Source of the DNA: Candidatus Aenigmatarchaeota archaeon
GTDB lineage: Archaea > Aenigmatarchaeota > Aenigmatarchaeia > PWEA01
Direction of reading: 5' to 3'
Assembly (NCBI GenBank): GCA_046539325.1
Contig: JBKHHD010000006.1
Coordinates: 1 to 64,000 of the forward strand
Length of the DNA stretch: 64,000 bases
The number at the start of each line of letters is the position of its first letter. The stretch's first letter is position 1. A program made the translations under genes and the position numbers. Below are positions 1 through 64,000 of this stretch, piece after piece. The notes under the pieces were generated by a model. That model saw only the letters and a program-made list of their open reading frames with translations. It was not told where the DNA came from and made no database searches.

Positions 1-485
1 CACTTCCTAAGCCAATCCTTTGTCTCGTCATCCTCCACGTTCTTAATCTTCTGCTCTAATAAATCAATCCTGTCTTCCATACTGTCTTTCTCTTTCATCT
101 CTTCCACTATCTTTTCCACACCCTGAGCAGATTTCTCGATAATATTTTCACCATTTCCTTGAGATGAATTCTCTTTGTCCTCCAAACCATCTCCCCCCGC
201 ATTCTTCGGTTCCCGGATTTTATGGGGAACAATGTCCTTTTTCTTCAATATTTTTTTAGCGTTTCCTTCCATCATCTCCGGATCTTTTTTCTGCCCTTGA
301 GTTTCAGGTACTTTCTTTGGAGATTTTTTCTTCTTGTAGATCTGGTCTGCGGCATGTTCTATGTAGTCAGAATTGGCCTGCTGGAATATCTCAGAAGTCT
401 TTTCGATGGCATCTCTCTTGCTGTGGCCCATCTTTCTGTGGTTACGAATGGCTTTCTTTATCCTTTCCTTGAGTTCATCGGGCAA
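1..485 (-). CDS. hypothetical protein, runs off window start
   Basis: Open minus frame read by hand from TTG at 485 (SD AGGTGA 5 nt upstream): MPDELKERIKKAIRNHRKMGHSKRDAIEK...; absent from the ORF track because the stop lies outside the window. Confidence 0.6.
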   Translation of the reverse strand, partial: MPDELKERIKKAIRNHRKMGHSKRDAIEKTSEIFQQANSDYIEHAADQIYKKKKSPKKVPETQGQKKDPEMMEGNAKKILKKKDIVPHKIREPKNAGGDGLEDKENSSQGNGENIIEKSAQGVEKIVEEMKEKDSMEDRIDLLEQKIKNVEDDETKDWLRK

Positions 486-609
486 CTTTTTCACCTGCGG
501 TCCATGGGGGTCAGATAAGAGCGCCTAGAACGCTCCTCCAACTAAGGAACAATTTGTAGGCTTTATTAAAATAATTTGCCCTGTAAAAGCCTCTGAGGAA
601 TATCAGATC

Positions 610-1809
610 CTAAAAACTCACGTCAAACTCCGAAAGATAGAAGCCTCCTTCGCCTCCTACGACGAACTCAAGCTCGTTTTCTCCTACATCTACGTCGTCC
701 TCGGAAAGCTCTACGGTTACTGTTTTGCCTTCCTTGAGTACCTCCTGTATCATTATCCTCTTTTCATCGCCTTCGGCCGTTGTCATATCTAGGTGAAGGT
801 ACTCCGGACTTCCTTCGATCCTATCTACCTGGAAGCTTATCTCACCTGGAAGCCTGTTGTAGTTCGCGGAGCTGACGTCTATAGTCTTCACAGGCCTTCT
901 GTCCTCCTCCGACTCCCAGAAGTAAACCATCTTCGCAGACTCGAATCTGTAAAGGGAGTCAGCCTTTGTGAACATTGTTACCGTGTTTCCTCCCTCGTAC
1001 ATCGGAACATCCTCAAAGTCCACCCACATGGACTTTCTGTCAGGGAACTCCGGCGTTTCCCTGTATATATCTCTCCCGTTGACCTGGATCACCAGCGGGC
1101 TCTGAGCATCGAACTCTTCGGGCCGTAAGATAAGTCTCCCCATTCTGAAGTTGTCTGCCTGGTCTTCATCCAGTTCAAACTCAAAGGTTCTGTCCTTCCT
1201 CTCAAGTATGTCTGCGTTTATCCTCAAATCCTCGAGCACGTAAACGGTCGGTGCCCAGAACCTCCACCAGGAGGACCTTGCTGAAATTTCCATAGTATTG
1301 TTCTCCTTGAGTAGATCCTTATCTATGTCGAAATTGTAAGACCTCCCACCGTCCGGATATCCAGAGTATATCTCCTCGCCGTTCAGAAATATATCAAGGT
1401 TGTTAAGCTGGTTTGTATCAGCAACATAGAACTGCAGCTCCATAGAGGTCATCCTATCTAACTGTCCTTCGGTAAGGTCGAACTCTATGTACTGTGGTTC
1501 ATTGGAAAAAATTCCCCTCCTCACATCACTTCTGTTTATGTCACCAATAACCTTTCTCTCGTCTTTGAAGGTTATATCAAAAGCCTCGTCGGCAAAACCA
1601 ATATGCTTATAATCCGTGCCCTGAATTCTTCCTACAAAGAACTGGTCGTCCGGGTACTCAACTTCCTCCTCTCCGTCGGTTTCATTGTCCTCGGGCGGCC
1701 TCCATCTTCGTCTATCAGGCCTCTTATCAAATTCCATCTCTCCGCCGAAAACGGCCAGTAGAACTCCGAACAAAACGACAGCAACTATGAGAACCTTTGC
1801 GAAGTCCAT
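610..1809 (-). CDS. membrane-anchored or secreted acidic surface protein, function unknown
   Basis: 399 aa; N-terminal hydrophobic helix; repeated beta-rich units (xxNGxEIY ... GxNxLxF). Confidence 0.7.
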   Translation of the reverse strand: MDFAKVLIVAVVLFGVLLAVFGGEMEFDKRPDRRRWRPPEDNETDGEEEVEYPDDQFFVGRIQGTDYKHIGFADEAFDITFKDERKVIGDINRSDVRRGIFSNEPQYIEFDLTEGQLDRMTSMELQFYVADTNQLNNLDIFLNGEEIYSGYPDGGRSYNFDIDKDLLKENNTMEISARSSWWRFWAPTVYVLEDLRINADILERKDRTFEFELDEDQADNFRMGRLILRPEEFDAQSPLVIQVNGRDIYRETPEFPDRKSMWVDFEDVPMYEGGNTVTMFTKADSLYRFESAKMVYFWESEEDRRPVKTIDVSSANYNRLPGEISFQVDRIEGSPEYLHLDMTTAEGDEKRIMIQEVLKEGKTVTVELSEDDVDVGENELEFVVGGEGGFYLSEFDVSF

Positions 1810-1866
1810 CTTACCACTTATATTAATTAACGGCTTATTAAAGTATTTATATGTGGGTGAAGGTCT

Positions 1867-2889
1867 ATGAAGATTCTCGACAGTGACGAAAAGGAAGGCA
1901 TGTTGAAGCTTAAAGTAGAGAATCCCAACGACGTCTGGGAACTAGATAACGTGCTGGAGGAAGGCGATTTCGTGAATGCAAAAACTATGAGGAGGAAGAT
2001 GATTGACAGGGAGGAAGGCCAGGAAAAGGGTAACAAAAGGCCTGTATATCTTACCCTGAAAATAGACAAGATGAAGTTCCATGAGCACACAGGGAACCTT
2101 CGTCTCACAGGTCCAATAGTGGACGGTCCCGAGGACGTTGAAATAGACAACTACCACACCATAGTTGCGGAGCCTGGAAAGGTTCTTACCATCGTTAAGG
2201 AAGATGGATGGAAAGAATGGCAGATGCGAACGATACGGAGAGCTTACAAAAAGCCGCCCGAGGTCCTGGTATGTGTTCTCGACAGAGAAGAAGCTACTAT
2301 AGCGAGGGTAAGCAACGGTAAGGATATAATAACTACTGTGCGATCTGGTGGTTCAGGAAAGCAGTACGAGGGGGGAGACGACGAGGAATATCTGGGCGAA
2401 GTAGCCTCTATAATAAGAAGGAGGGAGGAGAACTTCGATAAAATAGTCGTAGCTGGACCTGGATTTGTAAAGGATAAAATTTACAAGATGCTCGAGGAAG
2501 ACCTTTCTGAAAAGTCCGTCAAGGCGAATACAAGCCATTCTGGAACCACTGGCGTAGAAGAGGTAATAAAAAGAGGTGTTATAGAGAAGGTTGTCGAAGA
2601 TTCTCGAATTTCTGATGAAAGCTCTGCTGTCGAAAGGCTTTTGGAGGAGTTCTCCAAGGATTCCGGTGAGGTGGCGTACGGAATAGAAGACGTCGACAAA
2701 GCCGTGGAAATGGGCGCGGTCAAGAAAATACTGGTTTCAGAGAAGAAATTGAAGGATCTCAGGGATCTTGTTAACAAAGCTGAGGAAAGGGGCGCAGAAG
2801 TAATGATCATTTCAGCAAGACACGAAGGTGGTGAAAAGCTAAGTAAAATAGGCGGGATAGCAGCACTTCTAAGATATAGAATAAAATGA
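1867..2889 (+). CDS. pelA: mRNA surveillance protein Pelota
   Basis: ENPNDVWEL, NLRLTGPI, YHTI, VVAGPGF and GEKLSKIGGIAALLRY motifs. Confidence 0.95.
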   Translation: MKILDSDEKEGMLKLKVENPNDVWELDNVLEEGDFVNAKTMRRKMIDREEGQEKGNKRPVYLTLKIDKMKFHEHTGNLRLTGPIVDGPEDVEIDNYHTIVAEPGKVLTIVKEDGWKEWQMRTIRRAYKKPPEVLVCVLDREEATIARVSNGKDIITTVRSGGSGKQYEGGDDEEYLGEVASIIRRREENFDKIVVAGPGFVKDKIYKMLEEDLSEKSVKANTSHSGTTGVEEVIKRGVIEKVVEDSRISDESSAVERLLEEFSKDSGEVAYGIEDVDKAVEMGAVKKILVSEKKLKDLRDLVNKAEERGAEVMIISARHEGGEKLSKIGGIAALLRYRIK

Positions 2890-3037
2890 TGGACCCGGTG
2901 GGATTTGAACCCACGGTCTCCACCATTTCGGGTTTTGATGAACCTTTTTTCGAAAAAGGTTCTTGCCAAGGTGGCGTCTTTTCGGTACAACCGAAAATAA
3001 AAATTCGGTTTCCGTATTTCCACTAGACTACGGGCCC
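2890..3037 (-). tRNA. tRNA-Ala(GGC) with two 38-nt introns (D-loop 2980-3017; 37/38 at 2926-2963)
   Basis: Acceptor GGGCCCG/CGGGTCC with G3:U70; anticodon stem CCACC/GGTGG; loop TTGGCA|T; T-loop TTCAAAT; BHB-like pairing at both junctions. Confidence 0.9.
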
Positions 3038-3099
3038 TACTGTCAGATGAAATAAATTAAGATGTAAAGATAAAAAGATTGGGGTTGACCGGATACTCC

Positions 3100-3624
3100 T
3101 CAACGAACTACCTCATGTCCTGAAACCATCTCAGAGCCTTTCCAGAGGTAGTAGATGCTTAACGCGCCAGTAATCCCGAACATCATCCATTTGACCGTAG
3201 ACTCTTTTTTGTCCATGTGCACTACTCTCTCTTTATCACCGTACCTTTTCTCATGGCCTGAAACGGGTATGGACACCTTGTAAAGGAGATACAAAGCTGC
3301 TAACGGAGCAACAATGAACGAGATGAATCCAAAGGCTCCACCTACCATACCACCCCGAGTTCCTACGGCTGTTTCAGCAAAGATTGCTGATCCCCCTGCT
3401 ACAAGTATTATAGCAGGTAGAAGTAGGATTAGGAACCATTTACCTGTGGACTCCTTCTCATCTAAGTGATCAACAACCTGGTATTCATTTGACACACTGA
3501 CACCGTGGCCTGAGACTACTTCGGCAATCTTCCAAAGGTAGTACAGGTTTACGATAGGTATTAGAGCTATAATGAACCATGTCCATGTTGGCTCTTTGGA
3601 TTCTCTGTGTGAAAGATTTGGAAT
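3100..3624 (-). CDS. membrane protein with three internal repeats (H..KE.T..W...YLWK..E.VSGH); probable ATT start
   Basis: Track ORF 3100..3495 extends 43 codons upstream through a third repeat to ATT at 3624, preceded by GAGGTGA-TAAA; in-frame TGA just upstream. Confidence 0.8.
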   Translation of the reverse strand: MPNLSHRESKEPTWTWFIIALIPIVNLYYLWKIAEVVSGHGVSVSNEYQVVDHLDEKESTGKWFLILLLPAIILVAGGSAIFAETAVGTRGGMVGGAFGFISFIVAPLAALYLLYKVSIPVSGHEKRYGDKERVVHMDKKESTVKWMMFGITGALSIYYLWKGSEMVSGHEVVR

Positions 3625-3690
3625 TTTATCACCTCTTCAAGCTTTGTTTTATAAGTATAAAAATCTGGCCAACGGATATAGAGAAGAAAA

Positions 3691-3868
3691 TGGTGGGCCT
3701 GCGCGGATTTGAACCGCGGATCTCCACCTTTTCCCAGTCTTTTTCGCGAACGTTTTTGCAGCTTGCTGTAAAAAGGCTCCGTGAAGGTGGCGTCATTTGT
3801 GGACAACTCTTTTCGTGAACGTTTTGCGCGTCAGCGGAAAAGGTTCTTAGCCACTAGACTACAGGCCC
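3691..3868 (-). tRNA. tRNA-Val(CAC) with encoded CCA and two introns (D-loop 3797-3848, 52 nt; 37/38 at 3730-3779, 50 nt)
   Basis: Acceptor GGGCCTG/CAGGCCC-ACCA; CCACC-TTCACG|A-GGTGG; D-loop GTGG pairs with intron CCAC (BHB central helix). Confidence 0.9.
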
Positions 3869-3908
3869 ATGCCAACCACTTATATAACGTCAATATAATT
3901 TTATAGTT

Positions 3909-4406
3909 ATGTTTATGAATATTGCGGAAGCAGCTGAGGAAGCAGAGAAGCTTGATGAAATTCAGAAAATACTTTCTTCCGATGGTTTTCTCTGCTCGGC
4001 TTACTTCATGGTAAATAAGGACAAGAAACCAGAAAGCTGGAACCTTGCATTTTACTCCGAAGAACAAAAGGAGATAACAGCCGTGAAGGTAACAGAAGAA
4101 GGTGCGGAAGTAGGGGTTACAGATGCGCCGTTAAGGGAAGATACAGGTAAAATAAAGCTTGAGGAAGTTGATGTAAGTGCGGAGAAGGGCCTGGAAAGGA
4201 TAAAGGAAGTTCTCGAGGAAGAGTATTCAATTTCTTACGAAAAGATACTTTTTACTTTGAGAAGCGTCGATGATGGTCAGGAATGGAGGGGCGTATTTGT
4301 TGGGGAAAATCTTTCAATAGTCTCTATTGCTGTGAACACAAAGACGGGTGAAGTCACGGAAAAGGAGAAGAAAAGTATGAGTCCTGGAAAGTCCCTTGGT
4401 GGATAA
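3909..4406 (+). CDS. hypothetical protein
   Basis: 165 aa acidic ORF with host-like codon use; C-terminus loosely PepSY-like (IAVNTKTGEV). Confidence 0.7.
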   Translation: MFMNIAEAAEEAEKLDEIQKILSSDGFLCSAYFMVNKDKKPESWNLAFYSEEQKEITAVKVTEEGAEVGVTDAPLREDTGKIKLEEVDVSAEKGLERIKEVLEEEYSISYEKILFTLRSVDDGQEWRGVFVGENLSIVSIAVNTKTGEVTEKEKKSMSPGKSLGG

Positions 4407-4490
4407 AAGTAGGACGAGGATTGCTGAAGGAATCCTTCGAAAACCTTCCATTGAAAGATTTTTTTGCAATGTTTTTTCTAAAGAAGAAGA

Positions 4491-4645
4491 TGGGACCGCC
4501 GGGATTTGAACCCGAGATCTCCGGCTTTTACGCGTCGCGAAACAAAATTTACCGCGACGGGCCTTATAAGACCGGCGCTTTGGTCAAGTCTTTTGATGAA
4601 ACTTTTTCTAAAAGTTTCTTTCTAACCAAGCTAAGCCACGGTCCC
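4491..4645 (-). tRNA. tRNA-Ile(TAT) with two introns (22/23 at 4580-4621, 42 nt; 38/39 at 4526-4563, 38 nt)
   Basis: Acceptor GGGACCG/CGGTCCC-A; CCGGT-CTTATAA|GCCGG; BHB helices GGTT/GACC and TTAT/GTAA. Confidence 0.87.
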
Positions 4646-4709
4646 ATACCGAAACAAGGTATAGTTGCAGTTAAAGCTTTTTATTTTTGAGCAGTTAAAA
4701 AGATTTAAC

Positions 4710-5597
4710 ATGGCATTGGAAGGTCTGGAAGAAATAAAAGAATTTCTGGTTTCTGGTGGCTTCGATATCTTCGAGTACCCAAGAGGTTGTTTTGACCTTG
4801 CAGCGAAGAGAGAAAGGCTCATGCTTCTAAAAATATTATCCAACATAGACTCGCTTCAGAGGGACCAGGCAGAGGACCTTAAAACTCTTTCAAACTTCCT
4901 TGACTCAAACTGCTTCGTGCTTGGGAAAAACACAAGGAAGGAAAAGCTTGATAATTCAGTGATATACGAACGCTTTGGGATTCCTGCTATGACACCAGAA
5001 ACCTTCACCTCGGTAGTTGAAGGCAAATATCCAGATAGCTTCAGAACTAGAGGCGGGACCTTTGGGGAGATTCATCCGGAGAAGCTCAAGATACTTAGAA
5101 AAAGAAAGGACATGACACAGAAGGAAGTCGCTGGAAAGCTCGGTGTCTCACAAAAAAGCATATCAGAACACGAGTCAGGAAAGAAAAGGGCACTCATGGA
5201 CATGGTATGTGCGCTAGAAGAGCTGTTCAACGAAGAGGTCAGGAAAGGTGTGAATCCATTTGAAATAGAACCTAAATTTGAAAGGCGAGGCCATGGCAAC
5301 AAGTTCTGTGAAAGGTTGGAGGATCTTGGTTTCAGGACAAGTTCTATTAGAAGAGCGCCTCCAAAAATTCTGGGCAAAAACGAGATAACTGTACTTTCCA
5401 GAACAGTAAAAAAGGGTGTACAAGATGATTTGAAATCCCTCGGGAACTTCTCAAGGATAAGCGAAGCCGAGGCCTTTGTAATAACCGATGAAGAGATAAC
5501 TGTGGAAGTACCTTCCTTGAAAGAGGGGGAATTGAAGGAGGTTGAAAATTCCCAGGAACTTGTAAAGGTAATAAAGGAAAAGAAGCATTCTGCCTGA
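4710..5597 (+). CDS. archaeal HTH transcriptional regulator (COG1395-like)
   Basis: CFDLAAKR..LLKILSNIDSL N-terminus, YERFGIPA, central Cro-type HTH (MTQKEVAGKLGVSQKSISEHESG). Confidence 0.88.
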   Translation: MALEGLEEIKEFLVSGGFDIFEYPRGCFDLAAKRERLMLLKILSNIDSLQRDQAEDLKTLSNFLDSNCFVLGKNTRKEKLDNSVIYERFGIPAMTPETFTSVVEGKYPDSFRTRGGTFGEIHPEKLKILRKRKDMTQKEVAGKLGVSQKSISEHESGKKRALMDMVCALEELFNEEVRKGVNPFEIEPKFERRGHGNKFCERLEDLGFRTSSIRRAPPKILGKNEITVLSRTVKKGVQDDLKSLGNFSRISEAEAFVITDEEITVEVPSLKEGELKEVENSQELVKVIKEKKHSA

Positions 5598-5634
5598 AGT
5601 AAATTAATAAAGACTGAGACATGTTTGTTGCTTC

Positions 5635-6114
5635 ATGAGACTAGGACATCTTAAGCTGAGAAAAGTACTGACCGAGAAGAACAGAAAAAGGATGTTCAAA
5701 ATAGGTGTGGTTCTCTTCTTTCTCGGACTGTTAACAATGATACTGTCTTTCAGGCCGCATCCAATGCTAAGCATACCGATAAAATACCTCAGCATAACAT
5801 TCACAGCTGCCTTCATAATGATACCTCTAGGAGCTCTACTCGTGATGATCTCCAGGTTCTTCTACAAGCTGACCTATATAACTGCATTGCTGGTCTTCCT
5901 GGCTTCGATGGGTATAGTAGCACATATACAGATGCAAAGCTACAGGACAAGTAGTATGGATAGATGTTGTGAGCTGTTTGTGGAGGTAGGTGGATGCGAT
6001 ATCCGTGAGCTACCCGGAAACTTTACGACAACCGTAGACGGAGGAGAAATGGATTGCACAAGCCTCCCACCTGGGAAAAGTGTATATAGCTGGAGATCTA
6101 TATGTGACTGCTAA
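5635..6114 (+). CDS. membrane protein with Cys-rich C-terminal domain
   Basis: Three hydrophobic segments, then CCELF..GGC...C...CDC. Confidence 0.7.
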   Translation: MRLGHLKLRKVLTEKNRKRMFKIGVVLFFLGLLTMILSFRPHPMLSIPIKYLSITFTAAFIMIPLGALLVMISRFFYKLTYITALLVFLASMGIVAHIQMQSYRTSSMDRCCELFVEVGGCDIRELPGNFTTTVDGGEMDCTSLPPGKSVYSWRSICDC

Positions 6115-6947
6115 TTTCTGAGGTCCTTTACCTTTTTTATGTTCCACTTGAATCCTTTTTCATCGACAGGCGTCTCAAGAACCATCGGCTTGCCCTTCAG
6201 TTTTTCGTGGTTTATTAAAATCTCAAACGGCCCTTCGCCTATTTTTCCCCTGCCTATATGTTCGTGCTCGTCCTTCTCCGATCCGAAGCTGTATTTGGAA
6301 TCATTGAGATGAAGAAAATGAACGTTCTCTATCCCTATTTCTTCGTCCAGTTCTTCTAGTAGCTCCTCCAACTTTTCCTCCGTAGAGAAGTCATAGCCCG
6401 CAGAGTACATGTGGCAGGTATCCAAGCACACGCCAAGCTTGACGTAGCTGTAGTCCGAAAGATCTACCATCCTTGAGAGCTCACGGAAGGTCTTTCCCAG
6501 AGTCGTTCCTTTTCCAGCCGTGTTCTCAAGGAGAACCATTACGTCTCCAGGTATATCCAGCTTTGAAAGCCGTGAAGCAACGTTCTCTATGCCTTCCTCA
6601 ACACCTGCGCCAGTGTGCGCTCCTGGATGGAAAACGTAGTAAGGTATACCCAGCTTCGCTGCAGCCTGTATTTCTGACTGCATGCATTTCAACGACTTCT
6701 TCGCTAGCTCTTCCTTGGGCGTAGCCAGATTGATAAGATAGGTGCTGTGAACTATCCAAGGTTTTACGTTCTTGTCGTTTACAAGCTTCCTGAACTTCCT
6801 CGCGTCCTCGTTTCCTGGCTCGCCTACCTTCCAGCCACGGGGCGAGCCGACAAAGATCTGACCGCAGTTTCCACCCAGTTGCTCTTCCCTTTCCACGGCC
6901 TTGTGTATACCTCCGCTTATGGAGACGTGGGCTCCCAGTCTGAACAT
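6111..6947 (-). CDS. nfo: endonuclease IV (AP endonuclease 2)
   Basis: LGAHVSISGG, HSTYLINLA, FHPG, LLENTAGKG, CLDTCH, HLNDSK, DEHEHIG, LETP; start set at MFRLGAH. Confidence 0.95.
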   Translation of the reverse strand: MFRLGAHVSISGGIHKAVEREEQLGGNCGQIFVGSPRGWKVGEPGNEDARKFRKLVNDKNVKPWIVHSTYLINLATPKEELAKKSLKCMQSEIQAAAKLGIPYYVFHPGAHTGAGVEEGIENVASRLSKLDIPGDVMVLLENTAGKGTTLGKTFRELSRMVDLSDYSYVKLGVCLDTCHMYSAGYDFSTEEKLEELLEELDEEIGIENVHFLHLNDSKYSFGSEKDEHEHIGRGKIGEGPFEILINHEKLKGKPMVLETPVDEKGFKWNIKKVKDLRN

Positions 6948-7091
6948 ACCATAACAAGGCCGTGCAAAGCTTAAAATAGTTTCCAGGAATCCACAACCTT
7001 TAAATATGTGCATGGAGGTATATTTGCCCTGGGGTAAACCACTATTCCAATCTTCAAACACTGTTAAACAAAAACTAAGGAGGTGATTACT

Positions 7092-8774
7092 ATTCCACAA
7101 GGAGCACAAGGTGTCGGTCAACCTATCTTCATTCTGGGTGAAGACGCCGAGAGACAGAGCGGTAAAAGCGCCCAGAAGAACAACATCGCCGCTGCCAAAG
7201 CAGTTGGTGACACAGTAAGGACGACGCTAGGTCCCAAGGGAATGGACAAGATGCTTGTCGATTCGATGGGAGACATAGTAGTGACTAACGACGGTGTCAC
7301 AATTCTCGACGAAATGGAAATCGAGCATCCAGCAGCAAAGATGATGGTCGAAGTAGCTAAGACGCAGGAAGAGCAGGTTGGCGACGGTACAACAACAGCC
7401 GTAGTGATCGGTTCCGAGCTTCTGAAACAAGCGGAAGACCTTCTCGACCAGGACATTCATCCTACAGTGGTCACGAGAGGATTCAACCTTGCAGCAAACA
7501 AGGCCCTGAAGCACTTGGACGATATAAGCGAAGAGGTAGACTTTGAGAAGAACAGGGATCTTCTGAAGAACATAGCAATGACTTCCATCACAGGAAAGTC
7601 CGCTGAAAAGGCCTACGAGAAGTACGCTGATCTCGCTGTTGAAGCGATAGAGTCTATCATGGACAAAAGTGAAGGAGAAGTGAACATAGACAAGGACGAC
7701 GTCAAGATCGAGAAGAGAGAGGGAGACGGAATCAGCAGCTCAGAGCTCATTGAAGGTCTTATCATAGACAAGGAGATGGTCCATGCTGACATGCCGAAGA
7801 AGCTGAAGAATGCGAAGGTAGCTCTGATCAACACGGCCATAGAAGTAGACGAAACAGAGACAGACGCAGAGATTCAGATCTCCTCGCCAGACCAGCTAGA
7901 GAACTTCCTAGATCAGGAAGAAAAGATGCTCAAGGGTATGGTCGAGAAGATCGTTGATTCCGGAGCTGACATCGTCTTCTGCCAGAAAGGCATAGACGAC
8001 ATCGCTCAGCACTACCTAGCAAAGAAAGGAATCGCTGCAGTTCGCAGGGTGAAGAGCGACGACATGGAGAGGCTTGCGAGAGCTACTGAGGCAAAGATAG
8101 TGAACAGCCTTGACGATTTAAGCAGTGAAGACCTGGGCGAAGCAGGAAACATCGAAGAGAAAAAGGAAGGCGACAAGATGATCTACGTAAAGGACTGTAA
8201 GAGTCCGAGAACCGTTTCCCTCCTACTTACAGGAGGAACGGAGCATGTCGTCGACGAAGCAGAGAGGTCGATGAACGACGCTCTCGACTGCATAGTTACT
8301 GCGCTCAAGTCAGGCAAGATTGTCGCAGGCGGAGGTTCCGTAGAACAGGAGCTTTCCAACAGGCTGAAGAAGTACGCGCAGTCCGAGTCAGGACGAGAGC
8401 AGCTCGCGATAAGAGCCTTTGCAGAAGCATTGGAAGTAATTCCAAGGACGCTTGCTGAGAACACAGGCCTAGATCCTGTAGACGCTCTCGTTGAGATAAG
8501 ATCTGCTCACGAACAAGGAAACGTAAACCACGGCCTAGACGTAGAGAAGGGCAAAGTAGTGAACATGAAAAAAGCTGGAGTTATAGAGCCGAAGGGGATC
8601 AAGGAGCAGGCACTACAGTCCGCGAGTGAAGCTGCAGAAATGATTCTGAGAATCGACGACGTAGTCTCAGCTGGCGAGCTAAGCGGTGGCGACGAAGGCG
8701 GCGCACCAGGAGGAGCACCAGGCGGAATGCCAGGAGGCGGAGGAATGCCACCAGGAGCCATGGGAGGGCTCTAG
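7092..8774 (+). CDS. ths: thermosome subunit (group II chaperonin); probable ATT start (track GTG at 7083 lies inside the SD)
   Basis: [34 protein letters not shown] and a GGM-rich tail. Confidence 0.97.
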
Positions 8775-8796
8775 AACGTAAACAAACTCCCCTAAA

Positions 8797-8811
8797 CTCT
8801 TCTTTTTCTTT
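8797..8811 (+). terminator. pyrimidine/T-rich tract after thermosome
   Basis: CTCTTCTTTTTCTTT about 20 nt after the stop codon. Confidence 0.45.
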
Positions 8812-8857
8812 ATCCCTTGCCACAAGATATTTAAGTAAGACTCACAAATCTACCAAT

Positions 8858-9457
8858 ATGTCAGAGGACGAAGTAGAGATAGAACCAGACGACGACGAAG
8901 AATACGAAGTTGTTCCACTTTCTCCTATAAGAAAGCTTGAGAAGAGAATCGATGAACTTGAAGAGAAGAAGGATGTAGGCAACGCTAAAGGAGTCTTTAA
9001 CGAAGTACTCGACCTTGTAAAGGCAAACCAGAGGATGGTTGAAGAAATGGTGAAGTCCAACAGCGAGCTCAGAAGAGAGCTTGAAAAGCTTCCTGATAAG
9101 ATAGATAAGGTTACCGAGCAGTGGGATGAGTTCCTCGACATGTTAAAGAAGGGCGAAGAAAAACAAAGCGGTGCACAGCAATCGGAAGAAATGTCAAATG
9201 AAATGAAGAAGTTGGTCGACCTCAATAAAAATTTAATAGAAAAAAACGAGGAGATGGTAGACTCGTTACGTTCTTTAAAAAGAAGTATGAGGGGCACAGT
9301 TGGAAAGAGAAAGAGCCCGAAAGTCAGAGTAAAAAAGAATTCAGAGAAGAGGCAGCCAAAAAAGGACACAGGAAGAACCGAACAAAGAGATGAGAATAGA
9401 AGAGGAAATCCAAGAGTAAAGATAAAGGACGATAGAAAGGGAGAAAGAGACAAATGA
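8858..9457 (+). CDS. coiled-coil hypothetical protein
   Basis: YEVVPLSPIRKLEKRI N-terminus, heptad pattern, basic tail. Confidence 0.75.
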   Translation: MSEDEVEIEPDDDEEYEVVPLSPIRKLEKRIDELEEKKDVGNAKGVFNEVLDLVKANQRMVEEMVKSNSELRRELEKLPDKIDKVTEQWDEFLDMLKKGEEKQSGAQQSEEMSNEMKKLVDLNKNLIEKNEEMVDSLRSLKRSMRGTVGKRKSPKVRVKKNSEKRQPKKDTGRTEQRDENRRGNPRVKIKDDRKGERDK

Positions 9458-9657
9458 GAGATGAGATAAGTAACCTTGAATTTTCTGTTCTCCTGGCCTT
9501 GGCCGTTATGGTTTCTATAGCTTTCTTACTAATACCTCTACAAGGCTGGACCCAGGCACTTTACGGACGTGATCTGATACTTGAGATACTTATCTCTGTC
9601 CTGATAGTTGTCCAGGTAATTTCACTAGCCTTCCAGGTAAGGAACTACGAAGATTAG
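9454..9657 (+). CDS. small two-TM membrane protein
   Basis: 67 aa, two hydrophobic segments, ATGA overlap with the upstream gene. Confidence 0.65.
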   Translation: MRDEISNLEFSVLLALAVMVSIAFLLIPLQGWTQALYGRDLILEILISVLIVVQVISLAFQVRNYED

Positions 9658-9711
9658 AGAAACCATTAGGTAATATTTAAATAGGAGGCTAAGTATAACC
9701 ATATTGATAGC

Positions 9712-10149
9712 ATGAAAAGAAAAGGTGTAACCCCCGTAATTGCGATCATCATGCTTCTGCTGATCGTAGTTGTTATGGTCGGTGGTGTCTTTGCTTGGAT
9801 GCAGACTATGCAGGAAGACGTAGAAGGCATGACCGAGGAGGAGCTCGCAAGTTTCATCGAAGAAGCTGAGGATCACATCAGTATAGAGAACTATGAGTGT
9901 GAATCGGGTGGATCCGATGACCCTGAGGTATCCAAGGTATACGTCAGAAACACTGACGAAGTAGATGACTACAATGTCACTGCATACGTCGATGGTGCAA
10001 AGAAAGATGAAGACATCGAATTAACAAAGGATTCTCTCACAGAGTTGTTTGATGAATCAGACTTAAGTCAAGACGATATAATGCGTGGCGACACACTTGA
10101 ACTATCCATGGAAGGAGATACGATCGCCAGTGAGACGTTCAGCTGCTAG
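9712..10149 (+). CDS. archaeal type IV pilin 1
   Basis: Class III signal peptide KRKG|VTPVIAIIMLLLIVVV. Confidence 0.9.
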   Translation: MKRKGVTPVIAIIMLLLIVVVMVGGVFAWMQTMQEDVEGMTEEELASFIEEAEDHISIENYECESGGSDDPEVSKVYVRNTDEVDDYNVTAYVDGAKKDEDIELTKDSLTELFDESDLSQDDIMRGDTLELSMEGDTIASETFSC

Positions 10150-10315
10150 ACCAAGGCAGAAGAGTGTGAAACATGATGAAGGGATTACTCAGTCTTAGGG
10201 ATAAAGGTGTGACGCCAGTTATCGCAATAATCATGCTTCTGCTGATCGTAGTTGTTATGGTCGGTGGTGTCTTTGCTTGGATGCAGACTATGCAGGAAGA
10301 CGTAGAAGGCATGAC
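9748..10315 (+). repeat. 86-bp identical direct repeat (9748-9833 and 10230-10315) in the two pilin genes
   Basis: ATCATGCTTCTG...GAAGGCATGAC identical in both copies. Confidence 0.9.
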
Positions 10316-10631
10316 TGAGGAGCAGTTATCCGGCTTAATGGAAGAAGTGAAGGAAAGTATAAAGATAGAGAACTACCAGTGCAGTGGTGATGACATCGAG
10401 AAAATCTATGTCAGGAACAGCGACGACGTAAATAAGTACAATGTTTCTGTCTACGTAAACGGAGGCCTTGCCCTAGAAAATGTACAACTAAAACCAAATA
10501 CGTTACATGAGCTAGTAGAAGACGGTGAAGGTAATATAGATAACACATTGGACAAGGATGTAAAGCGGGGCGACACTTTGTCCATTGGATCAAAGGGCGA
10601 GATCGTCCAAAGTGAGACTTTCAGTTGCTAG
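10173..10631 (+). CDS. archaeal type IV pilin 2 (paralogue of pilin 1)
   Basis: DKG|VTPVIAIIMLLLIVVV; same YxC ... ETFSC ending. Confidence 0.9.
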   Translation: MMKGLLSLRDKGVTPVIAIIMLLLIVVVMVGGVFAWMQTMQEDVEGMTEEQLSGLMEEVKESIKIENYQCSGDDIEKIYVRNSDDVNKYNVSVYVNGGLALENVQLKPNTLHELVEDGEGNIDNTLDKDVKRGDTLSIGSKGEIVQSETFSC

Positions 10632-10679
10632 TACTGGTTAAACAACAGTTTTATATTCTTCTCTGTAAATACATGCAAT

Positions 10680-11309
10680 ATGCTGAACTGCTCTGCCTTT
10701 ATGGACGGAGAAAAGGGCCAACAGGTACTGACGGCCGTTCTGCTTACTGCAGTTATATTGACAGTTTCTAGCTCCTCGTACTTCTGGGGTAGAAACATGT
10801 TAGACAAGTCTCGGGATCAAAGGAACTTCGAAGAGATGGAGAACTTGATGAGAAATATAAACAAAAACATAATGGGGGTTTCCAGTCGCGGTGGAAGAAG
10901 GGATATGTCCATAGATCTTCCGGACGATGCTGAGTTAAGAATAAACGAAGCAGAAGAAGGGGGAATGGACAATATAACACTGAACTTCGTAGTAGAAGGA
11001 CAGATGATGGCCACAGACCAGGAGATAGCTATCAAAGGATCCAAAGGTTCCGAAGCTCCTATAACCCAAGACTCTGACGTAATAGTTGCGAACTCTGAAG
11101 AATCGAATGGAAACTATCTTGTAGAGTTCAAAATATACTACAAGAACGTTACTGTAGATGGAGAACCAAGCAGTAGGATAGATATAGACGCTACAGGAAG
11201 GCTTTCAGCTATAAGTGAAAGCACAGACCTAATAATAAACCAGGGACCAACAGAACAGATAGGCGATGGAGATTTCAGCGTTAATAAAGTTGAAGTGAGA
11301 ATAGTTTAG
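10680..11309 (+). CDS. minor pilin-like protein (alternative start 10701)
   Basis: EKG|QQVLTAVLLTAVIL class III signal. Confidence 0.8.
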   Translation: MLNCSAFMDGEKGQQVLTAVLLTAVILTVSSSSYFWGRNMLDKSRDQRNFEEMENLMRNINKNIMGVSSRGGRRDMSIDLPDDAELRINEAEEGGMDNITLNFVVEGQMMATDQEIAIKGSKGSEAPITQDSDVIVANSEESNGNYLVEFKIYYKNVTVDGEPSSRIDIDATGRLSAISESTDLIINQGPTEQIGDGDFSVNKVEVRIV

Positions 11310-11321
11310 ATAGTTGGTACT

Positions 11322-11774
11322 ATGGACCAAAAAGGACAGTATCTTTCCCTGGAACAGATGATATTATTCACAGTAAGCGTAATCGTGATGGTTCTAATAT
11401 ACTACTCCTTTTCAACCTTAAGGCAGAAAGCAGGTGAGTCTATAATCGAAGATCAGCTAAGAGAAGTATCAGAAATAGCTCTCGGGGGTATTTATAGAGT
11501 AGAAAACCAACATACTGATGACGGAAAAACCTACAAAAGGATAGAATATGACATACCCAAAGAAATTTCAGGGCAGATGTATAAAATTGATATAAGAGGA
11601 GGCGAAGAAGTACATATACAATCTGAAGGAGGCGAAGAAGTAGTGAAACCTATAGGTAAGCCATCCGAGAATTTAGATATAGTCAAGCAGGATGCTTTTA
11701 TGGACGGAGTTTCCTCCAGAAAGGGAAAGCTTGAAATCGTGCTAGATGACAACGAGATCAAAATAGGTAGGTAA
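11322..11774 (+). CDS. minor pilin-like protein
   Basis: QKG|QYLSLEQMILF class III signal. Confidence 0.8.
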   Translation: MDQKGQYLSLEQMILFTVSVIVMVLIYYSFSTLRQKAGESIIEDQLREVSEIALGGIYRVENQHTDDGKTYKRIEYDIPKEISGQMYKIDIRGGEEVHIQSEGGEEVVKPIGKPSENLDIVKQDAFMDGVSSRKGKLEIVLDDNEIKIGR

Positions 11775-11775
11775 G

Positions 11776-14067
11776 ATGGAAGGGATAAAGGACGAAACCA
11801 AGGAAGAGATAAAGAAAGGTATAGCAGAGGCACTCGAAGAACTCGGAGCAGAGTTGAAGGGGGGTAAAGAAGAGGCTGATAAACTTGATAGAGATGTAAG
11901 ACAAGGACCCGGGGCCAGAAATATATTGAATATGTTACAGGCCGGCGTCAAGAAAGGGGACTTCAATGAAGATACCGAGGAAGACGAAGATGATAAATCA
12001 AAAGACGACGAAGAGAAAGATTTTTCTGACGGAATTGAGGAGGTAAGTTCAGAAATAGAAGAAAGGTCTGTGGAAGAAGAAGTAGACGAGGAAATACCAA
12101 TCTCAGAACCACCCGTAAATGATATTGAAGAAGTAGAGGTAATAGAAGACGAAGAAAAACAGGGACCTGAAGCTGTGGAAGAGGAAGAAGAGGTTACAGA
12201 GGAAGATGAAGGAGATAGTGAGATCGTCGAAGATATACTTGAAAGGCTTCGCACTGGACTTAGCTACAGATATACTGAAAGGGAGGGGAAAATTAAACAA
12301 TTCAGAGGTAAAACTGAAGGTACTGAGCCAAGACAGAAAGGGATTAATCCGAGGCAAGAACAAAGAATACCTCCTGAAAGCTCGTCTCCACAAAGAGCCG
12401 GTGCACCATCTCAAGGTCAAACATCCTCCGAAAGAAGTCAGGATGAGTCAGGAGTAGAATCCTATGTTTTTGAAAACGCGACCTTGGAAGAAGGGACAAA
12501 GCTCCCAAATACAAGCTGGGAAGGATCCACGTCTATAGACCTAGGAAAGGATGAAAAAGATGAGAAGCTCACAAATATAGACGAATACTACAGCCTTGTA
12601 CCCAAAAATCCTGAGCCTGACGAGGATATATATGCATACGCCCACATAACATGGGACGAAGAAAAAAATTCTCTGGTATACAGAGTTACCGAGCCTGAGC
12701 TTTCGGACAAAGATGAAGAACTCCTTGAAAAGATAAGAGAAGGTATAGAGGAGAGGCTTGATGTAGATTTCGAGTCACTGGGAAAAATAAAGGCAAGAGG
12801 TTACCTATCCAGGAGGATGGAGGAGATTCTTGAACTGCTCGGAGAGGAAGTCAGCGGAATCAGAAAAAAGGCGATACGATATTATCTTGAAAGAGACTTC
12901 GTGGATATGGGTAAAATAGAGCCTCTTATGCGTGATCCAAATATAGAAGAAATTTCATGTGACGGTGTTGGAATACCTATATTTGTTTACCATCGAAATG
13001 CAAAATACGGATCTCTGGAGACAAACATAGCTTTTGAGAACGAAGAAAGGCTTGATCAATACGTAATGAGGCTTGGTCAGAAGGTAGGTAAAACAGTTTC
13101 TATGTCCAATCCTCTGGTTGACGCTTCGCTTCCCGATGGGTCAAGACTCCAGGCAACACTGGGCACAGATATCGCAAGGAAGGGTTCTAACTTTACCATA
13201 AGGAAATTTACAGAAAATCCTCTGACACCTACCGATCTCATAGAGTTTGAAACAGTTGATCCAAGAACTCTTGCATACCTCTGGTTGGCTATAGAAAACC
13301 AAAAATCGGTCTTAATCTCTGGCGGAACAGCAACAGGTAAGACAACCATGCTCAATGTAATATCCCTTTTCATAAAGCCAGAGATGAAGATAGTCACCAT
13401 TGAAGATACAGCAGAACTGAGGTTACCCCACAACCACTGGGTCCCCGAAGTAGCTAGAGAGGCCATGGCCAAAGAGGGCTCGGACACAGTAGATATGTTT
13501 GACCTCCTCAAAGAGTCTTTGAGGCAGAGGCCGGACTACATAGTCGTGGGTGAAGTGAGGGGCGCTGAGGCATTTGTCCTATTCCAGCAGATGTCAACAG
13601 GCCATCCCGGCCTGGCTACAATACATGCCGAGAACCCCGAAAGGCTCATAAGCCGTCTTACCACGAAGCCTATAGACCTACCCCCTTCACTTCTCAGCGC
13701 TCTTGATATAGTTATATTCCTGCGTAAAGTTAGGAAAGGCGGTACCCTTCAAAGGAAAATAGACCAGATAGTTGAAGTAAAGAGGTTCTCAAGGGAAGAA
13801 AACGTTCCAAAGATGAACCGTGTATTCAAATGGAACCCCCGGAAGGACGAACTCGTAAATGAAAATCCTAGCTTGATACTAAATGAGATCTCAGAACTGA
13901 AAGGTATGGACAAAGAGGAATTGAGGAGGGAAATAAAGGATAGAGAAAGAGTGATAGAATGGATGGTACACGAGGGAGTTAGAGATCTTGATACAATAGG
14001 TAACGTACTTTCAAAATATTACTCGGAAAGAGAAACCCTCCTGGAAAAAATAGAGACCCGAGGGTAA
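11776..14067 (+). CDS. type IV pilus assembly ATPase (PilB/ArlI/VirB11 family) with long acidic N-terminal extension
   Basis: Walker A GGTATGKTT, TIEDTAEL, SLRQRPDYIVVGEVRGAEA, His box TGH..ATIHA. Confidence 0.93.
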   Translation: MEGIKDETKEEIKKGIAEALEELGAELKGGKEEADKLDRDVRQGPGARNILNMLQAGVKKGDFNEDTEEDEDDKSKDDEEKDFSDGIEEVSSEIEERSVEEEVDEEIPISEPPVNDIEEVEVIEDEEKQGPEAVEEEEEVTEEDEGDSEIVEDILERLRTGLSYRYTEREGKIKQFRGKTEGTEPRQKGINPRQEQRIPPESSSPQRAGAPSQGQTSSERSQDESGVESYVFENATLEEGTKLPNTSWEGSTSIDLGKDEKDEKLTNIDEYYSLVPKNPEPDEDIYAYAHITWDEEKNSLVYRVTEPELSDKDEELLEKIREGIEERLDVDFESLGKIKARGYLSRRMEEILELLGEEVSGIRKKAIRYYLERDFVDMGKIEPLMRDPNIEEISCDGVGIPIFVYHRNAKYGSLETNIAFENEERLDQYVMRLGQKVGKTVSMSNPLVDASLPDGSRLQATLGTDIARKGSNFTIRKFTENPLTPTDLIEFETVDPRTLAYLWLAIENQKSVLISGGTATGKTTMLNVISLFIKPEMKIVTIEDTAELRLPHNHWVPEVAREAMAKEGSDTVDMFDLLKESLRQRPDYIVVGEVRGAEAFVLFQQMSTGHPGLATIHAENPERLISRLTTKPIDLPPSLLSALDIVIFLRKVRKGGTLQRKIDQIVEVKRFSREENVPKMNRVFKWNPRKDELVNENPSLILNEISELKGMDKEELRREIKDRERVIEWMVHEGVRDLDTIGNVLSKYYSERETLLEKIETRG

Positions 14068-14072
14068 TAGCT

Positions 14073-14957
14073 TTGAACTTCAAAGAATGGTACAGAAAAA
14101 AGTCTGTCGGACTCTTCTCCGGATACATAGAGCCCTACATACATTACTTTGAGGACCTTAAGCCCGATCTGACAAAGGCAGATATCAATGTCTCATTGAG
14201 AGAGTATCTTTCTATGGCTATCATGACTATAGTTATAGTATTCTCAATAGAAATGCCCCTGATAGCCTTCATAGTTGGACTGATGCCTGAATTTACGATT
14301 CCTATGGCTGTGTTCTTTTCCCTTACGGTATCGCTCGGTGTCGCTGGAATGATAGCCTTCATGTTTTATATACATCCCTCTTTGAGGGCAAGTTCTAGGG
14401 GTGAGAATATAGAACATGGTGTCCCTTTTGCAGCGACATATTTAGCAACGATCTCGGGAAGTGGTATACATCCTGCCGATATGTTCAAAATACTTTCAGA
14501 GTTCGAAAGCTACGAAGAAATAGCCGAGGAAGCCGAAAAAATATCGACGAGGGTAGAACTCTTCGGAATGAATATAACGGAAGCTATCTCACGCTCCGCT
14601 AAGGGCTCACCTTCGGAAAGGCTCAGTGACCTATTATGGGGTATGATAACAACAATAAGGAGCGGTACGGATCTATCCGAATATCTCCAAGGAAAGTCCA
14701 GGGAGCTTATGAGAGAGTACGAAAGAGACCTGGAGGAGTATTCTGAGAGTCTTGGGACCTTCCTACAGATATACCTCACCCTGATAATAGTTGGGTCCAT
14801 ATTTACTGTCATAGTGACCTCAATCATGTCGGCATTCGGACTCGGTGCAGAAATGGCTGGAATGATAACTATTATACAGTTTTCAGTGGTTTTCATATTT
14901 TTACCTGTGATAACATTAGGATTTGTATGGTTACTCCAGACAACCTACCCAGGGTGA
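14073..14957 (+). CDS. pilus membrane platform protein (TadC/PilC, T2SS-F family)
   Basis: PFAATYLATISGSG, three to four TM segments, follows the ATPase. Confidence 0.88.
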   Translation: MNFKEWYRKKSVGLFSGYIEPYIHYFEDLKPDLTKADINVSLREYLSMAIMTIVIVFSIEMPLIAFIVGLMPEFTIPMAVFFSLTVSLGVAGMIAFMFYIHPSLRASSRGENIEHGVPFAATYLATISGSGIHPADMFKILSEFESYEEIAEEAEKISTRVELFGMNITEAISRSAKGSPSERLSDLLWGMITTIRSGTDLSEYLQGKSRELMREYERDLEEYSESLGTFLQIYLTLIIVGSIFTVIVTSIMSAFGLGAEMAGMITIIQFSVVFIFLPVITLGFVWLLQTTYPG

Positions 14958-14962
14958 TGTAA

Positions 14963-15922
14963 ATGTTGGATGAAATTCAAAGACAGATGGACAAAGAAGA
15001 CAAGCTCTTAATCTTTCCTGCAGTCTTCTCTGTATTTCTTATCCTTGGTGTAGTCCTGCTACATCCTGAACCAGGCATGATCGGAATAACTATACTTCTT
15101 TCTATAATGATATCCATCTCACCCTACGCGATATGGAAGTACTTCAGGGTGAAAAAGGTGAAGGGAATGGAGAAACAGTTCCCTAATTTCCTGAGGGATC
15201 TCGTCGAGGCTAAGAAAAGTGGCCTGACACTGACTGAAGCCCTAAAGGAGGCCTCTGAAAACGAGTATGGAATGCTAAACGAAGAAGTAGAGAAGATGAG
15301 CAACCAGCTGTCATGGAATATGAGCTTTGATGAGGTTATGACGAAGTTCGGCGAAAGAAACAAGGATAGCGATATGATAAGCAGGACCGTAAAAATAATA
15401 ATGGAAGCTAAGAGGAGCGGCGGGAACATAATCTCTGCCATGGAAACTATATCTTCAGATGTTTCGAGACTAATAGAAATAGAGAAAAAAAGGAAGTCAG
15501 AGATGTCTCAACATGCGGCTGTAATGTACCTCATATATTTCATGTTTCTTGCCATAACTATAATACTATCTAAAATTCTAGTTCCTATGACTACAGAAAT
15601 AGGAGGTGAAGGTGGTAAAGCACTGATGATAGGCAGCGGAGGTACTATTTGCTCGCCAGCCACACAACCTTCTGAGGAGCTTATATGTTCGATGTTTGAA
15701 GGTATAGCGTTAGCACTCGGAATAGGTGGGGAGGGTGGAGCTTACTACGAAGGACTCTTTTTGTCTATGGTACTGGTCCAAGGAATGTTTTCTGGTCTCA
15801 TAATAGGACAGATAAGGAACAATTCTGCTGTGAGTGGCATCAAGCACTCTCTTATAATGACGGGCGTTGGTCTGGTAACCTATATAATAGCCGCTAGGTA
15901 CGTAACAATTGAAATAATCTGA
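14963..15922 (+). CDS. second pilus membrane platform protein (TadC/PilC family)
   Basis: FPNFLRDL..KSGLTL, YGMLNEEV, QGMFSGLIIG..GIKH. Confidence 0.88.
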   Translation: MLDEIQRQMDKEDKLLIFPAVFSVFLILGVVLLHPEPGMIGITILLSIMISISPYAIWKYFRVKKVKGMEKQFPNFLRDLVEAKKSGLTLTEALKEASENEYGMLNEEVEKMSNQLSWNMSFDEVMTKFGERNKDSDMISRTVKIIMEAKRSGGNIISAMETISSDVSRLIEIEKKRKSEMSQHAAVMYLIYFMFLAITIILSKILVPMTTEIGGEGGKALMIGSGGTICSPATQPSEELICSMFEGIALALGIGGEGGAYYEGLFLSMVLVQGMFSGLIIGQIRNNSAVSGIKHSLIMTGVGLVTYIIAARYVTIEII

Positions 15923-15927
15923 TCACC

Positions 15928-16389
15928 ATGAAGTTTCTCAAAGAATCAGTAAAGGGACAGTTCAGCATAGAATACTTGATAGCCTTCCTTCTATTTTCAA
16001 TAGTCATACTTTATATATCTTTCCAGGCTGCAGACGTTTTACCTCAAATCTTAACAGAAAGAGCAGTGTCGCGCAAGGATGCAGAAGCCCACAGGATAAC
16101 AAATTTTCTTGCTGAAAACGAAGGTGGTCTTGCTGACGAACCATACAGGTTGAATAAAACAAAGTTGAATGAATGGAAAGAAAGATGTGATGAAGACTAC
16201 GATAAGACAATAAAAATGCTTGGTCTAGAGGAAATATCAGGTGTACAGATAAAAAGGTTTGACAGCTACGGAGGCCACGACATTTGTTCAGGACCACCCG
16301 TTCCATCAGGCGTAAGCCTGGGCTATGCAGTAAGTTTCGGATATATACAAGGCGAGGAGATAAACAGACTAGAGGTGGTAGTATGGTAG
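15928..16389 (+). CDS. minor pilin-like protein
   Basis: VKG|QFSIEYLIAF signal with Q+1 and E+5. Confidence 0.82.
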   Translation: MKFLKESVKGQFSIEYLIAFLLFSIVILYISFQAADVLPQILTERAVSRKDAEAHRITNFLAENEGGLADEPYRLNKTKLNEWKERCDEDYDKTIKMLGLEEISGVQIKRFDSYGGHDICSGPPVPSGVSLGYAVSFGYIQGEEINRLEVVVW

Positions 16390-17741
16390 GTAGGAAGGGT
16401 TTTGTATACATAATGGAGGTAGTACTTATATCAGTAATACTAGTTGTTTCTCTTGGTTTTCTTTTAAGGCCACTTGACGTAGATGAAGACTGGACCTCAA
16501 TGGACCTCGGGAAGGTAGGTAGAAGTGCTTTGTTGTCCATAGACAGGAGAGATGGTTTAGAAAATACTGTGTTTTTAGAAGAACCGTACCTTGAGGATGA
16601 GCTGGACGAGCTATTTTACTCCAAGAGTGATATGAACGTGAGATATAACTTAAGGATGGAACATACATACGCCAGAAAACTTACGGTTGGATTTAACTGT
16701 ACTGGTGAAGGCTGCTCGATGGACGCAGAGGAAAGCCATAGCGAGAAGGAGGAATACAGGAGGTTATGGGAAACGATCGACGAGTCCTGGATGAACAACA
16801 GATCCAGAAATGTAGTAATGGAGGGAGTCAAACTTGACGGTGATGAAGTCACTGAAGGTGAAATCGATGTCTTGTTTATAAGAGGTGAAGATCAGCTTGA
16901 GGAAGCAAATGAGAGCATAGACGAGATAAAGGCTTTCCTTGACAGTGGAGGCGCAGTAATCCAGTTAACGGACTTCAACGAGGTCAATGATTACGCTATC
17001 CAGGAAGAGATATTCGAACTGGAAAATCCCGAAACACCAAAGAACGAGATATATTTCGAAAACAGGTACGATCCTGAAAAACCTAACTACGAACCTTCAA
17101 AGCTTTTCTACGGAGTCGGCAGCATTGTAAATACTGGACAACCCGGAATAACGAAGCCAAGGGAAGGAACATGGAAGCTAAGGGACCGTGAATACACTGT
17201 AGAGGTAGATGAAAACGACGCTGAAGTTAACGTAACCAATGAAACAGGACACGTTTTATGCAGCAGCTGCAGTGAAGGTGAAAGTTTTGAACTGGACATT
17301 GAAGACCTCGAAGGTGATGCTTCAGTAAGAAAAATTAGAAATCCTGATGAAGGGGCTTATAGAAATCAGACAGTTGTATGGTTCGACTACCCAGGAAGCT
17401 ATGAATTTTTATCTGGAAGTTTCACAAGCTCCGCAGAAGGATCTGAAGACTATTCAGAAGTGACGAGGGATGAGGCTGTCATGGTCTTAAACGAGGTTCA
17501 TGGTGGAAGGACTGTATGGGTATCGTCACCTGAAGACGGGGAGATAGGCGCTGATATGAAGGACGATCTAAAGAGTCTAATCCGTGCCGGGCTCCTCTGG
17601 TCCGGAGAACGAGGTGAATGGTTGAAGGAAGCAGAAAAATCACCAGAAAGAAGGTCATCGTATATTACACATTATGGCTCCTACAAAAAGGATATATACG
17701 AGCCCTACAAGATAACTATGGAAATCTGGTACACATACTGA
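16383..17741 (+). CDS. large pilin-like or adhesin protein
   Basis: RKG|FVYIMEVVL signal; true start at MVGRKG (16383), overlapping the upstream stop. Confidence 0.8.
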   Translation: MVGRKGFVYIMEVVLISVILVVSLGFLLRPLDVDEDWTSMDLGKVGRSALLSIDRRDGLENTVFLEEPYLEDELDELFYSKSDMNVRYNLRMEHTYARKLTVGFNCTGEGCSMDAEESHSEKEEYRRLWETIDESWMNNRSRNVVMEGVKLDGDEVTEGEIDVLFIRGEDQLEEANESIDEIKAFLDSGGAVIQLTDFNEVNDYAIQEEIFELENPETPKNEIYFENRYDPEKPNYEPSKLFYGVGSIVNTGQPGITKPREGTWKLRDREYTVEVDENDAEVNVTNETGHVLCSSCSEGESFELDIEDLEGDASVRKIRNPDEGAYRNQTVVWFDYPGSYEFLSGSFTSSAEGSEDYSEVTRDEAVMVLNEVHGGRTVWVSSPEDGEIGADMKDDLKSLIRAGLLWSGERGEWLKEAEKSPERRSSYITHYGSYKKDIYEPYKITMEIWYTY

Positions 17742-17751
17742 GGTCTATTCC

Positions 17752-18432
17752 ATGAAGAAAAAGTTCTGTGTCAAGTGCGGCGAAGAGACAGAAGAGCTAG
17801 TTGAAAGTCTTTGCAAGAGCTGTTTCTCTGAAACAAAGGAATGGACCAAGATACCGGACAGGCTACAGGTTACAAAATGCAAGGGATGTAGAAGAAAGAA
17901 AGTTGAGGGCTGGGTGGACATGCCTCTAAGAAAAGCGATCCTAAAGAGCCTGGAGAAAGGGATAACTTCAAAGGGTCAGATAGAATCGATAGACATAGAA
18001 ATACAGGAAGAGAGATCTAAAGCTGTGGCTACAGTAAAGGGCAAGCTGAAAGGTGTGGAAATGGAAACCAAGAAAGAAATTGATCTTAAGATAGAAGAAA
18101 GTCTCTGTGGTGAGTGCAAGAAGATCAACACAGGATATTTTGAAGCCACTGTACAGGTACGTATAGAAGACGGTAACACTGAAAAAATTCTGGACGACTG
18201 TGAAGAAATTCTGAGACAAAGAAAAACAAAAGAAGCAATGGTTTCAGGTGTCGAGGAAAGGAAGAACGGCTTCGATATACTTATGCCATCGAACTCAGCA
18301 GCAAAATATCTAACAAAGGAACTTGCCAAGAGGTACAATGTCGAGAGGAAAGAAAGCAAGACTCTAAAGGGACTGGAGGACGGACACAAGACCTACAGAA
18401 GCACTTACTTAGTAAGAATTTTGGGTTCCTGA
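17752..18432 (+). CDS. NMD3 family protein
   Basis: Four CxxC pairs, GYFEATVQVR, GFDI, YRSTYLVRI. Confidence 0.9.
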   Translation: MKKKFCVKCGEETEELVESLCKSCFSETKEWTKIPDRLQVTKCKGCRRKKVEGWVDMPLRKAILKSLEKGITSKGQIESIDIEIQEERSKAVATVKGKLKGVEMETKKEIDLKIEESLCGECKKINTGYFEATVQVRIEDGNTEKILDDCEEILRQRKTKEAMVSGVEERKNGFDILMPSNSAAKYLTKELAKRYNVERKESKTLKGLEDGHKTYRSTYLVRILGS

Positions 18433-18474
18433 AAACTACAATACATTTTTAAAATTTGAAAATAAGGTTTGGAC

Positions 18475-18774
18475 ATGCCTGAAGAAGAAAAGTCGAGGCT
18501 GAGAGAGCCTAACGATGATCAAGTTCTAGGGAAGGTTATAGAACTACTTGGAGCTGATAGACTTAGGGTTGAGTGTGAGGACGGCGAAGAGAGGATAGTA
18601 AGGATCCCAGGTAAGCTGAAGAAAAGGGTATGGGTAAACAGGGACGATATAGTAATTGTAGAGCCTTGGGACATAGAGAGTGAGGAAAAGGGCGACATGG
18701 TTTGGCGCTACAACAAGAACAAGATACCCCGCCTGAAGAAGAAGGGATACCTCAAGAGAATCTCTGTTTCTTGA
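18475..18774 (+). CDS. eif1a: translation initiation factor aIF-1A
   Basis: LLGADRLRVECEDG..RIPGKLKKRVWV..KGDMVWRY. Confidence 0.95.
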   Translation: MPEEEKSRLREPNDDQVLGKVIELLGADRLRVECEDGEERIVRIPGKLKKRVWVNRDDIVIVEPWDIESEEKGDMVWRYNKNKIPRLKKKGYLKRISVS

Positions 18775-18789
18775 TTTTTTGGTGTTTGA

Positions 18790-19290
18790 ATGAAGGACAA
18801 CATTAGATTCACAGAGGAAAGGATAAAGATAGTCGAAAAAAATAAAGATAAAATAGAAAGAAAGTCAGATACAGATATAACTATAAATGGACTTGACGTA
18901 TCCGTAGAAGGCGAGGCAGTGGACGTACTCAAGGCAAGGAATATAATGGACGCTCTTTTCGAAGGCTTTACTCTCGACGAATCGTTTAAACTTTTAAATG
19001 AGAAAAATCAACTAAAGGTTGTTCGTTTGAAGGACTTCGCTTCCTCGGGCATGTCCGTTGAAAAACTTAAGGGGAGGATAATCGGCGAGGGTGGAAGGAC
19101 AAAGAGACTTATAGAGGAGCTGGCGAAGGTTTCATTATCCGTACACGGAAAAAACGTTTCGATGATAGGCAACGCGAGGGAAGTGTCTGCCGCGACAAAG
19201 GCTGTGCAGATGCTTGTAAACGGAAAGCCTCACAACAAGGTATACAGGTACCTTGAACAAAATCAACCTGACAACGAAGAGATGGTATAG
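18790..19290 (+). CDS. KH-domain rRNA-processing protein (Dim2/Pno1)
   Basis: KGRIIGEGGRTKRLIEEL, ML..GKPHNKVY. Confidence 0.9.
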   Translation: MKDNIRFTEERIKIVEKNKDKIERKSDTDITINGLDVSVEGEAVDVLKARNIMDALFEGFTLDESFKLLNEKNQLKVVRLKDFASSGMSVEKLKGRIIGEGGRTKRLIEELAKVSLSVHGKNVSMIGNAREVSAATKAVQMLVNGKPHNKVYRYLEQNQPDNEEMV

Positions 19291-20874
19291 ATGCCAGGAA
19301 AAACAGCTGAGGAAATGGCACTGGACCAGAAGGAGATTTCTGTTGCCGAGTTCTTTGAGAAGAACAGACACCTCCTTGGGTTCGACAATCCGGCCAAAGC
19401 TCTCATAACTGTGGTAAAGGAAGGTGTTGACAACGCCCTGGACGCTTGTGAAGAAGCAGGGAAGCTACCACACCTTAAGGTAAATATAGACGAGGAAGGT
19501 AAGAACAAGTACAATATATCCCTCAAAGACAACGGTCCTGGAATTGTAAAGGAACAGATGCCCTCAATTTTCGGGAAGCTCCTCTACGGTTCAAAGTTCC
19601 ACAGCCGTAAGCAGAGCAGAGGGCAACAGGGAATTGGAATCTCGGCTTCCGTTCTATATTCACAGCTAACCACTGGCAAGCCTGCTATCATTACTTCAAG
19701 GACCGATAAGAATTCACCTCCTAAGAGGTTCAAGCTTAAGATAGATACTGTAGAAAACGAGCCAGAAATACTTGAAGAAGAAGAACTAGAGGATGGCTTC
19801 GAGCCAGGAACTGAAATAACTGTCCATGTCGAAGGCAAATACCTTCAAAGGTACCACTCCGTTGACGAATATCTCAAACAAACAGCTATAGCTAATCCTT
19901 ATGCACATATAGAGTATAGTAATCCAGAAGGCGAGGAATACGACTTCAAGAGGGCAGCAAACGAGCTACCTCCGGAGCCAAAGGAGATAAAACCACACCC
20001 TTACGGCGTAGAGCTGGGCGTACTAGGAAGAATGTTAAAGAACACTGACTCCAACAAGATACTTTCGTTTCTGCAGAACGAGTTTACGAGGGTTGGGAGG
20101 ACTTCTGCAGAGGAGATTTGCAGGCTAGCGGAGGTGGATCCTGACAAAAAACCTGATAAGCTTAATCATAGTGAACAAGAGGCAGTGCTCGACGCAATGC
20201 AGAAAGTAAAGATTCAAAGGCCACCGACGGACTGCCTCTCGCCTATAGGCGCCAAACTGATAAAGAGCGGTCTTGGGAAGGAAATAAACGCGGAGTTCGT
20301 GACTTCTTCAAGCAGGGACCCTGAGGTCTACAGGGGGAATCCGTTCCAGGTTGAGGTAGGGATAGCTTACGGCGGTGAGCTGGAAGAAAGGGAAAACGAA
20401 AAAGTAAAGATTATGAGATATGCGAACAAAGTACCGCTACTATACCAGGCCTCTTCTTGCGCTATAACAAAGGCTCTGGAGAGGACGGACTGGAAACGGT
20501 ATGGCTTAGAACAGCCTGGAAGCAACGGAACGCCCAAGGGACCTGCAACCATATTCGTACATTTGTGTTCGACCTGGGTACCGTTCACCTCTGAGTCCAA
20601 GGAGTCTATAGCAAGATATCCTAAGATCGTCAAGGAGATAAAGCTCGGTCTTCAGGAATGTGCCCGTGACCTGAAGCGACACCTGTCAAAGAAGCAGAAA
20701 GGGAAGAAGGAGAAGAGGAGGAAGAAGATTTTCAGCAACTACATGCCGCTTGTACTTGAAAACGCTGTAGAACTTACAGGTGAAGGTCAGGATCTATCAA
20801 TAGATCCAATCATGCAAAGAGTTATAGATGAGGAACTTGTGGAAAAAGTAGAGGAAGGTGATGAGGATGAGTGA
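19291..20874 (+). CDS. top6B: DNA topoisomerase VI subunit B
   Basis: [44 protein letters not shown]. Confidence 0.97.
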
Positions 20875-21955
20875 TGAGGAAATATCCGAGAGTCTGACGG
20901 AAATAGGTGAAACTATAATCCAGAAGGTAAGTAACGATCAGGTTCCGTCGGTTCAAATACCTTCGAGGACAACTTCCAATATAGTCTACGATGAGAACGC
21001 AAAATGTTACGTGCTTGGTGATAAAAGAACGAACAGGGACGCAGGAAATATAAGGCATGTCAAGAGGCTCGCGCAGATGCTTAAGGTCGCTAGCTTCTGC
21101 AAAAACGAGCTTATGGGCTCTGAGAGGCATGTCACAAAGAGAGAGCTTTATTACATATCAGAGTCCTGGGGCGATAAGCTGAAGTTTAAGACACAGGACA
21201 GGAGCGACGATCTCGTGGAAGATATAGAAGCTATGATAGGAAGGCCAAGAGAGGATCTAAAGATAAATCCAAAGGCGAAGGGCTCCATATACGGCGACAT
21301 AACTCTGAAGTTCACGAACCCACGTGGAGAAACCATGGAAGTGAACTGCCTCGACTCTGCGGACGGACAGTCTATAGGACCGAGGACATGTGAGGCAGAC
21401 ATTGTTGAGTGCAATGCGGACAAGGTAATTGCCATAGAAACTGACGGTATGTACAACCGTCTTATGGAGGAGAACGCCCATGAGAAGTTCAACGCTGTTT
21501 TGGTCAACCTAGGAGGACAGGCGACCAGAGCCACGAGGAGGATAATCAAAAGGATAAACGAACTGAAAGATATTCCTGCTTACATCTTTACTGACTCAGA
21601 TCCATGGGGACTACACATAGCCATGGTTATCATAGCAGGATCCGCGAAATCAGCCCATATAAACGAAAGGTTAGCAACACCCGATGCAAAGTGGCTTGGA
21701 GTTACGGCTTCAGATATAAAGAACTACAAACTGAGGTCGGACGAGCTAAGGGACGTCGACTTTAAAAGGGTTGATGAGCTGAAGGACGATCCAAGATATG
21801 CAAATGATAAAAGGCTCGTAAACGAGCTGAATAGATGGGAAGAAATAGGCAAGAAGTCAGAACAGCAGGCTCTCATGAGGTACGGTTTCGAGTACGTTGT
21901 CGACGAATACCTTCCGGCAAAGCTCGAAGAGCTAGGTGCGCCAGGGTTCAAGTGA
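20867..21955 (+). CDS. top6A: DNA topoisomerase VI subunit A
   Basis: TKRELYY catalytic Tyr, [14 protein letters not shown] toprim motif, KSEQQAL. Confidence 0.96.
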
Positions 21956-22001
21956 GGGAATCTTTTAATATTTAAGTTCTAAGAAGGTAAAGGTGTTACG
22001 G

Positions 22002-22074
22002 GCCCGGATAGCTCAGTAGGTAGAGCGCCACGCTGTTAACGTGGTTGTCGCAGGTTCGAATCCTGCTCCGGGCG
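22002..22074 (+). tRNA. tRNA-Asn(GTT), intronless
   Basis: GCCCGGA/TCCGGGC-G; CCACG-CTGTTAA-CGTGG; GGTTCGAATCC. Confidence 0.96.
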
Positions 22075-22150
22075 CTATTCCCTCTCAAGGTAGCGACTAT
22101 GTTGTATTTTTAGGCACTACATTAAGATAGAAAAATTATTCAAACATAAA

Positions 22151-22408
22151 TTACCCATCGCTACTTGTCAAGTACTCCTCTTTACCTCTTCTGCCCTCTC
22201 TAAGCTCTTCTTGTGTCGCTTCTTCAATTTCCTCGTAATCAGTTTCTAATTCACCGTCCAAAAACTCTTTGTACTTACTTTTACCTGACAAAGGAGATTT
22301 CCTATAATCAAGTTCAGCTGAATAAAAAGCCTCATTTGCGCTCTCAAATTCCCCATCTTCAAGTTTTCCGAGGGCATCTCTATGTAAGGAACTTTTATCA
22401 GTTCTCGT
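22151..22408 (-). CDS. possible acidic small protein lacking a canonical start, or pseudogene
   Basis: Open E-rich frame (…DALGKLEDGEFESANEAFYSAELDYRKSPL…SSDG*) with no ATG/GTG/TTG near its 5' end; GAGGTA upstream of ACG at 22408. Confidence 0.4.
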   Translation of the reverse strand, partial: TRTDKSSLHRDALGKLEDGEFESANEAFYSAELDYRKSPLSGKSKYKEFLDGELETDYEEIEEATQEELREGRRGKEEYLTSSDG

Positions 22409-22543
22409 TTTGAGTCTTACCTCGATATAGACTTCAGGCGGAAAAATTAAACGGTTAGCCTTGAGGCTACCCCATACGAAAGCTATTCTACATACCTTTA
22501 TATATTAAGGTAAAGTTATTTTACTTAAGCCGGAGGTTGAAAG

Positions 22544-22798
22544 GTGCCTAACAAAATAGACGAAGACGAGGTTTCTGGAATAGACAAAGAAATATTAGAG
22601 ATTCTAACGAAGGAAAAGGATCCAATAACAACTTATAGGATTGCTAAAAAAATCGATGTCTCCTGGTCAACTGCCAATACCCATTTGAAGGACCTTCAGA
22701 TAGAGGGTCTAGTAGAATCAAAGGAAGAGGAAAATAAGGGCAAGAAATCAAGGGTCTGGTGGGTAGAACAAGACAGCTTGGATAAGTTCTTGAAATAA
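22544..22798 (+). CDS. small winged-helix transcriptional regulator
   Basis: ITTYRIAKKIDVSWSTANTHLKDLQIEGLV; SD GGAGGT. Confidence 0.85.
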   Translation: MPNKIDEDEVSGIDKEILEILTKEKDPITTYRIAKKIDVSWSTANTHLKDLQIEGLVESKEEENKGKKSRVWWVEQDSLDKFLK

Positions 22799-22805
22799 AA
22801 GTAAA

Positions 22806-22878
22806 GGGTGGGGCAGGCTCCAAAGAGCCCGGCTCGGAACACCCCCATGGTCCGAGAAATACGTGTACACCCCACCTA
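22806..22878 (-). ncRNA. candidate structured ncRNA A (three-stem junction)
   Basis: Stems GGTGGGG/CCCCACC, CTCGGA/TCCGAG, GGGCTC/GAGCCT; TTAAATA about 30 nt upstream and T-tract downstream on the minus strand. Confidence 0.6.
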
Positions 22879-22984
22879 TGCACTATTTTTACCAACCAAT
22901 CTATTTAAGCTTTTCCCAAAACAAGCTAACCTTTTTATATCAATGTATAAATATATGAAGATAGAAAGAGATCTGGAACAAACT

Positions 22985-23073
22985 CGTGGTCGGGGTTGAA
23001 GATGCTTCTGTGACACCCCCTAAACCCCAAGCAAATAAACTCCAATAGGTGTGGAGGAAATACCCCGACCACG
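22985..23073. ncRNA. candidate structured ncRNA B
   Basis: Perfect 12-bp closing stem CGTGGTCGGGGT/ACCCCGACCACG, internal hairpins, shares ACACCCCC with candidate A. Confidence 0.55.
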
Positions 23074-23131
23074 TCCCCAACATATTTCTTGTACCATGAA
23101 GAATTTAACCTCTCTTGAATAAGATAAGGTA

Positions 23132-24733
23132 ATGAAGTCAAAAAATGTCCTTATAGTCGATGGCTACGTTGATGAGCCAAGTACTCTAGGTGTACCTCCA
23201 TACATCGCGCCACAGATAAGGATGATAGCAGGCTGTCTTGAGGAACTTGGCCTCAGCTGGAGCTACACCACAGCCGATGAGTACAGGGAAAACGGGCTCC
23301 GAAACGCAGAGAAGGTCATAGTGTACGGCGGTGTAACAGTTCCTGGCAAATATCTCCGCGGGACTCCGCTCAGCGAGAGAGAAGTAGGAGAAATAGGAAG
23401 TACCACCATAGAGACGTTTCTGGGAGGACCGCTGGCCAGGCATGGTGAAGTTAAAGGCTTCGATTACTACTCATACAAAGACCTCTCGGCATATTTCTAC
23501 GAGCACGAGAAAGGAAATGATGAAGATAGATGGGCTGACAGAGAAGAGATGGAGAGGTGGCTGAAAAAGGGAAGTAAGGTCGTCGAGGAGCACCCTGACT
23601 TCCCTGATCCGTTGATAGCTGAGATAAGTCTTTACAGGGGCTGTGTCAGATACTTCACAGGTGGTTGTTCCTTTTGTTCGGAATCAGAGTACGGAAAGCC
23701 GGAGTTCAGGGAACAGAGCGATGTCGTAGAGGAAATAAAAGGGCTTTATGAACTAGGAGTAAGGAACTTCAGAATAGGCGGACAGTCCTGTACCGTAAGC
23801 TATATGGCGGAAGGTGTCGGTCAAACAGAAACGCCCAAACCAATGCCAGGTGAGATCAAAGAACTGTTCGACGGTATCTGGAAGGAATGCCCGAAAATAA
23901 AGGTCCTGCATCTGGACAACGCAAACCCATCTGTAATAGCTTCCTGGCCAGAGAGATCAAAGGAAATAATTGAAATTCTAGTGGAAAATACTACGCCAGG
24001 GAATATCCTAGCATTGGGTCTCGAAACAGCTGATGAAATAGTAAAGGAGAAGAACAACCTAAACTCCTCGTCTGAAGAAGCCATGAAAGCAGTAAGGATA
24101 ATAAACGAAACTGGAAGGAAAAGAGGTGAAAATGGAATGCCACAGCTCCTTCCGGGTCTAAACTTCCTCGGTGGTCTGAAGGGGGAAACAGCAGAAACCT
24201 ATGAGAAGAACTTTCGTTTTCTGAAAAAAATCATGGACGAAGATCTTCTCCTCCGAAGGATAAATATAAGACAGGTCCTTTCAAAGAACGAAGAGTTGAA
24301 GACGGAAAACAAAAATGAGTTCAGAGAGTTCAAGAAGAAAGTAAGGGAAGAGATAGACAGACCTATGCTGAAAAAGATATTACCCAAGGGAACGGTTCTC
24401 AAGAATGTCTACATGGAGAAACATGACGGAAAAAAGACCTTCGGACGTCAGATCGGAACCTATCCTCTTCTTGTCGGTGTGAACTATTCACTTGAACTGG
24501 GGAGATATTATGATATCGTAATCACTGACTACGGCTACAGAAGCGTAACCGGACTACGTCATCCTTTCTACATAAACGAAGCAAGTTTCAAAGAGCTCAA
24601 GGCTGTGCCAGGAATAGGAGAAAATCGTGCATCGAATATATTCCAAGAGAAACCACAGGACGAAGAGAAACTAAGAGAACTCGTAGCTAACGAAGAGGAT
24701 TTCAAGAAAATTATGGACTATGTCGAAATATAA
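23132..24733 (+). CDS. radical SAM protein with TRAM-like and helix-hairpin-helix domains (COG1031-like)
   Basis: DGYVDEP..LGVPPYI, RGC.....GCSFC, GRQIGTYPLL, VPGIGENRA. Confidence 0.88.
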   Translation: MKSKNVLIVDGYVDEPSTLGVPPYIAPQIRMIAGCLEELGLSWSYTTADEYRENGLRNAEKVIVYGGVTVPGKYLRGTPLSEREVGEIGSTTIETFLGGPLARHGEVKGFDYYSYKDLSAYFYEHEKGNDEDRWADREEMERWLKKGSKVVEEHPDFPDPLIAEISLYRGCVRYFTGGCSFCSESEYGKPEFREQSDVVEEIKGLYELGVRNFRIGGQSCTVSYMAEGVGQTETPKPMPGEIKELFDGIWKECPKIKVLHLDNANPSVIASWPERSKEIIEILVENTTPGNILALGLETADEIVKEKNNLNSSSEEAMKAVRIINETGRKRGENGMPQLLPGLNFLGGLKGETAETYEKNFRFLKKIMDEDLLLRRINIRQVLSKNEELKTENKNEFREFKKKVREEIDRPMLKKILPKGTVLKNVYMEKHDGKKTFGRQIGTYPLLVGVNYSLELGRYYDIVITDYGYRSVTGLRHPFYINEASFKELKAVPGIGENRASNIFQEKPQDEEKLRELVANEEDFKKIMDYVEI

Positions 24734-24744
24734 AGAAAGTGAAA

Positions 24745-25497
24745 CTAAACAACCTTGATCTGACCGGTGTCTCTCAGCTGAATTCTAGGTTGATTTTTGT
24801 AAGTAGTAATCAAGCCTTCGGTTCTTACGGTTTTGTTCTCGTAACTCTCTAACCTTCTTGAAAATCTCCCTTGATAATCATCCCAAATTATAGCTGCGAA
24901 ACAATTATCGGGATATTTTCCACCGAAGTTGAGATAGGTTATACCATCTCCTCTGTTTACTTCGCTGACCTCGCCCTGAACAATCTCTACCTCAGATACA
25001 TATTTTTCGGCCTCGCATGGATGCACAGAGTTTGAAGCAGTCATATTTTTATTCCAAAGACACCCTCTGTTGTTTTCTATTGCTCTCCTTTCTGCCTCTA
25101 TCATTTTATCTATGTACTTTTCTCCGGGATCAAAGTAATGGGTATATGCGAGGCCTTCCCGAACCAGTTTCTTGTTTATATTTCGTTCCTCTTTAAAGAT
25201 ATAGGATAAGTTTCTTCCGTAGGTACCTTCTCCAACGGTTTCGACCTTCACCTCAGTTCCGTTTACCTTTTCCGTCAACCACTCCTTTGCTTCTTCATAA
25301 CATTCATTGCCAACCTCGGTACTGTCCACTCCCATCAACCTAACTTTACCGCTGTCCTCAATAACTACAGTGTCTCCATCAATGACTTCTGTAACATTAC
25401 CTTTCATTGTCTTGGTTTTCTTCACACGAGGTGATGAGAAATATAAAAGCAAAAACCCAAGGAAAAGGACAACAAGAAAAATGTTTCTTGTTTTCAA
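24745..25497 (-). CDS. membrane-anchored thermonuclease (SNase) with C-terminal OB-fold
   Basis: N-terminal TM, VIDGDT, VRLMGVD, YGRNLSY, LVREGLA; tail GITYLNFGGKYPD..VRTEGLI. Confidence 0.88.
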   Translation of the reverse strand: MKTRNIFLVVLFLGFLLLYFSSPRVKKTKTMKGNVTEVIDGDTVVIEDSGKVRLMGVDSTEVGNECYEEAKEWLTEKVNGTEVKVETVGEGTYGRNLSYIFKEERNINKKLVREGLAYTHYFDPGEKYIDKMIEAERRAIENNRGCLWNKNMTASNSVHPCEAEKYVSEVEIVQGEVSEVNRGDGITYLNFGGKYPDNCFAAIIWDDYQGRFSRRLESYENKTVRTEGLITTYKNQPRIQLRDTGQIKVV

Positions 25498-25511
25498 CTT
25501 AGCACCTGTTT

Positions 25512-25670
25512 CTAAGCAAAGAACTTGAGAACACTGACTACGCCTATTAGAGAGGCTGATAAAATTATTACCTGTATAGGAGTAAGCTTGATCTTCTCCG
25601 GCGACTCGTCGAAGTAACGCGTGAGACCTGCAAAACCCGAAGGCATCTTGTTCTCGTTCTTCTTTGCCAT
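25512..25670 (-). CDS. secG: preprotein translocase subunit Sec61beta
   Basis: Hand-translated MAKKNENKMPSGFAGLTRYFDESPEKIKLTPIQVIILSASLIGVVSVLKFFA*; GL.RYF motif. Confidence 0.9.
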   Translation of the reverse strand: MAKKNENKMPSGFAGLTRYFDESPEKIKLTPIQVIILSASLIGVVSVLKFFA

Positions 25671-25766
25671 AATATCCACCTCATTCTTATCCTCTAAACC
25701 TTATAAATCTCACGGAGCCAGAAAGTTTTTTATATCTAAAGGGGCTAATTCAAAGCGCTACCTTAA

Positions 25767-25901
25767 GGGAGGGTAGCTCAGCTCGGGAGAATACAAAAGC
25801 AAGGCTTTTGATTTTCGCCCATAGGAAATCCCGAAAGCGCTAGACTGAAGATCTATATGGAAATCTAGTTGTCGGGGGTTCGAATCCCTCCCCTCCCACC
25901 A
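25767..25901 (+). tRNA. tRNA-Phe(GAA) with encoded CCA and two introns (22/23 at 25790-25835, 46 nt; about 37/38 at 25851-25862, 12 nt)
   Basis: GGGAGGG/CCCTCCC-ACCA; CTAGA-CTGAAG|A-TCTAG; BHB helix CGGG/CCCG. Confidence 0.9.
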
Positions 25902-25948
25902 TCCTTCTGATAAAGCTTATTAGTACTGGCGAAGAATAATATGTTGTT

Positions 25949-26473
25949 ATGCAGATTCCTATAGTTGGTCTTGGCGAGATGTCCTCCGAAACTATCAAAA
26001 GAATGAAGAGTATGCTTAACAAGGACTTCAAAAAGCTGAAGTTTTACACTGCCGGAAGGTCCGAATTTCCTGAGAACAGCTTCAATGACTTCAGAGACCA
26101 GTACATGGCCGAAAGGCTGATGGACGAGTTTCGGGAGGACGGAATACAGGTAATCGTCACTGACGAAGATGTATACAGCAAAAGAAAGAACTACGTGTTT
26201 GGTGAATCTGAGTACAGAGGGCCTGCAGTAGTCAGCACCAAGAGGCTCGACCCTGCCTTCTACGATAGAGAAGGTGACAAAGAGAAAGCATTTCGAAGAA
26301 TGGAAAAGGTCGCCGTGCATCAACTAGGCCATTGCTTCGGCATGGACAACTGTGAGAATCCTGGCTGTGTCATGAATTCACCCAGCTCAGTAAAAGATCT
26401 GGACGATGGAAGCGCCGGCTTCTGTGAGGAATGCCAGGTAGAGATCTCTACGAAGGGCCTTCCGCTCAAATAG
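25949..26473 (+). CDS. archaemetzincin-like protein with degenerate active site
   Basis: RDQY.A, NYVFG, AVVST.RL, HQLGHCFGMDNC, CVM..S, FCEEC. Confidence 0.85.
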   Translation: MQIPIVGLGEMSSETIKRMKSMLNKDFKKLKFYTAGRSEFPENSFNDFRDQYMAERLMDEFREDGIQVIVTDEDVYSKRKNYVFGESEYRGPAVVSTKRLDPAFYDREGDKEKAFRRMEKVAVHQLGHCFGMDNCENPGCVMNSPSSVKDLDDGSAGFCEECQVEISTKGLPLK

Positions 26474-26514
26474 ATTTAAAAGACTCTGCTTCATTAAAGT
26501 TCTGGGGTGTCCTT

Positions 26515-27597
26515 ATGCAGAAAGCAAGGATAGAAGATGGGAAAATAACCGTCGAAGAAGATCCGGAAGAAGTCTTCCAGCTTGGCGGATACGGAAAGCT
26601 TGAGAGTGGAGGACTTATCTTAAAGCCGGTGGAGGCTATGAGCCTTCTACAGAGGGAGAAGATCGAAGTGGTTAAAGACGGAGAGAATCTTACAGAGGAG
26701 GAACTGTACAAAGAAGCCTGTAGTATGACTGAAGGCTTCCATGAAGAGTTGCTTGTATATCAGGATATGAGGAGAAGGGGTTTCGTAGTTAGGCCTGGTT
26801 ACTCCTTTCCCTGTGACCTAAGAGTCTACGAAAGAGGCACATCCTTCGACGAGGACGAGAAGAAGTTGAACCACGTCAAGTGGCTCGTCGACGTTGTAAG
26901 GACTGATTCTGACTTCTCTCTTGTGGAGAAGATAAAGAAGGTTGAGAACGCTGACAACATAAGAGCAAAGCTTGCCCTCGGAATCGTAGACGAAGAAGGC
27001 GATGTAACATACTACGAGGTCGATAAAGAGAAGAAGTTGAACAGTAAAACTTCCAAAGATCTGGACGGTACGGAAAGGGCGAAGGGATTTCTGGATGGAA
27101 ACACGGTCACGGTCTGGGAAAACCTTGAAGGAATATACGAACCACATTACTTTGGCAAGAAGAGGAAGAGTAGGATAGAGCTTAACCTAATGGAGGCCGT
27201 TTTCCTTGCTGAAAGGGACAAGCTTGAGGTTGCAAGGGGCGAAGAAAAAGTAACTGTAGAAGAGCTTCTCGAGATAGCAAGGGAAAAAGATATAGAGTTC
27301 GAGGACAAATATAAGGTATACGAGGATCTGAGAGAAAAGGGGTTCCTTGTAAAGTGTGGGTTCAAATTTGGGACGCATTTCCGCGTCTACGACCGCGGCG
27401 TTGAACTTAAAAGAGGCCAGAAAAGTCCTGACGAGCATACGAAGTGGGTAGTCCATGCTGTCCCTTCAGATGAAAAGTGGTCGTATCCAGAGCTTTCGCG
27501 CTTCGTCAGACTAGCTTTAAATATTAGGAGCAAACCAACATTAGGCGTCGTGGACAAATCAAAAAAATACTACAGAATAAGGAGGATAAAACCATGA
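26515..27597 (+). CDS. endA: tRNA-splicing endonuclease, two-unit (alpha2-like) form
   Basis: Two repeats of VY.D.R.RG..V..G..F....RVY.RG; C-terminal unit KFGTHFRVY..EH; N-terminal unit has the acidic loop DEEGDVTYY. Confidence 0.93.
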   Translation: MQKARIEDGKITVEEDPEEVFQLGGYGKLESGGLILKPVEAMSLLQREKIEVVKDGENLTEEELYKEACSMTEGFHEELLVYQDMRRRGFVVRPGYSFPCDLRVYERGTSFDEDEKKLNHVKWLVDVVRTDSDFSLVEKIKKVENADNIRAKLALGIVDEEGDVTYYEVDKEKKLNSKTSKDLDGTERAKGFLDGNTVTVWENLEGIYEPHYFGKKRKSRIELNLMEAVFLAERDKLEVARGEEKVTVEELLEIAREKDIEFEDKYKVYEDLREKGFLVKCGFKFGTHFRVYDRGVELKRGQKSPDEHTKWVVHAVPSDEKWSYPELSRFVRLALNIRSKPTLGVVDKSKKYYRIRRIKP

Positions 27598-28721
27598 AAA
27601 TAGACAACTTGAAGGTCAAAGATATAGTTGATGAAGAATTTTTTTCCGTTTCGACGGAAGACAATCTAAAAGAAGTCCTTAACAAAATCAGGGAGAAAAA
27701 TGCTTTTGCAGTACCGGTTATGAAGGATGGTGAGCTGGAAGGTATGATAACATGGAGGAAGATAATCCAGAGGTCGGCTCCACCGAAAACAAAGGTCAAA
27801 AAACTTATAAGCCATCCACCTAAGATCGATTCGAATATAACAGTGGTAGAGCTTGCAGAGAAGATGCTTGAAACTGGCTCGAGGGCAGTTCCTGTCTACG
27901 ATAACAATGAGTTTTTAGGGGTTGTCACACAAAGTGAAGTCATAGGAGCCGTGTCAAAGGACAATAGCTTCTCGGGAAAGAAAGCCGGTGCTATTTCCAC
28001 AGAACTCAAAACTATAAGAGAAGATGAATCAATAGGAAAGGCAAAGGCAATGATGAGGGAGAACAGGATTGCGAGGCTTCCTGTTGTCGATAAGGACGAT
28101 GACTTGGTTGGTTCCGTAGATCTTTCAGGCATTGTAAAGACTTTCCATCCTGAAAGGGCTATGAAGCTTGGCGAGAAAAAGGGCGACTCTTTGCCGGAGA
28201 GGGATTCCCCTGTGACAAGTATAATGAATAAGTCTCCCGTGACCGTTCCGTACAATTCAAATATACAGGAAGTGGCCAAGGAGATTTCAAGGGGTGACGG
28301 CCTATACGCAATAACCATGGAGGAAAACAAGCCCCAAGGTATAGTTACTCCTAAGGACATCGTTGAACTGATAGCCTCGCGGAAGAAAAAGGAAGGTGCC
28401 TACATACAGGTTGCCGGAGTCCAGGACGTCGACTCCTTCATGAAGGACAAGATACTTGATTCTGCTGAAAGGAAGGTCCAGAAGGCAGGGAGGATGTTCA
28501 AGGAAGTTCAGAGACTTATTCTACACGTAAAAACTCAGAACGTTGAAGGAAATCAGAGGCAGTATTCTACAAGAGCAAGGTTATACACTTCAAACGGACT
28601 TTTCACAGCAACCCAGGACTGGGAGTGGGATCTACTTGATTCCGTTCAGGGCTGCTTGGAAAAGATAGACAAACAGATGACAAAGAAGCATGATAAGCAG
28701 ATAGACAGAAACAGGGGATAG
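27594..28721 (+). CDS. four-CBS-domain protein with C-terminal HPF/RaiA-like domain (Hib-like ribosome hibernation factor)
   Basis: Four CBS repeats, then LILHVKT...YSTRARLYT..GLFTA..WEWDLL.SV..CLEKI.KQ. Confidence 0.75.
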   Translation: MKIDNLKVKDIVDEEFFSVSTEDNLKEVLNKIREKNAFAVPVMKDGELEGMITWRKIIQRSAPPKTKVKKLISHPPKIDSNITVVELAEKMLETGSRAVPVYDNNEFLGVVTQSEVIGAVSKDNSFSGKKAGAISTELKTIREDESIGKAKAMMRENRIARLPVVDKDDDLVGSVDLSGIVKTFHPERAMKLGEKKGDSLPERDSPVTSIMNKSPVTVPYNSNIQEVAKEISRGDGLYAITMEENKPQGIVTPKDIVELIASRKKKEGAYIQVAGVQDVDSFMKDKILDSAERKVQKAGRMFKEVQRLILHVKTQNVEGNQRQYSTRARLYTSNGLFTATQDWEWDLLDSVQGCLEKIDKQMTKKHDKQIDRNRG

Positions 28722-28730
28722 TAAGCTAAT

Positions 28731-30248
28731 TTAGAATTCCTCGCCTGCTTCATCAAAGTTTAAGGTCCCATCCACGAGACTTCGGAGTATTCTTGGTATA
28801 TCATCAATGGAAACTCTTATCTGATCAGTGCTATCCCTGTCTCTTATGGTAACAGTATCGTCCTCCATCGTATCGTAGTCCACCGTTACGCAGTACGGAA
28901 CTCCTATTTCATCCGCGCGGGCGTATCTCTTTCCAATGGAGCCACGTTCCTCGTACTCCACGTTCATTCTGTCCTTCAGATCGGCATGAATTTCTTTGGC
29001 CTTCTCGTCAAGACCGTCTTTAGCCATCAAAGGAAATATCCTGCATTTCACTGGAGCTAGTCTTGGATCCAGCTTAAGTAGCTTTCTATCTTCTTCAACT
29101 GTATAGGCATCCATTATAAAGACCATTAGACTTCTCTCTATCCCCTGTGACGGTTCCGAAGCCACATGTGGAAGAACATGCTCTTCTTTATCCTGATCGT
29201 AAATACCAAGGTTTTTACCTGAATGTTCTTGGTGGTGACGAAGATCGTAGTCACCACGATCCGCGTTTCCGTAAACTTCATCCCAACCAAATGGAAATCT
29301 ATATTCTATATCGAAGCACGAACTGGCGTAGTGGGCCAGCTCTTCATCTGGATGTTCCCTTAGACGAAGATCCTCTGGATCCACGCCCAACTCAACAAAC
29401 CAGTTGAAATGTTGATATAACCAGTATGCAAGCCACTCCGTTTCCATATAATTACCTTGAATTAGCTCTCCTATAGTCATTCTTTCATGTTTTTCATCCT
29501 CCTCCTGATGCTCGGCCGTCAATACTTGAAGTTCGTAATTCCTTATAGTGTCGTCTAGAAAGGGACAGTTTTCCTTATTATCAGGATGAACAAAATATTC
29601 TATCTCGAGTTGTTCAAATTCCCTGTTTCTGAATACGAAGTTTCGTGGAGAAATCTCATTCCTAAAGGCTTTGCCAGTTTGTGCTATCCCGAAAGGTAGT
29701 TTTTGCCTTGTACTCTCTCTTACATTTTTGAAGTTGGTAAAAATTAGCTGCGCGGTCTCGGGCCTTAGATAGGCTTTGTTTTCCTCAGATTCCACAGGAC
29801 CAAGGTTCGTCTCAAACATCAGGTTAAACTCCTTGACCTCGGCAAGCTCGCCTCCGCACCTAGAACATCTTATATTCTCCTCCTCTATTATTTTATTCAG
29901 TTCTTCAGGTTCCTCACCCTCGACCTTCTTCCCTGTTTCTTCCTCTATGAGCCTGTCCGCCCTGACTCTCCTCTTGCATTTCTTGCAGTCGACAAGAGGG
30001 TCTGAAAAAGAATCAACATGTCCCGAAGCCTTCCAGACCTCGTTGCTTGATATTATGGAGCCGTCTATTCCTACGATGTCGTCTCTTCTCTCCACGAACT
30101 CCTCCCACCAGAGGTCTGTCATGTTTTTCTTTATCTGCGTCCCCACAGGGCCGTAGTCCCAGAATCCAGAAAGTCCGCCGTATATCTCGGAGTTGGGGAA
30201 GATTATTCCTGTCTTCTTACAAAAGGACTTTATATCATCCAGATCCAT
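28731..30248 (-). CDS. glyS: glycyl-tRNA synthetase (alpha2 type)
   Basis: EIYGG..GFWDYGP.G, FNLMF, YLRPETAQ, GKAFRNEISPR, GSIGKRYARADEIG. Confidence 0.96.
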   Translation of the reverse strand: MDLDDIKSFCKKTGIIFPNSEIYGGLSGFWDYGPVGTQIKKNMTDLWWEEFVERRDDIVGIDGSIISSNEVWKASGHVDSFSDPLVDCKKCKRRVRADRLIEEETGKKVEGEEPEELNKIIEEENIRCSRCGGELAEVKEFNLMFETNLGPVESEENKAYLRPETAQLIFTNFKNVRESTRQKLPFGIAQTGKAFRNEISPRNFVFRNREFEQLEIEYFVHPDNKENCPFLDDTIRNYELQVLTAEHQEEDEKHERMTIGELIQGNYMETEWLAYWLYQHFNWFVELGVDPEDLRLREHPDEELAHYASSCFDIEYRFPFGWDEVYGNADRGDYDLRHHQEHSGKNLGIYDQDKEEHVLPHVASEPSQGIERSLMVFIMDAYTVEEDRKLLKLDPRLAPVKCRIFPLMAKDGLDEKAKEIHADLKDRMNVEYEERGSIGKRYARADEIGVPYCVTVDYDTMEDDTVTIRDRDSTDQIRVSIDDIPRILRSLVDGTLNFDEAGEEF

Positions 30249-30315
30249 CTTTCTCACAACTCTTCTTTATTACTTGAGATTTAAATTTAAAAGTAACCAA
30301 AGGTCTTGTAGCTTC

Positions 30316-30954
30316 ATGAAAGTAGACATGCATGTCCACACAAGGTTCTCGAAGGACTCAAGAATGGATCCAGAGGAGCTGGTCGAGGAGGCGGAGAAAA
30401 AGGGTCTGGACGGAATAGTCGTAACGGATCACGACACAATGGAAGGCTTTAGAGGAGCTGAGAAGCTGGATAGTGACGTAACTGTAGTCCCCGGCGAAGA
30501 GATAACTACGGACAAGGGCGAGCTCCTGGGTCTTTTTCTGGATAAAGAAATAGAGAATTCGGATCCTGAAAAGGTTGTCAAAGAGGTAAAAGAACAGGAT
30601 GGCATAGTAGTAGTTCCTCATCCCTTTGATCCAATCCGTTCCTTTGATGGCTGGAAGGAGCTTGAAGGGATAGATGGATTAGAGGTATTCAACAGTCGAA
30701 ACCTGACCTCAGGAATGAACAAAAAGGCAAAGGAGTATGCGGAGAAAAAATCTCTGATAAAGACAGCAGGGAGCGACGCACACAGTCCTTGGGAAGTAGG
30801 CAAGGCTTATGTAGAGGCTGAGGCGAAAAGCATTGAGGAGTTTAAAGAAGAGTTAATTGATAGTGGAGTTAAAGTAAATGGAACCAAAGGAAGTATACTG
30901 TCCTATATACACGGAAACCTGGAAAAGATAAAACATGGCTTGAGAAGGAGATAG
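30316..30954 (+). CDS. PHP-domain metal-dependent phosphoesterase
   Basis: DMHVHT, VTDHD, PGEE, HPFD, GSDAH. Confidence 0.9.
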   Translation: MKVDMHVHTRFSKDSRMDPEELVEEAEKKGLDGIVVTDHDTMEGFRGAEKLDSDVTVVPGEEITTDKGELLGLFLDKEIENSDPEKVVKEVKEQDGIVVVPHPFDPIRSFDGWKELEGIDGLEVFNSRNLTSGMNKKAKEYAEKKSLIKTAGSDAHSPWEVGKAYVEAEAKSIEEFKEELIDSGVKVNGTKGSILSYIHGNLEKIKHGLRRR

Positions 30955-30956
30955 CT

Positions 30957-31994
30957 ATGGCTGAAAAATCAAACAAAGGTCTAATTAAGTTCCTGGGTCT
31001 CCTTGCAGTAGGGTTAGTAATATTCATATCAGTTTTCAGATTAGTTGGTTTCGGAAAAATAACTTCAGCAATAGGCCAACTGTATCTCCCATACTACCTC
31101 ATAGTAATTGGTATAATAGTTTTCAACATTTTCCTGTGGTCCTATAGATGGGGGCTTTTCATAAGGATGGAACATCCAGAAATTTCCTCCTTCGATATAT
31201 TCAAAACCACTTTAGTCGGAGTAGCTATCAACAATCTCACTCCGGTCCTGAAGATGGGAGGAGAGGCCGCAAGAGTCTACCTCTTAAAGATAAGACACGG
31301 GATGAGGGGAAGGGAAGGTCTCGCAACCACGACCTCAGATCTCACAATGGAATTCATAGTCGACTTTATGCTTGTCATTGTTTCTGTGATCTTTCTAATG
31401 ATATTTCTAAGCCCGCCGATTTGGCTCTACGGAATCTTACTTGGATTCCTGATTGTTTCCTCCCTCATAGTTTTCAGTATTTTCGGTATATACACCGGCC
31501 AAAGAATAATCTCAAGTATTATAGCATGGTTCTGCCGAAGGACCGATAGACTGGACTCTGAAATTACCCTTGCAAAGTACGAGACCTTCCAGGAAACCTT
31601 CAGGGAAACGATGAACAACAAAAGGGTCTTCACAGGCGCAATGTCACTGACCGTGATGAGGAAGGTACTGTTGGTAACGAAGTACTATGTTCTCTTTGCA
31701 GCTCTCGGACACACCATGAGCCCTATAAGCATAATCATAGCTATAGGCGTCGGATACATGCTTATGATTATACCTTCGACGCCCGGAAGCCTTGGTGTCT
31801 TTGAAGGTGGCATGGTTTCAATTTTTGTAATGCTTGGTGTACCTGCAGGAGCGGCTGCAGCTGCGGTCTTCCTTGATAGGCTCATATGGTTCTGGGGTAC
31901 GACCAGTGCAGGAGGACTCCTTGGAACATACTACGGCCTAAGCCTTATTGGAAGCAAGGTAATAGAATCGTACAAAAATGCAGAAGTACAATGA
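30957..31994 (+). CDS. UPF0104 / lysylphosphatidylglycerol-synthase TM (flippase-like) protein
   Basis: RW, NNLTP..MGGE..R, TPGSLGVFEG, multiple TM segments. Confidence 0.85.
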   Translation: MAEKSNKGLIKFLGLLAVGLVIFISVFRLVGFGKITSAIGQLYLPYYLIVIGIIVFNIFLWSYRWGLFIRMEHPEISSFDIFKTTLVGVAINNLTPVLKMGGEAARVYLLKIRHGMRGREGLATTTSDLTMEFIVDFMLVIVSVIFLMIFLSPPIWLYGILLGFLIVSSLIVFSIFGIYTGQRIISSIIAWFCRRTDRLDSEITLAKYETFQETFRETMNNKRVFTGAMSLTVMRKVLLVTKYYVLFAALGHTMSPISIIIAIGVGYMLMIIPSTPGSLGVFEGGMVSIFVMLGVPAGAAAAAVFLDRLIWFWGTTSAGGLLGTYYGLSLIGSKVIESYKNAEVQ

Positions 31995-32035
31995 GGTAAA
32001 GGTATTTAATTCACAAATGTTCAAGTTTAGGTACT

Positions 32036-33277
32036 ATGTACAGGCTGACTGAGGAAGGAGAGAAATACCTCGAAGAAGGGCTTCCTGAAAAGAGGCTCAT
32101 GCAGTCTCTGGACGGAACAAAAGAGATAAGCGAAGTGAAGGAAAGGATCGAAGGGTCTTCATTAGCTATAAACTGGGCACTCAAGAACGGTTGGATAGAG
32201 ATAAAGGAAGGTACTATCCATGTGAAGAAGAGGCCCAAGGAGATCAGGCTTCAGAAGGCCTTGGAAAAGGTCAAGCAAGGGGAAGGGCTTGACGAAAACA
32301 CAAAGGAGAAGTTAATAGACAGAAGCCTTATAGAAGAAGTCAGGGAAGATATAGTAAAGCAGGCCAAGGAGCAGCTCGAAAAAGGCTCGACATCCAATCT
32401 CACGCCCGAACTCATAAAAACAGGTCTCTGGAGAGAGGCTGATTTCAAGGAATACGACCCCACGAAAACCGGAAAGAGGAAGTACCCCGGGAGAAAACAT
32501 ATTCTCTCCTACTACATACAGGATATAAGGAGGGTTTTCTTTGACATGGGCTTCGAGGAGATGAAAGGACCCTATGTAGAGTCCAGTTTCTGGAACATGG
32601 ACGCACTGTTCATACCGCAGGACCATCCTGCACGGGATATGCAGGACACCTTCTATATGAAGAAACCCGAGGAGACAAAGCTCCCTGATAAAGAGCTGAT
32701 TGGATCCGTTAAAAAGATGCATGAACAGGGGAACAGTAGATCGGAAGGCTGGAACTACAGCTGGAAGGAAGAAATGGCTAAAAGACCTGTTCTGAGGACA
32801 CATACAACTGCTGTCAGCGCACGGAAGCTAGCTGAAATAGAGCCACCTGCAAAGCTTTTCTCAGTGGACAAGGTATTTAGAAACGAAACTCTGGACTATT
32901 CGCATCTTCCTGAGTTCATGCAGGTCGAAGGTATAGTTGCCAGCGGAGAAGTAAACTTCCAGAACCTTCTAGGATACCTTGAGGAGTTCTACAAAAAGCT
33001 TGGTTTCAAAAAGATAAGGTTCAGACCTGGCTACTTCCCCTACACAGAGATGTCCGTGGAGCCGGAGGTGTACTTTGAGGAAAAGGATGAATGGTTAGAG
33101 ATGGGCGGCGCGGGAATATTCAGAGAGGAAGTTACTGAACCGTTGGGAATCGAAGTTCCTGTACTCGCCTGGGGCCTCGGGCTCGAAAGGCTTCCAATGA
33201 TAAGGGAAGGTATAGATGATATAAGGAACTTCTACTATGAAAACAACCTTAAGATGTTGAAGGGGGCCAAGATATAA
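32036..33277 (+). CDS. pheS: phenylalanyl-tRNA synthetase alpha subunit
   Basis: FWNMDALFIPQDHPARDMQDTF, LRTHTT, VFRNE, YFPYTE.S.E, GLGLERL. Confidence 0.97.
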   Translation: MYRLTEEGEKYLEEGLPEKRLMQSLDGTKEISEVKERIEGSSLAINWALKNGWIEIKEGTIHVKKRPKEIRLQKALEKVKQGEGLDENTKEKLIDRSLIEEVREDIVKQAKEQLEKGSTSNLTPELIKTGLWREADFKEYDPTKTGKRKYPGRKHILSYYIQDIRRVFFDMGFEEMKGPYVESSFWNMDALFIPQDHPARDMQDTFYMKKPEETKLPDKELIGSVKKMHEQGNSRSEGWNYSWKEEMAKRPVLRTHTTAVSARKLAEIEPPAKLFSVDKVFRNETLDYSHLPEFMQVEGIVASGEVNFQNLLGYLEEFYKKLGFKKIRFRPGYFPYTEMSVEPEVYFEEKDEWLEMGGAGIFREEVTEPLGIEVPVLAWGLGLERLPMIREGIDDIRNFYYENNLKMLKGAKI

Positions 33278-34902
33278 TGGCTGTCGTTAGCTTTGATATG
33301 AAAGAACTTGAAGAGCTTGTAGGGAAAAAACTGAACAAGGACGTGCTTGAGAACAAAGTCCCTATGATGGGATGTGAATTTGAAGGTGTGGAAAACAGGA
33401 AGGTAAACTACGAAGTCTTCCCCGACAGGCCTGACCTTCTTTCAGTGGAAGGATTTGCAAGAGCACTCCGCTACTTTCTTGGTGTTGAAGAAGGCCTTGA
33501 AAACTACGAAGTAGGGAAAAGTGGCATTGAACTGAAAGTAGAAGACAGTGTGGATCCTGTACGTCCCTGTATATCCGCTGGTGTGGTAAGAAACGTTCAG
33601 CTGGACGAGTCCGTTCTCAAATCAATCATGCAGGTCCAGGAAAAGATACACAAAACCTTCGGGAGAGGAAGGAAGAAAATAGCCATAGGTATCCATGACC
33701 TTGACAAGGTGGAAGAACCTTTTACTTACAAGGGCGTTGATCCTGAAAGCATCGAGTTCGTTCCTCTTCAGAGCGACAAAAGGATGGATCTGAGGGAGAT
33801 AGGTGAAAAGCACCCCAAAGGCAAGTACGTTGACATTCTTGAAGGAAACGAAAAATGGCCCGTTATAGTGGACAAAAACGAAGAGGTCTTAAGCTTCCCT
33901 CCTGTAATCAACGGACAGCTAACGGAGCTTTCCGAGGAAACTGAAAATATATTCATAGACGTGACAGGAACTGATGGAAAGGCTGTGGAGGAAGCTCTGA
34001 ACATAATAGTAACCTCCCTGGCCGATAGGGGAGGTGGCATAGAAACTGTAACAGTAAATGGAGGTCAAAGACCGGATCTGGACCCGAAGGAAATGGAGGT
34101 AGATTTAGGCTACGTTAACAAGCTACTTGGCCTTAATTTAAAGGAAGGTGAATTTGAGGATCTTATCGGAGGGATGGGTTTCGGATACTCGGAAGGAAAG
34201 GTTCTTGTCCCACCCTACAGAGTGGATGTGATGCATCCTATGGATGTAGTCGAAGATGTGGCAATAAGCCACGGGTACGAGAACCTTAAGCCTGAAATAC
34301 CGGATGTTCCTGGAACAGGAAGGTCCCAGAGAATAGAAGATCTCACAGAGAAGGTCAAGGAAGTTATGCTTGGCTTTGGATTCCAAGAGGTTAAAACTAC
34401 TGTTTTGACGAACAAGGAAAGGCAGTTTGAGAAGATGGAAAGGAACTTAGAGGAAGCAGTGGAGATGAAGAACTCGTTTTCAGAAAACTACAACATCTGC
34501 AGAAAATATCTAACTCCTGAGCTGCTGGAAGTTTTAAGACAAAATCAGCACAGGTCTTATCCACAGAAGATATTTGAGATAGGCGACGTTCTGCTCCTCG
34601 ATGACGAAGAGGAAACAAAAACAAGAAATAAGAGGAAAGCCTCTGGCCTGATATGTAACGATGAAGTAAACTACGTAGACCTCGCCTCGGTTGTCTCATC
34701 AATACTACAGCTACTTGACAGGAAAGTAAAATTTGAAGAATACGACTCCGGATCCTATCTGAAAAACAGAGCAAGTAGGATTGTTGTAGACGGTGAGAAG
34801 ATCGGGGAAGTTGGAGAGGTTCATCCAGAGGTTCTTGAAAACTGCAGAATAGAAAAGCCTGTGGTTGCTTTCGAGTTAGGCTTGGAAAGTCTTGGAAAAT
34901 GA
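33277..34902 (+). CDS. pheT: phenylalanyl-tRNA synthetase beta subunit
   Basis: DRPDLLSVEG, QEKIH..GRGRKKIAIGIHD, SFPPVIN, PPYRVDVMHP.DVVED. Confidence 0.96.
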   Translation: MAVVSFDMKELEELVGKKLNKDVLENKVPMMGCEFEGVENRKVNYEVFPDRPDLLSVEGFARALRYFLGVEEGLENYEVGKSGIELKVEDSVDPVRPCISAGVVRNVQLDESVLKSIMQVQEKIHKTFGRGRKKIAIGIHDLDKVEEPFTYKGVDPESIEFVPLQSDKRMDLREIGEKHPKGKYVDILEGNEKWPVIVDKNEEVLSFPPVINGQLTELSEETENIFIDVTGTDGKAVEEALNIIVTSLADRGGGIETVTVNGGQRPDLDPKEMEVDLGYVNKLLGLNLKEGEFEDLIGGMGFGYSEGKVLVPPYRVDVMHPMDVVEDVAISHGYENLKPEIPDVPGTGRSQRIEDLTEKVKEVMLGFGFQEVKTTVLTNKERQFEKMERNLEEAVEMKNSFSENYNICRKYLTPELLEVLRQNQHRSYPQKIFEIGDVLLLDDEEETKTRNKRKASGLICNDEVNYVDLASVVSSILQLLDRKVKFEEYDSGSYLKNRASRIVVDGEKIGEVGEVHPEVLENCRIEKPVVAFELGLESLGK

Positions 34903-34912
34903 AGACCTGTCC

Positions 34913-35686
34913 TTACTTCTTGAAGAAGCTTGATATCCTTGAAAGAAGCCCTCTTCTTCCATAGTCAAGGTCTAGCTCCTCGGCAACAACCTGAGAAGCT
35001 ATTTCTTTGAAAGCCTTGCTAGCTGGTGAATGTGGATCGTGATGTACAACAGGCTTCTTCATAGCGACTGCTTCAGGAACCTTTTCATCGTATGGCACTT
35101 TACCTAGAACAGGCAGGCCGTCTAGCATATCACTGACCTCTCTTTCGTTGAGCTCCTGTTTGGAGCCTGTGTGAGAGTTTATTACAGCACCAATAACATC
35201 GACGCCAAAGTCCTCGGCAAGGTTCTTCGTTTTGAGGGCATCGGTAAGCGAAGGTAGGTTTGGATGTGTTACAAGGAGAAGTTCGTCTGAAGCCTCGAGG
35301 GTGGATACTGTCTCCTGACCGAGGCCGGCCGCAGTATCAAGTAAAACCATATCCGTTTCGCCCATTAGCTCTTCTATGGCGAGAGGCAGATGTCTTGAAT
35401 CAGTGCCTTCCATATCATCAATACCTATGCCTGAAGGAACAACCTTTATTCCAGAAGGATGGACGTACATCGCCTCGGGCATCATAGCATCTTCCTTGAG
35501 AACGTCGTGTAACGTGACCGGGTACAGAGGGATTCCGAGATGCATCGATAGATTAGGTGTGGTAAGGTTTCCGTCTACCAGTGTTACATTTTTGTCTGCT
35601 TCAGTGAGAATAGCACCGAGGTTTGAGACGAGAGTTGTCTTTCCTACGCCACCTTTACCTGAAGCCACAGATAGAACTCTGGTCAT
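34913..35686 (-). CDS. minD: MinD/ParA family ATPase
   Basis: SGKGGVGKTT, LLDTAAG, C-terminal amphipathic GLLSRISSFFKK. Confidence 0.92.
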   Translation of the reverse strand: MTRVLSVASGKGGVGKTTLVSNLGAILTEADKNVTLVDGNLTTPNLSMHLGIPLYPVTLHDVLKEDAMMPEAMYVHPSGIKVVPSGIGIDDMEGTDSRHLPLAIEELMGETDMVLLDTAAGLGQETVSTLEASDELLLVTHPNLPSLTDALKTKNLAEDFGVDVIGAVINSHTGSKQELNEREVSDMLDGLPVLGKVPYDEKVPEAVAMKKPVVHHDPHSPASKAFKEIASQVVAEELDLDYGRRGLLSRISSFFKK

Positions 35687-35739
35687 TGTTCCCACACATC
35701 TTTAATTTGAAGGCCTACAAATTTAAAGCTTTCCGTCGT

Positions 35740-35758
35740 AACAGACGCGGTGGGATTT
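35740..35758 (-). repeat. duplicated 3' end of tRNA-Arg (att-like)
   Basis: AACAGACGCGGTGGGATTT versus AACGGACGCGGTGGGATTT at 35904-35922 (18/19 identical). Confidence 0.75.
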
Positions 35759-35761
35759 TAG

Positions 35762-35836
35762 AAGAAACCTTTCAAAATCTTGGAACCAAGTTCCAAGTGT
35801 TGGAAAGCTCTGCTTTCCAAAGGGTTTCATCCAAAG
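35762..35836 (+). repeat. free-standing multi-hairpin copy of the tRNA-intron palindrome family
   Basis: AAGAAACCTTT...AAAGGGTTTC-ATCCAAAG enclosing CTTGGAAC/GTTCCAAG and TTGGAAAGC/GCTTTCCAA. Confidence 0.65.
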
Positions 35837-35905
35837 TTAGGATCTGAACGGAGTGAAGATGGAACCTGGATGAACTTTAAGTGGCAGGGTATCCTCTTAA
35901 AGCAA

Positions 35906-35980
35906 CGGACGCGGTGGGATTTGAACCCACGACCCCTGGCTTAGAAGGCCAGTGCTCTGTCCAGGCTGAGCTACGCGCCC
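35906..35980 (-). tRNA. tRNA-Arg(TCT), intronless
   Basis: GGGCGCG/CGCGTCC-G; CTGGC-CTTCTAA-GCCAG; GGTTCAAATCC. Confidence 0.96.
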
Positions 35981-36080
35981 ATGGATCTAAAATTAAACAG
36001 TCCGCCTTATATCTTTTGCCCGTCCGTGTATTAACGGTAAAGTTTTATAAAGGCGTCCTACAATACATAAGGACGATAAC

Positions 36081-36167
36081 ATGGAAAAGGACAGAAGGTT
36101 CGGCAAGGAAGAAGCAATCTGCCTCTCCACCGGACTAGGACTTCTCCTGCTGGTTCTGCTGGTTTAA
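36081..36167 (+). CDS. putative 28-aa tail-anchored small protein
   Basis: MEKDRRFGKEEAICLSTGLGLLLLVLLV*; TTTTATAAA about 30-35 nt upstream. Confidence 0.45.
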   Translation: MEKDRRFGKEEAICLSTGLGLLLLVLLV

Positions 36168-36236
36168 GAACTGTGCTAAAGCGCCGCTCTAAATTCTTTT
36201 TAATTTTAAGTTACAACTGTAAAGAGTCATGGTACC

Positions 36237-38891
36237 ATGGAAACGGAAAAACTGAAGGAAATTGAAAGGAAGTGGCAGGAGAGATGGGAGGAGGAAGGTA
36301 TATTTAAGGCCGAAGAAAACAGCCCTAAGGATAATTTTTACGCGCTCGACATGTATCCTTATCCTTCCGGATCAATGCACATGGGCCACGTTAGAAACTA
36401 CGCTCTCGGCGATGTAAATGCAAGGTTCAGAAGGATGCAAGGCTACAACGTACTGTATCCTATAGGATTCGATTCCTTCGGACTTCCTGCAGAGAACGCA
36501 GCGATACAAAGAGGTAAAAATCCCAAAGACTGGACCGAATCGAATATAAAGAGCATAAAGGGTCAGATGAAGAGGCTGGGCTATTCCTTCGACTGGTCAA
36601 GAGAGATCGCTTCGCACAGAGAAAGCTACTACAGATGGGACCAGTGGATCTTCCTACAACTGTACAAAGAAGATCTGGTTTACAAGGACACGGAAGAGGT
36701 AAACTGGTGCCCTGGCTGTAAGACAGTTCTTGCAAACGAACAGGTAGTTAACAACAGATGTGAAAGATGTGACGCAGAGATTGAGAAGAAGAATCAGGAA
36801 CAGTGGTTCTTCAAGATAACAGAATACGCAGACGAGCTTCTTGAAGGTCTGGAGGATATAGACTGGCCGAAGAAGGTCAAAAAGATGCAGGAGGACTGGA
36901 TAGGAAGAAGCGAGGGCGTGGAATTGACCTTCGAACTTGCTGATAGGGATGATTCTCTGGAGGTATTTACCACGAGACCTGATACCCTGTTCGGATGCAC
37001 ATTTATGGCTCTGGCGCCTGAGCACCCGCTTTCGGAGGAACTGGCCGAGGAGAAAGAGGAAATAAGAAAGTTTGTGGACGAGATAAAGAAGCTCGACGAA
37101 AAGGAACGCAAAGGCAAGAGAGGTATAGACACAGGGCTCAAGGCCGTAAATCCTGTAAACGGAGAGAAAATACCAATATACATAGCTGAGTTCGTGCTGA
37201 TGGAATACGGTACTGGTGCGATAATGGCAGTGCCAGCACACGATCAGAGAGACTACGACTTCGCCAAGAAAAACGATATAGAAATAGTTAAGGTAATCGA
37301 GCCAGAGGAAGGCCTGAAGGAACTGGAAGAGGCCTATACAGAAGAAGGTGTCCTTGTAAACTCAGGCCGTTTCAACGGCCTCAAAAACGAAAAGGCCAAA
37401 GAGGAAATAACAGAATACCTCAGAGAGAAGGACAAAGCAAAGGAGACAGTAAACTATAAGCTCAAGGACTGGAACGTATCCAGGCAAAGATACTGGGGCT
37501 GCCCGATACCTATCGTATACTGTGATAACTGTGGCGAGGTCCCTGTTCCAGAGGAGGATCTTCCTGTAAAGCTTCCTGAAGAAGACGTTGCCATAGATGT
37601 AAAAGGCAGTCCACTGGAACACGTACAAGAGTTCGTACAGGTAAAATGTCCTCAATGTGGCGGCGAAGCAAGGAGGGAAACCGATACATTCGACACATTT
37701 GTCGACTCTGCTTGGTACTTCCTGAGATTCTGTTCTCCACGCTACGAAGAAGGGCCATTCGATCCCGAAAGAGCTCGCTCCTGGATGCCTGTGGACCAGT
37801 ACACAGGTGGCATAGAGCATGCTGTTCTACATCTACTATACGCAAGGTTCTTCACGAAGGCGCTCTCGGACCTTGGGCTCCTGGAGTTCAGGGAGCCCTT
37901 CAAGAGGCTGCTAAACCAGGGAATGGTGCTCTTGGACGGAGAGAAGATGTCAAAGTCGAAAGGAAACGTGGTGCGTCCAAGTGAAATAATAGAAGACTAC
38001 GGCGCAGATGTAGGAAGGTTCTTCATACTCTCGAGAAGCTCACCGGAAAGGGAAATGAACTGGACCTCCGAAGGTGTTGAATCTGCATATAAGGCCCTGA
38101 GGAGATTCTATAACTTATACGAGGCTGTCTATGAAATTAGCGAAAGCCATGGAAAGGTCGAAGAATTAGAGGACAGATACTATCTATCCACACTTCACAG
38201 ATCAGTGAAAGAGATGACAGAAAGAATGGAAAATATGGAGTATAGCTACGCAGCCGACGTACTCGACGGCCTTGTATCCAAGGGCTCTAAATACCTAAAA
38301 GAAGGAAACGGGAAGGCCAAAAAACAGGTCTTAGGCGAATACATAGAGAAGCTCGTACGTATGTTTGCTCCCTTTACACCTCATCTTTCCGAGGAACTAT
38401 GGGAAGAGATGGGAAGAGAAGGTTTTGTTTCGACGGCAGACTGGCCGGAAGCTGAGAAGGATAAGATAGACAAGGAAGCAGAGGCCGCCATGGAACTGTT
38501 TGGTAGCATGAAGAAGGATATAAGAGAGATAGAGAAGATAACAAGCATAGAGGACCCGGATGAGATAAAGGTTATAGTTGCAGCGCCGTGGAAATACAAG
38601 CTTTACGAGAAAGCTTTCGAAGGACAGGAGCTATCGAAAATAATGCAGGACGAGGAGATAAGGAGTAAAGGTGACAAGGCAGCGAGCTACTTTCAGGAGC
38701 TGAGCAAAGAGCACGAGCTGGAGGAACTGGTCCTTGATTCACAGAGCGAGGCGAAGAACCTCAAAGAAGTTAAGGATAAGATAGAAGAGGAGTTCGAAGC
38801 TGAGGTTGTAGTTGAAAAGGAGGGGGAAAGCAACGAGGTGAAGGCAGGCAAGGCGAGGCCTGAGAAACCAGCTATAGTTCTCAAGGACTGA
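36237..38891 (+). CDS. leuS: leucyl-tRNA synthetase (bacterial-type core)
   Basis: MYPYPSGSMHMGH, FDSFGLPAENAA, FTTRPDT, SRQRYWG, GGIEHA..HLLY, KMSKS. Confidence 0.96.
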   Translation: METEKLKEIERKWQERWEEEGIFKAEENSPKDNFYALDMYPYPSGSMHMGHVRNYALGDVNARFRRMQGYNVLYPIGFDSFGLPAENAAIQRGKNPKDWTESNIKSIKGQMKRLGYSFDWSREIASHRESYYRWDQWIFLQLYKEDLVYKDTEEVNWCPGCKTVLANEQVVNNRCERCDAEIEKKNQEQWFFKITEYADELLEGLEDIDWPKKVKKMQEDWIGRSEGVELTFELADRDDSLEVFTTRPDTLFGCTFMALAPEHPLSEELAEEKEEIRKFVDEIKKLDEKERKGKRGIDTGLKAVNPVNGEKIPIYIAEFVLMEYGTGAIMAVPAHDQRDYDFAKKNDIEIVKVIEPEEGLKELEEAYTEEGVLVNSGRFNGLKNEKAKEEITEYLREKDKAKETVNYKLKDWNVSRQRYWGCPIPIVYCDNCGEVPVPEEDLPVKLPEEDVAIDVKGSPLEHVQEFVQVKCPQCGGEARRETDTFDTFVDSAWYFLRFCSPRYEEGPFDPERARSWMPVDQYTGGIEHAVLHLLYARFFTKALSDLGLLEFREPFKRLLNQGMVLLDGEKMSKSKGNVVRPSEIIEDYGADVGRFFILSRSSPEREMNWTSEGVESAYKALRRFYNLYEAVYEISESHGKVEELEDRYYLSTLHRSVKEMTERMENMEYSYAADVLDGLVSKGSKYLKEGNGKAKKQVLGEYIEKLVRMFAPFTPHLSEELWEEMGREGFVSTADWPEAEKDKIDKEAEAAMELFGSMKKDIREIEKITSIEDPDEIKVIVAAPWKYKLYEKAFEGQELSKIMQDEEIRSKGDKAASYFQELSKEHELEELVLDSQSEAKNLKEVKDKIEEEFEAEVVVEKEGESNEVKAGKARPEKPAIVLKD

Positions 38892-38936
38892 AGCTTAGTT
38901 TTATAAGTTTAGCGCCTGTATTCTTGGTAGGATAAT

Positions 38937-39614
38937 ATGAAAGAAGGTGACGTTATAACACTGGACTATATAGGCAGGATAAAGGAGTCCGGCGAACTGT
39001 TCGACACTACAAAGAGAGAAGTTGCAGAGGAAGAGGACGCAGTAAACGAAAGGGCAAAATACGAGCCGGTTAAGATTATAGTAGGTGCGGAGATGGTCGT
39101 CGAAGGTCTCGATGAGAAGTTGAAGAAACTTGAAGTAGGCGATAAAGAGGAGGTCGAGGTTCCTCCTGAAAAGGCCTTCGGTGAGAGGAAAGGTGATCTG
39201 ATAAAGACGTTCTCCGAAAACAAGTTCAAGGATCAGGAAATGAATCCTTATCCTGGAATGCGCGTCACCATAGACCAACAGGTTGGAAGGGTTCTTTCAG
39301 TTAACTCAGGCCGTGTAAGAGTAGATATGAACCATCCCCTTGCAGGCAGAACACTGAACTACGACCTGGAGATAAAGGAAAAGATAGAAGGCGATGAAGA
39401 AAAGGTAAAGGCGGTCGGTGGTTACTACCTTGGCGAGGAGCCAGACGTTGAGATAGATGATGCGGAAGCAACTATAGAAGTTCCTGAGGAGGCAAACGAA
39501 CGGATACTTGAAGAGATCAAGGAGAAGGTTGAAGAGTTCTTAGAAGTGAAGAACGTAAGCTTCAAGGAGGTCGAGAAGGATGAAAATGAAGGAGAAGTTG
39601 AAGAATCTCAGTAA
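38937..39614 (+). CDS. slyD: long-type FKBP peptidyl-prolyl isomerase
   Basis: GELFDTT, PPEKAFGER, VDMNHPLAGRTL. Confidence 0.92.
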   Translation: MKEGDVITLDYIGRIKESGELFDTTKREVAEEEDAVNERAKYEPVKIIVGAEMVVEGLDEKLKKLEVGDKEEVEVPPEKAFGERKGDLIKTFSENKFKDQEMNPYPGMRVTIDQQVGRVLSVNSGRVRVDMNHPLAGRTLNYDLEIKEKIEGDEEKVKAVGGYYLGEEPDVEIDDAEATIEVPEEANERILEEIKEKVEEFLEVKNVSFKEVEKDENEGEVEESQ

Positions 39615-39864
39615 AAGGGATAAGGCAATAGTGGCTTTCTGGATAGTTCTCTTTGCAGTTCTTTTGTTTCAATTTCTTAGAGTTCCGAGGTCTGAGCTTG
39701 AGGAACAGTGCGCGGAGTTTACAAGGCAAAACGGCTGTATGGAGGGCGAAGAGATACAGAGTATGGAATCAGGACAAAGGCTTTACGAGCTTATCGAAGG
39801 TACAGCATACGACAACCCCAAGGAAGCATGTGGTTGTGTAACCGACAATATTACTGATCCGTAA
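39580..39864 (+). CDS. small membrane-anchored Cys-motif protein
   Basis: One TM segment, then CAEF...GC...ACGC. Confidence 0.65.
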   Translation: MKMKEKLKNLSKRDKAIVAFWIVLFAVLLFQFLRVPRSELEEQCAEFTRQNGCMEGEEIQSMESGQRLYELIEGTAYDNPKEACGCVTDNITDP

Positions 39865-39920
39865 CATTCACGTTCCTCATACAAAAACTTTAAATACCTT
39901 TAAGTTTCTTATTTTGTGTA

Positions 39921-39970
39921 TAAAGCCAGTCAGAGCCTCCAAAGTATAAAAGGGGCTCTCAGAGGCTTTA
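39921..39970 (+). promoter_or_regulatory. hairpin in the ftsZ 5' leader, downstream of TTTAAATA (about 39888)
   Basis: Nested stems TAAAGCC/GGCTTTA and AGAGCCTC/GGGGCTCT. Confidence 0.45.
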
Positions 39971-40048
39971 TTTGACTCATTTGACATCAAACGTATCATT
40001 TTTAGCTGAAATGTTGTTTTAAAAGGAAATTATGTGGAGGTGACATAC

Positions 40049-41161
40049 ATGGCAGAAGCAAAAGAAATTCAATCACAGGATGAGGATATATCTCAGCCAG
40101 AACCAGAACTCGATCACGAGGCTGACGAGGACCTCAAGGAAATTCTTGAGTCGAGGAAAGCAGAGATCAAGGTAGCCGGTGTTGGAGGTGCCGGAGGAAA
40201 CACAATCTCAAGGATGACACAGGTAGGAATTGTCGGTGCTGAATCCATAGCTGTAAATACAGACGCACAGGATCTTCTCTACACAGACGCCGACGAAAAG
40301 CTTCTCATTGGAAGAGAAATTACACAGGGACTAGGAGCTGGCGCAGAGCCGGAAATAGGTGAAGAAGCAGCCGAAGAGTCCAAACAGGATATAAAGGAGA
40401 AGCTCGAAGGGAGTGACATGGTTTTCGTTACGTGTGGTCTCGGTGGTGGAACAGGAACAGGAGCCGCTCCGGTTGTTGCACAAACTGCACAGAAGCTTGG
40501 TGCTCTGACAGTAGGAATTGTAACGCTTCCTTTCACGATGGAAGGTAAGCAGAGGCGTTCCAACGCAAGAAGAGGTCTAGAAAGGCTTGAAAACGCAGTG
40601 GACACTCTTATCGTGATTCCAAACGACAAGTTGCTGGAAATTGTTCCAGACGTTTCAGTGACTACTGCTTTCAAGGTAGCCGACGAGATACTAGTGAACG
40701 CTGTAAAGGGCATCGCGGAGCTTGTAACCAAGCCTGGTCTTGTGAACCTGGACTTCGCTGACATCAAGGCAGTTATGAAGAGCGGTGGACTAGCGATGAT
40801 AGGTATGGGAGAATCCGACACGGAGAACAGGTCGCTTGAAGCTGTAGAGAAGGCATTGACCAATCCTCTGCTGGACGTAGACATAGAAGGAGCCGACGGC
40901 GCACTGATCAACGTTACAGGAGGTCCTGACAGCACAATCAGCGAGGCACAGGAAATTGTCGAAGCAGTCTCAAACAAGCTTTCCGACGAAGCAAAGGTCA
41001 TCTGGGGTTCACAGATCGTAGAGGAACTAGGTGAGTCCATAAGGACGATGCTAATCGTCACGGGCGTCAAGTCCTCACAGATCTACGGCCCGAAAAAGAA
41101 GTACAGTGAAGAGAAGCAGAGAGAGATCGAAGAGATCCTCGGAATCGAGTTCGTAGAGTAG
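40049..41161 (+). CDS. ftsZ: cell division protein FtsZ (FtsZ1 context)
   Basis: GVGGAGGN, GGGTGTG, NLDFAD; SD GGAGGTGA. Confidence 0.98.
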   Translation: MAEAKEIQSQDEDISQPEPELDHEADEDLKEILESRKAEIKVAGVGGAGGNTISRMTQVGIVGAESIAVNTDAQDLLYTDADEKLLIGREITQGLGAGAEPEIGEEAAEESKQDIKEKLEGSDMVFVTCGLGGGTGTGAAPVVAQTAQKLGALTVGIVTLPFTMEGKQRRSNARRGLERLENAVDTLIVIPNDKLLEIVPDVSVTTAFKVADEILVNAVKGIAELVTKPGLVNLDFADIKAVMKSGGLAMIGMGESDTENRSLEAVEKALTNPLLDVDIEGADGALINVTGGPDSTISEAQEIVEAVSNKLSDEAKVIWGSQIVEELGESIRTMLIVTGVKSSQIYGPKKKYSEEKQREIEEILGIEFVE

Positions 41162-41294
41162 TCCTTCCGGTTGTGGGGTACTGGAGGACAAACCCCTCTT
41201 CCTATCTATTTTTATTTATCCTGTATTTTCCCTGAACCAATAGACAATTTTTTAAAGGTTGGGTTATATTAAGAATTGGACATAGAGTGATAAG

Positions 41295-41468
41295 ATGTCA
41301 ATAAAGTCTTTCCTGAAAAGCTGCAGTAGGGTACTGAAGGTAGCTACAAAGCCTTCTAGGGAAGAGTTTTGGCAGACGGCGAAGGTGACAGCTATAGGAA
41401 TACTTTTGATAGGAGCAATAGGCTTCAGCATCTTCTTGCTCTTTCAGGTTCCAGGATTAATAGGGTGA
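41295..41468 (+). CDS. secE: preprotein translocase SecE/Sec61gamma
   Basis: Hand-translated MSIKSFLKSCSRVLKVATKPSREEFWQTAKVTAIGILLIGAIGF…; lies between ftsZ and spt5. Confidence 0.93.
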   Translation: MSIKSFLKSCSRVLKVATKPSREEFWQTAKVTAIGILLIGAIGFSIFLLFQVPGLIG

Positions 41469-41472
41469 AACT

Positions 41473-41913
41473 ATGGCTCTGATAACATTAAAGACGACTA
41501 TAGGACGCGAATCCACTGTAATGAACGATATACAGGAAAGGGTGAAGTCTGAAGGATACGATATAAAGGCTATGGTTCATCCTGGCGAGCTCGACGGCTA
41601 CGTTATAATTGAAGGTAGAGAAGGGGATATAAGGAAGATCATAAGGAATACAAGACATGCGAAAGGTATAATATCCGACGACGTTGAAATGAACGAGATA
41701 AATCAGTTCCTCGAATCCGACGAGATAGAGATAGAAGTTGAGAGAGGAGATATAGTTGAAGTTGTAGGAGGTCCATTTAAAGGTGAGAAAGGTAAAGTAA
41801 CAAGGGTTGACGAAGCGAACTCTGAGGTGACCCTTGAGCTGCTCGAGGCTACGGTTCCTATACCGGTTACAGTTGGAGTAGGTTCGGTAAAGATACAGGA
41901 AAGTGGTGAATGA
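41473..41913 (+). CDS. spt5: transcription elongation factor Spt5/NusG
   Basis: TTIGRE, GYVIIE, KOW motif GDIVEVVGGPFKGEKG. Confidence 0.95.
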   Translation: MALITLKTTIGRESTVMNDIQERVKSEGYDIKAMVHPGELDGYVIIEGREGDIRKIIRNTRHAKGIISDDVEMNEINQFLESDEIEIEVERGDIVEVVGGPFKGEKGKVTRVDEANSEVTLELLEATVPIPVTVGVGSVKIQESGE

Positions 41914-41915
41914 TT

Positions 41916-42671
41916 ATGGCTGAAATAAACGCACTTGTCGATGCTGGAAACGTTTCTGCAGGACCGCCGTTAGGTCCACAGCTAGGTCCCTTAGGAGTTG
42001 ATATAGGGCAGATAGTTTCCGAGATAAATGAAAAGACGAAAGACTTCGAAGGCATGGAGATACCTGTAACTGTAAAGGTAGATGAGGATACTAACGAATT
42101 CGAGATAGAGGTGGGCACACCGCCAACAGCCGCGATGATAAGGGAGGAGGTAGAGCTGGAGGCTCTCTCGTCACATCCAAAGGATGAGAAGGTCGCGGAC
42201 ATGTTTATAGAACAATGTATAAAGATAGCAAAGTCCAAGCTACCTGACCTCAACTGCTCGGAGCTTAAATCAGCTGTCAAGCAGGTAGTTGGAACCTGTG
42301 TTTCCGCGGGCGTAATGGTAGAGGACAAGGACCCTAAGGAAGTTCTTGTAGAGATAGACGAAGGCAAATACGACGAAGAAATAGAAAACGAAAAGACAGA
42401 GCTCACAGAAGAAGAGAAGGAAGAAATCAGGAAGAAGAGGGAAGAACTACAGGAACAGATGGAAGAAAGGGAAGAAGAATACAGAGAGAAGGCAGAGGAG
42501 ATACTTGCTCAGATCGAACAAGAAGAGGAGGAGGAAGAGGAAGAGTTCGACAGGGACGAAAAGGTCAGCAGACTGGAAGCAGAGGATATACCTTACGAGA
42601 TAATAGTCGAATACCTACCGGAAGAAGAGGAAGAGGAGGAAGAAGAAGGATCAGAAGAGGAAGAGGCTTAG
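41916..42671 (+). CDS. rpl11: ribosomal protein uL11 with long acidic C-terminal extension
   Basis: AGPPLGPQLGPLG, GTPPTA, VVGTCVSAGV.VE. Confidence 0.95.
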   Translation: MAEINALVDAGNVSAGPPLGPQLGPLGVDIGQIVSEINEKTKDFEGMEIPVTVKVDEDTNEFEIEVGTPPTAAMIREEVELEALSSHPKDEKVADMFIEQCIKIAKSKLPDLNCSELKSAVKQVVGTCVSAGVMVEDKDPKEVLVEIDEGKYDEEIENEKTELTEEEKEEIRKKREELQEQMEEREEEYREKAEEILAQIEQEEEEEEEEFDRDEKVSRLEAEDIPYEIIVEYLPEEEEEEEEEGSEEEEA

Positions 42672-42672
42672 A

Positions 42673-42740
42673 TTTAAATAGTTTAATAAGTATTGGACTT
42701 TCATCCGTTCACTACCGTCGGTTCTGACGGTAGGAGGTGG
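42673..42740 (+). promoter_or_regulatory. TATA box and SD-overlapping hairpin upstream of rpl1
   Basis: TTTAAATA at 42673; CTACCGTC (42712-42719) / GACGGTAG (42726-42733) overlapping AGGAGGTGG. Confidence 0.55.
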
Positions 42741-42744
42741 AATC

Positions 42745-43380
42745 ATGGACACAGAAGACGTAATCGAGAAAGTAGAAGGTCTTAAAGAAGATAGCGACGA
42801 GAGGAATTTTCTTCAGACAGTCGACCTTATAGTCAACCTCTACGACATAGACCTTTCGGATCCGGAAAACAGATTTTCCACAGATATAATACTCCCACAT
42901 GGAAGGGGCAAGGATGTTCAGGTGTGTGTTATAGCGGACTCTAAAACAACAGAAGCTAAGAAGCTTGACGTAAATCTTATTACAAAAGACGATCTCGAGG
43001 ACCTGGAAGGCAACATGGACGAGGCGAAGAAGATAGCCGAGGAGAACGACATCTTCCTCGGTGAAGCTCCTCTCATGCCAAAGATAGGTGAGGTTATGGG
43101 TCCTGTTTTAGGTCCAAGGGGTAAGATGCCCAGTCCCTTCAAGCCTGGCGACAACCTAGGAGAAATATTAAAGAAGAGGAGGAACTCTCTGAACGTAAAG
43201 GTAGGCGAGAACAGAACTCTGCATTTCCCTGTAGCCACAGAGGAGATGCCGGCAGACAAGATAGAGGAAAATGTAAGAGCTGTTATGGATGAAATTGAAG
43301 GGAATCTTCCAAAGGGTCCTAAGCAAATAGGATCGGCTTATCTCAAACTTACTATGTCAAGTCCTGTGAGGTTGATATAA
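42745..43380 (+). CDS. rpl1: ribosomal protein uL1
   Basis: RNFLQTVDL, LPHGRGK, LGPRGKMP, KLTMS. Confidence 0.96.
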   Translation: MDTEDVIEKVEGLKEDSDERNFLQTVDLIVNLYDIDLSDPENRFSTDIILPHGRGKDVQVCVIADSKTTEAKKLDVNLITKDDLEDLEGNMDEAKKIAEENDIFLGEAPLMPKIGEVMGPVLGPRGKMPSPFKPGDNLGEILKKRRNSLNVKVGENRTLHFPVATEEMPADKIEENVRAVMDEIEGNLPKGPKQIGSAYLKLTMSSPVRLI

Positions 43381-44222
43381 TGATAAGGGAATGGAAAAAG
43401 AAGGACGTAGAAGAAATGAAAGAACTTCTTAACGAGAATCCGGTGGTCGGAGTTACCAGTATGTACAAGATCCCTGCTCCACAGCTACAGGACATAAGGA
43501 AGGATCTTCACGGTAAAGCAAAGATAAGGATGTCAAGGAAGACTCTTATGAAGAGAGCTCTTGAGGAGTCCGACAGAGAGGATATTGAGGACCTGAAGGA
43601 ACACCTTAAAGGTGAGTCCGCTTTCATATTCACAGAGATGAATCCCTTCAAACTTTACTCATACCTACAGGAAAACAAGAGCTCTGCTCCTGCAAAGGCC
43701 GGCGATATAGCCCCTAATGATATTGTAGTAAACGAGGGTGGAACGGGAATAGATCCTGGTCCAGCTATAGGAAAGCTTCAGAACGCAGGCCTCAAGACCT
43801 CGATAGACGAAGGTGAGATAAAGATAGTTCAGGAAAGTGTGGTTGCGGAGCAAGGAGATGAGATAAGCCACGAAGAGGCGGAAGCTCTGAAGATGCTTGA
43901 CATGGAGCCGATGGAGATAGGCCTAAGCATAAAGGCTGTCTGGGAAGGCGGAAACGTATTCATGCCGAAGGACCTTGATATAGATATTGAAGAGCACAAG
44001 GAGAAGATGAAGGCTGCTTACCAGAGAGCAATGAACCTATCTGTAAACGCTGGTTATGTAACCGAAGAAAACATCGAAATATTGCTATCTAAAGCATGGA
44101 GAAAGGCCAAAGCACTGGCACTCGAAAGCGAGTACCCGACAGAAGAAAATATAGGAGAGATGTTGAGAATGACCCAATCAAAAACAAAATCATTAAAATC
44201 AAAGGTAGAGGAGGTGTCTTAA
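43380..44222 (+). CDS. rpl10: ribosomal protein uL10 (aP0)
   Basis: [31 protein letters not shown]. Confidence 0.95.
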
Positions 44223-44223
44223 G

Positions 44224-44538
44224 ATGGAGTACGTACAGTCTGCAATGCTCCTTCACTCAGCAGGCAAAGAGATAACAGAAGATAGTGTAACAGAGGTCCT
44301 TGAAGCAGCAGGCGTTGAAGTAGACGAAACAAGAGTAAAGTCCTTGGTAGCGGCGCTCGAAGACGTAGACATAGAAGAAGCTATTGAAAGTGCAGCAGTG
44401 CCTGCAGGAGGCGCACCAGCACCTGAAGCTTCCGAAGAAGAGGGTGAAGAAGAAGGCGAAGAGGAAGAAGAGGAGCCTGAGGACGAAGGCAGCTCAGAAG
44501 AAGCAGAAGAAGGACTAGGAAGCCTGTTCGAGGAATAA
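44224..44538 (+). CDS. rpl12: ribosomal stalk protein aP1 (L12)
   Basis: MEYV..AMLLH, VLEAAG, C-terminal EGLGSLF. Confidence 0.96.
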
Positions 44539-44585
44539 AAACCAGAACGTTTATTTTCTCTTATTTGTAATTATAGTTGATTGCT

Positions 44586-47375
44586 ATGGGAGAAATTGAG
44601 GAGTTAAAGGCGCAGATACTTGAAGAAGCATCCGAGAGTCCTAGAAAGTTCTTCCCTGTAGAAAGGATGAAGGAAAGAGGATTCAGGAGAAGAAAATGCA
44701 GTAGTTGTGGAAAGTACTTCTGGTCCGTTGACGAGCAAAGGAAGGTATGTGGTGAAGCTGATTGCTCCGGAGGTTATACCTTTATAGATGATTCTCCTAC
44801 GGACAAAGTTCTAGATCAGACCACTGCATGGACAGAGTTCAGAGACTTTATGGAGGAAAGGGGTTATACAGGTATAGGAAGGTATCCTGTTCTAGCCAGA
44901 TGGAGGGACGACACGGACTTCGTAAGAGCTTCCATATACGACTTCCAGCCCTACGTCGTCTCTGGGGAAGTAGACCCTCCTGCTAACCCGTTAGTAGTTC
45001 CACAGTTCTGCCTGCGCTTTAATGATATTGACAACGTCGGTATTACAGGTAGCCACTACACAGGCTTCATAATGACAGGGCAGCATGCCTTCGTCCCTGA
45101 GGAAGAGTACGACCAAGAAGTTTACTTTGAGCATATGCTGGACTGGCTTGTCGAAGGACTTGGAATAGATGTAGAGAAGATTGTTCTACATGAGGACGCC
45201 TGGGCTGGGGGTGGGAACCTTGGCGGCTGTATGGAGTTCTTTGTTGATGGAATGGAGCTACTGAACCAGGTTTACATGACCTACGAGATTGATTCTTCTG
45301 ATAAAGGTTACTCCGGGATAGACACGATGGTTCTTGATATGGGCATGGGACATGAAAGAGTTGCGTGGATAAGTAATGGGAGCAAGACCTCATACGAGGC
45401 AAACATGCCTGAGGTTGTAGACAAGCTCTACAGGAAAACGGACGTGGAAGCCGATGAAGAGATAAGAAAGAAGTTCCTTCCTTATTCCGGTCTTCTGAAT
45501 GCAGATGAAGTTGAAGATATAGATGCAAAGTGGGGTAAAATAGCCGAGAAGATAGATATTGATAAAGTTAAGCTCAAGGAGGAGATACAGACCTCCGCAG
45601 ACATATACTCCATAGCTGACCATACAAGAGCGCTTCTTGTAGCCTTTGTCGACGGAGCTCTTCCCTCAAACACTGGTGAAAAGCATTCGCTTCGTGTGAT
45701 AGCAAGGCGTGCCTTGGACATAGTCGACAGGCATAACTGGAATATCGACCTGAAGGAAGTTATGGAATGGCATGCCGAGGAAATGGAAAAATTGTTTCCT
45801 GAGCTAAAGGAAAATATCGATCAGGCCAGGAGAATAATGAAGCACGAAGAAAGGAAGTACAGGGAAGCCAGGGCGAAGGCTGAGAAAATTATAGAAGGTC
45901 TTGAAGGAGAGGTCGTCGATGGAGAAAAGCTTATCGATCTTTACGATACGTATGGAATTTCTCCTGAGCTGCTGGAAAGGTTTGGCGTTCAAGTGGAAAA
46001 GCCAAAGGACTTCTACTCGAAGATATCCGAAAGACATGAGACGGAGGAAGAGGAAAAAGAGGAGGAAGCATTTGATATAGGAGGGATTGAAAAGACGGAA
46101 GAGCTTTACCTGAAGGATGAGAAAAAGATCAAGTTCACTGCTAAGGTTCTGGAAATACTGACCCATAAGGGAGAAAAGTATGTAGTTTTGGACAGGACCT
46201 GCTTTTACCCTACACAGGGAGGACAGATGAACGACCTTGGAAGTATAAACGGCTATGAGGTCTTGGATACCATAAATAAAGAAGGTATAATCCTTCATAA
46301 GATGGATGATTTTGATTTCAACGAAGGCGAAACTGTAAAAGGCAAGATAGACTGGAAAAGGAGAAAGCAACTAATGCAGCACCATACCGCTACACATATA
46401 ATAAACGGTGCGGCTGCACAGGTTCTTGGAAACCATGTCAGCCAAGCCGGTGCAAAGAAAACGGAAGAGAAGGCCAGGCTGGATATTACACACTATGAAA
46501 ATCTTACAAAGGAGGAGCTGGAGGAGATAGAAGAAACTGCAAGGAAATGGATAGAGAATGACTACGAAGTAAATAAGGAGGTCATGAAGAAATCAGAAGC
46601 GGAGAAGCTTTACGGCTTCAAGATATATCAGGGCGGCGTTCCACCAGGAAACGAGCTGAGGATAGTAAATATAGGTGACGGTCTTGATGTGGAAGCGTGC
46701 GGTGGTACGCACGTAGACAGTACTTCTGAAGTAGAGGAAATCGTACTTGTTAACAGTACAAAGGTTCAGGACGGTGTAATTCGCCTGGAGTTTAAGTCAG
46801 GTGAAGCAGCCAGGAAGTATAGAAGTGAAAGGGAGGGAACAAAAGAAAGGCTTTCCGAATTGATAGAGATGGATGGCTACACACTTGAAGAGGTTGCAGA
46901 AATATTCGATGTTTCAGTTGATGAAACAGTAGACGTTGTTCAAAGGTTTGTCGAAGAATGGAAGAATAGAAAGGAAAGAATAGAGGAACTCAAGGATTTC
47001 CTTGGAAAGGAAGGGCCTGTCTACAGGGAAAGGCCGAAGGATCCTCAGGAGCTTTTTGAGGAATGGAAGAAAGAGGAAAAGGATATAGATGGTTTAGAGG
47101 AAAAGATAACGGAAAGGGTTAAAGAGGAAATCACAAGTTCCGAGGAAATTTTTATCAGAGAAGAGATTCCTGTGGAGAATATAGGCAATCTCATCCAAAC
47201 TGTTAGAGAAATAACAAAAAGGAACAAGGATAAAGCAGTAGTTTTGAGGGGACTTAATGCTGTTATTGCTTCAAAGGGCAGCAACTCTAACTATGATTTG
47301 GTGAGGGAGGTAGAAAAAGAAGCCGAAGTAGTGAAGAAAGAAGGCAGCTTGGTAAAAGGATTTAACCTGAAGTAA
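44586..47375 (+). CDS. alaS: alanyl-tRNA synthetase
   Basis: RYPVLARWRDD, ASIYDFQP, QFCLRFND, IADHTR, HTATH and ACGGTH editing motifs. Confidence 0.96.
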   Translation: MGEIEELKAQILEEASESPRKFFPVERMKERGFRRRKCSSCGKYFWSVDEQRKVCGEADCSGGYTFIDDSPTDKVLDQTTAWTEFRDFMEERGYTGIGRYPVLARWRDDTDFVRASIYDFQPYVVSGEVDPPANPLVVPQFCLRFNDIDNVGITGSHYTGFIMTGQHAFVPEEEYDQEVYFEHMLDWLVEGLGIDVEKIVLHEDAWAGGGNLGGCMEFFVDGMELLNQVYMTYEIDSSDKGYSGIDTMVLDMGMGHERVAWISNGSKTSYEANMPEVVDKLYRKTDVEADEEIRKKFLPYSGLLNADEVEDIDAKWGKIAEKIDIDKVKLKEEIQTSADIYSIADHTRALLVAFVDGALPSNTGEKHSLRVIARRALDIVDRHNWNIDLKEVMEWHAEEMEKLFPELKENIDQARRIMKHEERKYREARAKAEKIIEGLEGEVVDGEKLIDLYDTYGISPELLERFGVQVEKPKDFYSKISERHETEEEEKEEEAFDIGGIEKTEELYLKDEKKIKFTAKVLEILTHKGEKYVVLDRTCFYPTQGGQMNDLGSINGYEVLDTINKEGIILHKMDDFDFNEGETVKGKIDWKRRKQLMQHHTATHIINGAAAQVLGNHVSQAGAKKTEEKARLDITHYENLTKEELEEIEETARKWIENDYEVNKEVMKKSEAEKLYGFKIYQGGVPPGNELRIVNIGDGLDVEACGGTHVDSTSEVEEIVLVNSTKVQDGVIRLEFKSGEAARKYRSEREGTKERLSELIEMDGYTLEEVAEIFDVSVDETVDVVQRFVEEWKNRKERIEELKDFLGKEGPVYRERPKDPQELFEEWKKEEKDIDGLEEKITERVKEEITSSEEIFIREEIPVENIGNLIQTVREITKRNKDKAVVLRGLNAVIASKGSNSNYDLVREVEKEAEVVKKEGSLVKGFNLK

Positions 47376-47852
47376 CTAGTCATATCTTACTATTATGTAG
47401 TCTCCGTGTTCTAAGGTATAACTCCTGTACTGGTCGATGGACTGAACAGGTTTCTCCATACCTTCTATTGTCTTCCCCTTTGAGACACTGACCTCGTTAC
47501 TGTAGGTAGTATTACACATATTGTTGTTCTCGTATTCCATAAGTTCTGTGCTTGTGAAGGTTACATTCATTAGATCGAAAACTTGACCAAGTGTTACACC
47601 GGCTTCCGTCGGGAAGGATATGATACCGTCACTGGTTACTGTCACAGAAGCTCCATCAATCTCTCCTTCGGAATCAGGTATTTCCCTTTGTTCACCGCAT
47701 GTACGAATCTCCAAAAGGGCCTCACCGGCAGGCCCTGCCTGGTTCCCTGCTTCCGGGAGGGCAGCCGATATAGCGTAGACTATGGCCGAGCCACCGAAAA
47801 GGATGATTACAAGGATAACTGCTATCTGTTGTTTAGTCACGTCTACCTTCAT
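47376..47852 (-). CDS. membrane-anchored hypothetical protein
   Basis: N-terminal TM; TLGQVFD...Y.LEHGD.I.VRY. Confidence 0.7.
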   Translation of the reverse strand: MKVDVTKQQIAVILVIILFGGSAIVYAISAALPEAGNQAGPAGEALLEIRTCGEQREIPDSEGEIDGASVTVTSDGIISFPTEAGVTLGQVFDLMNVTFTSTELMEYENNNMCNTTYSNEVSVSKGKTIEGMEKPVQSIDQYRSYTLEHGDYIIVRYD

Positions 47853-47869
47853 ATTAAAACCTCATGTTA

Positions 47870-47952
47870 TAGCCCCGCCAGGATTCGAACCTGGGCCATG
47901 AGGTCCAGAACCTCACATCCTTAGCCATTTTTGACCGCTAGACTACGGGGCT
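47870..47952 (-). tRNA. tRNA-Gln(CTG) with a 10-nt intron at 21/22 (47921-47930)
   Basis: AGCCCCG/CGGGGCT-A; TGAGG-TTCTGGA-CCTCA; D-loop GGTC pairs with intron GGCT. Confidence 0.9.
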
Positions 47953-48035
47953 CCGTTTATCCGTGCTATACTTAATTAAACTCACTTTTATAAACTTGAA
48001 GGTAAAAGTTCTTCTTGTCTCAAGGAGGTGTTAAT

Positions 48036-48470
48036 ATGCCGGTAATAGGTGTCAATATCAGGAACATCAACTCGGAAAGAGGAGAAAACGTAGGTGGCAA
48101 TCTCAAGGTCAACAATACACCCAAGATCAAGGGTGTAAAGATAAAGGAAGTGGGTAACATCAACAAGGAGGCACTTTCGATAGACTTTGAGTACACCTGC
48201 AAATACTCAAAGGAAGACAGTGATGAGTCTGTTGCAGAGATAAACATAGGCGGAGAAGTGCTTTTTATGACCGATGACCCCCAGAGTGTAGTGGAAAACT
48301 GGGAGGAAAACAAGGACCTACCCGAAGAAATAGTCATACCAACAATCAACAGCGTCATGAGAAAGTCTCTTACGAAAGCCATAGACATATCGGAGTCACT
48401 TCAAGTACCGCCACCGATAAGGTTCCCGAAGGCAAAGAAAAAGTCTGATAGTGCTCGATACATAGGATAA
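48036..48470 (+). CDS. conserved-looking hypothetical protein (possibly SecB-like fold)
   Basis: SD GGAGGTG; four-strand/two-helix pattern ending PPPIRFPK; fold assignment is a guess. Confidence 0.7.
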   Translation: MPVIGVNIRNINSERGENVGGNLKVNNTPKIKGVKIKEVGNINKEALSIDFEYTCKYSKEDSDESVAEINIGGEVLFMTDDPQSVVENWEENKDLPEEIVIPTINSVMRKSLTKAIDISESLQVPPPIRFPKAKKKSDSARYIG

Positions 48471-48742
48471 ACTCCTTAAAATCTTTTATTTTTACTTTAA
48501 ATTTATTTAATTTCTTTTTATTCCAATTAAATCCTTTAAATGTATTTATAGTTCTTATAAGCCTATTAAAACGTCGTGAGGGTTACCACTAACTCTCACA
48601 TTTTCGTGAGTTTTGTAAAAATTTACTAAAAAATATATTTTATTAAATATGTTCTATAATATATAATTTAAGAAAAATATGTAGAAAAAAATGTTATAAC
48701 AAATATAGTTAAAGAAAAATATGTATAAACATATATATAGAA
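48471..48742. other. extremely AT-rich intergenic tract
   Basis: Long A/T runs between convergent genes; contains CTCACATTT at 48595-48603. Confidence 0.75.
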
Positions 48743-49216
48743 TCACTTGTTTTTTAGTGCAGTCTTATAAATACTTCTCCATTCATTCGCCAGCTTCTCT
48801 AAATGTGAAGAAAAGGACTTAGAGGGCTTGAGAACCATAAACCATCCCCTTCCAGGATCGGACTCTACCGCTTCTCTTTCCCTTTGAAGTATACCGAATT
48901 TGACCAGTTTGGGTATCACTACGTTATAGGCAGTAGAGGACGGTATACCCTCATTTTCAAGGAAATCAGAAAGTATATCCTTGTCAACGCCATCAGAATT
49001 CGAGAGCACAAAATCAACAAGCTTCGTGGCATATTTATTACTCCTTTCCTGGTAGTCTTCGGGAAAAATGTGGTTTATGACGTCCTCCAGATCCCACCTA
49101 ATATCCCCATCTATGGAGGGCCAATCCTCGCCTTGAACGGAGGGGAAGAAAAGGCTTTCTTTGCTTTTCAGTGTTTCGCCCTCAACTGGAACAGGTTTAT
49201 CGTTTCCCTTGGAAAT
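48743..49216 (-). CDS. winged-helix protein; probable ATT start
   Basis: Frame open 69 codons upstream of the track GTG to ATT preceded by GGTGA-TAAA; STAYNVVIPKLVKFGILQRER is wHTH-like. Confidence 0.75.
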   Translation of the reverse strand: MSKGNDKPVPVEGETLKSKESLFFPSVQGEDWPSIDGDIRWDLEDVINHIFPEDYQERSNKYATKLVDFVLSNSDGVDKDILSDFLENEGIPSSTAYNVVIPKLVKFGILQREREAVESDPGRGWFMVLKPSKSFSSHLEKLANEWRSIYKTALKNK

Positions 49217-49409
49217 TTTATCACCATATTGGAAGATTTGTGTTTCACAACGTTTCGTTATAATTATGGAGTTTCTCCTAAATAAAAGTTTACAACATAT
49301 CGTTATTGAACAAGAAAATATGGATTGAGACCCCTAGGGAACCAAGCAAAATATACCCAAAAACCGGAACCCATGTAATCTGGTTTATCAAATCGTTGTG
49401 CAACAGAAT

Positions 49410-49757
49410 TTACTCCTCTTCAGATTCTTCATCCTCTTCTTCAGAATCCTCACTGGAATCTTCGTCGGATTCCTCTATCTTTCTCTCAAACTTTCTGACA
49501 AGCCCCTCCAGATCATGGGCTATTTCCTCTCCGTCGTCAGTAAGCTCAATAAGCTTCACCCTCCCTTCCTTGCTGAACTCCACCAGTTCAAGTTCCTGGA
49601 ATTTGTCAAGAACCTTGATAGTATGTGAATATGTGCAGTCAACGCCTTTACTTACTTCCGTCGCATAGTTGGGGTTATCGCCCTTTTTGAGAAAAACAAG
49701 CATTTCAGCCGGCTTCTCCTGTAGAAATAATTCCTTGAAAATTTCCTTGCCCGGCAC
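49410..49757 (-). CDS. MarR-like winged-helix protein
   Basis: YATEVSKGVDCTYSHTIKVL..LVEF.KEGRVK.IELTDDG. Confidence 0.87.
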   Translation of the reverse strand: MPGKEIFKELFLQEKPAEMLVFLKKGDNPNYATEVSKGVDCTYSHTIKVLDKFQELELVEFSKEGRVKLIELTDDGEEIAHDLEGLVRKFERKIEESDEDSSEDSEEEDEESEEE

Positions 49758-49774
49758 TTATCACACCTAGGTAT

Positions 49775-49931
49775 AATTACTTAATCAAAGTATTTAAATA
49801 TTTAATTTTATGTTTTATGATATATATTTTTAATAATATATTTGTTTACAGGTATTTTAATAAAAATATTATATAAAATATACTTTTCTAAACATTGGTT
49901 AAAAAATATAAACTAAAAAACATATTTTTTA
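49775..49931. other. second AT-rich tract
   Basis: Almost purely A/T sequence upstream of the wHTH gene. Confidence 0.65.
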
Positions 49932-50957
49932 TTACTGAAAAATTTTCTCTAATGTGAGAGTTACTGAGATAAAGGCCAGGCCGGTTGCTATGGAAATTCC
50001 AAACCTTGCGAGGCCACTTCCAGGATTAAGTATCACTCTACTTGCTTCAGAAGCCACAAGAGCGAAGCCTAGAAAGAATGCTATGTAAGTCGAATGTCTT
50101 AGAATACTTGATCTATCGGGAAAAGCAATAACGGACTTACCTACCATAGACACAAGAAATGCGGTGAAGAAAAGATAAACTGAACCTTGGAGAAATGCTG
50201 CACTTGACTCTATAATGTCTGCAGTTGGCTCCATCTGAACTGAATTGTATCCACTGTTTATAGCTATAGCTGCTATAGCTAATGAAACAACATAGAAGAA
50301 GAATGTGACTCTTCTGGCTGTAAAGGAGGTCTGAAGCTCATTGTATATTCTCTCAAGAGGCTCTTCAAGATGAAAGCCTCTTATCAACAGATAAGCACCT
50401 AAAATACCCAGTGTTATCCTCCATCCCCTTACCCCCAGAAGGGAATAAAATATCAAGAATATAGCAGGGATTCCAAAGAATATCTTGCCCATTTTAGGAT
50501 CCGAGAGGACTTCTTTAAAGAACTCATTTATCTGGTAGTACATGCCCTCTAACCTCTCGCTCTGTTTCATTATCACCCTTTTCACGGAAACTATCTCCGC
50601 ATGGTTCTGAACTATGGGGAGTATCTGCTCGTCTTCAGTTCCGTCGACTACAAGAACAACTTTTTCACGGTTCGTTTCCTTGAGAACTTTCTGAAGCTGC
50701 TCGTTAAGTATCTCATCGCTTTCTACGCCTACGTGGCTGTTCCCTGTTATTGTAGCTACTTCGGAATTTTCCTTCTCCTCGTAAATCTTAACTGCCTGAA
50801 GTATTGTGTTTGTGTCAGAATCCTCAGGATCGGAGAGGCCAAGAACTTGAGCTAGCTCAAGGTTCTTTTCCTTGCCTACAACCGGTCCTTCAAAATCCGT
50901 CTTCCTGCCGACATCGTCGTCTCTGTCTACGGCAAGTACGAGAAGATCTTCAGACAT
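49932..50957 (-). CDS. DUF373 family membrane protein
   Basis: LVLAVDRDDDVG.K, DPEDSD.N, DG.EDE, multi-TM C-terminus. Confidence 0.88.
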   Translation of the reverse strand: MSEDLLVLAVDRDDDVGRKTDFEGPVVGKEKNLELAQVLGLSDPEDSDTNTILQAVKIYEEKENSEVATITGNSHVGVESDEILNEQLQKVLKETNREKVVLVVDGTEDEQILPIVQNHAEIVSVKRVIMKQSERLEGMYYQINEFFKEVLSDPKMGKIFFGIPAIFLIFYSLLGVRGWRITLGILGAYLLIRGFHLEEPLERIYNELQTSFTARRVTFFFYVVSLAIAAIAINSGYNSVQMEPTADIIESSAAFLQGSVYLFFTAFLVSMVGKSVIAFPDRSSILRHSTYIAFFLGFALVASEASRVILNPGSGLARFGISIATGLAFISVTLTLEKIFQ

Positions 50958-51046
50958 GTGTAATACTGGTGTAGATAAAAATAAAAGAGTAACGTATTGG
51001 ATAAATTTTAAATACGTGCAGACCGCTTTTGCCTGTGGGTGTTAAA

Positions 51047-51256
51047 ATGGGTGAACTACCATTAGCTCCGGTTGATAGGATCATAAGAAGTCAAGGAGCG
51101 AAAAGAGTTTCCGAAGAAGCCACTGAGGAATTTGCAGAGGTTATCGAGGAAATTGCAGCCGATCTAGCAGCAGAGGCAGCGGCCTTAGCAGAACATGCTG
51201 ACAGGAAGACTGTGAAGGGAGAAGACGTCAGGCTTGCTAGCAGGAAAGGCTTCTAA
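51047..51256 (+). CDS. archaeal histone (HMf family)
   Basis: MGELPLAPVDRIIR..GAKRVS...HADRKTVKGEDV. Confidence 0.95.
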   Translation: MGELPLAPVDRIIRSQGAKRVSEEATEEFAEVIEEIAADLAAEAAALAEHADRKTVKGEDVRLASRKGF

Positions 51257-51282
51257 CTTCTTTTTTATTTTTATGTGATTCT

Positions 51283-52290
51283 ATGGATGAGAAGGTAAAG
51301 GAACTAGCTGAGAAGATAGCTGAAGAGAAGGGAACGGATGTAGATGAAGTTATAGATAAGATTGAAGGTAAAGAAGAGGAGTACAGCGGACTTATTTCTA
51401 AGGAAGGCGCCGCACATATAGTTGCCAAGGAGGAGGGCCTCGAGCTTATGGAGGAGGAAGGAGACAACGAGCTAAAGATAGAGAACGTCGTTTCTGGAAT
51501 GAACAGCGCAACCGTCACAGGAAAGGTCGAAAAGATCTTCGGCCCGAGGACATTCGAGACGGATGACGGTGAGGGTAAGGTTGCCAACCTAATTTTAAGG
51601 GATGGAACAGGTACCGTAAGATTCTCTTTATGGAACGATGAGGCCGAGGAGCTTATCGAGGATGAAAAGATAGAGGTAGGGGATACAATAAAGGTAGAAA
51701 ACGGATACGTAACCGAGGACAACAGGGACGAACCGGAGTTAAGGCTTGGTAGGTCGGGCAAGGTAAAGGAACCAGAAGAGGAGCTAGATGTTGAAATACA
51801 GACAGGCTCAGGAGGAAGCAGCGGAGAAAGCCAGGGAAGAGTAAAGATATCAGAGCTTGTGCCTGGACAAAGCGGTGAAGCCAGAGGCACAGTGGTTAAC
51901 ACATTTGGCAAGAACCCCTTCTACAAGACGTGTCCTGAATGTGAAGAAAGGGTCGAAGACGAGGAGTGTGAAGAACACGGGAAGGTTAAAATAAATATGG
52001 CCCTTTCGTTAGTCATAGACGACGGAAGCGGGTCTATAAGATGCGTTTTCTTCAGGGACCAGGCGGAGGAACTTCTTGATATGGATACGGATGAGGCCTG
52101 GAAGATGACCGATGAAGGAGAGAACATGGAAGAGTTTATGGAAAGATGTGACGAGCTTCTAGGTAATGAAATAGTTGTCCAGGGACGCGTGAAGATGAAC
52201 GACTTCTTTGGTATGCCTGAGCTTTTAGTCAATTCTATGGAAAAGGCGGATGTTGCGGAGGAGGCAGAAAAACTTCTTGAAACAGTTTAA
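51283..52290 (+). CDS. rpa: replication protein A (OB-folds plus Zn finger)
   Basis: GLIS.EGA, LRDGTG.VRFSLW, CPEC..C..HG, IDDGSGSIR. Confidence 0.9.
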   Translation: MDEKVKELAEKIAEEKGTDVDEVIDKIEGKEEEYSGLISKEGAAHIVAKEEGLELMEEEGDNELKIENVVSGMNSATVTGKVEKIFGPRTFETDDGEGKVANLILRDGTGTVRFSLWNDEAEELIEDEKIEVGDTIKVENGYVTEDNRDEPELRLGRSGKVKEPEEELDVEIQTGSGGSSGESQGRVKISELVPGQSGEARGTVVNTFGKNPFYKTCPECEERVEDEECEEHGKVKINMALSLVIDDGSGSIRCVFFRDQAEELLDMDTDEAWKMTDEGENMEEFMERCDELLGNEIVVQGRVKMNDFFGMPELLVNSMEKADVAEEAEKLLETV

Positions 52291-52328
52291 AGTATTTAAG
52301 AATCCAACCTCAATGGGTTAAATGTTCA

Positions 52329-53273
52329 ATGTCTGATGAAATAGACCTCAAAGATCTTCCTGGTGTAGGAGAGAAGACGGCAGAGAAGCTTAAGGATGAA
52401 GGTTACAAGGATCTTATGTCTATAGCAGCTGCTTCCTCCGGTGAAATCTCAGGCAAAACCTCTATAGGTGAATCCACAGCTAAGAAAATAATAAGCGCCG
52501 CCCGGAATGAGATGGAGATGGGCTTTGATACTGCTTCTAAGGTCTACGAGGAAAAGGATGATATTACACAGATAAGCACGAACTCTGATAAGATAGATGA
52601 GCTCATTGGTGGCGGAATAGAGACACAGACAATAACCGAAGCGTACGGAGGCTACGGCTCAGGTAAGTCGCAGATGGCTTTTCAGCTCTCGGTAAACGTT
52701 CAGAAGGAGGAAGGAAAGGGTGGTCTCGGTAAAGGATGCGTATTTATAGATACAGAGAATACCTTCAGCCCTGAAAGGGTTAAGGAAATAGCTGAAAACC
52801 ATGACATGGACCCCGAAGAGGTTCTCGACAACATATACGTCGCAAGGGCATATAATTCAGACCACCAGATGGTCCTCGTCAACGAAGCAGATGAGATATT
52901 GGGAAAGCAGGAAGTTGGTCTTGTAGTTGTTGATTCCTTGACAGGACAGTTTAGAGCGGACTACACTGGCCGTGGTGATCTAGCTGAAAGACAGCAGAAA
53001 CTTAACAGGCACCTTCACGACCTTCAGAGGCTTGCTGAAGTTTACAATGTGGCTGTTTTCATATCAAACCAAGTTATGTCTAAGCCTGACGTAATGTTCG
53101 GTGATCCAACAGAAGCTATAGGTGGCCACATACTCCACCACGCAGCAGCCTTCAGAATGTACCTTAGAAAGGGCAAGGGAGATACACGAATCTGTAAGCT
53201 TGTGGACAGTCCTTATAAACCAGAGGGGGAAGCCCCCTTCAAAATAACCGAAAAGGGCATAGTCGACAAGTAG
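52329..53273 (+). CDS. radA: DNA repair and recombination protein RadA
   Basis: LPGVG HhH, GGYGSGKSQ, IDTENTF.PER, LAERQQKL, IGGHIL.H. Confidence 0.97.
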   Translation: MSDEIDLKDLPGVGEKTAEKLKDEGYKDLMSIAAASSGEISGKTSIGESTAKKIISAARNEMEMGFDTASKVYEEKDDITQISTNSDKIDELIGGGIETQTITEAYGGYGSGKSQMAFQLSVNVQKEEGKGGLGKGCVFIDTENTFSPERVKEIAENHDMDPEEVLDNIYVARAYNSDHQMVLVNEADEILGKQEVGLVVVDSLTGQFRADYTGRGDLAERQQKLNRHLHDLQRLAEVYNVAVFISNQVMSKPDVMFGDPTEAIGGHILHHAAAFRMYLRKGKGDTRICKLVDSPYKPEGEAPFKITEKGIVDK

Positions 53274-53288
53274 AGTTCTTTAAACTTC

Positions 53289-53546
53289 TTAAATTATGTC
53301 GTTCTCAGACACAATTACGAAGTCCCCCACTGAGTTTATCGCAGAAAACGGAATCAGATGCCTTCCTTGGTCATCCATTTCTACTTGAAGATCGGAGACA
53401 TGCTTTGTAGGCTCTGTAAGAACTATGTTCATAAGTTCTCCTGAGTCCGTTATGAAAGAAACATCGCCGACTGTGCCGAATTTTTTCCCTGCTTCTTCAG
53501 AAACAACTACCTTTCCCATAAGTTTTTTTCCTCTTATATCTGCCAT
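53289..53546 (-). CDS. PRC-barrel protein (CdpB-like)
   Basis: LMGKVVV...GKKFGTV.D...SGEL...IPFSAINSVGDFVIV. Confidence 0.85.
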   Translation of the reverse strand: MADIRGKKLMGKVVVSEEAGKKFGTVGDVSFITDSGELMNIVLTEPTKHVSDLQVEMDDQGRHLIPFSAINSVGDFVIVSENDII

Positions 53547-53586
53547 GCTATCACCATTTACTATTATTCAGGGGCTTATTTAAATT

Positions 53587-54249
53587 TTACAGAAGAAGTA
53601 CGAGCAAACTTATCATCCCACCTGAAAAAGTTGCAGCCAGGTTCACTTCGGATTTGGTCATATAACCCCTTCTCTCCAGTGTAGCTCCAAGTATTGAGTC
53701 CATGTGACAGCCCATGAATCCACCTATAAAGGGAGCAAGGATGCCAATTCCAAAAAGGAAATGGGCTATAATAGCCACAAAAAGGGCACCTATAGCCGAA
53801 AAAACTGTCCCAAGTGGCGAAACTGCTCCGTTTGTGCCGGGTTCAACCTTCTTCCAGGTGGTTATAAGTCTGGCTCTTTTAGAGAAAACTCCAACCTCCG
53901 AAGCAAGGGTATCGGCCATGGCTGTTGATACAGAACCGGCAAACCCAACGGGGCTGGATATAATCGCAAAGAATGCAGGCGATGAGCCGTTGCCTAATAT
54001 ATTTTGAATGTTTCTCGTGCCGTTCTCTTCTTCCTCCACACCGATCTTCTTCTTTCTGTCATATCTCCACTTTGTGCCAGCATAACCGACAACTAGAAAG
54101 GAAACTAAAATAAATATCCATGCTGGATCGTTTAGGGCCCATATCAATGATCCGATGATAAAGGCAGTAAGGCTGGCTTTAGCTGAGAGAACCTCTGTCT
54201 TCCATGTAACAAGTGCTAATGCTGAACAACCTGCAAAGACTTCTAGCAT
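53587..54249 (-). CDS. DUF92/TMEM19 family membrane protein
   Basis: R...NILGNG, ADTLASEVG, PGTNGAVS..G, DSILGATLE. Confidence 0.9.
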   Translation of the reverse strand: MLEVFAGCSALALVTWKTEVLSAKASLTAFIIGSLIWALNDPAWIFILVSFLVVGYAGTKWRYDRKKKIGVEEEENGTRNIQNILGNGSSPAFFAIISSPVGFAGSVSTAMADTLASEVGVFSKRARLITTWKKVEPGTNGAVSPLGTVFSAIGALFVAIIAHFLFGIGILAPFIGGFMGCHMDSILGATLERRGYMTKSEVNLAATFSGGMISLLVLLL

Positions 54250-54261
54250 CAAGTAGTTATA

Positions 54262-55341
54262 TCAGGTGTCCACTAATAAATTTTTGGTCTTAGTGTCTAA
54301 GAAGTAGACGTAGCCCTTTCCTCTCTTCTTCCTTTCGATTATGTCCTCCTTGAGCAGCCTCCTTAATATATTGTTAACGGACCTGACGGCATGCTGTTTC
54401 GTCTTATAGCTGTCTGTTCCAAGTTTCTCGGCTATATCTGACGGGAATAGCTCATCTTCCTCGGAAAGTATCTTTACTATCTCCCTCTGCTTGTAGGGAA
54501 GATCTTTAAGGAAGTCTCTTCCCTTCTCCTTGCTCTCTTCCTCCTTCTCCATATCGTCCTCAAAGCCCTTAAGCTCATCTAATTCCTTCTTATCGTTCTC
54601 AAGGGCCCAGTTTATCATCTTGTCACATATCTTGAGAACTTCACGCGGGAAACCTCCTGTCTTCTCGTAAATTTGTTTCACACAGTCCTCTGTGAAGGGT
54701 GAAATACCCTCTCCTCCTGCGTCTTCTATCCTTCTTCTTATAAGGTCCCTTGTTTCTTCTTCATCCAAGGTAGTAAGGTCTATTCTCGTCGTGACTCTAC
54801 TCTTAAGCGTTTCAACGTTCTCCTTGAGTTTTTCATCAATCGCAGGCAAGCCTGCAAATATGAACTGTATTTCATCGACCTGATCAGTTATAGTTCTCAA
54901 CCACTGCAAGACCTTAACATCTGATTCATGGGCCTCATCAACCATTAGTAGAAGGTTTTCATTAAGACGATCGCCGAGATAATCTGAAAGATCGTGAATA
55001 CTCACATTCACGCCAAAAATCCTTTCCCAAAGTGAAGGCTTTATTTTTTCCGTGAATATGTCAACAATTTCATCGTATTGCGGGGGCTTAGATAGGTATA
55101 GAACCTCAAAGTTATCATTGAACTTTTCCTCAACCAGCTTAAGAAGGGTAGTTTTTCCTGCTCCTGTAGCACCCGACACCAACGCAAACTTCCTATTTTC
55201 TTGGATATGGTACGTAAGCTTCCTAAGTTCCTTATCGTATCCAACGAACAAATCAGGATCAATTTTCAGTGTGAAGGGATTTCTCTCAAGGCCCACCTCC
55301 TCAAACCACTCACTTACCTCCTCTTCATAGCTGTTTAACAT
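54262..55341 (-). CDS. AAA+ ATPase (ExeA/Cdc6-like) with C-terminal winged helix
   Basis: GL..NPF, Walker A GATGAGKT, Walker B LLMVDEAH, SRV, GGFPREV, then wHTH (PSDIAEKL…ILRRL..EDIIER…YVY). Confidence 0.85.
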   Translation of the reverse strand: MLNSYEEEVSEWFEEVGLERNPFTLKIDPDLFVGYDKELRKLTYHIQENRKFALVSGATGAGKTTLLKLVEEKFNDNFEVLYLSKPPQYDEIVDIFTEKIKPSLWERIFGVNVSIHDLSDYLGDRLNENLLLMVDEAHESDVKVLQWLRTITDQVDEIQFIFAGLPAIDEKLKENVETLKSRVTTRIDLTTLDEEETRDLIRRRIEDAGGEGISPFTEDCVKQIYEKTGGFPREVLKICDKMINWALENDKKELDELKGFEDDMEKEEESKEKGRDFLKDLPYKQREIVKILSEEDELFPSDIAEKLGTDSYKTKQHAVRSVNNILRRLLKEDIIERKKRGKGYVYFLDTKTKNLLVDT

Positions 55342-55379
55342 TAATTTCACGCCTTATTCATTTATTTTAAACCTTTTTC

Positions 55380-56060
55380 ATACACAAATTAAACACATGT
55401 GTGAATGTTTTGTGAATATAATGTTAACTTAAAATGAATTTAATATTTAAACGTTTAATTTAACGTGGTTTTAATGAGATATTCACATACTGTAACATCT
55501 TCATTTCATACTTCACGTTTAATTAACCCTTTCATGTGAATGTAACGTTACTCAATATTACACGAAATTAATCACGTTACATAAAAATGAAGTTTAAATG
55601 AAGTTCACGTTACCCTCAAATTACATTCACATAGCATTCATAAACATTCACTAGACATTCACGCACGCTAGAATCTACGTTAATTTGGGTTAATTAAGAT
55701 GTGAAGGACTGTTACTCGGGAAAAATAGCCCCTTTACCTTAACCAATGACGTCTGAGGGGAATTTTTTTCTAGAAAAGGTAAGACTTGTGGATAAATGAC
55801 CCATTTCATGGTTAAGTTATAGAAATGTGAGTGTTTTACGATCCAGACCAGGGGAAATTGGACAAATTATGTACAAATAGGGCATGTGTGGAGGTCAAAA
55901 TGTGAGAGTTCTGAACTGAGTAAGTTACCAGATAAGCATGAGAAATACATAAAATGTGAGATTTAAGCCCGTGGAAGGCAAATATAGGTAAATTGTGAGT
56001 GTTATACTAGAAAATAATGTGTGAAATGTTCTAAATGTGAGTATTAACTTAGGAAAATGA
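55380..56060. repeat. AT-rich intergenic region with two families of short iterated motifs
   Basis: CATTCA at 55624/55635/55645/55656; GTGAATGT at 55401 and 55536; AAATGTGAG at 55823/55898/55952/56033. Confidence 0.75.
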
Positions 56061-56065
56061 GACTA

Positions 56066-56380
56066 TCAATTATCTGTGAGTATATTTCTAGCTCGAAGCA
56101 AATAGTCCACTGGTTTTCCTGAATCAAGCTGTTCTCGAATGCCATCTTTCAATTTTATGAGCCTTATTCCGAAGTATTTGCCGTCTCCATCCTTTGCTCC
56201 CTTTGATTCAACTATAGAATCAATAACTTCCTCTATATAATAATGAACGGTAGATAAAGGCACAGAAGACTCTCTAGATAGCTTCCTTAGCCAAATACCG
56301 TCAGGATATTTCCTTAAAGTTCCTACAAGGTCTTCTACTTTGTCTAAGTCTAGGCCATTTTGATTTTTATCATTAGTCAT
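56066..56380 (-). CDS. small winged-helix protein
   Basis: PDGIWLRKLSRESSVPLSTVHYYI. Confidence 0.8.
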   Translation of the reverse strand: MTNDKNQNGLDLDKVEDLVGTLRKYPDGIWLRKLSRESSVPLSTVHYYIEEVIDSIVESKGAKDGDGKYFGIRLIKLKDGIREQLDSGKPVDYLLRARNILTDN

Positions 56381-56489
56381 GGTTTACCATTGAACACCGT
56401 TCAATAGGGTATACATATCCTTCGGATTTTATAATATTATTCACAGTACGAGTTTTATAAGTTAACCTGAAAATGTAAAATATGGTACT

Positions 56490-57041
56490 ATGAGGTTTTT
56501 TCTGGGAACAAAGATTGATGAAAGCCTCATAAAAGCTGTTTCGAAGGTAAGGAATTCATTCAGAGATCTGGATGCAGACATAAAGGCTGTAAAGGATGAA
56601 AACCTACATCTTACAGTCAAGTTTCTTGGCGAAATAGACGAAGAAGAGTTAGAAAGAATCGACTGCATAAGGGAAGCATTGGCCGACTTTCAACCCTTTG
56701 AGCTTGAGCTAAAGGACGTAGGAGTCTTCCCTTCTAGAGACTACATAAAGGTAATCTGGGCGGGAGCAGGTAAAGGAAGGGAAAAGTTTGCAGAGCTCAT
56801 GTCTGAAATAGAAAACAGGACAAGGGAGGAAGGATTTGAGAAGGACGAAAACGATCCCGTTCCACACGTAACCATAGGGAGAGTGAAAAGCGGGAGGAAC
56901 AAACAGCTAATACAGTCCGAGCTGGACGAATGGAAGGGAAAAACGTTTGGACAGATGCTCGTTGACCGAGTAACTCTCTTCAAGAGCAAGCTTACTCCAA
57001 AGGGTCCTGTATACGAAAAAATAAAGGACTACGAACTATGA
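56490..57041 (+). CDS. thpR: RNA 2',3'-cyclic phosphodiesterase (2H family)
   Basis: HLTVKFLG and PHVTIGR motifs, S.L.PKGPVY. Confidence 0.93.
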   Translation: MRFFLGTKIDESLIKAVSKVRNSFRDLDADIKAVKDENLHLTVKFLGEIDEEELERIDCIREALADFQPFELELKDVGVFPSRDYIKVIWAGAGKGREKFAELMSEIENRTREEGFEKDENDPVPHVTIGRVKSGRNKQLIQSELDEWKGKTFGQMLVDRVTLFKSKLTPKGPVYEKIKDYEL

Positions 57042-57409
57042 AGGACGAAAAACTTTACAAGATATCCTTAGCTGCTTCCGTAATAGGATTAATCCTACTG
57101 TTCACCTTCTCCCATATAACCTCGCCTGAAACAAAGGAAGTATCTGAAGTAGATCCGGGTAACGTAGGAAGTAGAGTAGAGGTGTCCGGAACAGTTGAAG
57201 AGAAATATGTAACGCAAGATGGTCATCTATTTTTTCACGTGAAGGAAAACAACGACGAAATAAATGTGGCTATGTTCAACGACAACCTACAGTCAATGGC
57301 CATTGAACCTGATTACATACAAGAAGGGCAGAAAGTAACTGTTGCTGGCGACGTTGAAATGTACGAAGGGGAACTCCAGATCCTTCCTGTAGAACTAGAA
57401 GTAAGATAA
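57038..57409 (+). CDS. membrane-anchored OB-fold protein
   Basis: N-terminal TM; VEVSGTV, GHLFF, VTVAGDVEMYEGELQI. Confidence 0.82.
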   Translation: MKDEKLYKISLAASVIGLILLFTFSHITSPETKEVSEVDPGNVGSRVEVSGTVEEKYVTQDGHLFFHVKENNDEINVAMFNDNLQSMAIEPDYIQEGQKVTVAGDVEMYEGELQILPVELEVR

Positions 57410-57811
57410 CTACTCGTTGTCTTCCATAGCTTCCTTGACTCCGCCCTTCCTCTTATACAAGATGGACTTTCCGTCTCTCTTCTCCTCTACAAGTCCCATT
57501 TTCTTTAGCTCCGATACCTTTCTACTGACGTATTCCTGCCTGTAGTTCATTATCTTAGCTAAGTTCTTCGTGCTCATCCATCCGCCAAGAAGATCGAGTA
57601 TCCTCTTGTGTACGTCTTTCAGGTCAGACTCGCTTGTATCTTCGGTTATAACCTTATCCAGCTTGTCCTCCATTCTTTCCATTCTTTCATCAAGACTGTT
57701 TAACTTCTCGTGGATCTCCTCAAGCTTGTCCGTCTTGAAGTCAACGGTCTCGACTATCTTTCTCACAACCCCTGTTTCAGGATCCTCAGCCTCGGTATGT
57801 TCCTGTGGCAT
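57410..57811 (-). CDS. coiled-coil plus winged-helix protein
   Basis: Heptads, then MSTKNLAK..RQEYVSRKVSELKKMGLVEEKRDGK. Confidence 0.82.
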   Translation of the reverse strand: MPQEHTEAEDPETGVVRKIVETVDFKTDKLEEIHEKLNSLDERMERMEDKLDKVITEDTSESDLKDVHKRILDLLGGWMSTKNLAKIMNYRQEYVSRKVSELKKMGLVEEKRDGKSILYKRKGGVKEAMEDNE

Positions 57812-57894
57812 AGTAGGTATACTTTGTCTTTCAGTACTTTTAAGTTTTGAGATAATCGTATAGCTTTATTTAGAAGAAACAACTCTTTGTTTGT

Positions 57895-59028
57895 ATGTCG
57901 AAGAAGCTGCCCTTGGTATTGTACGGAAACAGCTACGAAAATGCTGATCTATATTACGCCACAGAATTCCTCATCAGCGAGAACGTGCTTTACATTGAAA
58001 CTGAAGGGAGAAGCTTCCTTATAACAAGTGAGATGGAGAAGGGAAGAGCGGAAGAGGAAAGTGAAGTTGATAGAGTTTTCACGGCGAAGAGTCTCGGACT
58101 AAAGGAAGAGTTTGAAGGCCTGAACAACGAAGAGAGGAAAGCAAGGATAATTGAGGAAGTAGTTGAGGTTCACACGGACTCAGAGAAAGTAAAGGTTGAA
58201 AGGGACTTTCCGCTAGGCGTGTACAACGAGCTGACCATAGACGTGAAGGTTACAGAAGGGCCGTTTAAAGAACAAAGAGCTCTGAAGGATGGAGATGAAG
58301 TAGAAAAGATAAGAAAGGTTCAACACGCTGCTTCCGAATCTATAATGGCCGCAAAGAAAGTTTTGGAGGAATCAGAGATTAAGGACGGCAAGCTCTTCTA
58401 TGAAGAAGAAGTTCTTACACAGGGAAGGCTGAAGAAGGTAATACTACACGACCTCCTCGACAACAACTGCTCCTGTAAAGAGCTTATTGTTTCCTCAGGC
58501 GAGGAAAGCTCCTTTCCACATAAAACCGGAATCGAAGACAAAGTTCTAGAGCCGAACGCTCCAATAATAATCGACGTATTCCCTTTCAACAAAACCAATA
58601 GATACCACGGTGATATGACACGAACCTTCGTGAAGGGAGGGGTTCCTGAAGAAGTAGAAGATATGCACGAAGCTGTTTTTGGAGCTCAAAGAAGAGCTCT
58701 CGAGGCTTTAAAGCCAGGAGTAAAGGCTTCAGAGGTAGACAAAGCTGTGTGCGAGTTTCTGGAGGACAGGGGCTACTACAGTACTAGGCTGAACGGGTCA
58801 AAGGAAGCAGAGTTCAAGCATTCCACTGGACACGGGATAGGTCTTGAAGTGCATGAAAAACCGAGGATTGGCAAGGGTGTGGACTACGAACTAAAGGAAG
58901 GTAATGTTCTGGCGATCGAGCCTGGACTCTACAGGAAAAGAGGTGGCGTAAGGATAGAAGACCTGGTCGTAGTAAGGGAAGATGGTGCGGAAGTAATAGG
59001 TGGAATGAACAGGTCCTTGACGGTTTAA
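57895..59028 (+). CDS. Xaa-Pro peptidase (M24 family)
   Basis: PH, IIDVFP, GDMTRT, HSTGHGIGLEVHE, IEPGLY, GGVRIED. Confidence 0.93.
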   Translation: MSKKLPLVLYGNSYENADLYYATEFLISENVLYIETEGRSFLITSEMEKGRAEEESEVDRVFTAKSLGLKEEFEGLNNEERKARIIEEVVEVHTDSEKVKVERDFPLGVYNELTIDVKVTEGPFKEQRALKDGDEVEKIRKVQHAASESIMAAKKVLEESEIKDGKLFYEEEVLTQGRLKKVILHDLLDNNCSCKELIVSSGEESSFPHKTGIEDKVLEPNAPIIIDVFPFNKTNRYHGDMTRTFVKGGVPEEVEDMHEAVFGAQRRALEALKPGVKASEVDKAVCEFLEDRGYYSTRLNGSKEAEFKHSTGHGIGLEVHEKPRIGKGVDYELKEGNVLAIEPGLYRKRGGVRIEDLVVVREDGAEVIGGMNRSLTV

Positions 59029-59353
59029 CAAATATCCTCTATCTGTGAAACTCCTTTGTTTACTAAGATCTTCTTTATCTCCCCTCGGAGTGAGTTTTTA
59101 GGCACTACACCGAACTTCTCGAGAAAGGAGTTAAGCTTTCTTGCTATCTTCGTCCCTTCGGAATCAAAATCAGTGAGAACAAGCACTTCCGGGAGCCTTC
59201 AAAAACTTCCTTCGCAACCTTGTAAAGTGGTCTGCCGTTGAGCGGTATTATTTCATCTACATCCAGTTCCTTCATTACCTCAACATCACGCTTCCCTTCA
59301 ACTATCACAGGGAGACCTGCTTTGTTTATAATTTTCCTGATTTCTTCTTTCAT
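59025..59353 (-). pseudogene. small toprim-domain protein split by a frameshift near 59190
   Basis: Frame 0 gives VIVEGKRD; the -1 frame gives EVLVLTDFDSEGTKIARKL…QIEDIC*. Confidence 0.8.
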
Positions 59354-59376
59354 AGTTATCATTTGAGGAAAGATTT

Positions 59377-59445
59377 GGCCCACCCATAACATCCTGAGAC
59401 ATATTTTCCTTGCGGAACTTTCATCAGGACTGATCTAGGTGGGCC
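59377..59445 (-). ncRNA. candidate structured RNA or leader C
   Basis: GGCCCACC/GGTGGGCC, TCCTGA/TCAGGA, TTCC-GCAA-GGAA (GNRA loop on minus strand); TTATATAA at 59467-59474. Confidence 0.6.
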
Positions 59446-59478
59446 TATGTTTAATTTACGAAGAAATTATATAAGCCT

Positions 59479-59997
59479 TCACTGAATTGTGGGCAGCATG
59501 TCAAAGTAGCTTTTGAGGCCGTCTCTGACCTTCCTCATATAGTCGTTACAGTCCTGTATGAAGACCTGTTTTATGTCGCTGTATATCATCTTCTCGTAAA
59601 AGGTTCTGAAGGCATGCCAGAGCATCGAGCGCTGAAGCCAGGTATCTTGCGGGTAATGTGTCCTAACTCTTGCCGTTCCACTCACCTCTATGTCGCCCAC
59701 GTAGTCGTATTCCTCGTGCTTCGCAGGTGTCATCTCTATAAACATCTTGATCTTCACGTAGACGTGTGTGTACTTGTCCTTGGGCTCGTAGGCGCGTATC
59801 TCAGAAAATATCTTTTCCGTGTCCCCGTCCCTTTTATGCTGGTACTGCTTTTCAGTTATATCGTCTACGCCTATGTTACACTCGTACCTTAGAATGTCTA
59901 TGACTTCATTGTAGGCCTCCTGGGGATTAGGAACTGACTCAGCGTCTATATTTACACTAACATCTCCGAAGTCGTCTATTCTGAGGTATGGAGGCAT
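59479..59997 (-). CDS. hypothetical protein
   Basis: 172 aa ORF with host-like codon use. Confidence 0.75.
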   Translation of the reverse strand: MPPYLRIDDFGDVSVNIDAESVPNPQEAYNEVIDILRYECNIGVDDITEKQYQHKRDGDTEKIFSEIRAYEPKDKYTHVYVKIKMFIEMTPAKHEEYDYVGDIEVSGTARVRTHYPQDTWLQRSMLWHAFRTFYEKMIYSDIKQVFIQDCNDYMRKVRDGLKSYFDMLPTIQ

Positions 59998-60060
59998 CTT
60001 ATCGTCGTTCCATAATACGCGATTAAACTATAAAAAACCTACCCAACAGTATTCAATAGG

Positions 60061-60444
60061 ATGCATAACTACAAAAGAGGTTACAACTTTGAGATAAGAG
60101 TTAGGGATACGTTTCGGGACAAAGGATACGAGGCGGAGAGAAAGGCGGCTTCCGCACCCTACGATCTAATTGTGATGAAGGACGGGCGCGTCTCCTTCAT
60201 AATCGACGCTAAGAAGACAGGACAGAGGGACAAAGACCACCTCTACGTAAGCAAGGAAGATATAAAGGACGTTAAGAACGAGGCTGAGAAGATCGGGGCC
60301 ACGCCTCTTATAGTTTACGGGTTCTACAGAACGCCCATATACGTAGGAACTGTCGACGAGCTTCTTGAGAGAGGCGGTAAGAACGTCAGACTGGAGCAAG
60401 GAATAAAGCTTGAAAAGTTCATCGACAACTACTCCTCTCTTTAG
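60061..60444 (+). CDS. hjc: Holliday junction resolvase (Hjc-like)
   Basis: Y.RG..FE, GY...R.AAS, DLIV, IDAK PD-(D/E)xK motif. Confidence 0.8.
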   Translation: MHNYKRGYNFEIRVRDTFRDKGYEAERKAASAPYDLIVMKDGRVSFIIDAKKTGQRDKDHLYVSKEDIKDVKNEAEKIGATPLIVYGFYRTPIYVGTVDELLERGGKNVRLEQGIKLEKFIDNYSSL

Positions 60445-60454
60445 GCCAAGAAAA

Positions 60455-60688
60455 CTACTTTCCATCCAATACCTTTTTCCAGAAAGGACGGTCCCATCCC
60501 CTCTTACTCTTAGATTCTCTTCCCCTGTCTTTCAGAATTCCATAAAAGAAGAACGGTATTGAAAGGAGTAATCCGCCTATCAGGAAAACGAATCCAAGAA
60601 TTCTGCTTACTGTAGCGGCGAAGATGAAGTATAGGTTCAGTCCTAGAACGATGCTAAGTATACAGAAGAACAACATTTTTTCCTTCAT
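60455..60688 (-). CDS. small two-TM membrane protein
   Basis: 77 aa hydrophobic ORF downstream of the HTH gene. Confidence 0.6.
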   Translation of the reverse strand: MKEKMLFFCILSIVLGLNLYFIFAATVSRILGFVFLIGGLLLSIPFFFYGILKDRGRESKSKRGWDRPFWKKVLDGK

Positions 60689-60696
60689 CCTTATCC

Positions 60697-61449
60697 TCAG
60701 ACAAACCTTTCGGTGAGGTTTTCCCTCATGTCGCCTATATCAGGAGACTGTGAAACAGCCAGCGGTACTTCCTCCGCCTCTGCAACCCTTGCTGCAAGCT
60801 CATCCGCCTCCACTGTGTTTCCGTGGAGAACGACGAGACCTGGCTTCAGGTTGGTTACCTTTATCGCCACCATAGGACTTCTCCCTGTACTTACCTTTGT
60901 GAAGACTAATGCTCTCTCCGTTGTAAGGCCGTAAAGTCTTATCAGTTCCGACGGTGAAAGCTCGACTATAGCTTTGAGGGAATCAATTATAGAGTAGCCG
61001 TATATCTCCTTCTTCTTCATGTCCTTGTTCGCAACTACCTCTGCATTACACGCATCAACGAAGTCCTCTATCTTTACACCCTTCGAGAACTCCTGTATAT
61101 CTATTACAGTGTCTGAAACAACGTCTCCGGGCCTGAACTCGGAGAACTTCTTTATAACATCTCCGCCTCTGCTCTCATCGACATCTACAAGACCGGTAAC
61201 TATCTTCTCTATCATCTTTATGCCAGGACTCTGCCTTCTTCCTAGCTCGTAATCGGAGATGACAGAAGGCATAACGTCTATCTTGTCCGCGAGCTTTCTC
61301 TGAGAGATTTCAAATATGTTTCTCCACTTCTTTATTGTTTTTCCAGGATCCTCTGAGAGAACGATCTCGCCTGATATCTTCTTCTTAAGCCTGTCCTTAA
61401 GGATATCCTGTCCGTCCTCCTCAGAAACATCCATGCCTTGAGGTGTCAT
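60697..61449 (-). CDS. HTH transcriptional regulator (COG1709-like)
   Basis: ISGEIVLS..PG.TIKKWR, SVISDYE.GRR.SPG, FTKVSTGRSPMVAIKV. Confidence 0.9.
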   Translation of the reverse strand: MTPQGMDVSEEDGQDILKDRLKKKISGEIVLSEDPGKTIKKWRNIFEISQRKLADKIDVMPSVISDYELGRRQSPGIKMIEKIVTGLVDVDESRGGDVIKKFSEFRPGDVVSDTVIDIQEFSKGVKIEDFVDACNAEVVANKDMKKKEIYGYSIIDSLKAIVELSPSELIRLYGLTTERALVFTKVSTGRSPMVAIKVTNLKPGLVVLHGNTVEADELAARVAEAEEVPLAVSQSPDIGDMRENLTERFV

Positions 61450-61503
61450 ATCCGCTTTATCCTTTTATGCAAAACTATTTAAAATTTCACCAATTGTCGA
61501 TGT

Positions 61504-61520
61504 CTAAAAATGATTTTTAG
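61504..61520. promoter_or_regulatory. 17-bp palindrome, candidate operator in a divergent promoter
   Basis: CTAAAAAT-G-ATTTTTAG flanked by direct TGTCGA repeats. Confidence 0.45.
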
Positions 61521-61600
61521 CCGGACTGTCGAAGTTAAAGGAGGAAAGGTGCTTATACAATCACGGTAAACTTAAATTTGTTGTTCAGAAAGTCTTTCCT

Positions 61601-62632
61601 ATGTACGACCTGATAGTCTCCGGCGCCGGCCCCGTAGGTTCGCACCTTGCCAGACAGTTCACAAAGAAGGGACAAGACGTCCTACTACTGGAGAAAGGAG
61701 AGGTAGGGAAACCACTCAAAGGAACGGGCCACGTCTCCACGGACATATTCGACCATGTTCCAAAGGACGAAAGTTTCATAGAAAAGGAGATATACGGAGC
61801 CGAAGTCCACGACCGTTTCGGAAGCTACTCCTTCGGAAGAGATCGCTTGACTTCCTACGTAATTGACAGAGTGGAGTTCGATAAATATATGGTAGACCTT
61901 GCAAAGGAGGAGGGCGTGGAGTTCAAAAATGAGAAATTCGATGGCTACGAAGCGGAAAGAGGTAAGGTAATAGTAGAGACGAATGAAGGTAAGTACGAAA
62001 GCAGACTGCTGGCGGGCTGCGACGGACCACAGTCGGACGTGAGGACCGCCTCAGAAATGGACGGACCTAAGATGTTCCTCCACGGAATATTTACGGAGCA
62101 GATAGAGGTGGAACCGATAGAGCAGGACTACGTCGAACTGTTTCTGGACGCGAGCGATGACTTCTTCGGCTGGAAGGTTCCGAGAGAGGAAAGTTTCGAA
62201 TACGGTCTAGCGCTAGAACAGGGAAGGGATACGAGGGAGGCACTGGAAAGGTTCTCAGAAAAGGAAGGGTTTAATATCAGGAAGGTTTACGCAGGTATGA
62301 TACCAATACTACCGCCAGAAGAAATCCATAAGGGCAGGGCATTTCTATGTGGAGACGCTGCAGGGCATACAAAGCCTTTTTCCGGTGGGGGGTTAATCTA
62401 CGGGCTGACAGCAGCGAAGATAGTCGCGGAAACGATAGATCCTGAAAGGCCTACTACACTAGAAAACTATGAGGACGAATGGAGGGATGAACTGATGGGC
62501 GAGATAAATCTAGGAGACAAGATAAGGAAGTTCTACAAGCGGCCGTCCTGGTTCAGAGAGCCGATGCTATGGTTGGGCGAGAAGATGTCACAGGGAGCCC
62601 ACATGGACAGACCTAGCTCTCTTCTCAGGTGA
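61601..62632 (+). CDS. geranylgeranyl reductase family FAD oxidoreductase
   Basis: GAGPVG, DRVEFD, GCDG..S, GDAAG.TKPFSGGG. Confidence 0.88.
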   Translation: MYDLIVSGAGPVGSHLARQFTKKGQDVLLLEKGEVGKPLKGTGHVSTDIFDHVPKDESFIEKEIYGAEVHDRFGSYSFGRDRLTSYVIDRVEFDKYMVDLAKEEGVEFKNEKFDGYEAERGKVIVETNEGKYESRLLAGCDGPQSDVRTASEMDGPKMFLHGIFTEQIEVEPIEQDYVELFLDASDDFFGWKVPREESFEYGLALEQGRDTREALERFSEKEGFNIRKVYAGMIPILPPEEIHKGRAFLCGDAAGHTKPFSGGGLIYGLTAAKIVAETIDPERPTTLENYEDEWRDELMGEINLGDKIRKFYKRPSWFREPMLWLGEKMSQGAHMDRPSSLLR

Positions 62633-62636
62633 AAGC

Positions 62637-63473
62637 ATGGTATACGCCGACCTTCACGTACACACCACAGCCTCCGACGGACTTCTATCCCTGGAAGAGG
62701 TTATCAAAGAAGCAAAGAGTGAAAAGTTGGGAGCTATAGCTGTGACCGACCACGACACGGTGAACCCCAATCTAAAGAAGAGGGTGGAGAAAAGGAACGG
62801 TCTGGAGGTTGTTTCAGGAACTGAAATAAAGGCCATTCACCGCGACACAAAGATAGAAATCCTGTGTTACTTCGTCGATCCGTCGGACAACTCCCTTCAA
62901 GAACTGTTCGACGAGATGAGGGGCAACAGGATAAACAGGATGAAAGAGATGGTCGAGAGGTTCAACTCCATGGACACAGGAATTAAACTGGGCTGGAAGG
63001 AAATAGTCGAGTCCGCAGGAGGACCTGTCGGTAGGCCGCACTTCGCAAGGGCAATAGCCAACAAGGGACTGACACAAGGCTCACGTGAGGCCTTCGACAA
63101 GTACGCAAAGGAGGACAAATATCCCTACGTTTCACTGGAAAGACCTGACGCCAAAAGGGTCATAGAACTAGCACACGACTCCAGTGCACTGACCTCCCTT
63201 GCTCATCCTTGTACAGAAGAGATAGAGGACTTCGAGTCCTTCCTCGACAGTCTCGTCGACCTGGGACTGGACTGCTGCGAAACCTATTATCCGTACTCCG
63301 AGAGCCCGAAAAGCACTACGCTCGATCCCGAAGAGGTCAAAGGCATCATAGACAGGTTCGGTTTATTCAAGACAGGAGGTTCGGACTTCCACAACAGGAA
63401 GAGCTTCAAGATGGGTGCGGCAGGGGTAAGCAGAGGAACCTTAGAGGAGATAAAAGAAGCCGTTGGGGTCTAA
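62637..63473 (+). CDS. PHP-domain protein (TrpH/YciV-like)
   Basis: DLHVHTTASDG, TDHDT, GRPHFA, LAHP, TGGSDFH. Confidence 0.9.
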   Translation: MVYADLHVHTTASDGLLSLEEVIKEAKSEKLGAIAVTDHDTVNPNLKKRVEKRNGLEVVSGTEIKAIHRDTKIEILCYFVDPSDNSLQELFDEMRGNRINRMKEMVERFNSMDTGIKLGWKEIVESAGGPVGRPHFARAIANKGLTQGSREAFDKYAKEDKYPYVSLERPDAKRVIELAHDSSALTSLAHPCTEEIEDFESFLDSLVDLGLDCCETYYPYSESPKSTTLDPEEVKGIIDRFGLFKTGGSDFHNRKSFKMGAAGVSRGTLEEIKEAVGV

Positions 63474-63540
63474 AATTCGCGCCACGTTCGTTTCTTTGTC
63501 TGAAACCCGGCTTCATAAAACTTATAACTCTTAACAAACT

Positions 63541-64000
63541 ATAGCCGTTTTTGTACTTCTGTTCGCGGTAGCTGTCGTTGCAGGCTGCACAGGCGATGGA
63601 GCACCGGAAGAAAACGGTGGTGGTACCAACGGCGGTGATTTCAACAGAGAGGCCGTATCAGACCAGGAGACCTACTCCGGCGAATGGTCAGGCTCGATTG
63701 GTGCAATGGGCGTCGAAGAAGAATACAGCGGAACGTGGCAGTTCGAGGTTGACTTCGAAGAAGGAACTGTAGAAGGTTGGTTTGAAGGCGACGGTTCTGG
63801 CGATATATCCGGAACGTTCTCAGACGGAACTATAAGCACAGAAGCCGAAGGAGACGCTGCTATGGGCGCAATAAAGTGGTCCGATGACTTTTCAGCTGAC
63901 GGTGAAGAAGTTTCAGGTACCTGGGAAGGTGCTGAAGATGTTCCTGGATCCGGAACATGGAGCGGCTCACTGGGCGCAGTAGAGGAAGAGGAAGAACAAG
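63541..64000 (+). CDS. putative lipoprotein, runs off window end; no canonical start
   Basis: IAVFVLLFAVAVVAG|CTGDG lipobox, then G.W.G repeats; in-frame TAA at 63532 and no ATG before the lipobox. Confidence 0.65.
   Translation, partial: MAVFVLLFAVAVVAGCTGDGAPEENGGGTNGGDFNREAVSDQETYSGEWSGSIGAMGVEEEYSGTWQFEVDFEEGTVEGWFEGDGSGDISGTFSDGTISTEAEGDAAMGAIKWSDDFSADGEEVSGTWEGAEDVPGSGTWSGSLGAVEEEEEQ

Follow-up and report, generated by a model that had tools for sequence, protein, structure and literature searches.

A palindromic hairpin module shared by introns at different positions of archaeal tRNA genes

Results

Three neighbouring tRNA genes lie on the minus strand of the window (the whole 64,000-nt stretch of DNA that was analysed), each split by two introns: tRNA-Ala(GGC) (2891..3037), tRNA-Val(CAC) (3695..3868) and tRNA-Ile(UAU) (4492..4645). 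The host belongs to an Aenigmatarchaeota-like DPANN lineage. The Rfam tRNA model matches the Val gene with 41.1 bits and inserts of 55 and 53 nt, and the Ile gene with 44.3 bits and inserts of 49 and 39 nt. The Ala gene obtains only 29.3 bits in Rfam, under the tmRNA model of the tRNA clan and below the cut-off of that model, hence its parse relies on hand reading, together with a scan for the acceptor and T-arm and with orthologues that have other intron content. ARAGORN with default settings called none of the three genes; with one intron permitted, it located all three loci with wrong identities. Since standard finders overlook or misname these genes, the tRNA sets of such genomes seem, wrongly, to be incomplete. 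Removal of the intervening segments restores canonical tRNAs: Rfam aligns the Ile and Val genes across the inserts, intron-less orthologous sites exist, and the product obtained by removing the Val D-loop segment is identical to the intron-less D-arm in the Val(CAC) gene of the relative G001. The Ala and Val genes, spaced by 650 nt, have long identical exon stretches in common.

Intron limits were set by the rule that the last 6 nt of the exon and of the intron each comprise four paired and two bulged bases, the paired bases forming a 4-bp helix (H). A common module, recognized by a covariance model (CM), is present in four of the six introns, all on the minus strand. Ala 37/38 (38 nt, 2926..2963, core 2931-2962; H TTGG/CCGA, 4/4; CM 39.8 bits) and Ile 22/23 (42 nt, 4580..4621, core 4589-4618; H GGTT/GACC, 4/4; CM 34.1 bits) belong to subfamily A, while Val D-loop (52 nt, 3797..3848, core 3808-3846; H GTGG/CCAC, 4/4; CM 52.8 bits) and Val 37/38 (50 nt, 3730..3779, core 3739-3779; H 3/4; CM 48 bits) belong to subfamily B. 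Two minus-strand introns stand outside the family. One is the Ala D-loop intron (2980..3017; referred to as type X), whose limits are ambiguous inside an A-run and which has a candidate H, GTGG/CCGA, of 3/4. The other is the Ile 37/38 intron (4526..4564), a 39-nt Rfam insert after CUUAUA with a one-A ambiguity of register, for which the simple bulge-helix-bulge (BHB) rule yields no 3/4 helix in the canonical register. The four intron strings on which the original prediction was based are all present as written, on the minus strand. An Rfam search of positions 2850-4700 of the window at E<=1 returned only tRNA-clan and chance-level matches, and no curated family corresponding to the module.

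In tRNA sense, the module consists of a 5' arm (GAAMC) with a run of 4-5 T, a variable loop, an A-run with the complementary arm, and an A-rich tail. Its size is 28-56 nt; the arms of 9-10 bp constitute terminal inverted repeats and the loop ranges from 2 to >40 nt. Subfamily A is a perfect palindrome with the tail ATCAAAA. Subfamily B has a conserved C.C mismatch and the tail RCGAAAAAG, and this mismatch goes with that one specific tail across several families of genomes. Behind the tail there is often another, distal copy of the 3' arm, and about 6 host-specific bases come last. The distal arm is not universal, since an exact complement of the 5' arm was found within 45 nt in just 23 of 96 rows. 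When the 5' arm changes in subfamily B (GGACC, CCACC and CAGCC variants), the proximal and the distal arm change with it, and in the fold of the Val D-loop intron it is the tail that pairs with the 5' arm.

The four introns of the window were compared by pairwise local alignment against 1000 dinucleotide shuffles. Similarity within the subfamilies clearly exceeds that of shuffled AT-rich sequence (Ala 37/38 and Ile 22/23, z 6.0; Val D-loop and Val 37/38, z 5.0; 0/1000 shuffles as good in both cases). Val D-loop also resembles Ile 22/23 (z 3.3, 10/1000) and Ala 37/38 (z 2.6, 21/1000), and Val 37/38 shows no significant similarity to either Ala 37/38 or Ile 22/23 (z 0.4 for both). Judged on the window alone, the "one palindromic family" originally proposed is therefore two clear pairs, linked to each other more weakly; the shared module stands, in the form of two conserved subfamilies. 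That the family is real and that its subfamilies are linked follows from the near-exclusive occurrence of CM matches in tRNA genes, from the covariation of the stem, and from the intermediate forms held by relatives. In the alignment, which was fitted to the model, 97.4% of the stem cells are paired and 73 stem cells show changes on both sides, compared with 13.4+-2.8 in shuffles (0/500). The first stem pair is GC in 58 cases, UA in 12, AU in 9 and CG in 5; the fourth is CG in 49, AU in 23, UA in 6 and GC in 4. Folding energy by itself is not distinctive (shuffle z -3.35 for Ala 37/38, -1.68 for Ile 22/23, -0.72 for Val D-loop and +0.21 for Val 37/38), and the hairpins of subfamily B are no stabler than shuffles.

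In nearly every case the module starts 0-3 nt after the predicted 5' splice site; one exception is the Glu copy of G001, which begins 19 nt inside its intron. The last ~6 nt of the introns are host-specific and complementary to the exon, as had been predicted: H is 4/4 in three introns of the window and 3/4 in one, and the BHB form is relaxed. Automatic classification counted D-arm, 16S and reverse-strand rows as 37/38 and ended too soon in three T-loop rows; after hand re-reading, by which 15 of 23 rows labelled 37/38 were retained and 8 of 11 T-loop rows kept as parsed, H is 4/4 in 12 and 3/4 in three of the 15 curated 37/38 introns (chance of at least 3/4, ~0.15); in the eight cleanly parsed T-loop introns H is 3/4 or 4/4, and the inner helix formed with a distal arm measures 6-11 bp. 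The outer helix of Val 37/38 is the anticodon stem, and the outer helices of D-arm introns are weak. In the minimum-energy fold of Ala 37/38 the anticodon stem has 5 bp, H has 4 bp and the hairpin 10 bp, the linker measures 8 nt, and the 5' and 3' bulges are 3 nt each; the 3' bulge is clean and the 5' splice site lies inside a 3x8 internal loop. Several H helices are absent from the minimum-energy folds. A permissive BHB scan, which returned numerous candidates for each gene and has no evidential weight on its own, ranked the expected site first for Val 37/38 and the Gly T-loop and second for Cys and Thr, and dropped Ala 37/38, Ile 22/23 and Val D-loop at the flanking-helix filter.

The window also encodes the EndA splicing endonuclease (26431..27597, plus strand), a single chain of 388 aa with two N-terminal and two catalytic domains that is the sole EndA match in the genome. 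An RtcB ligase is encoded at G000:C3:61888-63189, G000 being the genome of the window. The four introns are thus predicted to be relaxed-BHB introns spliced by EndA. The original proposal that splicing merely renders the hairpin harmless does not agree with this geometry, in which only 0-3 nt separate the module from the 5' splice site and the module would form the inner helix of the splicing motif.

A CM scan of the same genome found nine tRNA-linked copies and one more that contains a nested insert; every one of them is in tRNA sense, and they occupy four kinds of site: the D-arm, 37/38, T-loop 59/60 and directly behind the tRNA 3' end. Outside the three genes described above, these copies reside in the Val(GAC) D-loop, Cys 37/38, Thr(GGT) 37/38 and the Gly(CCC) T-loop, and directly behind Pro(CGG). 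The same module is thus found at different positions of different tRNAs. Matches at E>=0.3 in 16S rRNA or apparent coding sequence of this genome were taken as noise. At E<=0.01, 24 of 41 related genomes have matches (per-genome E down to 2e-7) and 17 have none; across a whole class, conservation of the module is patchy. In the close relatives G001-G008, 35 of 35 CM matches are in or beside tRNA genes, their contexts and host-site labels having been assigned by eye; 34 are in tRNA sense and the remaining one is antisense, just outside the gene.

Copies are not confined to introns. Trailer copies stand directly behind tRNA 3' ends in G000, G001, G002, G003, G013 and G031, more distant relatives have copies in spacers between ORFs, and in two genomes insertions in 16S rRNA loops carry the module. 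When module cores rather than whole introns were compared, 34 of 46 copies from nine genomes fell into clusters of at least 85% identity that span at least two host sites. An identical 32-nt module occurs in the Ser T-loop and the Ile D-arm of G001 and in the Gln T-loops of G003 and G007, and the flanking DNA of these genomes has just 66-78% identity to the window in aligned stretches of at least 250 bases. Nested insertions within modules were seen in Thr(GGT) of the genome studied and in Val and Ala of G006, and G018, G014 and G017 have tandem tRNA 5' fragments with a module after each. Contigs from four metagenome runs end at or near modules, and their joints link copies of different loci or organisms, consistent with a repeat.

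At the same tRNA site, congeners may have the module, another variant of it, an unrelated intron, or none. The type X intron of the Ala D-loop is also found in G002, G004 and G007, and a family module takes its place in G003, G001 and G006. The Ala 37/38 intron is absent from the orthologous gene of G003 and G001. At Val 37/38, G003, G002 and G006 have a subfamily A-type module and G001 has an unrelated intron; between G000 and G003 the whole intron differs, guide bases included. At Ile 22/23, a 19-nt module-less intron is present in G002, G004 and G007 and another module variant in G001. G000 and G003 are sisters (97/98, the one resolved node of a Pelota tree), yet they are unlike at Ala D, Ala 37/38, Val D and Val 37/38. 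Intron positions are mostly common to congeners and the interiors differ, therefore vertical inheritance accounts for position. What these sequence comparisons demonstrate is replacement of content and presence or absence, not clean de novo gain. The notion that the palindrome colonises tRNA genes is thus upheld as far as content swaps and presence/absence between congeners are concerned, and not as regards the arrival of new introns. With copies outside introns and with congeners that differ at orthologous sites, neither of the two outcomes that the original prediction had named as contradicting it was obtained.

Discussion

We propose that the four introns may well be copies of a small portable intron cassette, a reading that we consider plausible without being confident of it. 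It is supported by the copies in this genome and its relatives, the covarying stem, the exon pairing, the sharing across sites, the turnover between sisters, the copies outside tRNA genes and the presence of EndA and RtcB. Weighing against it are the lack of a visible target-site duplication at intron sites, the negative searches for a Y1 transposase, TnpB and reverse transcriptase, the intron positions common to congeners, the subfamily B hairpins that are no stabler than shuffles, the imperfect 5' site and missing H helices of the minimum-energy folds, and the displaced Glu copy of G001. The arm helix would serve as the inner helix (h') of a relaxed BHB motif, helix H would be formed by four of the last six intron bases pairing with the four exon bases located 3-6 nt upstream of the 5' splice site, and the outer helix would be the host's own D-, anticodon- or T-stem. 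Use of a host stem as the outer helix would account for copies standing ~6 nt past D-, anticodon- and T-stems. The single two-unit EndA, followed by RtcB, would then excise the intron. DNA-level copying would carry the cassette, or its hairpin-plus-tail core, from one site to another among the loops of structured-RNA genes, the trailers of tRNAs and short spacers, and this copying would swap out the interiors of existing introns and probably sometimes seed or remove introns.

The strong conservation of the module, mismatch included, is as compatible with selection for an RNA function as it is with mobility. It is possible, although we do not favour it, that the module is a functional RNA element kept by selection for pre-tRNA folding, EndA recognition or a switch between proximal and distal helices, and that it owes its spread to ordinary recombination or gene conversion among similar tRNA genes rather than to mobility like that of an element. 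The covarying stem, the coupling of the C.C mismatch to a specific tail, the fixed position at the 5' end of the intron and the parallel response of both subfamily B arms to 5'-arm variants are all in line with such a function, and the identical exon stretches of the Ala and Val genes, 650 nt apart, would permit gene conversion at the same position. Homologous exon exchange, however, does not explain sharing across positions (D-arm, 37/38, T-loop and trailer). Copies are also found where splicing is unexpected (protein-gene spacers, antisense beside tRNAs, 16S rRNA loops), and the module is missing from many introns of these genomes, two of the six in the window among them.

A second alternative is a passenger REP/MITE-like DNA palindrome, inserted wherever tolerated, including the interiors of older, vertically inherited introns, and taking no part in splicing. 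The largely common intron positions within the genus with their differing interiors, the nested insertions inside modules (Thr(GGT); Val and Ala of G006), the copies in spacers and rRNA loops, and the variable direct repeats of ~15-30 nt that flank a few non-intron copies (G008 L068, G016 L015) would suit a passenger. We nonetheless judge it unlikely. Random interior insertion would not explain why the distance to the 5' splice site is almost always 0-3 nt, nor why 34 of 35 matches of close relatives are in tRNA sense, and whole-intron differences extend to the guide bases (Val 37/38, G000 vs G003). Apart from terminal inverted repeats, defining features of REPs and MITEs, to which the original prediction had likened the palindrome, are also lacking: no GTAG/CGTC head stands beside the palindrome in the module alignments, comparison of filled with empty orthologues reveals no target-site duplication at intron sites, and the unit is 28-56 nt long with ~9 copies per genome. 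Searches of the 91%-complete genome found neither a Y1 transposase/RAYT (PF01797), nor a TnpB above cut-off, nor a reverse transcriptase.

In archaea, a run of 4-6 T signals termination. The element contains such a run, and the copies directly behind tRNA 3' ends in six genomes, where a T-run behind CCA could act as a terminator, might suggest a DNA-level signal associated with tRNA genes, either a terminator or a protein-binding palindrome. This is very improbable, since termination would harm the essential tRNA genes in which most copies reside, a loop of 2 to >40 nt is unsuited to a dimeric operator, and compensatory stem changes indicate a hairpin rather than a fixed protein site. Chance likeness of AT-rich hairpins in vertically inherited introns, compatible with the two of four cross-subfamily pairs of the window that are no better than shuffles (z 0.4) and with the weak folding z of subfamily B, has a negligible probability and is refuted by the within-subfamily z of 5-6 (0/1000 shuffles as good), the concentration of CM matches in the tRNA genes of other genomes (E down to 2e-7), the identical 32-nt modules at non-homologous sites and the covarying stem.

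The portable cassette can be taken further, in a form that we regard as rather doubtful. It might be a non-autonomous "intron seed" of 30-60 nt, spreading across a DPANN class by DNA-level self-copying into the tips of loops in structured-RNA genes. Such a seed would itself supply the inner helix for splicing, and complementarity to the exon over just ~4 nt, present by luck or gained rapidly, would be enough for EndA to splice it; the weakened proximal hairpin (C.C) and perfect distal arm of subfamily B would then be a two-state switch that licenses cleavage. If true, the intron seed would be the long-sought arrival route of archaeal tRNA introns.

Independently of that extension, the module bears on the origin and turnover of archaeal protein-spliced tRNA introns. 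A 2014 review, in its accessible text, calls the mechanism of intron transposition unknown (PMC4090602), and a 2026 census of Asgard tRNA genes, in the text available, tested inter-tRNA copying, mobile elements and reverse transcription and left intron arrival open (10.64898/2026.10.13.758758). The module provides a defined, alignable unit that is common to three tRNA intron positions, is predicted to be part of the splicing motif, occurs also outside introns and turns over between sister genomes; with such a unit the question of intron arrival becomes testable.

Comparison with known systems

A literature search, mostly outside subscription papers and supplements, found no description of the present element. 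Relaxed BHB/BHL introns at non-canonical positions were reportedly described by Marck and Grosjean in 2003. The introns studied here resemble introns of this kind in their D-arm, anticodon-loop and T-loop positions, their helix-bulge geometry and their imperfect flanking helices; as far as the accessible text goes, a more recent account of relaxed BHB/BHL introns at non-canonical positions deals with the motif and not with a portable sequence, common to several introns, as the source of the inner helix (Kaneta et al. 2018, PMC5829648).

Similar to bacterial REP and MITE sequences, as portrayed in the accessible parts of PMC3733652 and PMC3184786, the module is an imperfect palindrome, short and dispersed, of which one flank is conserved; its copies are non-coding and reside at tolerated sites. 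It differs from them in having no GTAG/CGTC head, no RAYT/Y1 transposase, no fixed target duplication and only ~9 copies per genome, and in that the copies of the genus are almost all inside tRNA genes, in one orientation and as a predicted part of a splicing motif. In Caldiarchaeum, according to the portion of the report available, an integrating, recombinase-encoding mobile element of 1.8 kb was linked to intron gain and to the scattering of tRNA fragments (Sugahara et al. 2012, PMC3293823). Common to both cases are a possible DNA-level route to new tRNA introns and partial tRNA copies nearby (cf. the fragments of G018, G014 and G017), whereas the present unit is 28-56 nt long and has no linked recombinase.

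A close parallel concerns the tRNA intron families of Thermoproteales, which were ascribed to "large-scale intron transposition" (Fujishima et al. 2010, as cited in PMC4090602 and 10.64898/2026.10.13.758758). In both, similar sequence is found in tRNAs of differing identity and at differing positions, relatives differ at orthologous genes, and the mechanism, unknown according to the text consulted, is presumed to act at the DNA level. In contrast to the families described in those sources, the present one belongs to an Aenigmatarchaeota-like DPANN lineage with a single-chain two-unit EndA, and its shared unit is not the whole intron but a short hairpin-plus-tail core in two conserved subfamilies, which is patchy across the class and has further copies in spacers, in loops of 16S rRNA and behind tRNAs.

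Three tRNA genes with two introns apiece

The source genome, G000 (715 kb in 10 contigs, ~45% G+C, 91% complete), has as its nearest named records other 'Candidatus Aenigmatarchaeota archaeon' MAGs, with Pelota identities of 63-82%. We recognised 33 tRNA genes in it, of which, judged by length, ~24-25 are interrupted. Window 2890-4650 holds three minus-strand genes, each with two introns: tRNA-Ala(GGC) (2891-3037), parsed by hand and with orthologues because Rfam gives only a sub-threshold tRNA-clan match, tRNA-Val(CAC) (3695-3868; Rfam 41.1 bits, inserts of 55 and 53 nt) and tRNA-Ile(UAU) (4492-4645; 44.3 bits, inserts of 49 and 39 nt). Default ARAGORN detects none of them; with one intron permitted it finds the three loci, named Phe, Ala and 'Stop', a misnaming due to the two introns in each gene. 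A 165-aa ORF (3909-4406, plus strand) without a Pfam match lies between the Val and Ile genes. The UAU anticodon of tRNA-Ile is kept in all seven congeners examined, and neither a TiaS domain (PF08489) nor a third CAU tRNA was found in the 91%-complete G000; few archaea are, to our knowledge, known to use UAU instead of a CAU modified with agmatidine.

Intron limits were set by bulge-helix-bulge (BHB) geometry, taking the six bases that end the 5' exon, and likewise the six that end the intron, as four paired and two bulged. The Ala 37/38 (2926-2963), Val D-loop (3797-3848) and Ile 22/23 (4580-4621) introns, all on the minus strand, have a 4/4 helix and Val 37/38 (3730-3779, minus) a 3/4 helix, and the four strings quoted in the original prediction are present exactly so. 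Splicing out the Val D-loop intron leaves a D-arm identical to the uninterrupted one of Val(CAC) in the congener G001. The Ala D-loop and Ile 37/38 introns are unrelated to these four. Runs of 4-6 T, which resemble archaeal termination signals, occur inside essential tRNA genes (2926-2963, 3730-3779, 3797-3848). Public metagenome contigs covering the stretch break off at or near the introns' shared sequence (2919-2935, 3723-3830, 4589-4621), the expected behaviour of an assembler at a repeat, and tRNA loci in genomes of this kind are hence liable to be fragmented.

One module in two subfamilies

The four introns had been read as one palindromic family. They do have in common a module (a GAAMC arm with a T-run, a variable loop, an A-run with the complementary arm, an A-rich tail), which falls into two subfamilies rather than one. 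Against 1000 dinucleotide shuffles, Ala 37/38 and the Ile D-arm copy (subfamily A) match at z 6.0 and the two Val introns (subfamily B) at z 5.0, each with 0/1000, while cross-subfamily pairs range from z 3.3 down to 0.4. Both subfamilies are evident among 96 module rows from many genomes: A has perfectly complementary arms and the tail ATCAAAA; B keeps a mismatch at arm position 5 (GAACC against CGTTC) and has RCGAAAAAG, ACGGAAA or ATGAAAA as its tail. Intermediate forms exist, and the stability of the B hairpin by itself is unremarkable.

Structure and a proposed role in splicing

Of the stem cells in 85 distinct rows, 97.4% are paired, and 73 carry changes on both sides where shuffles give 13.4 (0/500); pairs 1 and 4 occur in all four Watson-Crick types. 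Fitting the alignment to the model favours pairing, but the compensatory types are plain in the raw listing. The module starts 0-1 nt past the 5' splice site in curated rows and 2-3 nt past it in the hand-read D-arm copies, the one exception seen being G001 Glu, where it starts 19 nt into the intron. In 15 curated 37/38 introns the exon pairs with the four intron bases preceding the last two (4/4 in 12, 3/4 in three). Eight T-loop introns have an exon helix of 3/4 or 4/4, and their 5' arm forms an inner helix of 6-11 bp with a second, distal copy of the 3' arm. In the minimum-energy fold of the Ala arm, a 5-bp anticodon stem and a 4-bp helix lead through a 3-nt bulge to the hairpin, after which come a linker of 8 nt and a second bulge, again of 3 nt; in the folds of subfamily B the partner of the 5' arm is the tail or a distal arm instead of the mismatched proximal one. 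We infer that the module acts in splicing as part of relaxed, non-canonical BHB motifs. The outer helix would be supplied by the host stem, which would account for sites about six bases beyond the D-, anticodon- and T-stems.

RtcB is encoded in G000, whose only EndA (26431-27597, plus strand) combines two N-terminal and two catalytic-type domains, both of which score well, in one chain of 388 aa. The cited part of Kaneta et al. 2018 (PMC5829648) gives alpha4, (alpha-beta)2 and epsilon2 as the DPANN EndA types and mentions a 'missing alpha-prime-2 type'. G000 is nonetheless rich in non-canonical introns.

Copies in the genome and its relatives

A regular expression and a covariance model (CM) built from seven copies revealed further copies in G000: at the Val(GAC) D-loop (nearly identical to that of Val(CAC)), Cys 37/38, Thr(GGT) 37/38 (its 3' arm interrupted by a nested insert of ~45 nt), the Gly(CCC) T-loop (new from the search, E 1.3e-3) and the Pro(CGG) trailer, where the copy begins directly after the CCA end and extends to the next gene. 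The total is eight module introns in 7/33 tRNA genes plus one trailer, every copy in tRNA sense. Behind the Pro(CGG) copy come a ribosome-binding-like motif and then a start codon. Nested inserts of ~45 nt share one place, between the A-run and the 3' arm, in Thr(GGT) (G000:C2:6816-6983, L003) and in the Val 37/38 and Ala D-loop introns of G006 (L042).

At E<=0.01 the CM matches 24 of 41 related genomes, G000 included, and not the other 17; positive are 6/7 other genomes of the genus and 7/8 of the family. In an even phylum sample 25/151 genomes match at E<=0.001, patchily: some families have 6/6, 4/7 and 4/14 positive genomes, others 0/32 and 0/11. All 35 matches in G001-G008, whose contexts were read by eye, lie within or beside tRNA genes, 34 in tRNA sense and one antisense just outside a gene. 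Copies outside introns include the tRNA trailer of G000 and, in more distant genomes, others between protein genes, antisense adjoining tRNAs and, in two genomes, within loop insertions of 16S rRNA. The 16S rRNA copies (L077 in G021, L082 in G028), in rRNA sense, occupy insertions of 52 and 51 nt, each at the tip of a hairpin loop; near the latter, G028 has an additional 128-nt insertion. An intergenic composite repeat of G028 (L018, L083, L085, L086, L087) joins a subfamily A module to a second conserved hairpin unit that begins with a Shine-Dalgarno-like GGAGG. Tandem repeats upstream of a real tRNA (L088 in G018, L093 in G014, L090 and L025 in G017) consist of units in which a module copy follows the initial 16 nt of that tRNA. 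Direct repeats of the target, ~15-30 nt long, flank a few non-intron copies, being ~15 nt of a tRNA 3' end at L068 (G008) and ~17-30 nt of a gene leader at L015 and L073 (G016).

Turnover among congeners

Syntenic loci of seven congeners were parsed by script and eye, and their orthologous tRNAs differ in having the module, a variant, an unrelated intron or none. The Ala D-loop carries the module in G003, G001 and G006 and an unrelated 'type X' in G000, G002, G004 and G007. Ala 37/38 has the module in G000, a diverged hairpin in G002, other types in G004, G006 and G007, and no intron in G003 and G001. The Val D-loop holds subfamily B in G000, A in G002, unrelated introns in G003 and G006 and none in G001; Val 37/38 holds B in G000, one A variant in G002, G003 and G006 (with a nested insert in G006) and an unrelated intron in G001. 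At the Ile D-arm the module occurs in G000, G003 and, as another variant, G001, a 19-nt intron in G002, G004 and G007, and another in G005, all with an identical exon-pairing end. No intron-free Ala D-loop, Val 37/38 or Ile D-arm was seen at these loci. The only node resolved in a Pelota tree makes G000 and G003 sisters (97/98); since they are unlike at the Ala and Val sites, several differences postdate a recent split, the simplest reading at Ala 37/38 being a loss in G003.

Two more intron types are common to different tRNAs (L038, L039, L040, L042, window 2980-3017). Type X has a similar form in the G006 Val D-loop, and 'type Y' occurs at Ala 37/38 in G004 and G007 and at Val 37/38 in G001; the module family is thus not the sole exchangeable one.

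Proposed copying between sites

Single-linkage clustering, at 85% identity or more, of 46 labelled copies drawn from nine genomes puts 34 of them in four clusters, none of which is confined to a single host site. A 32-nt module recurs unchanged across three genomes, at a Ser T-loop, an Ile D-arm and two Gln T-loops; the Ala 37/38 copy of the window departs from it only at the end. In aligned stretches of at least 250 bases, flanking DNA of these genomes shares 66-78% identity with the window. We propose, at about an even chance, that the four introns are a portable cassette spreading at the DNA level. Neither a Y1 transposase, TnpB above cut-off nor a reverse transcriptase was found in the 91%-complete G000, and intron sites showed no fixed target duplication. 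An RNA module kept by selection and moved by recombination, to which the covarying stem would be suited, is a possible but distinctly less probable account of the same copies. Rather unlikely is a passenger palindrome without part in splicing: the copies between protein genes would suit it, the placement at the 5' splice site and the prevailing tRNA sense would not. A terminator-like DNA signal, suggested by the T-runs, is very improbable for introns inside tRNA genes, and chance resemblance is excluded (within-subfamily pairs 0/1000 shuffles, stem covariation 0/500).

Comparison with known systems

Neither the module nor any tRNA intron family of Aenigmatarchaeota was found described in the literature searched, whose coverage is incomplete. 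For Asgard archaea, the cited part of a 2026 preprint (10.64898/2026.10.13.758758) finds no general route by which introns arrive; it places 28.3% of 272 Thermoproteales introns in families of similar introns. A mobile-element model exists for Caldiarchaeum (cited part of PMC3293823), and the tandem tRNA-fragment repeats of G018, G014 and G017 recall its scattered tRNA fragments. A close likeness is to Thermoproteales, where, in the part of the review cited (PMC4090602), similar introns likewise occupy different positions in different tRNAs, termed intron transposition, by a mechanism described there as unknown.

What the first reader, a model, noticed from the sequence alone, without database searches (positions are those of the whole stretch)
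3100..3634. ATT initiation codon, clearest case
Seen: the protein has three repeats, and the first lies wholly upstream of the first ATG/GTG/TTG. The frame is closed by TGA four codons above ATT 3624, and GAGGTGA sits 4 nt before ATT, the same spacing as GGTGA-AACT-ATG of spt5. Known: AUU starts are rare and regulatory in bacteria (infC, pcnB). Inference: this archaeon uses AUU starts routinely, so gene callers truncate its genes.
Basis: partly seen in the sequence, partly recalled or inferred. Interest (0 to 1): 0.7.

Follow-up and report, generated by a model that had tools for sequence, protein, structure and literature searches.

The report
Archaeal gene starting at ATT
A small membrane-protein gene of an uncultured DPANN archaeon almost certainly begins translation at the rare codon ATT behind a strong ribosome-binding site, one of about eight such genes in this genome, among them the factor that proofreads start codons.

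Summary
The ORF 3624..3100 (-) encodes a 174-aa, three-repeat membrane protein. Its first repeat lies upstream of the first ATG/GTG/TTG (GTG 3495). An in-frame TGA sits five codons above ATT 3624, and GAGGTGAT, an 8-nt complement of the 16S 3' end, lies 4 nt before ATT.

Evidence that ATT is the start:
- Four same-genus orthologs carry ATT, ATC or ATA at this codon behind GGTG[A/G]+4 nt.
- Six more distant homologs have their annotated Met in the same alignment column.
- dN/dS of codons 2-43 is 0.07-0.2.
- Contigs from two runs match with no differences.

Public gene calls are truncated (131 aa here).

"Routinely" is overstated. I find 8 well-supported AUH (ATT/ATC/ATA) starts among about 775 coding-like ORFs. 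That is still as many as GTG or TTG among SD-led genes.

The set includes aIF1/SUI1. It has ATC/ATT/ATA in 22 of 22 genomes of the order, against ATG/GTG/TTG in 17 of 18 from other orders. This fits an infC-like feedback loop, which is not shown here.

My paper searches found no report. Earlier notes of this scan describe the same thing on other DNA (Aenigmatarchaeota, Asgard).

The parts
3100..3624 (-). Full coding sequence (174 codons plus stop) of a four-helix, three-repeat membrane protein that matches no Pfam or NCBIfam family
   Evidence: Searches give the translation and alignments; dN/dS of codons 2-43 is 0.07-0.2. AF2 model with mean pLDDT 80.9 and helices 13-38, 60-87, 92-122 and 143-169; no family above cut-off.
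3622..3624 (-). ATT, the proposed initiation codon
   Evidence: orthologs carry ATT (G002, G001), ATC (G003) and ATA (G006) at this codon; the annotated Met of 6 homologs falls in the same alignment column; 789-nt contigs of runs X1 and X2 cover 3000-3723 with 0 differences.
3628..3635 (-). Shine-Dalgarno sequence GAGGTGAT, 4 nt (TAAA) before ATT in the GGTGA register
   Evidence: 16S 3' end GGATCACCTCC; spacing 4 is the mode for ATG genes (66 of 138 with an SD). Among first ATG starts, only 8 have an 8-nt and 1 a 9-nt match.
3637..3639 (-). In-frame TGA that closes the frame four sense codons above ATT
   Evidence: G003 has TAA at the equivalent place.
3655..3663 (-). TATA-like TTTTTATAC, conserved at the same distance in all 5 orthologs. 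The inferred promoter would give a leader of only about 8-11 nt.
   Evidence: One search shows the upstream 45 nt of the five orthologs. The transcription start site is inferred, not shown.
3493..3495 (-). GTG, the first canonical in-frame start (codon 44) and the start used in the public 131-aa call
   Evidence: It is not conserved: the first canonical codon falls at codon 36, 36, 24 and 65 in the orthologs.
3502..3615 (-). Repeat 1 (residues 4-41: L-x-H ... K-E-x-T-W-x-W-F, TM helix 1, NLYYLWK..VSGH)
3691..3868 (-). Intron-containing tRNA gene ending 66 nt upstream of ATT. It leaves no room for an upstream ORF.
   Evidence: (ARAGORN with the intron option; its anticodon call is unreliable).
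48743..49216 (-). Second AUH-start gene in the window: a 157-aa protein of no known family with the identical context GGTGATAAAATT
   Evidence: the same codon is ATT in G000, G003 and G004, and ATG in G001 and G007.

Best explanation
The gene at 3624..3100 (-) is translated from AUU 3624. A short-leadered mRNA presents an 8-nt Shine-Dalgarno sequence (GAGGUGAU) 4 nt upstream, which places the 30S P site on AUU. The ordinary initiator tRNA (anticodon CAU) then pairs with a third-position mismatch and inserts Met.

The product is a 174-aa protein with four TM helices and three repeats. The 131-aa public gene call that starts at GTG 3495 is a truncation.

The gene belongs to a small class of SD-led AUU/AUC/AUA-initiated genes in this Aenigmatarchaeota genus: at least 8 in this genome, about 1% of genes. 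The yield of such starts is expected to depend on the level of the proofreading factor aIF1, whose own gene starts at AUC.

Shown: the coding extent, the absence of any canonical start, the SD geometry, conservation of AUH in orthologs, and the normal tRNAi anticodon. Inferred: Met insertion, the 5' end of the mRNA, and dependence on aIF1.
For: 1. There is no other start. TGA lies five codons above ATT, the four codons between (AGA GGT GAT AAA) are not near-cognate, and a tRNA gene ends 66 nt upstream.

2. Orthologs. Of 41 genomes searched, 5 (G000 included) hold the gene, all in one genus. The aligned codon is ATT, ATC, ATT, ATA, ATT behind GGTG[A/G]+4 nt. G003 has TAA four codons up. Only G002 has a canonical codon upstream (a TTG four codons up). 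The first downstream canonical start wanders between codons 44, 36, 36, 24 and 65.

3. Distant homologs. Six of 10 (P0006, P0008, P0009, P0012-14) have their annotated Met in the same alignment column, so MPSLSH aligns with our IPNLSH. The other four start further upstream. Two loci titled 'Hadarchaeota' start with SD+TTG and with ATG a few codons before L-E-H.

4. Codons 2-43 are under purifying selection: dN/dS is 0.07-0.2 in the 6 of 10 pairs where dS is not saturated.

5. Residues 13-38 form TM helix 1 of a confident model (pLDDT 80.9, pTM 0.70). A start at codon 44 would remove it and half of a beta-hairpin.

6. It is not an assembly slip. Contigs of runs X1 and X2 (one study) cover 3000-3723 with 0 differences.

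7. Genome context.
- At SD spacing 4 the counts are ATG 66, ATT 5, TTG 5, GTG 4 and ATC 2.
- ATT+ATC make up 6 of 26 unexplained non-canonical sites against a 3.4% background (p = 2e-4). At spacing 4-6 they make up 11 of 99 (p = 6e-4).

8. Seven other genes have cross-species support.
- aIF1: ATC.
- NYN: ATT in 8 of 8 genus genomes.
- PIN_9: ATC in 5 and ATT in 1 of 6.
- KH: ATC in 6 of 6.
- wHTH-like: ATT in 3, ATG in 2.
- ABC transporter: ATT in 3, ATG in 2, TTG in 1.
- GlmS: ATC directly before the catalytic Cys, where 29 relatives have ATG 26, GTG 2 and TTG 1.

9. Pfam domain models begin before the first ATG in NYN (profile position 1 = residue 10; ATG = residue 20) and in PIN_9 (residue 4 against residue 12).

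10. The initiator tRNA is ordinary: anticodon CAT, A1:U72, GGG/CCC stem. Its loop is CTCATAA in the 12 in-order genomes where the pattern was found, and also in 4 genomes of other orders.
Against: - There is no protein or RNA evidence. No RNA run was listed, so the N-terminus, the inserted residue and the transcription start are all inferred.
- GTG 3495 is itself preceded by GGTG at spacing 4 (ACGGTGTCAGTGTG). An additional internal start that makes a 131-aa form cannot be excluded in this species.
- The SD+AUH statistic is modest. In a looser first screen ATT reached only p = 0.03, and at spacing 4-6 AAA (8 sites) outnumbers ATT or ATC taken singly.
- My screen required an SD, so it cannot show that AUH starts need one.
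- The sequence GGT GAT AAA ATT could also be read as conserved coding sequence (G-D-K-I). Only the stops in G000 and G003 exclude that reading.
- The two runs come from one study and may be the sample the genome was assembled from.
- The GlmS ATC is seen in this genome only and was not checked against reads.
Confidence: 0.87

Rival explanations
1. Translation starts at the first canonical codon, GTG 3495, giving the 131-aa protein of the public gene call. On this reading the upstream 43 codons are untranslated leader or a decaying remnant.
For: Gene callers chose it (P0001). GGTG lies at SD spacing 4 before this GTG.
Against: The GTG is not conserved. The codon is GTC in G003, and the first canonical codon falls at 36, 36, 24 and 65 in the orthologs. 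Codons 2-43 have dN/dS 0.07-0.2. Homologs in other lineages begin at or before the ATT position. The truncated form would lack TM helix 1.
Confidence: 0.05
2. ATT is still the start, but it is read on a leaderless or nearly leaderless mRNA. The start codon lies at or within a few bases of the 5' end, and the GGTGA conservation is not acting as an SD.
For: A conserved TTTTTATA element ends about 31 nt before the AUH in all 5 orthologs. With the usual archaeal TATA-to-start distance (recalled, not from a call) the 5' end would fall about 8-11 nt before AUU. About 74% of first ATG starts in this genome have no SD (392 of 530).
Against: The same GGTG[A/G]+4 nt geometry recurs at 6 of the 8 AUH genes and is the modal spacing for ATG genes. 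aIF1 sits at 6 nt and GlmS at 5. A predicted 8-11-nt leader would still contain the SD.
Confidence: 0.07
3. Artefact or broken gene: ATT is a sequencing or assembly error for ATG, or the gene is a pseudogene that lost its start.
For: A single G-to-T change would produce it. The genome is a MAG.
Against: Five independent assemblies carry ATT, ATC or ATA at the codon. Contigs from two runs match with 0 differences. The ORF is intact and under purifying selection.
Confidence: 0.01

Closest known systems
Bacterial SD-led AUU initiation: E. coli infC (IF3) and pcnB
   Same: A near-cognate AUH codon is read by the ordinary initiator tRNA behind a Shine-Dalgarno sequence, and the frame is closed just upstream. 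NCBI table 11 already allows ATT, ATC and ATA as starts. The infC AUU autoregulation is described in passages of PMC4705826.
   Different: Here the host is an archaeon using the aIF1/aIF2 machinery. At least 8 genes per 715-kb genome are involved (about 1%), against two or three in E. coli (recalled). All three AUH codons interchange among orthologs, and AUH alternates with ATG or TTG at the same codon in two genes.
Autoregulated start-codon fidelity factors: infC AUU (bacteria) and the eIF1 poor-context AUG (eukaryotes; Ivanov et al. 2010, seen only as a reference entry in PMC6237735 and PMC4705826)
   Same: The gene for the factor that rejects non-AUG starts has a weak start itself. aIF1 carries ATC, ATT or ATA in 22 of 22 genomes of this order. 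Passages of PMC4705826 say that S. solfataricus aIF1 makes 30S complexes reject an AUU mRNA.
   Different: No feedback has been shown for any archaeon. aIF1 is a homolog of eIF1 and is unrelated to IF3. The weak element is the codon, as in bacteria, not the context, as in eukaryotes.
Homologous uncharacterised membrane proteins of Hadesarchaea and MSBL1 (P0013, P0020 and others)
   Same: They share the three-repeat, four-helix architecture at 39-55% identity over 97-100% of the length.
   Different: They start with ATG or TTG. The function is unknown for all. No Pfam family reaches its cut-off, and weak DUF2583 hits appear in 6 of 15 members.

Membership tests
SD-led near-cognate (AUH) initiation of the infC/pcnB kind | Conserved coding sequence extends upstream of every in-frame ATG/GTG/TTG, and the frame is closed just above the candidate codon | tested here: met
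   TGA lies five codons up, dN/dS of codons 2-43 is 0.07-0.2, and the first canonical codon is codon 44.
SD-led near-cognate (AUH) initiation of the infC/pcnB kind | A Shine-Dalgarno sequence complementary to the organism's own 16S 3' end, at the spacing used by its ATG genes | tested here: met
   GAGGTGAT matches 8 nt of the tail, and spacing 4 is the mode (66 of 138 SD-led ATG starts).
SD-led near-cognate (AUH) initiation of the infC/pcnB kind | Orthologs keep a start-capable codon at the same position, and homolog N-termini map there | tested here: met
   the five orthologs carry ATT, ATC, ATT, ATA, ATT, and 6 homologs have Met in the same column.
SD-led near-cognate (AUH) initiation of the infC/pcnB kind | The protein N-terminus is made from that codon by initiator Met-tRNA | not testable with these tools
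   No proteome or RNA data exist (one search lists no RNA run). The indirect argument is that GlmS needs Met removed to expose Cys1, and it has ATC before that Cys.
Autoregulated fidelity-factor gene (infC-like loop), considered for aIF1 at G000:C2:78061-78366 | The factor gene carries a non-canonical start that is conserved across a clade | tested here: met
   in-order, ATC 17, ATT 1 and ATA 4 of 22, and 18 of 22 have no canonical codon before the zinc knuckle. In other orders: ATG 14, GTG 2, TTG 1 and none 1, of 18.
Autoregulated fidelity-factor gene (infC-like loop), considered for aIF1 at G000:C2:78061-78366 | Expression from the weak start falls as the factor level rises | not testable with these tools
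   This needs an in vitro or in vivo titration. The only support is the literature statement for S. solfataricus aIF1 (PMC4705826 passages).
Any Pfam or NCBIfam protein family, for the product itself | A score above the curated cut-off | tested here: not met
   no family for the window protein. Foldseek against the PDB gave no match at E <= 0.001.

The most novel reading that the evidence does not exclude
This archaeal order has a start-codon 'stringency regulon'. On this reading the aIF1 gene was switched from AUG to AUH and has been held there (22 of 22 genomes), so aIF1 limits its own synthesis. This would be a third, independent case of the feedback known for bacterial IF3 and eukaryotic eIF1. 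A set of SD-led AUH genes would then be co-tuned to aIF1 activity: the NYN and PIN RNases, a KH protein, GlmS, an ABC transporter and this membrane protein. The order-specific Gly-to-Asn change in aIF1 (22 of 22 against 0 of 17) would be part of the same shift in stringency.
Probability: 0.3. Interest if true: 0.8.

Novelty: new variant of a known kind. Interest (0 to 1): 0.62.

Why it matters
Archaeal start codons are usually taken to be AUG, GUG and UUG. A lineage in which AUU/AUC/AUA are as common as GUG or UUG among SD-led genes has three consequences.

- ATG/GTG/TTG-only callers systematically truncate or miss genes in DPANN MAGs. Here the membrane protein loses a TM helix, and aIF1 shrinks to 93 or 60-63 aa. 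This distorts protein families and domain calls.
- It gives a natural test bed for how the aIF1/aIF2 machinery sets start-codon stringency.
- The conserved AUH start of aIF1 makes the question of whether archaea autoregulate initiation fidelity, as bacteria and eukaryotes do, directly testable with a reporter and an aIF1 titration.

Tried and rejected
- **Changed initiator tRNA.** Rejected. The anticodon loop CTCATAA is the same in the 12 in-order genomes where it was found and in 4 of 8 other-order genomes.
- **Loss of aIF2beta as a cause of relaxed stringency.** PF01873 was not found in G000. It is present in 39 of 41 relatives, including 6 of 7 in the genus, so the miss is probably an assembly gap. 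aIF1A is present.
- **Link between genome-wide AUH use and aIF1's AUH start.** I screened 400 kb each of G021 (in-order) and G028 (other order). The test was uninformative, because G028 has almost no SD-led genes (ATG 10). G021 showed no significant enrichment (p = 0.25-0.33), although two strong single cases appear there: aIF1 with ATC and an rpoN-like gene with ATT.
- **Expression.** No RNA holder was listed.
- **Contig laying.** Only contigs could be laid, so rare variants, starts and ends cannot be seen.
- **Function of the protein.** Pfam, NCBIfam and Foldseek/PDB gave nothing significant.
- **ACG start of a Zn-ribbon ORF (G000:C4:10473).** No orthologs were found in 5 genus genomes, so it remains unresolved.
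- **ATA candidates.** One at C4:6866 lies upstream of enolase's own ATG, and one at C3:66973 sits in a dubious ORF. Both are judged false.
- **Literature.** Six full-text searches found no report of AUH starts in Aenigmatarchaeota or DPANN, or of a non-AUG aIF1 start. Subscription papers are outside that library.

Full report
**What is there.** On the minus strand the sequence reads TGA(3639-3637) AGA GGT GAT AAA ATT(3624-3622) CCA AAT CTT ... and stays open to the stop at 3100-3102, 174 codons in all. GAGGTGAT (3635-3628) is an exact 8-nt complement of this genome's 16S 3' end...GGATCACCTCC, and lies 4 nt before ATT in the GGTGA register. The first in-frame ATG/GTG/TTG is GTG 3495, codon 44.

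The protein has three repeats. Repeat 1 (residues 4-41) lies entirely upstream of that GTG. A tRNA gene with long inserts ends 66 nt upstream, so no upstream ORF can feed into this frame.

**Whose genome.** The window is contig C6 of a 715-kb, 10-contig, 45% G+C genome that is 91% complete. Orthologous contigs in the public collection are titled Candidatus Aenigmatarchaeota. DNA runs that hold the stretch are microbial-mat and hypersaline-lake metagenomes from one study.

**Is ATT the start of this gene?**
- With this protein as query, 5 of 41 genomes searched (G000 included) have a match, all in one genus. At the aligned codon they carry ATT (G000), ATC (G003), ATT (G002), ATA (G006) and ATT (G001). 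Each sits behind GGTGA or GGTGG plus 4 nt.
- G003 has TAA four codons upstream, as G000 has TGA. Only G002 offers a canonical codon upstream, a TTG four codons up.
- The first downstream canonical codon is not conserved: codon 44, 36, 36, 24 and 65.
- Codons 2-43 evolve under purifying selection. dN/dS is 0.07-0.2 in the 6 of 10 pairs where dS is not saturated.
- In an alignment with 10 more distant homologs, six (P0006, P0008, P0009, P0012, P0013, P0014) have their annotated Met in the very column of our Ile codon, so MPSLSH aligns with IPNLSH. Four start further upstream.
- Two loci titled 'Hadarchaeota' start with SD+TTG and with ATG a few codons before the L-E-H motif.
- An AlphaFold model (pLDDT 80.9, pTM 0.70) puts residues 13-38 into the first of four long helices. 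A start at codon 44 would delete that helix.
- Logan contigs of two runs cover 3000-3723 without a single difference.
- I therefore put the AUU start at about 0.87. What is missing is any protein or RNA evidence.

**How common is this in the genome?** A codon-usage score separates coding from non-coding ORFs cleanly and yields about 775 coding-like ORFs.
- Only about a quarter of first ATG starts have an SD of 5 nt or more (138 of 530). Spacing 4 is the mode.
- At spacing 4 the codons found at, or ahead of, the first canonical start are ATG 66, ATT 5, TTG 5, GTG 4 and ATC 2.
- After removing sites explained by a neighbouring canonical start, ATT+ATC account for 6 of 26 non-canonical sites against a background share of 3.4% (p = 2e-4). 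At spacing 4-6 they account for 11 of 99 (p = 6e-4).
- The statistic is modest. A looser first screen gave p = 0.03 for ATT, and single codons such as AAA are as frequent at spacing 4-6. I therefore checked candidates one by one.

**The other AUH-start genes.** Seven further genes hold up.
- **NYN RNase (C1:47354).** ATT is present in 8 of 8 genus genomes behind AGAGGTGA+4. The Pfam profile starts 10 residues before the first ATG.
- **PIN_9 (C1:88895).** ATC in 5 and ATT in 1 of 6. The profile starts 8 residues before the first ATG.
- **KH protein (C8:17415).** ATC in 6 of 6.
- **A 157-aa protein in this window (49216..48743).** It has the identical 12-mer GGTGATAAAATT. The codon is ATT in 3 genomes and ATG in 2.
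- **ABC transporter (C4:14481).** ATT in 3, ATG in 2, TTG in 1, all at the same codon.
- **GlmS (C1:86836).** ATC stands directly before the catalytic Cys, where 29 relatives have ATG 26, GTG 2 and TTG 1. The enzyme needs that Cys as its N-terminal residue (established knowledge of class II amidotransferases), so initiation at this codon followed by Met removal is implied.
- **aIF1 (C2:78061).** Described in the next section.

That makes 8 of about 775 ORFs, or about 5% of SD-led starts. It is a lower bound, because my screen sees only SD-led genes. 'Routinely' is too strong; 'recurrently, and as often as GUG or UUG' is what the data show.

**aIF1.** The SUI1/aIF1 gene (Pfam SUI1 7e-21; NCBIfam PRK00939 matched end to end) reads GAGGTGAAAA TAA ATC GCT AAC TGT CCC GAC TGT.
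- In the 22 genomes that the tool labels same order or closer, the start-position codon is ATC in 17, ATT in 1 and ATA in 4.
- In 18 of the 22 no canonical codon lies between the upstream stop and the first Cys of the zinc knuckle. In the other 4, an ATG or GTG sits directly before that Cys, 15 nt from the SD. The next canonical codon is 5 to 45 codons further in.
- In the 18 genomes of other orders of the class that have a match, the start is ATG in 14, GTG in 2, TTG in 1 and none in 1.
- Other AUH genes flip to ATG or TTG within the genus. aIF1 varies only among AUC, AUU and AUA across the whole order, which argues that the weak start is kept by selection.
- Passages of PMC4705826 state that S. 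solfataricus aIF1 makes 30S complexes reject an AUU mRNA, and they describe the infC AUU feedback. An infC-like loop is therefore plausible, but nothing here shows it.
- The order's aIF1 also has Asn where 17 of 17 other-order sequences have Gly.

**Mechanism checks.** The initiator tRNA is ordinary. aIF1A is present. The missing aIF2beta is probably an assembly gap. A conserved TTTTTATA element about 35 nt upstream of the AUH in all five orthologs suggests a leader of only about 8-11 nt that is little more than the SD (inferred).

**Annotation.**
- For the target gene, the database holds a 131-aa form for this genome and 140-, 141- and 151-aa forms for orthologs.
- For aIF1 it holds 93-aa and 60-63-aa forms. 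It also holds 101-aa forms beginning MANCPDCG for this genome and for an NCBI record, so at least one pipeline already accepts the ATC start.

**Novelty.** Six full-text searches found no paper on AUH starts in Aenigmatarchaeota or DPANN, or on a non-AUG aIF1 start. Earlier AI notes of this scan describe the same kind of thing on other DNA: an Aenigmatarchaeota aIF1 with AUC, and Asgard genomes with AUH starts that include aIF1. I confirmed the Aenigmatarchaeota aIF1 claim independently here and did not test the Asgard ones. The mechanism is the known near-cognate SD-led initiation. Its frequency, its archaeal setting and the clade-wide aIF1 start make it a new variant of a known kind.

Noticed in passing
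G000:C2:78061-78366 (outside the window; locus L012/L017): aIF1/SUI1 starts at ATC directly after TAA, 6 nt behind GAGGTGA. It is AUH in 22 of 22 genomes of the order and canonical in 17 of 18 of other orders. The order's aIF1 has Asn where 17 of 17 others have Gly in the T-[IV]-[IV]-x-G motif.
   Followed up: yes
window 48743-49216 (-): A second AUH-start gene with the identical context GGTGATAAAATT. It encodes 157 aa with no Pfam or NCBIfam family. Orthologs alternate ATT (3) and ATG (2) at the same codon.
   Followed up: yes
G000:C1:86836 (L047/L050): GlmS has ATC immediately before its catalytic Cys. Twenty-nine relatives have ATG, GTG or TTG there. This is seen in this genome only and was not checked against reads.
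   Followed up: partly
window 63535-64000 (+), ATA at 63541: A lipoprotein-like ORF (...AVAVVAGC) has TAA two codons above an ATA and no canonical start before the signal peptide. Orthologs in G001 (TTG) and G007 (ATG) have a Lys/Arg-rich n-region that is missing here. It may be an SD-less AUA start or a damaged 5' end.
   Followed up: partly
window 4489-4646 (-): ARAGORN calls this 'tRNA-Stop(tta)' with an intron, and Rfam calls it a tRNA at 44 bits. By eye the anticodon loop reads CTTATAA (anticodon TAT, tRNA-Ile for AUA), with a second insert in the D region.
   Followed up: no
window 2890-3037 (-) and 3691-3868 (-): The target gene is flanked by tRNA genes with long inserts. ARAGORN without the intron option and Rfam at the gathering threshold both miss them. 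The anticodon calls made with the intron option look unreliable.
   Followed up: no
G021:C1 around 82278 (-) (loci L147-L166): In another family of the order, an rpoN-like gene (IFIPIRCISCGK...) starts at ATT behind GAGGTGAT+4. G000's own rpoN starts with ATG.
   Followed up: partly
G033 aIF1 locus (L043): An other-order genome whose aIF1 has no ATG/GTG/TTG before the zinc knuckle (TGA AAA AAA CTG AGT GAT GTA TGT). A CTG start is possible.
   Followed up: no
G000:C4:10473 (-) (L048): A Zn-ribbon ORF reads TAA then ACG, with GGGGTG 5 nt upstream, and its first canonical codon is 16 codons in. No orthologs were found in 5 genus genomes.
   Followed up: partly
G000 whole genome: aIF2beta (PF01873) was not found in G000, but it was found in 39 of 41 relatives, including 6 of 7 in the genus. 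This is probably an assembly gap.
   Followed up: yes
Initiator tRNA loci L174, L185, L190, L193: Four other-order genomes have the initiator-like anticodon loop CCCATAA (C at position 33) instead of CTCATAA.
   Followed up: no
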